Source: a virus
Lineage: Duplodnaviria; Heunggongvirae; Uroviricota; Caudoviricetes
Direction: 5' to 3' (one strand)
IMG/VR virus record: IMGVR_UViG_2531839622_000025
Length of the DNA stretch: 4,099 nt
The position numbers and the translations under genes are program-made. The notes below the pieces were generated by a model. It worked only from the letters and a program-made list of their open reading frames with translations, searched no databases and was not told where the DNA came from. Shown here in pieces: positions 1 to 4,099 of the stretch; positions within the stretch are counted from its first letter, which is position 1; each line of letters begins with the position of its first letter.

Positions 1-43
1 TCCTGCGCCGTTCTCCCGACCCGGCGACAACAAAAAGCAGTAA
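1..43 (+). CDS. 3' end of upstream phage tail gene (gpU-like position), partial
   Basis: Open frame from window edge to TAA at 41-43 (..PAPFSRPGDNKKQ*) with mostly common codons; position upstream of D matches P2 gene order. Alternative: frame 3 runs to TGA at 90-92, overlapping the D start as ATGA, but ends in several rare Arg codons. Too short to verify. Confidence 0.3.
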   Translation, partial: PAPFSRPGDNKKQ

Positions 44-88
44 CCCCCTCCGCACGCACATGCGACCATGCCGCACAGGGAGGGAAAG

Positions 89-1198
89 ATGACCGACACC
101 ACCATGCAATTGCTCAGTCAGAGCACAGACCCCGTGAAAATGCCGGATTTTGATATTCTCGCGGAGGGTAAAACGCTGTCAGGCGTGGCAGAGCGCCTGA
201 TGAGCCTGTCACTGACCGACAACCGGGGATTTGAAGCAGACCAGCTCACCATCACGCTGGATGATGCGGATGGTCAGTTGCAGCTACCGCCACGGGGTGC
301 GCGCCTGACGGTTCTCATTGGCTGGAAAGGAGAACCGCTGACAGAAAAAGGCACTTACATTGTTGATGAAATCGCACACGAAGGACCGCCGGACAGGCTG
401 ACGGTTTCAGCCAGAAGCGCAGATTTTCGGGATGAATTTAACGTTAAACGAGAGGTGTCCTGGCATGATGTGACCGTTGAGCGTGTGGTATCCGCCATCG
501 CTCATCGGTACGGTCTGAAACCGCAAATCAGCGAAATGCTGATGGATATCGAAATCGACCACGCCGACCAGACCGAAGAAAGCGACATGTCCTTCCTTAC
601 GCGCATGGCGGAAATGCTGGGCGCAATCACCACGGTAAAAAGCGGTAATCTGTTATTCATCATGCCAGGCGGTGGCGTGAACGCACAGGGCCAGCCGTTG
701 CCCTCGTTCGCCATCACGCGCAGCAGTGGCGATCGCCATCAGTTCCGCATTGCTGACCGCGAAGCGTATACGGGGGTACGCGCTTACTGGCTTGATCTTA
801 ATTACGGGAAAAAGAAAAAAGTCAGCGTGAAACGCCGCAAACCGCCAAAACCCAAAAAGGAGAAAAGCAGCAGCCGTGAAGGTGATTATATGGAAGGCGC
901 AGAAGGCAATGTGTTTGTGTTACGCAAGACTTATCAGAACGAGCAGGCAGCAAGACGCGCAGCGGCGGCAAAGTGGCAGCAGCTACAACGCGGAGCCGCA
1001 GCGTTCTCCATCACACTGGCACGTGGACGCGCAGAACTCTACCCCGAAATGCATGGCACGGTAACAGGATTTAAAAGCGAAATTGATAATCAGGACTGGA
1101 TTATTGCAAAAGCCGAGCACACCATTGATAACAGTGGCTTTACCACGCAGCTTGAGCTTGAAGCCAAAATCCCGGAATGGATAGCAGAAACAGAGTGA
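89..1198 (+). CDS. D: Phage tail protein D / late control gene D protein (Phage_GPD family; baseplate hub, related to the VgrG N-terminal region)
   Basis: ORF 68..1198; translation contains the block SLSLTDNRGFEADQLTITLDDADGQLQLPPRGARL that I recognise from P2 gpD-family proteins. Start placed at ATG 89 because of the SD-like agggaggg at 77-84; ATG 68 has no SD. Stop TGA 1196-1198. Confidence 0.88.
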   Translation: MTDTTMQLLSQSTDPVKMPDFDILAEGKTLSGVAERLMSLSLTDNRGFEADQLTITLDDADGQLQLPPRGARLTVLIGWKGEPLTEKGTYIVDEIAHEGPPDRLTVSARSADFRDEFNVKREVSWHDVTVERVVSAIAHRYGLKPQISEMLMDIEIDHADQTEESDMSFLTRMAEMLGAITTVKSGNLLFIMPGGGVNAQGQPLPSFAITRSSGDRHQFRIADREAYTGVRAYWLDLNYGKKKKVSVKRRKPPKPKKEKSSSREGDYMEGAEGNVFVLRKTYQNEQAARRAAAAKWQQLQRGAAAFSITLARGRAELYPEMHGTVTGFKSEIDNQDWIIAKAEHTIDNSGFTTQLELEAKIPEWIAETE

Positions 1199-1360
1199 GC
1201 AACTTAAATGTATTAACTCAGAACGGATCAACACACTCACAACATAGAGTCAATATAGCTGCTCGCTTTGTTCCAGCAAGGATGCCTATTTCTAAGGAAA
1301 AACAGAGCAGAAACATATGGTGTTTTCCTACCTGACATCAGGGGTGGTAAGAATCATGCT

Positions 1361-1388
1361 TTGATAACCAATTGATAACTATTATTAT
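1361..1388 (+). promoter_or_regulatory. Putative sigma70 promoter of the cargo gene (-35 TTGATA 1361-1366, 16-bp spacer, -10 TATTAT 1383-1388)
   Basis: Hexamers read directly from the sequence in an AT-rich 225-bp intergenic region; RBS GAGG at 1414-1417 precedes ATG 1424. Contains a TTGATAAC direct repeat (1361-1368, 1372-1379). Confidence 0.35.
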
Positions 1389-1423
1389 ATTAATCTAACA
1401 CCATTGACATAGTTGAGGTTTGA

Positions 1424-2926
1424 ATGAACAAAAAGCTGTATTTATTCCCAGACTCAAACATTTTTCTACAATGCAAGGACTTGACGCAGGTAAATTTTTC
1501 CGAGATTACTGCTTGTGATGAAGTATGTATCATTATTACAAGGCCCATTCAGCAAGAGATTGACCGCCAGAAAGGGCAAGGTAATTCCCGCCTATCCAAA
1601 AAAGCAAGGAAGGCTGCTAGCCTATTTAATCAAGTAGTTGATTCAACTGACATGACTCTTGTTATTCGTGAACGCTCGCCGCGAGTTTTTCTTACCATGG
1701 ATCTAAGCCTGAAACCATGTGAACAGTTATCTGAACAATTGGATTATCAGGAGGCCGACGATCGTTTTGTTGGTATTGCGGCAGGGTATTGCGCTGACGA
1801 TCCAGATTCGGAGGTGGCAATCATTACCAATGATAGCGGTCCACGTTTTTCAGCAATAAAACATAATATAATCTGCTATAAAGTGCCTTCTTCATGGTTG
1901 CTTCCTGCTGAGCCAGATGAAAAGGATAAACAAATTAAATTGCTGGAAGCTAAGCTGAAGCAATTCACTCAGTCTATGCCCGATTTCAGCATTAAAGTAG
2001 CCGATGACGAGCAATTAAATATTGTACTTCCTTATTATACAGCTTTATCTGAATATGAAGTTGATAATTTGCTTTGTCAACTAACGGATGCATTCCCATT
2101 GGTTACAAACTTTGACAATGAACAAACTACCCCACAATCACTAGAAAAAATCATCAAGTCATTTAGTCAACAGGAGTATTTCCCTGTATCAGCAGATGAT
2201 ATTTCTCTTTATAAAGAAAAACATTATCCACTTTGGAAAAAGCAGTGTGAAGAAATACTGAAAAACTGTCATACTCATATTAATCCGAAGGCAATAAAAT
2301 ACCCGCTGTCGTTTTTATTACAAAACACAGGTTATACTATCGCTGAACGTGCTGTGGTAACATTTACAGCAAAAGGAGATTTTCGTCTGTGTGGATTTAA
2401 TTGGGAGATAATGGAAGAGCTGACTGAAAGCAAAAGGATTGACCTACCTTCAGCCCCTACCGCCCCCAAAGGAAAATGGCGTAGTGTATGTGGCGTAACA
2501 GAAAGAATGCCTTACGCTTGGGGAGCTTTGGAAACACCGCTATCCAGTATAATTTCAAAAGAAATTGGTCCTTTGTTATCTCTTACTCCAACAGAAAGGG
2601 ATAAAAACGATTTTTATTATAAAGAAAAGAGAAATGAGCCAGTTCAAGTTGTATCGCTGGAATGCGAAGAGTGGCGTCATCAAGTCAAAGAAGAAATATT
2701 CCCGTTGTTCGTATATACAGCCAACAAACCAAAGAAAGTGAATGGTGCAATTGAGGTGAGAGTTGATGCAAATAACCTTACCAATCCGGTCATTAAAACA
2801 TTTAAATTAAAAATAACTATAGAAGAACATAGTGCATTTTCAACCATAACAGAAATGGTGCAGACATACATTCAAGAGCAGAAGAAAAGACAGAAAAGTT
2901 CTATTAGCGCACAAATCAAAACATGA
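1424..2926 (+). CDS. PIN-like nuclease domain fusion protein (N-terminal PIN fold, ~350-aa C-terminal domain of unknown function); candidate anti-phage / abortive-infection cargo gene
   Basis: 500-codon ORF with good RBS. N-terminus LYLFPDSNIF (D10), QQEIDRQ (E45), EADDRFVGIA (D112/D113) and AIITNDSG (D137) fit the four-acidic-residue PIN signature including the C-terminal T-x-D motif. Visibly AT-rich compared with flanking D and ogr. Lies between D and ogr, which are adjacent in P2 as I recall it. Confidence 0.8.
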   Translation: MNKKLYLFPDSNIFLQCKDLTQVNFSEITACDEVCIIITRPIQQEIDRQKGQGNSRLSKKARKAASLFNQVVDSTDMTLVIRERSPRVFLTMDLSLKPCEQLSEQLDYQEADDRFVGIAAGYCADDPDSEVAIITNDSGPRFSAIKHNIICYKVPSSWLLPAEPDEKDKQIKLLEAKLKQFTQSMPDFSIKVADDEQLNIVLPYYTALSEYEVDNLLCQLTDAFPLVTNFDNEQTTPQSLEKIIKSFSQQEYFPVSADDISLYKEKHYPLWKKQCEEILKNCHTHINPKAIKYPLSFLLQNTGYTIAERAVVTFTAKGDFRLCGFNWEIMEELTESKRIDLPSAPTAPKGKWRSVCGVTERMPYAWGALETPLSSIISKEIGPLLSLTPTERDKNDFYYKEKRNEPVQVVSLECEEWRHQVKEEIFPLFVYTANKPKKVNGAIEVRVDANNLTNPVIKTFKLKITIEEHSAFSTITEMVQTYIQEQKKRQKSSISAQIKT

Positions 2927-3034
2927 GGGTGTACTCAAATAATACAATGCTATAGTAAATCTATAAGTGCATAACTATTTCCTGATCTTTTCCCAAAATA
3001 GATGACAGGATAAAAAACATTCCAATCTTTTACA

Positions 3035-3069
3035 GGCTTTGGATAAATCGTATCAAAGCCTATTTCTTC
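3035..3069 (+). terminator. Weak terminator-like hairpin downstream of the cargo gene
   Basis: ggctttg (3035-3041) / caaagcc (3054-3060), 7-bp stem with a 12-nt loop, followed by tatttcttc. The T-tract is imperfect and the stem is short. Confidence 0.2.
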
Positions 3070-3110
3070 AAGAGTTAAATCACCGCTTTTCGCTCGAAAC
3101 GGACTGGCTG

Positions 3111-3139
3111 TTGGAGTATGAGCCAGAACAACTTAGAAT
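3111..3139 (+). promoter_or_regulatory. Putative ogr promoter (-35 TTGGAG 3111-3116, 17-bp spacer, -10 TAGAAT 3134-3139)
   Basis: Hexamers read from sequence; RBS aagggagg at 3157-3164 precedes ATG 3170. P2 ogr is known to have its own promoter. Confidence 0.25.
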
Positions 3140-3169
3140 AGCCCCTGCACTACGTTAAGGGAGGTCGCT

Positions 3170-3430
3170 ATGTTCCGTTGTCCGCTTTGTGGCGCATCAG
3201 CCCGCATCCGTACCAGTCGTCCGGAAAATGATTCAAACACCGTGCGGCAAAAGTATTACCAGTGTAACAATCTAGAATGCGGCGTATGCTTCTCAACACT
3301 GGAAGCTTTTCATAAATTCACATCGAAACACGCCTCCGGCGTTCACTCTTCAGAAGGTATCCCGTGGCATGAGCTGCCAGCTTCACACAGGGGAAACAAT
3401 CAGATGAGTTTGCCTTTGCCTCAAAATTAA
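3170..3430 (+). CDS. ogr: Ogr/Delta-family zinc-finger late transcription activator
   Basis: 86-aa ORF starting MFRCPLCGASARIRTSR...YYQCNNLECG; Cys-X2-Cys...Cys-X4-Cys arrangement and N-terminal MF.CPLC...ARTSR match P2 Ogr / E. coli OgrK as I recall them. Strong RBS. Located downstream of D as in P2. Confidence 0.88.
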   Translation: MFRCPLCGASARIRTSRPENDSNTVRQKYYQCNNLECGVCFSTLEAFHKFTSKHASGVHSSEGIPWHELPASHRGNNQMSLPLPQN

Positions 3431-3439
3431 CAGGCAGAA

Positions 3440-3468
3440 TTGCCGGAGTAACAAAAAAGCGATAGATT
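3440..3468 (+). promoter_or_regulatory. Putative promoter of the hok-like transcript (-35 TTGCCG 3440-3445, 17-bp spacer, -10 TAGATT 3463-3468)
   Basis: Hexamers read from sequence; predicted start near 3475 coincides with the 5' element (3475-3483) that is complementary to 3819-3827. Confidence 0.25.
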
Positions 3469-3490
3469 ACGCGCGGGTGCCTTTCGGCTG

Positions 3491-3703
3491 ATGGTCGGAG
3501 GGAATACCCGAAGGCCAGATGTGGAAAGGCCCCGGAAAACATCTCTGTTTAACCGAGGCCCTAACCGCATTACCTTGACAAGTGAAAGGTTAGCGCCTCT
3601 CCGGAAAAGGAGCAAGTGCTATGTCGCAAAAATCGCTTACGGCCATCACGTTCTGTGTGACGGCAATCCTCATCATCTGGATGTTGCACGGTTCGCTGTG
3701 TGA
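3491..3703 (+). CDS. mok: mok-like overlapping reading frame (translational coupling partner of hok)
   Basis: 70-codon ORF in a different frame that begins upstream of and overlaps most of the hok-like ORF, as in plasmid R1 hok/mok/sok. An alternative GTG start at 3521 is preceded by AAGG. The product is probably not functional as a protein. Confidence 0.35.
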   Translation: MVGGNTRRPDVERPRKTSLFNRGPNRITLTSERLAPLRKRSKCYVAKIAYGHHVLCDGNPHHLDVARFAV

Positions 3704-3761
3704 AATACGGATGAGCTTCTGGGGAGCGGAGTTTGCGGCGTTCTTACAGTGTAAGCAGTAA
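3621..3761 (+). CDS. hok: Hok/Gef-family type I toxin (small membrane peptide)
   Basis: 46-aa ORF MSQKSLTAITFCVTAILIIWMLHGSLCEIRMSFWGAEFAAFLQCKQ: N-terminal hydrophobic helix, SLCEIR and EFAAFLQCK blocks resembling the Hok family (closest in my memory to HokA, ..SLCELHIKQESYELAAFLACK..). RBS aaggag at 3607-3612. Below the length cutoff of the supplied ORF track. Confidence 0.72.
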   Translation: MSQKSLTAITFCVTAILIIWMLHGSLCEIRMSFWGAEFAAFLQCKQ

Positions 3762-3850
3762 GGAAACCGCGACGGGGGAGCTATCCCCCGTCAATCGGTT
3801 GCCAGGGTAAGGCCGGATAAGGCACCCTATCTCACAGATATGAACAACAA

Positions 3851-3885
3851 ACCCGCAGCGTAAAAACTGCGGGTTTTCTTTTTGG
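3851..3885 (+). terminator. Rho-independent terminator (probable 3' end of the hok-like transcript)
   Basis: acccgcag (3851-3858) / ctgcgggt (3867-3874), 8-bp stem with an 8-nt loop, followed by tttctttttgg. Confidence 0.6.
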
Positions 3886-4029
3886 TGCCCTCACCGCCTT
3901 GAAACAGTGATAAGACTATAAGACAAAGCCCGCAATGTAGCGGGCTTACTCCCCTCACCCTCCACTGAATGTGGACACACAGTGGAACGAAGCGGCATAA
4001 GATATTATAAATCAATCAGTTATTGAAAG

Positions 4030-4055
4030 AAAAAAGGCCGCAGAGCGGCCTTTTT
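4030..4055. terminator. Bidirectional rho-independent terminator
   Basis: aaaaaa-ggccgc-aga-gcggcc-ttttt: perfect 6-bp GC stem flanked by an A-run and a T-run, so it can function on either strand. Confidence 0.6.
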
Positions 4056-4099
4056 AGTTAGATCAGATTACTCGTCTTTGGGCGAAGCGTTTTCGACCC

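Follow-up and report, generated by a model that had tools for sequence, protein, structure and literature searches.

P2-like prophages rank with the chief carriers of anti-phage systems in Escherichia coli, and many new defence systems have already come from the two classical hotspots of these prophages. The Z/fun and tin/old loci are known cargo positions of P2. The window analysed here, a stretch of 4,099 nt from a virus of the Caudoviricetes (IMG/VR record IMGVR_UViG_2531839622_000025), raises the question of whether the junction between the late gene D and the gene ogr is a further position of this kind.

In the window, gpD ends with a stop codon at 1198, ogr begins with its ATG at 3170, and the 1,971 bp between them (1199-3169) comprise a leader of 225 bp (1199-1423), an ORF of 1,503 bp (1424-2926) and a trailer of 243 bp (2927-3169). 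A sequence-only reading had described a D-ogr gap of about 1.97 kb with these three parts, and its coordinates match to the base. Its statement that ogr lies close to D in P2 also holds: in NC_001895, the end of D at 23954 and the start of ogr at 24036 leave a gap of 81 bp, which contains the annotated ogr promoter. The interval in the window has 38% GC (0.30-0.45 along it) against 52-58% in the flanks, with 0.52-0.59 along D and about 0.50 in ogr. Both flanks are conserved among the best 80 of 211 IMG/VR loci, gpD being 96-100% identical across 79 loci and ogr 99-100% identical across 80. The insert site is no more than about 0.7 kb away from the prophage end (approximately 3837-3886), and the part from ogr to this end, outside the hotspot, holds a hok/mok/sok module, whose Rfam sok match (3475-3634), at 48.4 bits, does not reach the gathering score of 59. 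The features are collected in Table 1.

Table 1. Features of the window around the D-ogr interval (positions in the 4,099-nt window).
Feature	Position	Strand	Evidence or remark
gpD, tail/baseplate hub, upstream conserved flank	68..1198	+	Pfam Phage_GPD 3.5e-17; PHROG 52 tail protein 4e-166
Left direct repeat copy	1200..1208	+	CAACTTAAA in the window; consensus CAACTTAGA, core ACTTAGA
Left boundary element	1209..1294	+	Starts TGTATTAACTCAGA...; aligns with left ends of other D-ogr cassettes
Sigma-70-like promoter candidate of cargo gene	1361..1388	+	TTGATA-16-TATTAT; consensus scan, 10/12 matches
Shine-Dalgarno of cargo gene	1415-1418	+	GAGG
Cargo gene, 500-aa PIN_4 (SMG6/Nmd4-like) nuclease	1424..2926	+	Helical middle, C-terminal beta-sandwich
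Terminator-like hairpin (3034-3061) with U-rich tail, 3' of cargo gene	3034..3070	+	RNA fold
Right boundary element	3071..3130	+	Ends ...GAGCCAGAACA; aligns with right ends of all other cassettes
Possible ogr -35, inside right boundary element	3111-3116	+	TTGGAG
Right direct repeat copy	3129..3137	+	CAACTTAGA
ogr -10 candidate, overlapped by right direct repeat copy	3134-3139	+	TAGAAT; 17-nt spacing from TTGGAG
ogr, late-gene activator, downstream conserved flank	3170..3430	+	Pfam Ogr_Delta 5e-14
hok/mok/sok type I toxin-antitoxin module	3475..3761	+	Pfam HOK_GEF above cutoff (3621-3761)

Occupancy and cargo of the D-ogr junction

The D-ogr intervals were compared across IMG/VR contigs with an Ogr at least 99% identical (n=79; best 80 of 211 loci), a sample in which many loci come from related isolates, so that frequencies are rough. 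The interval is an empty 42 bp in 36 of the 79 loci; each of the other 43 carries an AT-rich cassette of 0.99-3.5 kb, and these cassettes fall into 14 unrelated types. Complete E. coli genomes add two cassette types, SIR2-HerA and HxsDBCA (Hxs operon), and at least 16 interchangeable cassettes are thus known at the D-ogr junction of these P2-like prophages, a group common in E. coli. The junction occurs in 1,202 of 5,426 complete E. coli genomes (about 22%); 720 of the 1,202 have a contiguous empty copy and roughly 40% have none. The control junctions show no such variation. In P2 proper the D-ogr gap is 80-82 bp in 80 of 80 loci, in about 20 other species it is 36-59 bp, and the S-V gap of the P88-like phages, taken as a second control, is 11 bp in 80 of 80 loci. 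The position is fixed between conserved core genes and shows many unrelated arrangements beside empty sites, as expected of an accessory or defence hotspot of P2-like prophages in the sense of Rousset 2022 and Vassallo 2022, and this hotspot belongs to the P88-like lineage (Xuanwuvirus/Gemsvirus), being found neither in P2 proper nor in most other D relatives. The sequence-only reading had proposed this very comparison, supposing that alternative cargos between the same D and ogr flanks would mark a variable defence hotspot. For the P88-like lineage that expectation holds, and neither of the two findings that it had named as contrary, the same gene uniformly present or a comparable gene in P2, was made: the junction is empty or variably filled, and P2 has no gene between D and ogr.

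The known types of cargo include PifA-like, SIR2-HerA, DUF262-HNH, DUF2971, PRTase (PsyrT-like) and HEPN-like proteins and two PIN proteins. Several match known anti-phage systems, namely PifA (2.6e-64), SIR2 (2.5e-155) with HerA (2e-252), PDC-S31 (3.7e-27) and GmrSD_N+HNH; a weak HEPN match and a PIN_12 match are also among them. Most D-ogr cargos have no database match and resemble no known system, among them the 500-aa PIN protein of the window, a SEC-C protein, a HetE-N/932-aa pair and several ORFs without a domain hit. The hotspot has a clear defence flavour, and from its gene content it would carry mostly genes of anti-phage type. The Z/fun regions compared, from 80 P2-type loci, had no cargo in common with the 14 types, so that no recent exchange between D-ogr and Z/fun was caught.

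No explicit D-ogr hotspot was found in a literature search. A 2004 article by Nilsson et al. in Mol Biol Evol may describe the flanks of the Z region. One earlier gene-neighbourhood report, a single sentence, probably concerns the same region, because its landmarks enclose D, ogr, att, int and C, yet it gives no junction, lineage, cargo list, empty site or boundaries. A 2026 survey pools everything downstream of gpL (PMC13586616). The D-ogr junction is a real hotspot that had not previously been pinpointed. Since it is present in about a fifth of complete E. coli genomes and frequently lacks a contiguous empty copy there, it is a further, easily mined reservoir of defence candidates. The 3' end of D and the 5' end of ogr can serve as anchors, by PCR or in silico, for cataloguing cargo in any collection, and the cargos that no database recognises (the PIN protein, the HetE-N/932-aa pair, the SEC-C protein and the ORFs without a domain hit) are ready candidates for testing.

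Boundary elements and the proposed exchange of cassettes

The 42-bp empty junction has a single copy of a direct repeat of 7-9 bp, whereas in 13 of the 14 types, those with alignable junctions, one copy stands on each side of the cassette. In occupied E. coli sites, homology to the empty junction resumes exactly at the right repeat (query position 202). The two copies flanking one cassette differ (3-7 of 7 positions match) and are therefore old rather than fresh duplications. Inside the repeats lie boundary elements of about 55-100 nt overall, approximately 90 nt on the left and 55-90 nt on the right. A profile built from Z/fun sequences only matches the left ends of 11 of the 14 D-ogr cassette types, at interval positions 11-103, and Z/fun-only profiles also match the opposite cassette ends in inverted orientation. 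Reciprocal minus-strand matches of both profiles were obtained for L019, L018, L001, L013, L012, L087 and P2. In P2 itself, the element is found at 15278-15368 (+) and 17425-17498 (-), and all 81 exact matches to its core in IMG/VR lie just downstream of G, with FI as the next detectable core gene in 63 and nothing detectable downstream in 17. On these profile matches, most D-ogr cassette boundaries are homologous to those of P2 Z/fun, and the left and right boundaries are judged to be inverted copies of one element of about 90-100 nt.

The window is linked to this family only indirectly. Its left boundary is too diverged for the Z/fun-only profile and was detected only with a profile including D-ogr sequences, among them the window itself, so that the E-value for the window is not independent; its right boundary gives a weak match to the Z/fun-only profile (3072-3109, E 0.028). 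Its membership therefore rests on alignment to the sister cassettes. The inverted relation of the cassette ends was seen with profiles only: a pairwise search for inverted repeats between cassette ends gave z of at most 2.7 and was significant in only 2 of 15 representatives, and a repeat search on the window returned nothing at the cassette ends. A structured RNA or DNA element was considered and rejected, as RNAalifold gave no consensus structure in the boundary elements, Rfam gave no match and the window boundaries fold no better than shuffles; a hairpin of 9-11 bp occurs in the P2 and Rahnella left ends and is absent from the other ends tested.

How cassettes are replaced is suggested by gene D. 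Its last 50-100 nt or so co-vary with the cassette type: the last 50 nt are 99.1% identical between loci with the same cassette vs 93.2% between loci with different ones, and at 100-200 nt the values are 95.3% and 93.9%, so that the linkage decays. This pattern suggests turnover by recombination in the two flanks, D and ogr, a mechanism that we infer from it. In the model that we favour, the empty state is the 42-bp spacer and the occupied state one self-contained AT-rich cassette of 1-4 kb, with its own gene or genes bracketed by the left and right boundary elements and the direct repeat. Because the boundary elements are homologous to those of Z/fun (G-FI), D-ogr would be a second docking position for the same type of cassette. 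Among close relatives, whole cassettes would be swapped through homologous recombination, the crossovers falling in ogr and the 3' end of D, and a move between different docking sites would require that crossovers occur within the boundary elements or that these elements are mobile. We put the probability at roughly 0.8 that the D-ogr junction of P88-like prophages is a dedicated accessory hotspot, a second docking position of the Z/fun cassette type, with cassettes swapped by flank recombination and with an anti-phage PIN protein in the window. The boundaries shared by D-ogr and Z/fun, together with a bounded unit found at two junctions, offer a sequence handle on how defence cassettes are swapped fast without pseudogenisation.

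It is possible, at well under even odds, that the cassettes are non-autonomous transposon-like elements with TG...CA-tipped inverted repeats and a target duplication of 7-9 bp, moved by a transposase in trans, and that the hotspot exists through targeting of this site; as an account of how the site originated, this would be compatible with the model above. The ends being inverted copies of one element fits it, as do the tips TG(C/T)AT...GTACA in 9-10 of the 13 types with alignable junctions, the repeat (ACTTAGA/CAACTTAGA) that stands on both sides of these cassettes and only once in the empty site, a possible, though diverged, duplication of 7 bp at P2 Z/fun, the bounded PIN unit at two different junctions in different phages, and the presence of the element in an ICE and some plasmids and of its core alone in a non-phage island. 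However, no transposase lies in or beside any cassette, and E. coli genomes have 1-3 copies each, in examined contexts that are almost always P2-like prophages (the two strong E. coli boundary matches examined are both at the P2-like Z/fun position). Moreover, all types with an alignable junction share one insertion point, the repeat copies are diverged, the pairwise inverted-repeat tests are not significant for most cassettes, and P2 orf30 has no such ends. A tentative and rather doubtful extension is that the inverted ends of about 90 nt define a family of non-autonomous cassettes that ferries single defence genes among G-FI, D-ogr, S-V and occasionally ICEs or plasmids via a trans-acting recombinase or transposase. 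If this is true, phage defence hotspots would have a dedicated mechanism of cassette exchange beyond flank recombination alone.

In K. pneumoniae plasmids, the boundary element stands directly after an IS66-family tnpC, and it has short motifs in common with the right end of ISCro1 (TGAGCTC and CGCTTACA). An IS66 origin was rejected, since the end of ISCro1 is not hit by the profiles and neither a matching inverted repeat nor a duplication was definable; it is still a lead. Of the 535 plasmid matches, most are marginal (30 nt, E 6e-3), lie on large plasmids that are related to one another, and were disregarded. Two further classes of element were set aside. An integron cassette does not fit boundaries that are inverted at the two ends, with no conserved secondary structure and no adjacent IntI-type gene (the phage integrase lies beyond att), and an invertible segment of Gin/Pin type does not fit the 72 of 72 same-type pairs that are co-linear, with no inversion polymorphism.

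The PIN gene of the window and the origin of the insert

The cargo gene of the window encodes a PIN_4 protein (PF13638, 4.5e-08; 33.9 bits, above the gathering cutoff of 21.9) with the PIN fold and the conserved acidic active-site residues D10, E45, D112 and D137. PADLOC, NCBIfam and PHROGs gave no informative match, and the accession of the protein was absent from the literature searched. Its closest homologue (73% aa identity) is found in a Rahnella P2-like prophage, at the S-V junction and between the same boundary elements, in a unit with 78% DNA identity to window positions 1282-3106; further homologues occur in an Enterobacter prophage (gpQ-gpA) and in a Pectobacterium ICE. Expression signals were looked at in this one among the D-ogr cassettes. 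The promoter is putative, the total of the promoter scan being not above that of shuffles. The hairpin behind the gene folds at -10.7 kcal/mol (z -4.0), with none of 200 shuffles equally stable, and a near-identical hairpin sequence stands downstream of the Rahnella homologue (L087 flank). The cassette contains no second ORF of at least 70 aa, and the four contexts of PIN homologues have no neighbour gene in common. The cargo is most likely a single-gene PIN nuclease that would be expressed from the prophage and act against phages as an RNase of the abortive-infection type.

It is unlikely that the gene is instead a toxin or addiction module, or another lysogenic-conversion function in a permissive site. 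PIN domains do serve as the toxins of VapBC systems, a hok/sok addiction module lies at the same prophage end, and the PIN protein has no match in defence databases. A VapC has about 130 aa, however, whereas this protein has 500 aa and conserved extra domains, and a VapBC-type pair was rejected, as no small antitoxin-sized gene is conserved beside the PIN gene in the four contexts. Its homologues also reside in gpQ-gpA and other P2-like hotspots, which are documented anti-phage reservoirs (PMC9122126, PMC9519451).

Aberrant excision from host DNA next to att, as in specialised transduction, is a very improbable source of the insert. The site is close to the prophage end, but the cargo is on the phage side, with ogr and hok between it and att; the same junction is present in prophages at different sites (ihfA; the tRNA-Leu/Cys/Gly-pgsA region), and most cassette types have phage-type Z/fun boundaries, so that the data contradict it. 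The insert is no assembly artefact, since 59 complete E. coli chromosomes contain all of it at 99% identity or more, and the idea that this identity marks a fixed lineage-specific core gene in an invariable junction is refuted, since the 59 are mostly O111/O157 relatives and the junction is empty or filled with other genes in hundreds of genomes.

Comparison with known hotspots and cassettes

One of the closest known counterparts of the D-ogr hotspot is Z/fun, a recognised defence locus (PMC9519451) between the genes for tail-fibre assembly (G) and sheath (FI). Like D-ogr, it holds variable AT-rich cargo of one or a few genes right after a late-gene stop, with the same boundary elements, and it too has an empty state (125-132 bp). 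Judged by these elements, the D-ogr hotspot is not independent of Z/fun, as most of its cassette types have Z/fun-type boundary sequences. The two differ in genomic position and in the genes on either side. At D-ogr, a deletion between two CTGTCAG repeats has shortened the right boundary relative to that of Z/fun, and this boundary abuts the ogr promoter and may supply its -35. In P88-like phages the FI-U block is inverted, and scans of P88-type regions (L004; ±5 kb around gene S, 80 loci) found no boundary elements outside D-ogr.

The cos-proximal gpA-gpQ hotspot, the TO region of P2 with old and tin (Rousset et al., 2022; PMC9122126), is likewise a hypervariable, defence-rich interval between P2-like core genes, and it houses the homologue of the PIN protein in the Enterobacter prophage. 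It differs in its commonly larger, multi-gene arrangements, and no boundary elements were detected there (L089). The orf30 position of P2 (S-V) is a recognised moron site (PMC3091744, citing Nilsson and Haggard-Ljungquist, 2007). The Rahnella prophage with the closest PIN homologue has the same boundary elements at S-V, whereas P2 orf30 lacks them and the S-V gap of P88-like phages is invariably short.

Morons and mobile insertion cassettes resemble the D-ogr cassettes as putatively autonomous transcription units of lower GC between late genes, with ends that profile searches show as inverted, a short direct repeat and no transposase. The D-ogr cassettes differ in their very low copy number and one fixed insertion point; no cognate transposase was found for them, and their ends of about 90 nt are far longer than typical IS inverted repeats.

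The D-ogr junction and its variability

The window covers the right-hand end of a P88-type prophage in the P2 family (Xuanwuvirus/Gemsvirus, Peduoviridae), whose host site adjoins ihfA in E. coli O157/O111 strains. The coordinates and lengths that the sequence-only reading gave for the D-ogr interval were exact (225-bp leader, 1,503-bp ORF and 243-bp trailer, 1,971 bp in total), and ogr does follow D closely in P2, as that reading had it, with a reference gap of 81 bp that contains the annotated ogr promoter. The interval is AT-rich, with a GC content of 38% versus 52–58% in D.

Features of the window
Feature	Position	Strand	Remark
gpD	68-1198		376-aa frame intact
Left boundary element	1209-1294
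Candidate PIN promoter	1361-1388		TTGATA-16-TATTAT
500-aa PIN_4 ORF	1424-2926		GAGG Shine-Dalgarno
Stable hairpin with U-rich tail	3034-3070		z -4.0
Right boundary element	3071-3130
TTGGAG and TAGAAT	3111-3139		17 nt apart
ogr	3170-3430
hok/mok/sok module	3475-3761		type I toxin-antitoxin
Phage/host junction	near 3837-3886
Bidirectional terminator hairpin	3849-3876
Partial STnc540-like sRNA match	3970-4099	minus	E 7e-4, below gathering score
ihfA 3' end	4068-4099	minus

Several features surround the interval. RefSeq splits gpD (18870-20000 in L004, the window's own prophage) into an 801-nt ORF and a pseudogene fragment, and relatives differ by indels where gpD has a lysine-rich stretch of low complexity (around aa 247-270). 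The P88-like FI-FII-E-T-U tail genes (L004 13149-20000) lie on the strand opposite D, so that D is divergent from the sheath operon in P88-like phages; the P2 order FI...U-D-ogr is co-linear. In the hok/mok/sok module, which separates ogr from the end of the prophage, Hok reaches the Pfam cutoff and Sok RNA is matched at 48.4 bits, short of the Rfam gathering score of 59; many Stx-converting phages carry a module about 82% identical. Matches to phage records end at the phage/host junction, overlapping the terminator hairpin, and the sRNA match falls between the end of the prophage and ihfA. In another genome, the same phage type stands beside tRNA-Leu/Cys/Gly and pgsA.

IMG/VR was scanned with the window's Ogr, and D was located in 79 of the best 80 of 211 loci (Ogr 99–100% identical). 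In 36 of the 79, a spacer of 42 bp (GCAACTTAGAATAGCGGCAGCACCACGTTAAGGGAGGTCGCT or a close variant of it) runs from the D stop to the ogr ATG, and in 43 the interval is 989–3,523 bp. These occupied intervals form 14 clusters with no cargo sequence in common, all with 33–43% GC. The PIN cassette is one of them (n=3), and 59 complete E. coli genomes carry it at ≥99% identity. A 442-bp empty-junction probe found the junction in 1,202 of 5,426 complete E. coli genomes, 720 of which have at least one contiguous copy; in the others, the match is interrupted exactly at the start of CAACTTAGA. Two further types turned up in sampled complete genomes, one a SIR2-HerA pair of about 4 kb and the other a set of four genes, HxsDBCA, and the DUF2971 and YecA/SEC-C cargos of the IMG/VR clusters recur there.

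Three controls, sampled alike, were flat. The D-ogr gap of P2-type Ogr loci is 80–82 bp (80/80), P88-lineage S-V junctions measure 11 bp (80/80), and the gaps of D relatives (60–80% identity) from about 20 other enterobacterial species span 36–59 bp. Since the junction varies in P88-type loci and the controls do not, the hotspot is real and lineage-specific. The expansion of about 1.97 kb noticed from sequence is confirmed, and its interpretation as a variable cargo hotspot is supported by an empty state and 14 unrelated cargo clusters. The sole other occupied case among those relatives is a 1.3-kb, 25% GC insert in P2-like prophages of four Providencia species (L273, L275, L280 and L281), whose opposite strand carries the gene for a multi-pass membrane protein of 406 aa. 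It is degraded in two species, the boundary elements described below are absent from it, and it is an independent use of the junction.

Cargo genes and candidate signals

Cargos were assigned by Pfam and PADLOC, neither of which matched several of the ORFs. The assigned cargos are a PifA-like KAP NTPase (2.6e-64), GmrSD_N(DUF262)+HNH, DUF2971/PDC-S31 (3.7e-27), PIN_12, HEPN RiboL-PSP (weak match), a HetE-N protein adjoining a 932-aa protein, a PsyrT-like PRTase with partner, a SEC-C-motif protein, an alpha/beta hydrolase, and SIR2 (2.5e-155) with HerA (2e-252). This profile is as expected of a prophage defence hotspot, most members being candidate defence genes.

Three other settings hold a lone homologue of the PIN gene: the gpS-gpV junction of a P2-like prophage in Rahnella, the old/tin hotspot (gpQ-gpA) of a prophage in Enterobacter, and a T4SS element in Pectobacterium. 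Across the contexts compared, the gene has no conserved antitoxin-like partner, and we infer a single-protein, sensor-coupled RNase acting in abortive infection. The candidate signals of the gene, including the hairpin behind it, would shield ogr from read-through. Occupied sites may drive ogr from a hybrid promoter, because the right boundary places TTGGAG upstream of TAGAAT, whereas the equivalent -35 position of the empty site falls in the D end and matches poorly.

Boundary elements shared between loci

Cassettes with unrelated cargos have conserved end sequences in common. After the D stop come GCAACTTAGA and then TGCATTAGCTCAGAC...CTGACACGCTTACAGCACAGAACCAAACCTAATCTGACAGTCCGCTCTGTGCCAGAAGCGGAC; the right end reads ...TTCGCTCAAAAC.GAACTGTCAGTTGGAGTCTGAGCTAGTACA, then ACTTAGAATAGC... 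continuing into ogr. The elements are tipped with TG...CA and flanked on the outside by a direct repeat of 7-9 bp, and CAACTTAGA is found on both sides of the cassette and as a single copy in the empty site. Elements of about 90 nt are common to D-ogr (P88-like), G-FI (P2 Z/fun) and S-V (Rahnella prophage).

In P2, the left-element profile matches 15278-15368, directly after the G stop (E 4e-14), and, inverted, 17425-17498, upstream of the FI promoter (E 2e-5), thus bracketing fun(Z). It has 32 matches across P2-type loci and also matches the PIN cassette at Rahnella S-V, at its two ends, and a site near the PIN gene of the Pectobacterium ICE. Because this profile contained the window, second profiles were rebuilt from Z/fun boundaries only. 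With these, left ends were detected in 11 of the 14 D-ogr cassette types (E 5e-12 to 2e-3) and right ends in two (about 1e-11). Each also matches the opposite end on the other strand; therefore, the two boundaries, by sequence, are imperfect inverted copies of one element of about 90–100 nt. The window ends are among the most diverged: with the independent profiles the right end gave E 0.028 and the left end no match. Even so, they align to sister cassettes, and window 1282-3106 shares 78% identity with the Rahnella cassette, both ends of which the profile finds. Neither a conserved secondary structure nor an Rfam family explaining the element was found.

A 23-nt core has 81 exact matches in IMG/VR, every one of them a short way downstream of G; FI is the first core gene that can be detected after it in 63, and in 17 nothing further downstream is detectable. 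The element occurs in 1,174 E. coli genomes, at 1–3 per genome; two strong matches examined are Z/fun sites with SIR2 or hypothetical cargo. A weaker match (E 9e-12) is a solo inner core, the most conserved part, on the E. coli GPEC874 chromosome (L252 3497-3552), in a non-P2, non-phage genomic island, where a GTPase-family gene stands on one side of it and a TetR/amidohydrolase/SIR2 cluster on the other.

Elements were also seen in other settings. In the Pectobacterium carotovorum ICE, two same-orientation (right-end) elements (L088 5431-5522 and 7735-7773) flank the PIN homologue, which suggests tandem cassettes with common boundaries outside any phage. A link to IS66 was seen with L384 5001-5092 (K. 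pneumoniae plasmid pINF078-VP) and L379 500-600. On K. pneumoniae plasmids, the whole element begins where an IS66-family tnpC ends, at its stop codon, and its outer part has TGAGCTC and CGCTTACA motifs in common with the ISCro1 right end. In E. coli K_EC180, an ISCro1 copy lies within D, just upstream of the cassette. IS66 ends may be a source or a target of the element.

Cassette turnover and known hotspots

The cassettes look transposon-like, which may bear on how the Z/fun type reached D-ogr and the PIN unit reached S-V. Their ends are inverted and tipped with TG...CA, a duplication of 7-9 bp flanks them, and a diverged 7-bp duplication is readable at P2 Z/fun (empty GC-AATAAAY-ACAGG, occupied GC-AATAAGT-[element]-AATCAGG-ACAGG). 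However, a transposase is absent, copy number is minimal, the flanking repeats are old, and all cassettes whose junctions can be aligned share a single insertion point. The flanks track the cargo: the last 50 nt of D are 99.1% identical within a cassette type and 93.2% between types, a difference that shrinks to 95.3% versus 93.9% at 100–200 nt; ogr is 99.8% identical within and about 97% between types, and the left direct repeat, even the D stop codon, has cassette-specific variants. This decaying linkage points to replacement of whole cassettes by homologous recombination, with crossovers probably close by in D and in ogr.

The recognised P2 moron and defence positions are the TO region (gpA-gpQ), the Z region (G-FI) and orf30 (S-V) (PMC3091744, PMC9122126, PMC9519451), and in a 2026 survey hotspots were defined among seven core genes, among which D-ogr is not resolvable (PMC13586616). 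The literature searched held no explicit account of D-ogr as a hotspot and no description of shared boundary elements, the likeliest place for the latter, Nilsson et al. 2004, lying outside the search. D-ogr is a further P2-family defence hotspot, and the Z/fun-type inverted boundary elements are a mechanistic lead that could prove more novel. Turnover at D-ogr agrees with the 'swap' model put forward for defence loci of P2 and P4 (PMC13586616).

What the first reader, a model, noticed from the sequence alone, without database searches (positions are those of the whole stretch)
1424..2926. AT-rich cargo gene encoding a 500-aa PIN-like nuclease fusion protein: candidate single-gene anti-phage system
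The gene sits inside an otherwise conserved phage late-gene block but differs clearly in base composition from the flanking D and ogr genes (by eye roughly high-30s versus mid-50s percent GC; not computed). It has its own promoter-like element and a strong RBS rather than being coupled to the late operon, the typical look of a moron expressed from the prophage state. The protein combines a PIN nuclease signature at the N-terminus with a large C-terminal region that has no Walker, HEPN, TIR or transmembrane motif I can see. I cannot assign it to a named defense family from memory.
Basis: partly seen in the sequence, partly recalled or inferred. Interest (0 to 1): 0.85.

Follow-up and report, generated by a model that had tools for sequence, protein, structure and literature searches.

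The report
Prophage-borne PIN nuclease, likely anti-phage
A foreign, AT-rich gene in an E. coli P2-like prophage encodes a 500-residue PIN nuclease fused to an undescribed C-terminal module. Its relatives sit in prophage defence hotspots and inside restriction-modification operons, so it is a strong but untested candidate for a new single-gene phage-defence family.

Summary
ORF 1424-2926 (+) encodes 500 aa at 38.3% GC, against 53.7% for gpD and 48.3% for ogr. It lies in a 1.93-kb insert bounded by a 7-bp direct repeat. A related phage has D and ogr only 42 bp apart at this point. Another carries a different, HEPN-like gene there.

The two-part architecture is fixed in a large family spread over many phyla, with no conserved partner gene. 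Relatives occupy four cargo sites of P2-like prophages and an integrative conjugative element (ICE), and lie next to Gabija and HEC-04. In 11 of 46 species genomes the gene sits between hsdS and hsdR, the slot that prrC occupies in E. coli.

Best reading: a self-inhibited, single-gene PIN RNase that causes abortive infection, and in the embedded relatives possibly guards the restriction enzyme. No experiment exists. I found no published name for the family, but one relevant 2025 paper and current DefenseFinder models could not be checked.

The parts
1424..2926 (+). Gene for the 500-aa PIN_4 plus C-terminal-module protein (RefSeq WP_001035743.1, 'PIN domain-containing protein')
   Evidence: ORF. 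RefSeq annotation. Full-length homologues of 490-520 aa. AlphaFold2 model with mean pLDDT 85.5.
1424..1888 (+). N-terminal PIN domain (aa 1-155). Putative metal-binding acidic residues are D10, E45, D112 and D137.
1901..2923 (+). C-terminal module (aa 160-500): a long helix, a small alpha/beta unit, helices, a beta-sandwich and a terminal helix. Invariant residues include Y263, Y268, W271, N301, G303, P345, P348, C414, R418, H419 and N451. The proposed role is sensor and auto-inhibitor.
1411..1421 (+). Ribosome-binding site AGTTGAGGTTT
   Evidence: Read directly. Invariant across five loci that otherwise diverge.
1346..1388 (+). Promoter-like region: a TAnAAT-type box conserved in relatives (about 1346-1357), then TTGATA-16 nt-TATTAT (1361-1388)
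   Evidence: Consensus scan gives 10 of 12 matches, but the number of such sites is not above chance. The upstream alignment shows the box conserved in all five loci. Function is inferred, not shown.
3034..3069 (+). Hairpin (3034-3061) followed by a U-rich run: the likely terminator of the cargo gene
   Evidence: The hairpin is in both the MFE and the centroid fold. The segment is the best-conserved part of the downstream flank in three loci, with base changes on both arms that keep pairing in the P0004 locus (read by eye). The terminator scan did not call it because its loop exceeds 8 nt. The whole 220-nt segment folds no better than shuffles (z -0.57).
1200..1206 (.). Left copy of the 7-bp direct repeat CAACTTA, at the insert junction just after the gpD stop codon
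   Evidence: The empty site in phage P88_4B11 has a single copy.
3129..3135 (.). Right copy of CAACTTA at the insert junction, 34 nt before the ogr ATG
1207..3128 (+). The inserted cargo module: about 0.2 kb upstream flank, the gene, and about 0.2 kb downstream flank
   Evidence: Absent from Xuanwuvirus P88_4B11 and from Citrobacter phage Shae_phiSM, where D and ogr are 42 bp apart. GC is 37.9%. The flanks travel with the gene to other sites in the Rahnella and P0004 loci.
89..1198 (+). Context: gpD (tail/baseplate hub, late gene), the left boundary
   Evidence: Pfam Phage_GPD. 97.7% DNA identity to gene D of P88_4B11.
3170..3430 (+). Context: ogr (late-gene activator), the right boundary
   Evidence: Pfam Ogr_Delta, E 5e-14. 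Annotation.

Best explanation
The gene is a self-contained, horizontally mobile anti-phage module carried as cargo by a P2-like prophage.

Proposed mechanism:
- The N-terminal PIN_4 domain is a metal-dependent endonuclease, most probably an RNase, as in SMG6 and VapC.
- In uninfected cells the C-terminal helical and beta-sandwich module holds it inactive. No antitoxin gene exists, so inhibition must be intramolecular or come from a host partner.
- An infection cue acts on the C-terminal module and releases the nuclease. The cue could be a phage protein or nucleic-acid structure. In the relatives embedded in R-M operons it could be the disabling of the type I restriction complex.
- Cleavage of cellular and phage RNA stops translation and aborts the infection. 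This protects the lysogen population, and therefore the prophage.

Shown here: the gene is foreign cargo; the PIN domain is intact; the two-part architecture is fixed; there is no conserved partner; the association with defence loci and mobile elements is strong.

Inferred: nuclease activity, RNA as the substrate, auto-inhibition, the trigger, and the abortive outcome.
For: Cargo status:
- The 1.93-kb, 38% GC insert lies between conserved gpD and ogr, bounded by CAACTTA repeats.
- The site is empty in P88_4B11 and Shae_phiSM. In phage 500465-2 it holds a different gene with a weak HEPN_RiboL-PSP match.
- The insert is present in only 59 of 5,426 complete E. coli genomes, always at least 99.8% identical.

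Nuclease:
- PIN_4 scores above the gathering threshold.
- The D10/E45/D112/D137 pattern is conserved.

Fixed single-protein architecture:
- All 51 homologue clusters are full length.
- A C-terminal profile finds 1,726 representatives, almost all about 500 aa with PIN_4 in front.
- No family recurs among 90 immediate neighbours apart from type I R-M subunits.
- There is no conserved flanking ORF or RNA across clades.

Context:
- Homologues lie between gpS and gpV, between gpA and the portal, and between the integrase and the prophage end. The gpA-portal interval is the main P2 defence hotspot (PMC9122126; 10.64898/2026.02.27.708500).
- Others lie in an ICE, next to GajA/GajB (E 2.8e-208 and 6.4e-169) and next to HEC-04 (E 3.8e-44).
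- 17 of 46 species-representative genomes have type I R-M genes in the flanks. In 11 the order is hsdM-hsdS-gene-hsdR on one strand, often overlapping hsdS by a few bases, across at least four phylum-level lineages.
- That is the slot of prrC in the E. coli prr locus (PMC3014915).
- Embedding in R-M operons is a validated predictor of defence genes (10.1101/2024.01.29.577857).

Precedent:
- A one-gene PIN protein without antitoxin, DS-3, protects E. coli from phage and needs its catalytic residues (PMC13092281).
Against: - No experimental datum exists for this protein or any family member that I could find.
- No defence catalogue model matches it (PADLOC 2.0.0).
- No INPHARED phage record carries it.
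- The C-terminal module resembles only generic beta-sandwiches, so a sensing role is a guess.
- Three-dimensional clustering of the acidic residues could not be measured, because model coordinates are not exposed.
- The promoter is only a consensus match.
- Many R-M-embedded cases come from related Dehalococcoidia MAGs, so they are not fully independent.
- Embedding may reflect selfish co-transfer rather than a functional link.
- Prophage hotspots also carry counter-defence, toxin-antitoxin and virulence cargo.
Confidence: 0.6

Rival explanations
1. It is an addiction or stabilisation toxin. A PIN toxin is neutralised by a labile antitoxin not yet recognised, such as a small RNA or peptide in the co-mobilised flanks. 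Its role would be to stabilise the prophage or R-M operon by post-segregational killing, not to provide immunity.
For: PIN domains are the classic VapC toxins. About 0.2 kb of non-coding flank on each side travels with the gene between sites. VapBC pairs and a hok/sok module sit nearby in some loci and in this prophage.
Against: No ORF is conserved in the flanks, and similarity appears in all six frames, which is the pattern of non-coding DNA. The flanks are conserved only within close clades. In many loci the gene starts within a few bases of hsdS or an integrase, leaving no room for an upstream partner. The protein is three to four times the size of VapC, with a conserved 340-aa extension. 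This rival also overlaps with defence, since many toxin-antitoxin modules act as abortive-infection systems.
Confidence: 0.12
2. It serves the phage rather than host immunity. Examples would be a counter-defence factor, a nuclease that remodels host or competitor RNA during lytic growth, or a regulator of the lysogeny or late-gene programme next to ogr.
For: It lies on the same strand as the late genes D and ogr. The terminator scan called none between D and the gene. Prophage hotspots also hold anti-defence genes.
Against: The same protein family is embedded in chromosomal type I R-M operons of many non-phage contexts and in an ICE. That does not fit a phage-lifecycle function. Within P2-like prophages it occurs at four unrelated positions. 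Close relatives of this phage lack it.
Confidence: 0.1
3. It is an accessory subunit of type I restriction-modification, for example a nuclease that processes DNA or RNA as part of restriction. The prophage copies would be strays or would work with the host's own type I enzyme.
For: In 11 of 46 genomes it lies between hsdS and hsdR, frequently translationally coupled to hsdS.
Against: Most family members, including all the enterobacterial ones examined, are not next to any R-M gene. Type I enzymes work without such a subunit. The only well-studied occupant of this slot, PrrC, is an independent back-up RNase and not a restriction subunit (PMC3014915).
Confidence: 0.08

Closest known systems
PrrC anticodon nuclease of the E. 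coli prr locus (and its relative RloC)
   Same: A latent RNase with no antitoxin. In many relatives of this gene the position is exactly that of prrC: hsdM-hsdS-X-hsdR (PMC3014915). As with RloC, other family members are not linked to R-M at all.
   Different: PrrC has an N-terminal ABC-type NTPase and a C-terminal anticodon-nuclease domain. This protein has an N-terminal PIN_4 nuclease, no NTPase motif, and an unrelated C-terminal module. The window copy is on a prophage with no adjacent R-M genes. Silencing by an R-M enzyme and activation by an anti-restriction peptide are untested.
DS-3 (WP_022645725.1), the single-gene PIN defence validated in the DefensePredictor study (PMC13092281)
   Same: A one-protein system from E. 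coli with a PIN nuclease and no cognate antitoxin, presumed auto-inhibited until infection. Its catalytic residues are required for defence.
   Different: DS-3 is 340 aa, with the PIN domain split between the N and C termini. There is no detectable sequence similarity to this protein (BLASTP E 4.4). Here the PIN domain is contiguous (aa 1-155) and is followed by a 340-aa module.
HEC-03 (ABC ATPase plus VapC-like PIN protein) of Payne et al. 2024
   Same: A PIN nuclease effector found by 'guilt by embedding' inside another defence system.
   Different: HEC-03 is a two-gene system with an ABC ATPase partner. PADLOC 2.0.0 holds at least the HEC-01 and HEC-04 models of that series and gives no hit for this protein. 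No ATPase gene accompanies this gene in the window.
VapBC type II toxin-antitoxin systems
   Same: PIN-fold, metal-dependent RNase toxin chemistry with the same acidic residue pattern.
   Different: VapC is about 130-150 aa and is always preceded by a vapB antitoxin gene. This protein is 500 aa, belongs to the PIN_4 (SMG6-like) branch, and has no partner gene.
Eukaryotic SMG6/EST1A and Nmd4 PIN domains (Pfam PIN_4)
   Different: Those proteins act in nonsense-mediated mRNA decay and have entirely different partner domains. The resemblance concerns the catalytic domain only.
P2 prophage cargo defences (old, tin, fun/Z and the hotspot systems of Rousset et al. 2022)
   Same: An AT-rich accessory gene between core genes of a P2-like prophage. 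Homologues occupy the gpA-portal hotspot described there.
   Different: The D-ogr junction is not one of the hotspots named in the passages of those papers that I read. A term search for 'ogr' and 'gpD' found no mention in the 2026 P2/P4 survey, nor 'gpD' in Rousset et al. 2022. The protein is unrelated to Old, Tin or Fun.

Membership tests
PIN domain superfamily, Pfam PIN_4 (PF13638) | Profile HMM match above the curated gathering score | tested here: met
   33.9 bits against 21.9, residues 10-151 on profile positions 4-128 of 132. Seven of ten other family members scanned also match, and two of the three that do not hold only the C-terminal module.
PIN domain superfamily, Pfam PIN_4 (PF13638) | Four conserved acidic residues at the canonical positions (end of beta1, a helix, a helix N-terminus, after a later beta strand) | tested here: met
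   D10 is at least 90% conserved. E45, D112 and D137 are invariant in 43 sequences. Their positions relative to the predicted secondary structure are E4-9, H40-50, H111-125 and E130-135.
PIN domain superfamily, Pfam PIN_4 (PF13638) | PIN alpha/beta/alpha fold | tested here: met
   [not shown]
PIN domain superfamily, Pfam PIN_4 (PF13638) | Acidic residues clustered into one metal-binding pocket in three dimensions; nuclease activity | not testable with these tools
   Model coordinates are not exposed, and no biochemistry is possible.
VapBC type II toxin-antitoxin | A small PIN-only toxin preceded by a cognate antitoxin gene | tested here: not met
   The protein is 500 aa. There is no conserved ORF in the flanks and no recurrent small neighbour among 90 adjacent genes.
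PrrC/RloC anticodon nucleases | N-terminal ABC-type NTPase domain plus C-terminal anticodon-nuclease domain | tested here: not met
   Only PIN_4 is found. PADLOC, which lists PrrC and RloC among its systems according to its authors, gives no hit.
PrrC/RloC anticodon nucleases | Gene embedded between hsdS and hsdR of a type I R-M operon | tested here: inconclusive
   Met for 11 of 46 relatives, plus locus L015. Not met for the window copy, which lies between gpD and ogr.
PrrC/RloC anticodon nucleases | Silenced by the R-M enzyme and activated by a phage anti-restriction factor; cleaves a tRNA anticodon loop | not testable with these tools
   Requires experiments.
DS-3 (DefensePredictor) | Sequence homology to WP_022645725.1; PIN domain split between the termini | tested here: not met
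   BLASTP best E is 4.4. The PIN domain here is contiguous.
HEC-03 and all other PADLOC-DB 2.0.0 families | Match to a catalogue HMM; for HEC-03, an ABC ATPase partner | tested here: not met
   No PADLOC family matches at E up to 1. There is no ATPase gene in the window.
P2-like prophage hotspot cargo ('moron') | Non-core gene between conserved core genes, absent from close relatives, of atypical composition, with its own expression signals | tested here: met
   The expression signals are inferred only.
DefenseFinder models newer than 2023, and the systems of Brenes & Laub 2025 | Match to their models or sequences | not tested
   The models are not available here and the paper is not held. WP_001035743 appears in no held full text and not in the stored, partly truncated, DefensePredictor tables.

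The most novel reading that the evidence does not exclude
The PIN-plus-C-terminal-module family is a second, evolutionarily independent 'restriction guard' alongside PrrC. Its C-terminal module would dock on the type I HsdMS/R complex and fire the PIN RNase when a phage anti-restriction protein (Ocr, Stp or ArdA type) disables restriction. The prophage-borne enterobacterial copies would do the same in trans for the host's chromosomal type I enzyme, so a temperate phage would be carrying a guard for its host's restriction system.
Probability: 0.15. Interest if true: 0.8.

Novelty: new variant of a known kind. Interest (0 to 1): 0.66.

Why it matters
If confirmed, this adds a widespread family to the set of single-gene nuclease immune systems. 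A profile of the C-terminal module finds at least 1,700 clusters at 50% identity, in Proteobacteria, Chloroflexota, Planctomycetota, Acidobacteriota and other phyla.

It would also give a second example, unrelated in sequence to PrrC, of an RNase lodged in the hsdS-hsdR slot of type I R-M operons. That would make it possible to test directly whether guarding of restriction enzymes is a general strategy.

It also marks the gpD-ogr junction of P88-like (Xuanwuvirus) prophages as a cargo site. The site exchanges RNase-type genes through short repeats. It is relevant to Shiga-toxin-producing E. coli O111, O157 and O26, which carry this copy.

Tried and rejected
Sequence searches against solved structures found no PIN chain:
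- The single-protein search gave only a chance hit to adenylyl cyclase (E 0.54).
- The family-profile search gave only a chance hit to BBA03 (E 0.055).

Other searches and comparisons that led nowhere:
- The PHROGs hit (phrog_28495, E 0.0027, unknown function) is uninformative.
- The INPHARED phage collection has no match by megablast or tblastn.
- hhalign of the family profile against a VapC from locus L015 gave 0.4% probability, so I did not use it to map catalytic residues.
- The AFDB50 fold library was unavailable.
- BFVD gave only TM scores of at most 0.23.
- A lead on TTHA1873 (7wrk) could not be followed in the held literature.

Partner-gene hypotheses I rejected:
- The roughly 60-codon open frame on the minus strand at 2960-3130 is not a truncated partner gene. 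It has no start codon, its frame is broken in the Rahnella and P0004 loci, and similarity shows in all frames.
- The 340-aa cargo of phage 500465-2 is not DS-3, despite being the same length. Its N-terminal sequence is absent from the DS tables and the two sequences differ.
- The neighbouring ATPase in the Enterobacter locus is not a partner. It matches HEC-04, a stand-alone system, lies on the opposite strand, and is absent elsewhere.

Literature: one search on 'PIN_4' returned only plant and human PIN4 papers. The Brenes & Laub 2025 paper is not held.
Full report
**1. What is in the window**

The features, in order:
- gpD at 89-1198 (Pfam Phage_GPD)
- the ORF in question at 1424-2926
- ogr at 3170-3430 (Ogr_Delta)
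- a hok/sok-type module
- the 3' end of ihfA

The ORF is on the + strand and encodes 500 aa. It starts at an ATG preceded by AGTTGAGGTTT.

**2.

The ORF is 38.3% GC (GC3 31.9%). gpD is 53.7% (GC3 58.1%) and ogr is 48.3%. The drop and the recovery coincide with the intergenic boundaries.

The gene is an insertion:
- In Xuanwuvirus P88_4B11 and Citrobacter phage Shae_phiSM, D and ogr are 42 bp apart.
- In the window the same point is interrupted. The sequence CAACTTA occurs at 1200-1206 and again at 3129-3135, bracketing 1.93 kb.
- Escherichia phage 500465-2 has an unrelated 340-aa gene on the opposite strand at exactly this point, with an imperfect copy of the same repeat (CAATCTAGA). That protein gives a weak HEPN_RiboL-PSP match: 22.5 bits, below the cut-off of 28.4.

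So the D-ogr junction is a cargo site that exchanges genes. The short repeats could also delete the cargo and regenerate the empty site, which is my inference.

The insert is in 59 of 5,426 complete E. coli genomes, all at least 99.8% identical. In 57 of them it sits in this same context. Most are O111, with some O157 and O26. The exact protein is on 864 contigs in the protein collection. Its cluster includes Escherichia, Shigella and Salmonella entries, and the only names given are 'PIN domain-containing protein' or 'DNA-binding protein'.

**3. Expression signals**

A sigma-70-like site, TTGATA-16 nt-TATTAT, lies at 1361-1388. The region holds no more such sites than shuffled sequence does.

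Conservation is more telling. Homologous genes at other sites bring along about 0.2 kb of upstream DNA. Within it, a TAnAAT-type box and the Shine-Dalgarno sequence are conserved in all five loci compared.

About 0.17 kb downstream is also co-mobilised within close clades. Its best-conserved part is a hairpin at 3034-3061 followed by a U-rich run. This is probably the terminator (pairing-preserving changes read by eye).

No ORF is conserved in either flank. The mobile unit therefore looks like promoter, one gene, terminator.

**4. The protein**

The module carries its own invariant residues, including an ECExWRH motif (C414, R418, H419) and nearly invariant C275 and H283. A Cys2His2 metal site is conceivable but untested.

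**5. The family**

A profile of the C-terminal module alone was searched against 1.84 billion cluster representatives. It finds 1,726 proteins at E up to 1e-3 and 775 at E up to 1e-30. Nearly all of the best 150 are about 500 aa with the module starting near residue 160. The longer ones checked still have PIN_4 in front.

So the two parts do not shuffle: this is one fixed architecture.

A scan of one genome per species found 60 loci. They come from Alpha-, Beta-, Gamma- and Deltaproteobacteria, Chloroflexota (many Dehalococcoidia), Planctomycetota, Acidobacteriota, Gemmatimonadota, Verrucomicrobiota, Latescibacterota, Binatia and others.

**6. Genomic context of relatives**

This is the strongest evidence.

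*Enterobacterial relatives:*

| Relative | Location |
|---|---|
| Rahnella (73% identity) | between gpS and gpV of a P2-like prophage |
| Relative at 68% identity | between gpA and the portal gene |
| Enterobacter relative | between the portal gene and gpA, beside a protein matching HEC-04 (E 3.8e-44) |
| More distant relative | between the integrase and the end of a 186-like prophage |
| Pectobacterium relative | in an integrative conjugative element |
| Another relative | directly beside GajA/GajB (E 2.8e-208 and 6.4e-169) in an integrase-rich island |

The gpA-portal interval is the main P2 defence hotspot of Rousset et al. 2022 (PMC9122126) and of the 2026 P2/P4 survey.

*Species-representative genomes.* Of the 46 with an intact gene, 17 have type I R-M genes within the fetched flanks. 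In 11 the order is hsdM-hsdS-gene-hsdR on one strand. In four or five more the gene follows hsdS directly. The start codon often overlaps the end of hsdS by a few bases. A metagenomic locus shows the same arrangement. The embedded cases come from at least four phylum-level lineages.

Other immediate neighbours include AbiEii (3), MNT/HEPN-type pairs (3), ThsB-like TIR (2) and a Fic protein matching PDC-S04.

The hsdM-hsdS-X-hsdR slot is the one occupied by prrC in E. coli (PMC3014915). 'Guilt by embedding' in type I R-M, BREX and similar operons predicted defence genes that were then validated, in seven of the nine cases tested (10.1101/2024.01.29.577857).

**7. Mechanism**

I commit to the following. 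The protein is a stand-alone abortive-infection nuclease. The PIN_4 domain cleaves RNA. The C-terminal module keeps it off and senses infection. Activation shuts down translation.

The reasoning:
- An intact PIN nuclease with no antitoxin must be self-restrained or restrained by a host partner.
- The 340-aa module is inseparable from the PIN domain and has its own invariant residues, as expected for a regulatory or sensor domain.
- DS-3, an unrelated one-gene PIN protein from E. coli, has been shown to defend against phage in a way that depends on its catalytic residues (PMC13092281).

For the R-M-embedded relatives the obvious analogy is PrrC, which is latent on the restriction complex and released by an anti-restriction factor. 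Whether this applies, and whether prophage copies monitor the host's type I enzyme in trans, is speculation. I give it about 15%.

RNA rather than DNA as the substrate is inferred from the PIN_4/SMG6/VapC relationship only.

**8. Comparison with known systems and novelty**

It is not any of the following:
- **VapBC:** wrong size, no antitoxin.
- **PrrC or RloC:** no NTPase domain.
- **DS-3:** BLASTP E 4.4.
- **HEC-03 or any PADLOC 2.0.0 family:** no hit. That library holds at least the HEC-01 and HEC-04 models.

NCBIfam release 20 (2026) has no model for it. No held paper mentions the accession.

Limits on this statement:
- Current DefenseFinder models were not available.
- The Brenes & Laub 2025 prophage screen is not held.
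- The DefensePredictor tables are stored truncated.

I rate it a new variant of a known kind. The kind is a single-gene, self-inhibited nuclease defence, often R-M-embedded. It is built from a PIN_4 domain and an undescribed module.

**9. Verdict**

| Reading | Confidence |
|---|---|
| Defence, abortive-infection reading | about 0.6 |
| Addiction toxin | 0.12 |
| Phage-lifecycle function | 0.10 |
| R-M accessory subunit | 0.08 |
| Remainder unassigned | about 0.1 |

Interest is 0.66. Discovery of new defence families is now routine. However, the size of the family, its fixed architecture and its PrrC-like slot give it a directly testable and potentially general mechanism.

Noticed in passing
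window 3475-3761: A hok/sok-type type I toxin-antitoxin module sits at the prophage end. The 46-aa Hok/Gef ORF is at 3621-3761 (contains SLCEIR). It is preceded by a match to Rfam sok (RF01794) at 48.4 bits, below the gathering score of 59, E 5.8e-9. The same 141-nt ORF follows ogr in the related phages P88_4B11 and 500465-2, where it is annotated 'MokW-like host killing'.
   Followed up: partly
window 1199-1225 and 3100-3169; L003 4698-4720 and 6000-6033: Two different cargo genes (this PIN gene and the HEPN-like gene of phage 500465-2) are inserted at the same nucleotide after gpD. The roughly 20-30 bp just inside both junctions are similar between the two cargos. The right-hand repeat CAACTTAGAATAGC contains a TAGAAT box about 30 nt before the ogr ATG. 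The insertion therefore probably replaces the -35 region of the ogr promoter, and may leave a promoter remnant reading into the cargo at the left junction.
   Followed up: partly
window 3034-3069: A hairpin followed by a U-rich run lies about 110 nt after the stop codon. It is conserved in the Rahnella and P0004 loci, with base changes on both arms that keep pairing. The terminator scan missed it because its loop is longer than 8 nt.
   Followed up: partly
window 1349-1366 and 3051-3068: An 18-nt inverted repeat (83% complementary) links the promoter region upstream of the gene with the 3' arm of the downstream hairpin. It may be chance.
   Followed up: no
[not shown]
   Followed up: partly
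[not shown]
   Followed up: no
window 3970-4099 (minus strand): A partial, sub-threshold match to the enterobacterial sRNA family STnc540 (30.4 bits, gathering score 38, cut off by the window end) overlaps the ihfA 3' end and the region beyond the prophage end.
   Followed up: no
L015 3600-14020: The type I R-M operon that embeds a family member also holds three VapBC-like pairs between its hsd genes. A single operon there carries four PIN-domain genes.
   Followed up: no
window aa 275, 283, 414, 419 (nt 2246-2248, 2270-2272, 2663-2665, 2678-2680): Four invariant or nearly invariant Cys and His residues of the C-terminal module (C275, H283, C414, H419; the last two in an ECExWRH motif) could form a metal site bridging the helical part and the beta-sandwich. 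Their proximity could not be checked without model coordinates.
   Followed up: no

Follow-up and report, generated by a model that had tools for sequence, protein, structure and literature searches.

VapC is a single-domain toxin of about 130–150 amino acids with an upstream antitoxin gene. In EcoprrI, by comparison, prrC sits between the hsdS- and hsdR-type genes. Bacterial defence can also be mounted by PIN proteins of other designs. DS-3 is a single-protein PIN defence of E. coli that was experimentally validated against phages, has no cognate antitoxin and is proposed to be auto-inhibited; for both DS-3 and DS-5, found by DefensePredictor, defence needs the PIN catalytic residues (PMC13092281). 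The Q-A defence hotspot of P2 was defined by Rousset et al. 2022 (PMC9122126), and the slot between hsdS and hsdR hosts embedded defence genes such as DarTG2 (PMC12255303) and TgvAB (PMC11411939), as also documented by the guilt-by-embedding approach (10.1101/2024.01.29.577857).

The locus described here lies in a window of 4,099 nucleotides (the whole stretch of DNA analysed). It holds the gene of a 500-aa protein (Table 1), which is cargo of a P88-like (P2-like) E. coli prophage between gpD and ogr. We propose, with a probability of roughly 55%, that the protein is a latent, single-chain RNase of the abortive-infection type, carried by the prophage as immunity cargo. The N-terminal SMG6/Dis3-type PIN_4 domain would be a metal-dependent endonuclease, most likely an RNase, and the conserved C-terminal module of about 320 residues would control or target it. 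The module may hold the nuclease latent, or steer it to its substrate, until another phage infects; by cutting RNA the protein would then shut down translation and make the infection abortive, sparing both the lysogens as a population and the prophage they carry. Since relatives reside in phage defence hotspots and in type I restriction operons, the protein is probably an uncharacterised anti-phage RNase. None of the publications searched names accession WP_001035742.1.

Table 1. Features of the window, with positions counted from its first nucleotide.
Feature	Position	Strand	Evidence or remark
gpD-type tail/baseplate hub gene, left conserved flank	68..1198	+	Pfam Phage_GPD, E 3.5e-17
Left CAACTTA at cargo junction	1200..1206	+	Junction sequence
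Cargo insertion, ~1.92 kb	1207..3129	+	Missing from P88-type phages
Mobile cassette, gene with ~140 nt 5′ and 180 nt 3′ flanks	1281..3105	+	blastn
Promoter-like TTGATA-16-TATTAT, 10/12	1361..1388	+	36 nt 5′ of ATG; candidate
Shine-Dalgarno-like GAGG	1415..1418	+	5 nt ahead of ATG; direct sequence reading
500-aa ORF	1424..2926	+	RefSeq WP_001035742.1, 'PIN domain-containing protein'
PIN_4 nuclease domain, aa 1–155	1424..1888	+	Pfam, AF2, Foldseek, alignment
Linker helix, aa 166–183	1919..1972	+	Both AF2 models
Alpha/beta lobe, aa 188–286, with long helix 257–280	1985..2281	+	AF2; no Pfam match
Ig-like beta-sandwich, aa 290–470	2291..2833	+	Predicted fold
C-terminal long helix, aa 472–499	2837..2920	+	AF2
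Terminator-like hairpin, then UAUUUCUUC	3034..3061	+	RNA fold −10.7 kcal/mol, z −1.9; weak
Right CAACTTA at cargo junction	3129..3135	+	Junction sequence
ogr late-gene activator, right conserved flank	3170..3430	+	Pfam Ogr_Delta, E 5e-14; RefSeq annotation

The initial annotation had read PIN active-site motifs in the first third of the protein and judged the nuclease intact and probably active. Translation of nt 1424–2926 (plus strand) finds every motif where it had been placed: D10 in FPDSN (aa 8–12), E45 in QQEID (aa 43–47), D112 and D113 in EADDRF (aa 110–115) and D137 in ITNDSG (aa 134–139), with nt 1424–1888 encoding aa 1–155 exactly. The four acidic residues of a PIN active site (D, E, D, D) are thus present in the sequence. 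Residues 10–151 match Pfam PIN_4 (PF13638) with an E-value of 4.5e-8 and 33.9 bits, against a curated cut-off of 21.9, which exceeds a chance resemblance. The acidic site is nearly invariant among 166 diverse full-length relatives with a median identity of 30%: D10 is an aspartate in all 158 ungapped sequences, E45 is kept in 163 of the 166, D112 in all 166, D113 in 146 and D137 in 165, and D47, K50 and R56 are conserved as well.

Structure prediction of the full protein, which the initial annotation had suggested as a check, gave a confident PIN fold at the N-terminus. The AF2 model has a mean pLDDT of 85.5, with residues 1–160 at 88–95. Its predicted strands 4–9, 33–38, 87–92, 130–135 and 150–153 (pLDDT ~90), with helices between them, form the parallel five-stranded sheet of an alpha/beta/alpha fold. 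D10 follows the first strand, E45 lies in helix 40–50 after the second, D112 stands at the start of helix 111–125 and D137 comes just after the fourth strand, so that the model places all four residues at the positions required by the PIN fold. Foldseek matches the PIN domains of SMG6 (2hww, TM 0.62), Nmd4 (8rdd, TM 0.63) and AF0591 (1o4w, TM 0.64), each with a probability of 1.0 and TM scores on the target, and also returns that of Dis3/Rrp44. In the viral structures of BFVD, the matches are one giant-virus PIN protein and generic folds only.

The domain thus resembles those of SMG6, Dis3 and Nmd4 in its PIN_4 family, predicted fold and equivalent four-residue acidic site. Sequence similarity to solved structures is marginal: the PIN profile reaches SMG6 among PDB sequences at E ~0.8, and this match was used as an alignment only. 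In it, D10, D112 and D137 fall on the SMG6 catalytic residues D1251, D1353 and D1392, and the E-x-D after the second strand corresponds to the 'ELD' of SMG6 (residue roles from PMC5499597). Those three proteins, however, act in eukaryotic RNA decay and have partner domains of unrelated kinds, whereas the present one is bacterial, is encoded on a mobile element and has a C-terminal module unique to it. As far as computation reaches, the reading of an intact, probably active PIN domain is supported. DNA can also be cut by PIN-like domains, and it is therefore only from the PIN_4 relatives that we infer an RNA substrate.

The remaining two-thirds had been called uncharacterised and devoid of recognisable motifs. 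This holds for the databases, as the region has no match in Pfam, NCBIfam, PADLOC or PDB sequences, Pfam gave nothing consistent on 23 C-terminal regions, and the full-length profile retrieved from PDB sequences a chance-level match alone (BBA03, E 0.055). PHROGs contributed one marginal match (E 0.0027) of aa 442–488 to a single unannotated phrog. It does not hold for the predicted structure or for conservation. AF2 delineates with confidence a linker helix, an alpha/beta lobe, an Ig-like sandwich (with a low-confidence loop at about 357–388) and a terminal helix. Residues ~165–180 had been suggested to be a short coiled coil or linker; the model supports no more than a single linker helix at residues 166–183 (pLDDT ~72–85), which nearly coincides with DEKDKQIKLLEAKLKQF (aa 165–181).

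Y263, N301, G303, P345, P348, C414, R418, H419 and N451 are invariant in the 166 relatives, W271 is kept in 165 of them, and C275 and H283 are near-invariant. The conserved residues of the alpha/beta lobe are Y263, Y268, W271, C275 and H283, and C414, R418 and H419 belong to an LECEQWRH motif. C-terminal residues therefore match the active site in invariance. To judge from this pattern, they resemble a catalytic, ligand-binding or structural site more than a variable phage sensor, and C414/R418/H419 together with C275/H283 could possibly form a metal or ligand site. Conservation this extreme argues against a fast-evolving sensor of a single phage protein, and would better suit a module that binds some conserved ligand, substrate or partner. 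Since the pTM of 0.55 leaves the mutual placement of the domains uncertain, autoinhibition is not readable from the AF2 model.

The combination of PIN domain and C-terminal module is widespread. A word-indexed search found 51 full-length homologue clusters. When a profile of the C-terminal region was searched exhaustively, it retrieved 1,716 clusters (50% identity), and 772 of these matched at E<1e-30; the 1,716 span Proteobacteria, Chloroflexota, Planctomycetota, Acidobacteriota and others. Nearly all of the best 150 of the 1,716 C-terminal matches are about 490–510 aa long with the module starting from about aa 160, and since they retain the PIN architecture, domain swapping was rejected for these best 150 matches. 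An N-terminal PIN_4 was likewise present in 9 of 10 distant relatives checked. The architecture thus appears to be fixed and under selection. Among the best 150, one exception of 745 aa (P0064) is membrane-like at its N-terminus and could be chimeric. The 500-aa protein matched no family of PADLOC-DB v2.0.0 or NCBIfam at E<=1 and no annotated PHROG model, and tblastn against 50,697 deposited phage genomes returned no homologue. It is also distinct from the PIN proteins of DefensePredictor: DS-3 has 340 aa (WP_022645725.1) with the PIN domain split between the N- and C-termini, and the PIN protein of DS-5 has 376 aa (WP_021513009.1) and requires a second protein. Identity with either was therefore rejected, and WP_001035742 is absent from the searched supplements of PMC13092281.

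The gene is part of an insertion between gpD and ogr. The left flank shares 96–97% nucleotide identity with gene D of P88, Chuche and 500465-2 up to nt 1206–1220; homology to P88 ends at 1206 and restarts at 3130. CAACTTA has just two copies in the window, one per junction, and a single copy in the empty site of P88. Other repeats in the cargo are short and chance-like. The GC content of the cargo is 38%, versus 54% for gpD. The slot between gpD and ogr is empty in P88, Chuche and others and carries a HEPN-like gene in phage 500465-2, so it is a variable locus with alternative cargos between conserved phage genes. Cargo that is likewise small, variable and low in GC lies between conserved genes in the defence hotspots of P2-like prophages (old/tin; PMC9122126), although the window copy sits at gpD-ogr, which lies outside that survey. 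Of 5,426 complete E. coli genomes, 59 carry the PIN gene; the same gpD type occurs in 1,137 genomes, and about 5% of such prophages have the PIN gene. A hok/gef addiction toxin is encoded in the same prophage, ~700 nt from the PIN gene.

When window positions 1151–3200 were compared by blastn with the Rahnella P2-like prophage L003, the mobile cassette was recovered at 78% nucleotide identity, there between gpS and gpV. Both the promoter-like site and the terminator-like hairpin fall within this conserved cassette, while the number of such sites around the ORF equals the shuffle expectation. No conserved ORF was found in the flanks 1199–1423 and 2927–3169; a 52-aa ORF at 1177–1335, without a Pfam match, straddles the insertion junction, and no Rfam family reached its gathering score in the window. 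Because the flanks are devoid of conserved ORFs and Rahnella shares the gene plus short flanks alone, ORF 1424–2926 appears to be a stand-alone gene with no partner. A classical VapBC toxin-antitoxin pair was rejected, as an antitoxin ORF is absent from both flanks. The likeness to VapC is confined to a predicted PIN-fold nuclease with a conserved acidic site; the 500-aa length, the PIN_4 type and a shared cassette holding this gene alone set the protein apart.

Relatives recur near genes of defence. An Enterobacter homologue lies in the P2 Q-A hotspot adjoining a HEC-04/OLD-like ATPase, another adjoins the integrase of a 186-like prophage, and one was found in an ICE. In 19 of 60 sampled genome loci the order is hsdM-hsdS-PIN-hsdR on the same strand, with the PIN gene usually directly after hsdS and ORFs that often overlap or nearly abut. 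About two-thirds of the 60 loci have no type I genes within 10 kb, and neither the window nor the five further contexts inspected, enterobacterial or chromosomal, have hsd genes next to the PIN gene. Other neighbours of relatives include AbiEi/AbiEii, Abi_C, Fic, ThsB-TIR and WYL. The survey gives raw counts without a matched background, from ORFs predicted by a simple caller, and its support for a defence role is guilt by association. The effector-plus-sensor arrangement proposed in the initial annotation would fit both the defence hotspots and the R-M operon contexts.

A much less probable alternative is that the protein guards restriction as PrrC does. Through its C-terminal module it would bind, or be silenced by, an Hsd complex, and a suicide RNase would be freed when a phage anti-restriction protein disables the R-M enzyme; in that case the copy in the prophage would cooperate with the type I system of its host. 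Matelska et al. (PMC5499597) noted antitoxin-free PIN nucleases that are coupled to subunits of type I R-M, the invariant residues of the C-terminal part would be in keeping with a conserved partner, and the same-strand position in the hsdS-hsdR slot, together with a putative latent RNase and no antitoxin gene, recalls PrrC of EcoprrI. However, this slot houses autonomous systems too, DarTG2 and TgvAB among them, and embedding is therefore no proof of functional dependence. The majority of sampled loci without type I genes, and a window copy whose neighbours are gpD and ogr instead of hsd genes, also make such dependence doubtful. The protein further lacks the N-terminal ABC ATPase and the C-terminal anticodon-nuclease domain of PrrC, as only PIN_4 is detected and an Ig-like sandwich is predicted in the C-terminal part. 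A broader version can be entertained tentatively, in which the C-terminal module is an undescribed regulatory domain that couples the PIN RNase to the type I restriction state or to a conserved infection signal and defines a widespread PrrC-analogous 'second line' family. Just as tentatively, such a family would have been missed by defence catalogues and captured by P2-like prophages as a solo gene.

It is less probable still that the gene is a selfish addiction module, a fused toxin-antitoxin whose C-terminal module neutralises the PIN domain and which retains prophages, ICEs and R-M operons with no direct anti-phage role. In its favour, VapC toxins are classically PIN domains (PMC5499597), many mobile elements carry the gene, and the hok/gef toxin is close by. 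Yet a single stable polypeptide offers no obvious route to post-segregational killing, the protein differs from VapC in size and in its PIN_4/SMG6-type family and has no upstream antitoxin, and the genes next to relatives are for the most part specialised for defence, not for the general upkeep of mobile elements. Least probable, and in our view very unlikely, is a nuclease that serves the prophage itself during lytic growth, for host RNA shut-off, late-transcript processing or counter-defence, instead of providing immunity from within the lysogen. The gene does lie between the late-function genes gpD and ogr, all on the same strand, and some phages encode PIN/PhoH2-type proteins (PMC5499597). 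Against such a role, P88-type phages are entirely without the gene and so are most prophages with this gpD type, the deposited phage genomes hold no homologue, and the cassette, with its own candidate promoter-like region, occurs at unrelated sites and inside R-M operons of non-phage genomes.

Our analysis favours a latent, prophage-borne immunity RNase. If this is confirmed, a broadly distributed single-gene immunity family, unrecognised by PADLOC and NCBIfam, would join the defence catalogues. The hsdS-hsdR slot would then house a second, structurally unrelated RNase, and the guard idea put forward for PrrC would become testable in a new family. The gpD-ogr interval would be documented as a place where P88-like prophages of pathogenic E. 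coli (O111, O157) carry functional cargo, and the C-terminal module would offer a clean target for learning how a PIN nuclease stays latent without an antitoxin.

The residues that the initial annotation named as a PIN active site are all at the positions it gave, and nt 1424–1888 are exactly aa 1–155 of the protein. The PIN call is borne out by a Pfam PIN_4 match (aa 10–151, above the curated cut-off) and by structure prediction of the full-length protein, a check that the annotation had proposed, which gives the PIN order of strands and helices at the N-terminus. The AlphaFold2 (AF2) model, with 43 homologues as input, has a mean pLDDT of 85.5 and about 90 in the PIN region. Foldseek against the PDB matched the SMG6 PIN, Nmd4, the Dis3/Rrp44 PIN and AF0591, with target TM-scores of 0.62–0.64 for single-domain entries. 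Matelska et al. place the active site of SMG6 at D1251, D1353, D1392 and E1282 (PMC5499597). A full-length profile alignment to SMG6, statistically weak (E ~0.8), lays D10, D112 and D137 on D1251, D1353 and D1392. The E45 region is off by five residues in this HMMER alignment; the E-I-D following strand 2 matches the E-L-D of SMG6, which suggests that E45 is equivalent to E1282. Among 166 full-length relatives (median identity 30%), D10 is Asp in all 158 that are ungapped there, and E45, D112 and D137 are kept in 163, 166 and 165, respectively. D47, K50 and R56 vary little more than the catalytic residues. The observation is confirmed, and the PIN call has all the support that sequence and structure prediction can lend.

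The rest of the protein had been called uncharacterised. This stands in that aa 160–500 match nothing in Pfam, NCBIfam, PADLOC or PDB sequences, but the region is far from featureless, with invariant residues and a predicted layout that agrees between two independent AF2 runs, one full-length and one of the C-terminal part only. Y263, N301, G303, P345, P348, C414, R418, H419 and N451 are invariant in the 166 sequences, and W271, C275 and H283 are kept in 165, 159 and 154. One may speculate that C275, H283, C414 and H419 form a metal site. Since the C-terminal module is conserved on a par with the PIN active site, a conserved ligand, substrate or partner is favoured, and would fit the module better than a role as a rapidly evolving sensor of one phage protein.

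A word-indexed search returned 51 clusters, every one of 470–520 aa, and the C-terminal profile, run as an exhaustive HMM search, returned 1,716 clusters (50% identity), of which 772 had E<1e-30. They span Proteobacteria, Dehalococcoidia and other Chloroflexota, Planctomycetota, Acidobacteriota, Gemmatimonadota, Latescibacterota and others. Nearly all of the 150 matches listed are proteins of ~500 aa in which the module begins at about residue 160, and nine of ten relatives checked carry an N-terminal PIN_4, so that PIN and module travel as a fixed pair. The exception, a 745-aa metagenomic protein (P0064), has the module from the linker helix onward behind an N-terminus that is multi-pass membrane-like, with a weak Wzy_C match and no PIN; it may be a rare domain swap or a chimera of assembly or gene calling. 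Among the matches listed (the best 150 of 1,716) there is no evidence of the module joined to other effectors. No defence model of PADLOC or NCBIfam matches the family, its database annotation is generic only, and it goes unnamed in the literature searched.

The window comes from an E. coli prophage of the P2 family (Peduoviridae; P88/Xuanwuvirus-like) and forms its right end. In E. coli O111:H- 11128, where ihfA adjoins the prophage end, the ORF is WP_001035742.1, annotated "PIN domain-containing protein". At an identity of at least 99%, the 1.97-kb stretch around it is found in 59 of 5,426 complete E. coli genomes and in each case on the chromosome, against 1,137 genomes with a gpD 3′ end of the window type; only about one in 20 such prophages thus holds the PIN gene. 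RefSeq splits gene D of strain 11128 (NC_013364.1; L001 19146–19999) into a CDS of 801 nt and a small pseudogene piece, unlike the uninterrupted 1,131-nt gpD ORF of the window; either the start was called differently or strain 11128 has a damaged gene. A Hok/Gef-family ORF sits just within the prophage end. DNA ~82% identical to window nt 3454–3827 is present in many Stx-converting phages, and Rfam found no hok/sok RNA in the window at gathering score.

Features of the PIN protein, of the window and of hsdS ORFs upstream of PIN homologues (MNT, Pol-beta/MNT-type nucleotidyltransferase)
Feature	Position	Strand	Basis or remark
Linker helix, single	aa 166–183		AF2
Alpha/beta lobe with long helix 257–280	aa 188–286		AF2
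Beta-sandwich, broken by low-confidence loop ~357–388	aa 290–470		AF2
Long terminal helix	aa 472–499		AF2
gpD	window 68–1198		Pfam Phage_GPD
500-aa PIN ORF	window 1424–2926	+	WP_001035742.1
ogr	window 3170–3430		Ogr_Delta
hok/gef toxin ORF	window 3621–3761	+	Pfam E 4e-7
MNT-hsdS ORFs	L010 8428–9999, L011 8350–10002, L016 8329–9972		ORF limits from simple caller
MNT-hsdS ORFs, continued	L017 7056–8687, L023 8225–9973, L048 8443–9978		ORF limits from simple caller

The sequence marks the PIN gene out as a mobile cassette. The match to phage P88, in which gpD and ogr nearly abut and the empty site has one CAACTTA, ends at nt 1206 and restarts at nt 3130. The window has CAACTTA at 1200–1206 and 3129–3135, both ends of the 1.9-kb insertion, and nowhere else; the pair suggests either duplication of the target or insertion mediated by microhomology. 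The GC content is 38% in the insert versus 54% in gpD. A Rahnella P2-like prophage has a 78%-identical copy of window nt 1281–3105 between gpS and gpV. The shared segment comprises the PIN gene with ~140 nt upstream and ~180 nt downstream, and no second conserved ORF accompanies the gene. The flanks carry three signals, each weak alone: a promoter-like TTGATA-16-TATTAT, the ribosome-binding site GAGG and a modest hairpin of terminator type. In phage 500465-2 the gpD-ogr slot is occupied by another gene, of 340 aa and on the opposite strand (NC_049343.1; L002 2819–3841, minus). Its match to HEPN_RiboL-PSP (E 1.2e-4) is below threshold, it contains an R-x4-H motif (RHGIVHH), and PADLOC gave no match; it is a candidate for another RNase-type defence gene.

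Homologues occupy other sites as well. In Enterobacter asburiae, a P2-like prophage has one in the canonical Q-A hotspot of P2, which Rousset et al. showed to be a reservoir of anti-phage systems (PMC9122126). It is beside an ABC ATPase-Toprim protein (L004 5822–7351, minus) that matches PADLOC HEC-04 (E 4e-44) and also the OLD, AbiL and PARIS AriA models, so that the hotspot holds two candidate defences side by side. One homologue follows the integrase of a 186-like prophage, the Pectobacterium homologue is within the cargo region of an ICE, the Raoultella homologue abuts phage genes, and a chromosomal homologue is near a PIN toxin-antitoxin-like pair.

With profile HMMs built from the neighbours, type I R-M genes were found at 20 of 60 loci from species-representative genomes. 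At 19 of these, hsdM, hsdS and the PIN gene follow in order on the PIN strand, with hsdR downstream wherever detected (14 loci); the end of hsdS mostly overlaps the start of the PIN gene or is within about 30 nt of it. Pfam and PADLOC, applied to two ORFs per side at 33 loci, bore out these identities with 10 HsdS, 4 HsdM and 5–6 HsdR among 132 ORFs, together with AbiEi/AbiEii-WYL, Abi_C, Fic, ThsB-like TIR and transposases. AbiEi-AbiEii-WYL is a second recurring neighbourhood beside type I R-M: in two unrelated genomes (L024 7723–9976, L029 6648–8907) the PIN gene comes right after AbiEi-like and AbiEii-WYL genes on the same strand. Six of ten type I R-M operons with a PIN gene have, just upstream of it, an hsdS ORF in which an N-terminal MNT domain appears to precede the Methylase_S domain(s); the HsdS part of L011 was detected by PADLOC and our own HMM, not by Pfam. 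The MNT domain is absent from hsdS in the other four. MNT domains are antitoxin partners of HEPN RNases, and by analogy a regulatory link between the MNT domain and the PIN protein is conceivable.

We propose that the PIN protein is a latent single-chain immunity RNase. PIN_4 would be the effector, and the C-terminal module would keep it inactive, or aim it at its substrate, until infection; host and/or phage RNA would then be cut and translation would stop, with an abortive-infection outcome. The analysis establishes the domain, its predicted fold, conservation, fixed architecture, mobility and context; nuclease activity, latency, trigger and phenotype are what we infer beyond these, and RNA is the putative substrate by analogy with SMG6, Dis3 and VapC. 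An antitoxin-less single-protein PIN defence, DS-3, has been validated (PMC13092281). It differs from the present protein in being of 340 aa with a split PIN, and WP_001035742.1 does not occur in the available part of the supplements of that paper.

The slot between hsdS and hsdR, where prrC sits in EcoprrI, makes a PrrC-like guard dependent on the type I enzyme an attractive alternative. Against it, hsd genes are not linked to the prophage and ICE copies or to most of the chromosomal ones, and the slot hosts autonomous systems too. It is recognised as a site of embedded defence genes, with DarTG2 in EPEC (PMC12255303), TgvAB in Vibrio cholerae (PMC11411939) and the "guilt-by-embedding" approach (10.1101/2024.01.29.577857) as cases in point. 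Matelska et al. had already seen PIN nucleases, which they did not specify, linked to type I R-M subunits in the absence of antitoxins (PMC5499597). A rival to the latent immunity RNase is an addiction module, a toxin fused to its antitoxin, that plays no part against phages. That the nuclease serves lytic growth of the phage itself is disfavoured, since only ~5% of prophages of the window type carry the gene, a homologue is absent from 50,697 deposited phage genomes, and the gene also resides in non-phage R-M operons.

That a single cargo gene of a mobile element should combine a nuclease effector with a regulatory module is familiar logic. What goes beyond the routine is the size of the family, very large and spread over phyla, the strict conservation of a C-terminal module without assignment and the recurrent hsdS-hsdR embedding.

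Follow-up and report, generated by a model that had tools for sequence, protein, structure and literature searches.

The right end of the virus record IMGVR_UViG_2531839622_000025 (Caudoviricetes) raises the question of whether the short locus abutting the late regulator gene ogr is a complete hok/sok-type type I toxin-antitoxin system, whether its toxin depends on a mok leader frame, and whether it belongs to the phage or to the host. The window analysed here is the whole stretch of 4,099 nucleotides, to which all coordinates refer. The preferred reading, with a probability of about 0.85, is that of a hok/sok-type cassette carried as an autonomous cargo gene (moron) by a P88/Xuanwuvirus-like (P2-like) E. 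coli prophage, which is inserted between btuC and ihfA and has the cassette between its ogr and its attachment site. The cassette is ordinary and previously catalogued, and its sole unusual point is that the "mok" leader frame of the window copy is not conserved among relatives. Added here are the firm placement of the cassette as phage cargo with a mapped att core, the coordinates of the unannotated RNA parts (promoters, tac, ucb, dcb, fbi and Sok) and a 46-aa Hok subfamily without conserved mok. The significance beyond correct annotation is small, the toxin gene being in RefSeq and the peptide catalogued.

The Hok toxin

A first-pass annotation of this DNA had proposed a 46-aa Hok-family peptide behind a good ribosome-binding site, and both points held. 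The hok coding sequence (3621-3761, + strand), an open reading frame encoding MSQKSLTAITFCVTAILIIWMLHGSLCEIRMSFWGAEFAAFLQCKQ, starts 8 nt downstream of the Shine-Dalgarno sequence AAGGAG (3607-3612, + strand), and the Pfam Hok/Gef profile search that had been suggested as a check gave 29.9 bits for HOK_GEF (PF01848; E = 4.1e-7, gathering score 22), with residues 7-44 aligned to positions 5-42 of the 42-position profile. PHROG 251 was matched with an E value of 1.3e-22, every one of the 67 homologs is named Hok/Gef, and the window protein equals RefSeq WP_000078916.1, annotated 'Hok/Gef family protein'. Hok/Gef proteins are about 45-55 aa long, with one N-terminal hydrophobic helix that contains C..T, an L-C-E motif, a downstream E and a C-terminal Cys or Tyr. 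All of these are found in the window peptide as the hydrophobic stretch L6-L22, C12/T14, L26-C27-E28, E37 and C44, which fit the conserved positions C16, T18, L30, C31, E32, E41 and 48 of the published logo. Relative to three close copies hok has 15 synonymous and 0 non-synonymous differences, the pooled pN/pS is 0.46, and the ORF is under purifying selection. PADLOC matched neither Hok nor the neighbouring PIN protein.

Among the known systems, the toxin of plasmid R1 hok/sok (parB), the paradigm type I system, is 39% identical to the window Hok over 31 aa and has 52 aa, whereas the window toxin has 46 aa with a hard-coded C-terminal Cys. The hokW-sokW system of the Stx2 prophage Sp5 / VT2-Sakai (PMC8621323) is likewise prophage-borne, but its carrier is a lambdoid and not a P2-like phage and HokW is a 51-aa HokD-like peptide (MKQQKAM...). 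PHROG 251 groups HokW with the window protein as 'MokW-like host killing', a label that was rejected here, the protein being a Hok toxin and neither Mok nor HokW. The closest named chromosomal paralogue is hokA/sokA of E. coli, with 43% identity, and the HokA equivalog NF007290 was the best NCBIfam match, its 34 bits being far below the cut-off of 89.

A Hok catalogue (bioRxiv 10.1101/2025.08.07.668861; 2026 preprint, Escalera-Maurer et al.) already lists the exact peptide, as entry 72_1621 of its Table S2, and the Stx-phage variant (L007) is one residue (L22 for V) off entry 72_1589. These two entries represent the high-abundance cluster 72 and were picked for toxicity tests; HokA was assigned to another cluster, 93_1378. 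In this preprint, 42 of the 45 homologs tested were toxic and the three named as non-toxic are entries other than 72_1621, and toxicity of the exact window peptide is taken as reported there. The catalogue covers coding sequences only, with Mok, Sok and the mRNA ends stated there to be unresolved; the available text of the preprint does not describe the ogr-adjacent position in P2-like phages. By RefSeq annotation and the preprint catalogue together, the toxin gene of the locus is already known.

The hok mRNA and its alternative folds

The transcript had been outlined at first as a locus of about 410 nt with a promoter roughly 10 bp past the ogr stop and a downstream intrinsic terminator, and this outline was borne out. 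The sigma-70 promoter predicted by reading the sequence (3440-3468, + strand) has a −35 TTGCCG at 3440-3445, a 17-nt spacer and a −10 TAGATT at 3463-3468, and begins 10 bp after the ogr stop codon (3428-3430). Relatives in unrelated settings (Stx phage, IncI1 plasmid, Salmonella prophages) likewise have a TAGAwT −10 spaced 6-7 nt from a downstream GGGTGCC, and hokA shares this arrangement with TAGAAT followed by GGGTGC and an fbi GCACCC. A strict consensus promoter scan reported neither this promoter nor that of Sok. The predicted full-length mRNA (3475-3884, + strand) extends from the start of the Rfam leader model to the end of the terminator U-tract and comprises 410 nt. Rfam RF01794 (sok / hok leader) matched 3475-3634 on the + strand over its full length (model positions 1-157) with 48.4 bits and an E value of 5.8e-9, which is below the gathering score of 59. 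The terminator (3849-3884, + strand) has a stem of 10 pairs (3849-3876) and then TCTTTTT, and scores on both strands; the region has 5 terminator-like sites against 1.1 expected, and 4 pairs of an 8-pair terminator helix have changes on both sides across relatives. Unlike in R1 it is a separate element, 22 nt after fbi, and it is absent from the Stx-phage copy; the homology of Stx-phage copies is confined to 3454-3827.

At the 5′ end of the mRNA the tac element GGGUGCCUU (3475-3483, + strand) is invariant in 23/23 relatives, and its perfect complement is the fbi element AAGGCACCC (3819-3827, + strand). Exactly two copies of the 9-mer AAGGCACCC are present in the window, one per strand and at the two mRNA ends, where 0.04 copies were expected. 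In the RNAalifold consensus tac and fbi form seven pairs that are 97.5% paired in the 23 relatives with G-U variation only, so the pairing is conserved but has no covariation support, the elements being nearly invariant. For the same reason a comparison of cognate with non-cognate 5′/3′ duplex energies was uninformative (−27.9 versus −26.8 kcal/mol).

Further inside the leader, the ucb or anti-SD box GGCCCCGG (3528-3535, + strand) aligns with AGCCCCG at positions 70-76 of R1 (PMC9841398); its partner is CCGAGGCC (3553-3560) in the full-length fold and tac after truncation. The GAGG at 3555-3558 (+ strand), the positional equivalent of the mok Shine-Dalgarno sequence of R1 and hokW, is located at −66/−67 from the hok ATG in all 23 relatives. 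It is followed by a hypervariable segment of 22 nt (3566-3587, + strand), which the 5′ tail of Sok is predicted to target and which has 3.2 times as many per-site differences among close relatives as the rest of the mRNA. Both the truncated fold and the RNAalifold consensus pair the dcb box GCCUC (3595-3599, + strand) with GAGGC (3555-3559), in an 11-pair helix that is 98% paired. The hok start codon is sequestered in a long-range helix of 3621-3636 with 3729-3744 (3621-3744, + strand; 14 pairs in RNAalifold, 97.8% of cells paired), which was seen in both single-sequence folds. The 3′ stem-loop (3765-3800, + strand), which presumably protects the processed mRNA at its end, has a 9-pair inner helix (3771-3792) that is 99% paired and has compensatory changes on both sides in five of the nine pairs.

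These elements combine in a predicted fold switch. The minimum free energy structure of 3475-3830 (356 nt), the full-length fold, has tac paired with the 3′ end (z = −6.6), and on truncation to 3475-3797 it switches to tac with 3524-3534 plus GAGGC/GCCUC (z = −5.2), the predicted unpaired probability of the hypervariable segment increasing from 0.34 to 0.51. The consensus structure over the 23 relatives was 95.7% paired with 23 covarying pairs, compared to 38-45% and 5-13 pairs in controls with slid partners. With the tac/fbi complement, the fold switch and this conserved consensus, the hok mRNA architecture claimed originally is upheld. Common to R1 and the window are the 5′ tac, the 3′ fbi, the dcb, the GC-rich 3′ stem-loop, a ucb in which the C-A mismatch facing GAGG recurs, and a start codon that pairs with coding sequence further downstream, although the leader of the window is about 27 nt shorter than that of R1 (hok ATG at +147 versus +174).

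The Sok antisense RNA

Sok had been expected on the minus strand within 3500-3620, and a promoter can be placed there, as predicted by alignment to sokW and R1, at 3587-3615 (− strand), with a −35 TTGCTC (3615 to 3610), a 17-nt spacer and a −10 TAACCT (3592 to 3587). It falls in the aligned block AGGTTAGC, where the −10 hexamer and its position are identical to those of sokW; the same hexamer was altered in the promoter-less mutant of hokW-sokW (TAGGTTAGCCTC to CCGGCTCGCCTC), by which the promoter was validated in that system (PMC8621323). R1 has TTGCGC-17-TATCCT at the aligned place, and in both R1 and, by prediction, the window the Sok promoter overlaps dcb and the hok Shine-Dalgarno sequence, the latter coinciding in the window with the −35 of the opposite strand; a Sok-promoter mutation of R1 lies within dcb. 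The Sok −10 site reads AGGTTA or AGGATA in 23/23 relatives, and TAACCT matches 3 of 6 consensus positions. The predicted RNA of about 60 nt (3520-3581, − strand) would run from about 3580 to 3520, both ends being approximate, with a single-stranded 5′ tail, a hairpin GGGCCUCGG...CCGGGGCC(U) and a U/C tail. The Sok-like hairpin folds with −24.9 kcal/mol (z = −3.9), and by alignment the layout is that of the antisense region of R1, a 5′ tail and a long hairpin in both.

The mok leader frame

The overlapping 70-codon mok-like frame noticed at first is indeed open at 3491-3703 (+ strand) in the ORF list, but as a mok it did not survive the comparison with relatives and is judged fortuitous. R1 and hokW have the mok ATG 8 nt downstream of GAGG (GAGG-N8-ATG in hokW), whereas a canonical start (ATG/GTG/TTG) 3-14 nt after the leader GAGG was found neither in the window nor in any of the 23 relatives. 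A leader ORF reaching the hok ribosome-binding site is absent in 13 of them, including P88 and Chuche, and the remaining leader ORFs differ in frame, length (1-79 codons) and stop position. The 70-codon frame itself is common only to the window and L028, a copy with the same variable segment. The search for a conserved mok took in the R1-like frame, every other frame, the position next to GAGG and frames starting from an upstream GATGTGG motif, and none was conserved; K-12 hokA was discarded as a mok reference, being split by IS150 and too decayed. By sequence comparison this is a 46-aa Hok subfamily that appears to lack a conserved mok leader ORF, unlike R1 and hokW.

It could be argued that the locus is nevertheless a canonical hok/mok/sok system in which the frame 3491-3703, or its internal GTG at 3521, is a working mok whose translation opens the hok start and which is repressed by Sok. 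The frame is open in the window with the +1 offset to hok of R1 mok (in R1, mok starts at position 116 and hok 58 nt further on, at 174), and the GTG at 3521 follows a GAAGG Shine-Dalgarno sequence and would give a 60-codon ORF. The sequestered hok AUG and the hok Shine-Dalgarno sequence, which is predicted to stay paired, also argue for the need of some helper. Against this stand the variability and restricted occurrence of the leader ORFs described above, the lack of a start codon at the R1/hokW mok place in all 23 relatives, and the positions of the starts 3491 and 3521 inside the tac hairpin, either upstream of the region where Sok and the mRNA are predicted to overlap (about 3520-3581) or at the very 3′ edge of that region. 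A working mok of this kind is therefore considered improbable.

A tentative proposal, for which the odds are put at roughly one in three, is that the 46-aa Hok subfamily of cluster 72, common among P2-like and Stx prophages, functions with no mok leader ORF at all. GAGG, ucb and dcb would then be kept purely as RNA-switch elements, and Sok would act through decay or refolding of the RNA, or by occluding a ribosome standby site, and not by blocking mok translation. A simple version of such mok-free expression, the direct unmasking of the hok Shine-Dalgarno sequence from a CUCC anti-SD by GAGGC/GCCUC pairing, was unsupported because the mean unpaired probability of that sequence in the partition function rises only from 0.02 to 0.09 upon truncation. 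With no conserved mok and a Shine-Dalgarno sequence that is mostly paired after truncation, the preferred model leaves the activation step unexplained, which was counted against it. If the mok-free proposal were true, there would be a second regulatory design inside the textbook hok/sok family, and the hypervariable 22-nt target would give each prophage a private Sok specificity. Should the absence of mok hold experimentally, the textbook rule that hok is never translated without mok would need a modest revision, and a simple natural system would be at hand for how Sok represses without mok.

Proposed mechanism and role

The working model of the preferred cassette reading is built mostly on homology to plasmid R1 hok/sok and Sp5 hokW-sokW. 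The constitutive promoter (3440-3468) would give rise to a stable mRNA of about 410 nt (3475-3884), in which, as predicted from the sequence and its conserved pairings, the 5′ tac pairs with the 3′ fbi, ucb holds the leader GAGG, and the hok ribosome-binding site and AUG are buried. Slow 3′ trimming to the stem-loop 3765-3800 is predicted to remove fbi, and the trimmed RNA to refold into tac-ucb and the GAGGC/GCCUC hairpin with the variable loop (3566-3587) exposed. By homology, a short-lived Sok of about 60 nt from the minus-strand TTGCTC-17-TAACCT promoter would pair with this loop, and the Sok/mRNA duplex would be destroyed, a task that falls to RNase III in R1. Once the supply of Sok stops, the prophage DNA having been lost or host transcription shut off, leftover mRNA would be translated, and the 46-aa Hok, the toxicity of which is reported in the preprint, would presumably insert in the inner membrane and kill or lyse the cell.

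As for the role, the most likely proposal, though a tentative one, is that the cassette serves the addiction to, or retention of, the prophage. Help with lysis on induction may be a possibility of somewhat lower standing, by analogy with hokW-sokW, whose tested role is aiding phage release after induction (PMC8621323). Abortive-infection defence and the absence of any host-level role are each rated unlikely, at about one chance in five.

That the locus is an inactive relic, with a recognisable sequence but toxin and antitoxin no longer made, as in the hok loci of E. coli K-12, is rated as very improbable. Chromosomal hok loci tested earlier gave no post-segregational killing, K-12 hokA is disrupted by IS150, mok is not conserved, and the prophage copy of strain Z885 carries a frameshift in a replication gene and has incomplete tail-fibre genes. 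The window hok, however, is under purifying selection and intact, as are the promoter, tac, ucb, dcb, 3′ stem-loop, fbi and terminator, all of which are conserved in 23 copies; an identical protein is present in functional phages, and the peptide belongs to the toxicity-tested set of which the named non-toxic entries are others (bioRxiv 10.1101/2025.08.07.668861).

Position of the cassette in the prophage

Whether hok is prophage cargo or host DNA had been left open, with a comparison of empty and occupied sites proposed to decide it. The attR core of 25 bp, AAAGAAAAAAGGCCGCAGAGCGGCC, maps to 4026-4050 (no strand assigned) inside the ihfA terminator, 140 bp to the right of the hok locus, and marks the prophage/host boundary; the identical 25 bp are found at the btuC-side junction of the same prophage, as a direct repeat that bounds it. 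Homology of the window to the empty K-12 site begins only at 4026, and the empty site is without hok. The free phages P88 and Chuche have the same cassette in their genomes, between ogr and int, and ogr-hok forms the right end of P2-like prophages at the ihfA, serS and ytfP sites and also occurs in Salmonella. Because hok lies inside the att repeats and is present in the free phages P88 and Chuche, it is phage cargo, and the comparison of sites places it inside the prophage. An origin as host chromosomal DNA outside the prophage, for which it speaks that hok is the last gene before host ihfA and that numerous hok loci are chromosomal, is ruled out for practical purposes by the hok-free empty site with host homology starting at 4026, the bounding direct repeat, and a cassette that is found in free phage genomes and adjoins ogr at three different attachment sites.

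The carrier of the window cassette is thus a P2-like phage, as opposed to the plasmid that carries the R1 locus, and an enrichment of hok genes in prophages was previously reported. The alignment-based search for related loci gave only 7 species-representative loci, and close relatives of the locus are present in 1,554 of 5,426 complete E. coli genomes.

The hok cassette and the prophage boundary

The hok element of the window is real, ordinary and already known, its toxin being annotated in RefSeq (WP_000078916.1) and in phage records, catalogued and tested; the present analysis adds the prophage boundary, coordinates at the RNA level and the absence of a conserved mok. The ORF (3621-3761, plus strand) encodes the 46-aa Hok-family peptide proposed in the first-pass annotation, and the Pfam search on which that proposal had been made to depend was positive (HOK_GEF, 29.9 bits, gathering score 22; PHROG 251, 80.6 bits). 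The ribosome binding site, promoter and terminator described there were also recovered, as a Shine-Dalgarno sequence AAGGAG 8 nt upstream of the ATG, a promoter TTGCCG-17-TAGATT beginning 10 bp past the ogr stop, and a hairpin of 10 pairs (3849-3876) with TCTTTTT after it. This hairpin is among five terminator-like sites in the kilobase holding hok, against 1.1 expected, and the terminator scan gave none from the ogr stop to the hok promoter and start (3431-3474). All regulatory elements of the locus are intact, and the ORF differs from three close copies by 15 synonymous and 0 non-synonymous changes (pooled pN/pS 0.46). The peptide is identical to entry 72_1621 (Table S2, bioRxiv 10.1101/2025.08.07.668861), a high-abundance-cluster representative picked for toxicity tests in that catalogue, where 42 of the 45 tested proved toxic and 72_1621 is not among the three named as non-toxic.

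The window originates from an E. coli chromosome, with 99.9% matches over 3100-4099 in five genomes, O157:H7 strain Z885 among them, and its ogr-hok-ihfA arrangement was found in 292 of 5,426 complete genomes. Annotation around the best match places a P2-like prophage between btuC and ihfA, in the order integrase, capsid and tail genes, gpD (68-1198), a PIN-domain gene (1424-2926, plus strand), ogr (3170-3430; Pfam Ogr_Delta, 52.4 bits) and hok, and the 3′ end of ihfA (minus strand) crosses the right window edge. Whether hok is prophage cargo or host DNA had been left to a comparison of empty and occupied sites, which decides for cargo. The empty K-12 site (btuC-ihfA) is homologous to the window only from 4026 rightwards, and the btuC-side prophage junction carries the identical 25 bp, AAAGAAAAAAGGCCGCAGAGCGGCC, found at window 4026-4050. 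This repeat is the att core, within the ihfA terminator hairpin; with the core at 4026-4050 and K-12 homology starting at 4026, the cassette stops about 140 bp short of the prophage edge. In the genomes of phages P88 and Chuche, the latter a mud isolate, a cassette about 96% identical to it is found between ogr and the integrase side, and other P2-like prophages have a right-end ogr-hok at serS, at ytfP/yidD and, in Salmonella, at ihfA.

The ihfA terminator hairpin holding the 25-bp att core is rebuilt at attR. The phage arm at 3887-4025 (140 bp, hok terminator to att core) matched neither K-12 nor the sequence after the cassette in P88 and Chuche, and a hairpin within it (3926-3947) has a terminator score on the minus strand. 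Rfam STnc540, a Salmonella sRNA candidate, weakly matched the minus strand of 3970-4099 (30.4 bits, below the gathering score of 38). Between gpD and ogr lies an AT-rich island (1200-3150, GC 0.33-0.44 against 0.51-0.59 in the flanks), lacking in P88 and Chuche, whose single 500-aa protein (ORF 1424-2926, plus strand) has an N-terminal PIN_4 domain and no match in PADLOC or NCBIfam. Homologs of about 490-500 aa, each a single gene, are found in Rahnella, Pectobacterium, Enterobacter and Raoultella at identities down to 28%, and the island gene is a candidate for a defence gene or moron carried by the phage in a variable slot between D and ogr. Upstream of the window in the same prophage (contig L006, 13792-15067), ParM and a plasmid-partition-family gene adjoin a frameshifted replication endonuclease gene.

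Predicted structure of the hok mRNA

The 157-nt Rfam 'sok' model matches 3475-3634 end to end (E 5.8e-9), but its 48.4 bits fall below the gathering score of 59. As its sense-strand match runs to the hok start codon, it is really a hok-leader model, and the mRNA 5′ end is therefore predicted at 3475. In an alignment of 23 distinct copies from E. coli, E. albertii, Salmonella, Citrobacter and Klebsiella, RNAalifold paired the 5′ GGGUGCC (3475-3481) with GGCACCC (3821-3827) and also gave a start-codon-sequestering helix, a 3′ stem-loop and the terminator. Of all cells in this consensus 95.7% are paired, compared with 38-45% when partners are slid, and 23 pairs are changed on both sides, compared with 5-13 slid and 15.4 ± 1.9 shuffled. 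Covariation is located in the 3′ stem-loop (5/9 pairs), the terminator (4/8 pairs), the tac-proximal hairpin and two coding-region helices. The tac/fbi helix (3475-3483 with 3819-3827) is conserved and almost invariant, so covariation is uninformative for it; the 9-mer AAGGCACCC and its complement are confined to the two mRNA ends, against 0.04 expected.

Single-sequence folding of the predicted RNA reproduces the switch of plasmid R1. When the RNA ends just past fbi (3475-3830), its 5′ end is closed on the 3′ end and GGCCCCG pairs with CGAGGCC (z −6.6); when it ends past the 3′ stem-loop (3475-3797), the pairings are instead tac/AAAGGCCCC and GAGGC/GCCUC (z −5.2). The published R1 pairings tac/fbi, tac/ucb, SD/ucb and SD/dcb recur as a set in the window folds (ucb 3528-3535, dcb 3595-3599), as does the C-A mismatch opposite the GAGG adenine. 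The R1 sequence used for comparison agrees in full with real IncF plasmids (100% over 450 nt) and fits the position numbers that PMC9841398 gives.

A predicted Sok antisense RNA

Sok had been expected on the minus strand within 3500-3620, and a prediction can now be placed there. The R1 minus strand carries TTGCGC-17-TATCCT opposite the block AGGATAGCCTC...GCGCAAGGAG, and a published R1 Sok-promoter mutation falls in dcb. In hokW-sokW of the Stx2 prophage Sp5, the promoter-less mutant has CCGGCTCGCCTC in place of TAGGTTAGCCTC (primer YO-421 against the VT2-Sakai sequence), and antitoxin activity is lost (PMC8621323). The window shares this block as AGGTTAGCGCCTC...GGAGCAAG, giving a predicted minus-strand promoter with −10 TAACCT (3592 to 3587), a 17-nt spacer and −35 TTGCTC (3615 to 3610); AGGTTA or AGGATA stands at the −10 position in 23/23 relatives. 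The predicted RNA, starting at about 3579-3583 and about 60 nt long, would begin with a single-stranded 5′ tail, continue into a hairpin GGGCCUCGG...CCGGGGCC and end in a U/C-rich tail (z −3.9), the same layout as the R1 antisense region. Opposite the Sok tail, the 22-nt mRNA segment 3566-3587 has 3.2 times more differences per site among close relatives than the remaining mRNA. It is where the 5′ tail of Sok is predicted to bind, and it is a likely specificity determinant, hypervariability being expected of a determinant preventing cross-talk among several hok/sok pairs per cell. Sok in the window is a well-founded prediction.

Absence of a conserved mok

The 70-codon mok-like frame of the first-pass annotation is indeed open (3491-3703), but it is not conserved: only copy L028, which has the same hypervariable segment, shares it, and it is open solely because of the particular sequence of that segment. 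In R1 and hokW the mok ATG lies 8 nt after GAGG. The leader GAGG stands at −66/−67 from the hok ATG in 23/23 copies, and an ATG, GTG or TTG follows 3-14 nt past it in 0/23. No leader ORF with such a start reaches the hok Shine-Dalgarno sequence in 13 of the 23, P88 and Chuche included, and ORFs that begin in the upstream GATGTGG motif differ from copy to copy in frame, in length (1-79 codons) and in where they stop. For want of a conserved start or leader ORF, mok was not accepted as part of this locus; Mok prediction was not attempted by the catalogue authors (bioRxiv 10.1101/2025.08.07.668861). The hok AUG lies within a conserved helix. Simple direct unmasking of the hok Shine-Dalgarno sequence is unsupported, since it is predicted to stay mostly paired after mRNA truncation, its unpaired probability rising from 0.02 to 0.09.

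Function and distribution

The mechanism proposed for the window locus follows from homology. Its own promoter and terminator and its location right at the prophage end are arguments for retention or addiction, and a further one is that solitary or tandem hok cassettes persist by attachment sites without adjacent P2-type ogr or tail genes. R1 hok/sok reportedly lowers T4 plating, and hokW-sokW is reported to aid phage release upon induction. Since the scan showed no terminator between ogr and hok, transcription continuing out of the late tail operon and ogr during lytic growth could yield 5′-extended hok transcripts and flood the cell with hok RNA.

Close relatives, at 80% identity or above, are present in 1,554 of the 5,426 complete E. 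coli genomes, and every one carries the annotation 'Hok/Gef family protein'. Stx phages carry an 82%-identical copy cut exactly to 3454-3827, promoter to fbi, and plasmids hold further copies. Complete cassettes stand in tandem, three by serS in record L031 (2067-3438) and two each in the Salmonella records L022 and L023, adjoining attachment sites where annotation shows neither a P2-type ogr nor P2-type tail genes alongside; such arrays look like scars from hok-carrying prophages that integrated and decayed time after time. Hok of the E. coli type, 72-98% identical, was also seen on contigs assigned to Planococcaceae MAG, Vagococcus sp. and Xanthomonas pisi (L008, L009, L012), probably through assembly contamination or mis-binning. 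Two PLSDB 'plasmids' of 1.2-1.4 Mb, CP061244.1 (H37) and CP061270.1 (L031), look like chromosome fragments, and CP061270.1, the record inspected, carries the core chromosomal genes serS, rarA and lolA.

Follow-up and report, generated by a model that had tools for sequence, protein, structure and literature searches.

The hok-like gene near the end of the DNA stretch analyzed here (4,099 nt in full, hereafter the window) is bracketed by two complementary 9-nt sequences, and the question raised by this locus is whether these sequences represent the pairing ends of a regulated toxin mRNA or an inverted repeat of some other origin. The pairing of hok mRNA ends has been known since the 1990s, and the present locus shares with hok/sok (parB) of plasmid R1, the paradigm of type I toxin-antitoxin systems, both a Hok/Gef toxin and a pairing between a 5′ element (tac) and a 3′ fold-back inhibition element (fbi). 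Membership of the Hok/Gef and tac/fbi family is established, and with a probability of roughly 0.9 the two 9-mers constitute tac and fbi of a hok-family type I toxin mRNA, encoded by a hokW-like cassette that a P2-like prophage carries at its right end, beside ihfA. The analysis establishes the sequence elements, the pairings predicted for them and the conservation and covariation described below; the transcript ends, processing, Sok expression and toxicity at this locus are those that we infer by analogy with R1 hok/sok and with hokW-sokW of prophage Sp5.

The segment used for searching (positions 3400–3950, 551 nt) matches E. coli O157:H7 strain Z885 at 100% identity, and the window as a whole covers the right end of a P2-like prophage whose integration site adjoins ihfA. 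In order, it carries a tail gene D homologue, a PIN-domain open reading frame, ogr, the hok coding sequence, a terminator and the 3′ end of ihfA. The coding features and the hok Shine-Dalgarno sequence (SD) are as follows:

68–1198: homologue of tail gene D
1424–2926: AT-rich open reading frame of 500 aa with a PIN domain
3170–3430: ogr
3607–3612, plus strand: hok SD, AAGGAG, read from the sequence
3621–3761, plus strand: hok coding sequence, 46 aa, from the open reading frame list, Pfam and RefSeq
After the terminator, last in order: 3′ end of host ihfA

The product of the hok coding sequence scores 29.9 bits (E = 4e-7) in Pfam family PF01848 (HOK_GEF), for which the cutoff is 22, RefSeq labels the 46-aa protein a Hok/Gef family protein (WP_000078916.1), and over a thousand E. 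coli genomes already carry the gene under a Hok/Gef annotation. Prophages have been described as enriched in hok (bioRxiv 10.1101/2025.08.07.668861).

The original prediction, that positions 3475–3483 and 3819–3827 are perfectly complementary over nine nucleotides, was exact on re-reading: GGGTGCCTT at 3475–3483 has as its exact reverse complement AAGGCACCC at 3819–3827, with 335 nt between the two. By itself a 9-mer inverted repeat is of no significance in 4.1 kb. Perfect 9-mer inverted pairs at a spacing of 200–500 nt number 14 in the window, a count that includes overlapping k-mers, against ∼5.4 (sd 3.0) expected from dinucleotide shuffles of the whole window. That about five such pairs are expected in a window of this kind, and that the region holds several other imperfect inverted repeats of 9–13 nt, would suit a functionless repeat that brackets the hok gene by chance. 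Chance is nevertheless a very improbable explanation, in the first place because the 5′ arm is the transcript start as anchored independently of the repeat, position 1 of Rfam model RF01794 falling at 3475. The probability of a perfect complement to the first 9 nt of the transcript in the 139-nt 3′ UTR is ∼5e-4 (0.0006 in 5000 shuffles and 0.0005 analytically), conditional on the 5′ arm being transcript nucleotides 1–9.

The elements predicted around the 5′ end of the transcript are the following:

3440–3468, plus strand: predicted hok promoter, with −35 TTGCCG (3440–3445), a 17-nt spacer and −10 TAGATT (3463–3468), read from the sequence
3475–3489, plus strand: tac, the 5′ end of the hok mRNA, with core GGGUGCCUU (3475–3483) and an extension to 3489, from the Rfam anchor, folds and conservation
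3493–3509, plus strand: partner of tac in a metastable hairpin, from fold prediction
3524–3535, plus strand: upstream complementary box (ucb), from an inverted repeat and folds
3553–3599, plus strand: Sok-target hairpin, from an inverted repeat (12 nt, 92% complementary), formed in the truncated fold only
3555–3558, plus strand: GAGG, the counterpart of the R1 mok SD, in the 5′ arm of the Sok-target hairpin
3588–3599, plus strand: dcb, the 3′ arm of the Sok-target hairpin

The promoter, as read from the sequence, would put +1 at ∼3475. A consensus promoter scan of the window did not call it; the positions of its hexamers are kept in homologues (TTGC.. / TA.A.T), and the spacer diverges. Rfam RF01794 aligns at full length (model positions 1–157) to 3475–3634 with E = 5.8e-9; its 48.4 bits fall short of the gathering score, which is 59. 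All hokW-like leaders likewise score below the gathering score (31–57 bits), and the leaders of other hok-family members (srnB, flm, pnd and the hokA-E group) score 78–134 bits. RF01794 is named ‘sok’ yet matches the sense strand of the hok leader.

Downstream of the hok stop codon, three further elements would determine the 3′ ends of the RNAs:

3771–3792, plus strand: G+C-rich post-stop hairpin, an inverted repeat of 9 perfect bp
3811–3827, plus strand: fbi, with core AAGGCACCC (3819–3827) and an extension at 3811–3817, from folds and conservation
3849–3883, plus strand: Rho-independent terminator, with its stem at 3849–3876 and the end of its T-run at 3883, from a terminator scan and an inverted repeat

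The arrangement is that of R1. The intact R1-type locus retrieved for comparison (L016) has GGCGCTT at +1, a hairpin at +342–359, AAGCGCC at +390–396 and then a terminator hairpin, and the published R1 mutations G4/C5/T6 and G345/C358 fit these coordinates (PMC9841398). The hairpin at 3771–3792 matches the R1 hairpin at +342–359 in position and is predicted, by analogy, to act as a road-block to 3′ exonucleases and so to form the 3′ end of a truncated, active mRNA of ∼320 nt; disruption of the R1 hairpin destabilizes the truncated species, Tr-hok (PMC9841398). The fbi core lies at +58..66 relative to the hok stop, and in all subfamilies compared it is found 53–69 nt past the stop. The terminator is predicted to end a primary transcript of ∼409 nt and, on the same analogy, is the counterpart of the terminator that yields the 441-nt species of R1. 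Initial R1 hok RNAs are 441 and 398 nt and the truncated RNA is 361 nt, the full-length ends being described as ‘blunt-ended’ (PMC1635323); the corresponding RNAs predicted from the window are ∼409, 353 and 320 nt. The order of elements in the R1-type locus, together with the published isoforms, makes a position of fbi upstream of the terminator the standard layout, so the reservation originally attached to the pairing, that its 3′ element falls short of the extreme 3′ end, is no obstacle: in R1 as well, the fbi at +390–396 precedes the terminator hairpin. The distance first given between this element and the terminator, ∼50 nt, was roughly right, in that the element ends ∼56 nt before the end of the T-run at 3883 and 22 nt before the stem. 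A second sequence that could compete as an fbi partner, GGTGCC at 3884–3889 past the terminator, was rejected since it is not conserved in homologues.

Minimum-free-energy and partition-function folds were computed for RNAs extending from 3475 to 3827 (353 nt), to 3883 (409 nt) and to 3794 (320 nt). Whole-transcript folding, which had been suggested as a check on the pairing, joins the two elements in both of the longer RNAs, with eight pairs (3475–3482/3820–3827) at probabilities of 0.93–1.0. The ninth pair (3483/3819) has a probability of only 0.36, because the register of the extension competes for position 3483. With the extension (3483–3489/3811–3817) the helix reaches 15 bp, interrupted by a 2-nt bulge. 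The fold z-scores of the 353- and 409-nt RNAs are −6.8 to −7.3, and forcing the last 17 nt to be unpaired costs 14 kcal/mol. In these closed forms ucb (3528–3535) pairs with 3553–3560, which contains GAGG. In the fold of the truncated 320-nt RNA the 5′ end switches to ucb (3524–3533), 3555–3559 pairs with 3595–3599 in dcb, and the hairpin 3555–3566/3588–3599 forms. When only the first 30–50 nt are folded, as for a nascent transcript, nucleotides 1–15 of tac are predicted on thermodynamic grounds to pair with nucleotides 19–35. The folds thus give tac three mutually exclusive partners, namely the metastable-hairpin partner, ucb and fbi. The three states predicted by folding here are also those of R1 hok mRNA, in which the nascent RNA forms a metastable hairpin, the full-length RNA is closed by tac/fbi pairing, and the truncated RNA is open, with tac/ucb and SD/dcb pairs (PMC9841398).

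Conservation was examined in 42 distinct hokW-like sequences. The set covers P2-like prophages of E. coli at a number of integration sites, Stx phages (933W among them), an IncI plasmid and chromosomal copies, and it extends to Salmonella and Klebsiella oxytoca. A search of viral contigs gave 80 loci, all with an identical protein and many ending 3 nt after the stop, which were used for downstream context, and a search of genome contigs gave five loci. The pairing, whose lack of conservation in homologues had been named as evidence that would tell against it, is kept throughout the 42 homologues and covaries across subfamilies. The 9 nt of tac are invariant among the 42. Variants of the fbi core GGCACCC carry C-to-T changes at four positions and an A-to-G change at one, all of which keep G-U or U-G pairs; only in two loci is this wobble rule broken, by a G-to-C change at the innermost pair of the core. 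MAFFT shifts the fbi of two loci (L004 and L008) by 2 nt and so produces cells scored as ‘other’ at pairs 2 and 6, both loci having GCACCC. Chance does not account for both arms being kept in 42 homologues while their flanks diverge, nor for fbi substitutions that are almost all compatible with wobble pairing.

The other helices are similarly maintained. The tac/fbi extension shows compensatory changes from GC to AU and from GU to GC, CG or UA, and a second covariation, UA to CG and CG to GC, links tac positions 10–14 to the ucb side. Since the tac extension covaries with both ucb and the fbi extension, the covariation is coupled, as would be expected only if both conformations were selected. 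The tac/ucb helix is 98% paired in the 42 sequences, with two-sided changes at 4 of its 12 pairs, the SD(GAGG)/dcb helix is 96.8% paired in the alignment, and the post-stop hairpin is 98.9% paired, with compensatory changes at five of nine pairs. Taken whole, both structures are 92–93.5% paired against 36–45% for slid controls, a comparison that is generous, one of the aligned sequences having itself supplied the structure. Within the hokW-like subfamily (42 sequences) the 7-bp core of the tac/fbi helix has no two-sided compensatory change; because tac is invariant there, the covariation of the core rests on comparison between subfamilies.

For that comparison the 5′ ends were anchored by the Rfam model and matched to the 3′ UTRs without alignment. 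The R1, pndA and srnB loci were retrieved with their protein sequences, which were confirmed by 100% matches, and four R1-type loci (L015, L017, L120 and L121) were left out, insertion sequences cutting into or flanking the hok locus in each. The paired sequences are:

This locus: tac GGGUGCCUU, fbi AAGGCACCC
srnB: tac GGGUGUCUG, fbi CAGACACCC
Proteus plasmid copy: tac GGGUGCUUG, fbi CAAGCACCC
pndA: tac GGGCGC, fbi GCGCCC
R1 and an Atlantibacter plasmid: tac GGCGCUU(G), fbi (C)AAGCGCC
hokE: tac GGUGCCU, fbi AGGCACC

The 5′ ends of srnB and of the Proteus copy each match their own UTR over 9 nt, and the UTRs of other subfamilies over no more than 6 nt. The tac type of the present locus matches 6–9 nt in most UTRs of its own group; elsewhere its matches do not exceed 6 nt, apart from the UTR of hokE, whose tac is nearly identical to this type. 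Two members of the group (L112 and L116) give matches of only 0–4 on this perfect-match measure owing to wobble substitutions in fbi. The cognate match of pndA is only 6 nt and unspecific, the pndA 5′ end also matching R1-type UTRs over 7–8 nt. Double changes across subfamilies fall at tac/fbi positions 4, 6, 7 and 9, and in the Rfam register, where R1 +1 is model position 2, R1 differs from this locus at two compensatory positions. Different yet mutually complementary sequences at both positions in other subfamilies also argue against a chance repeat. The pair therefore stands out because its 5′ arm is at the anchored start, its 3′ arm is at the fbi position of the family, homology to Stx-phage hokW ends at 3827, and both arms change together across subfamilies. 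At the level of sequence the comparison reproduces, on independent data, a known property of the family, tac/fbi covariation having been reported by Gultyaev, Franch and Gerdes (1997), as cited in PMC9841398.

Homology to the hokW of Stx phages spans exactly 3454–3827, and among P2-like prophages and other contexts the downstream sequence diverges within ∼10 nt of fbi, from which it follows that the conserved hok cassette ends at fbi. Arms so placed might instead act at the level of DNA, as the ends of a mobile hok cassette or as a prophage attachment or recombination site. The block shared with Stx phages, plasmids and chromosomes does have its boundaries near the arms, opening ∼21 nt ahead of the 5′ arm and ending either with the 3′ arm or within ∼8 nt of it, and the cassette is situated at the right end of the prophage. 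Such a role is nonetheless highly unlikely. The 5′ arm is internal to the block, with the promoter ahead of it, and does not mark the edge of the block; the arms are also retained away from P2 attachment sites, in Stx phages between lom and the gene that follows, on an IncI plasmid and beside rpmE. The terminator region, which is common to P2-like prophages at different chromosomal sites and differs in the other hok contexts, runs on beyond the 3′ arm, integration sites diverging only at ∼3886. Substitutions that tolerate G-U pairs follow the rules of RNA wobble, which recognition of DNA would not predict, and no recombinase is associated with the cassette.

If the arms do pair in RNA, the pairing could serve only to protect the 3′ end and stabilize the mRNA, with no translational or antisense switch. 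In R1 the end-pairing is said to slow 3′ exonucleolytic processing (PMC1635323), and the lack of a conserved mok frame (see below) deprives the translational half of the R1 model of that support here. Stabilization alone would, however, leave unexplained a tac/ucb helix that is 98% paired with compensatory changes and a tac extension that covaries with ucb as well as with the fbi extension, and refolding of the kind predicted would uncover or form the Sok-target hairpin, so that this more limited role is rated quite improbable.

An antisense partner for such an mRNA can be proposed from the sequence of the opposite strand and its predicted fold:

3520–3615, minus strand: predicted Sok-like antisense gene, from sequence and fold

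Its candidate promoter consists of a −35 TTGCTC (complement of 3610–3615), a 17-nt spacer and a −10 TAACCT (complement of 3587–3592). These hexamers fall in invariant or nearly invariant columns of the 42 sequences, and in position and spacing they agree with TTGCGC/17/TATCCT in the R1-type locus, which we take to be the R1 Sok promoter. The consensus promoter scan of the window did not call the Sok-like promoter. The predicted antisense RNA, of ∼60 nt, would run from ∼3580 down to ∼3520 and fold into a single-stranded 5′ tail and a stem-loop. In the homologous Sp5 locus, experiments identified the sokW RNA as an antitoxin that depends on RNase III and Hfq (PMC8621323).

With these elements a cycle of the textbook hok/sok type can be proposed, a mechanism that is already known and entails no new principle. 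Transcription would start at ∼3475, and tac would be held in the local metastable hairpin during synthesis. Once the 3′ UTR had been made, tac would pair with fbi at 3811–3827 and close the molecule, ucb (3528–3535) pairing with the GAGG region (3553–3560), and the end-paired full-length message would be silent. Termination would give the ∼409-nt primary RNA, and a second long inactive form of 353 nt, flush with fbi, is expected by analogy with the 398-nt species of R1. Slow 3′ exonucleolytic trimming to the hairpin at 3771–3792 (∼320 nt) would then remove fbi, upon which tac would switch to ucb and the hairpin 3555–3566/3588–3599 would form. The refolded RNA would be both translatable and the target of the Sok-like antisense RNA (∼3580 to 3520), which, while the prophage is present, would trigger decay of the mRNA. 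The prophage copy of hok thus probably keeps a complete RNA control circuit, judging by its sequence, and probably represents a live toxin-antitoxin module and not a decayed remnant. Such a module has a bearing on how the prophage is maintained and possibly on the release of phage, as demonstrated with hokW-sokW of Sp5. The hok interpretation originally offered for the locus is upheld by the HOK_GEF match, an RF01794 alignment that begins at position 1, the end-pairing folds, and conservation together with covariation.

In R1, translation of hok requires the overlapping mok reading frame. Of the 42 homologues, 11, the hokW types of Stx phages among them, have no frame that stays open from GAGG past the hok AUG. 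The frame 3491–3703 of the window is open, the sole candidate starts near GAGG being AUU (3569) or UUG (3575), and it has no Pfam match. On these reading frames, the mok frame is not conserved in the hokW-like subfamily, the one departure from R1, so that coupling of hok translation to mok as in R1 possibly does not hold here and the step that activates translation may differ. The missing mok counts against a locus that works exactly like R1, not against membership of the Hok/Gef and tac/fbi family. Tentatively, and as a possibility more doubtful than probable, the hokW-like subfamily could have kept the tac/fbi/ucb/dcb switch and lost a functional mok, refolding then controlling hok translation and Sok binding directly. 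If so, it would represent a mok-independent variant of the hok/sok mechanism, with no translational coupling to a leader reading frame; the mildly informative point of the locus is that the subfamily apparently manages with no conserved mok frame.

The resemblance to R1 extends to ucb, dcb and the metastable 5′ hairpin, to the succession after the stop codon of a G+C-rich road-block hairpin, ∼30 nt, fbi (∼60 nt past the stop) and terminator, and to a candidate antisense promoter of equal position and spacing. Unlike R1 hok/sok, the present locus is carried by a prophage rather than a plasmid and has no conserved mok frame; its Hok is 33% identical to that of R1 in alignment, its tac/fbi pair is GGGUGCCUU/AAGGCACCC as against GGCGCUU/AAGCGCC, and its predicted RNAs are shorter (409/353/320 nt as against 441/398/361 nt). 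A tblastn search of plasmids with this Hok found no classical plasmid Hoks. The srnB and flm systems of F, pnd of IncI/IncB plasmids and the chromosomal hokA-E loci share the architecture, the fbi position and covarying 5′ and 3′ sequences, but belong to other toxin subfamilies.

Another of the closest known systems is hokW-sokW of Stx prophage Sp5 and phage 933W, established by experiment as a type I toxin-antitoxin system in Sp5 (PMC8621323). The study reported smaller hokW RNAs to which no identity was assigned, and it makes no mention of tac or fbi and contains no mapping of RNA ends (PMC8621323). The cassette at 3454–3827 is ∼81% identical to hokW-sokW in nucleotide sequence, the Hok proteins are 74% identical, and the 9-nt tac and the 7-nt fbi core GGCACCC are the same in both. 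The two differ in setting, hokW-sokW lying after lom in lambdoid Stx phages and the present cassette after ogr at a P2-like right end. In the Stx phages, unlike here, no terminator follows fbi and the next open reading frame starts there, and the contiguous tac/fbi helix is 7 bp in hokW-sokW as against 9 bp at the present locus.

The distribution of the hok cassette is that of a portable module (window 3454-3836; retrieved homologous loci L001-L014 and L019-L103), with homology that begins near the -10 box and extends no more than ~10 nt past fbi, the 3′ UTR partner of the tac element at the mRNA 5′ end. In P2-like prophages it follows ogr and in Stx phages it follows lom; it is also carried by an IncI plasmid and by chromosomes, where it adjoins rpmE or serS. 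Salmonella, E. coli and the hokE locus provide examples of tandem duplication, the paired copies lying at the following positions:

L104, 601-741 and 1095-1235, tandem hok cassettes
L008, 89-229 and 563-703, tandem hok cassettes
L122, 1-98 and 448-600, tandem hok cassettes

The second copy in L104, the only second copy examined, comes with a leader, tac and fbi of its own.

IS elements truncate or flank several plasmid-borne hok loci of the R1 type (L015, L017, L120, and L121). L015 (∼340-370) and L121 (∼350-375) have each lost tac and the upstream leader to an IS150-family element, with the toxin coding sequence and 3′ UTR still intact in both. A similar leader junction is present in L120 (∼350-370), which has an IS4-family element downstream, and in L017 the leader has been replaced and IS elements lie on both flanks. 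The hokW-like copy of Salmonella locus L108 (∼477-603) retains the coding sequence, the road-block hairpin and AAGGCACCC, but its leader 5′ of ∼477 has been exchanged for unrelated sequence and tac is thereby lost; this copy is probably decaying.

The frame overlapping hok that resembles mok was assessed in the homologue alignment (A3):

3491-3703, + strand, mok-like frame overlapping hok

The hokW-like subfamily shows no conservation of this frame, and all frames are closed between GAGG, the counterpart of the R1 mok Shine-Dalgarno sequence, and the hok AUG in 11 of the 42 homologues. The only starts available to the window's frame near GAGG are AUU or UUG.

Directly 3′ of fbi, U-rich bases are frequent (window 3828-3835 and the equivalent positions of loci L010, L016, L018, L023, L112, L117, and L119), as in the following examples:

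window 3828-3835, UAUCUCAC
R1, UUUAUAAA
Proteus, UUUUCAAU
pndA, UUUCUUCU
Salmonella, UUUCUC

The U-richness is not universal, since srnB has GACAUGCC at this position. One idea suggested by these sequences is that a ‘blunt’ 3′ end may be defined partly by the long-range tac/fbi helix together with the U-tract. Immediately 3′ of the terminator, the tac core GGTGCC is repeated within GGTGCCCTCACCG (3884-3896), which is 77% complementary to 3814-3826. The homologues do not share this GGTGCC and have GGTTCC, GGTATC or GGTGTC instead, and the repeat is therefore probably due to chance.

Elsewhere in the window, a large reading frame precedes ogr:

1424-2926, + strand, 500-aa ORF between tail gene D and ogr

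Pfam assigns a PIN_4 domain (33.9 bits) to the N-terminus of its product, and the region is AT-rich, with a GC content of 35-42% against 47% (3001-3500) to 56% in the flanks. The ORF looks like a prophage moron and is possibly a defence gene; PADLOC returned no match for it.

[quoted passage not shown] In effect it is a model of the hok leader, that is, of the complement of Sok, and the strand of the antisense RNA should not be inferred from the strand of its matches. The enterobacterial sRNA STnc540 gives a partial match below threshold (3970-4099, −; 30.4 bits) that overlaps the 3′ end of ihfA and the ihfA terminator (4027-4055), and in Salmonella diarizonae a full-length STnc540 match (L023 909-1095, −; 185.7 bits) is situated downstream of the hok copy.
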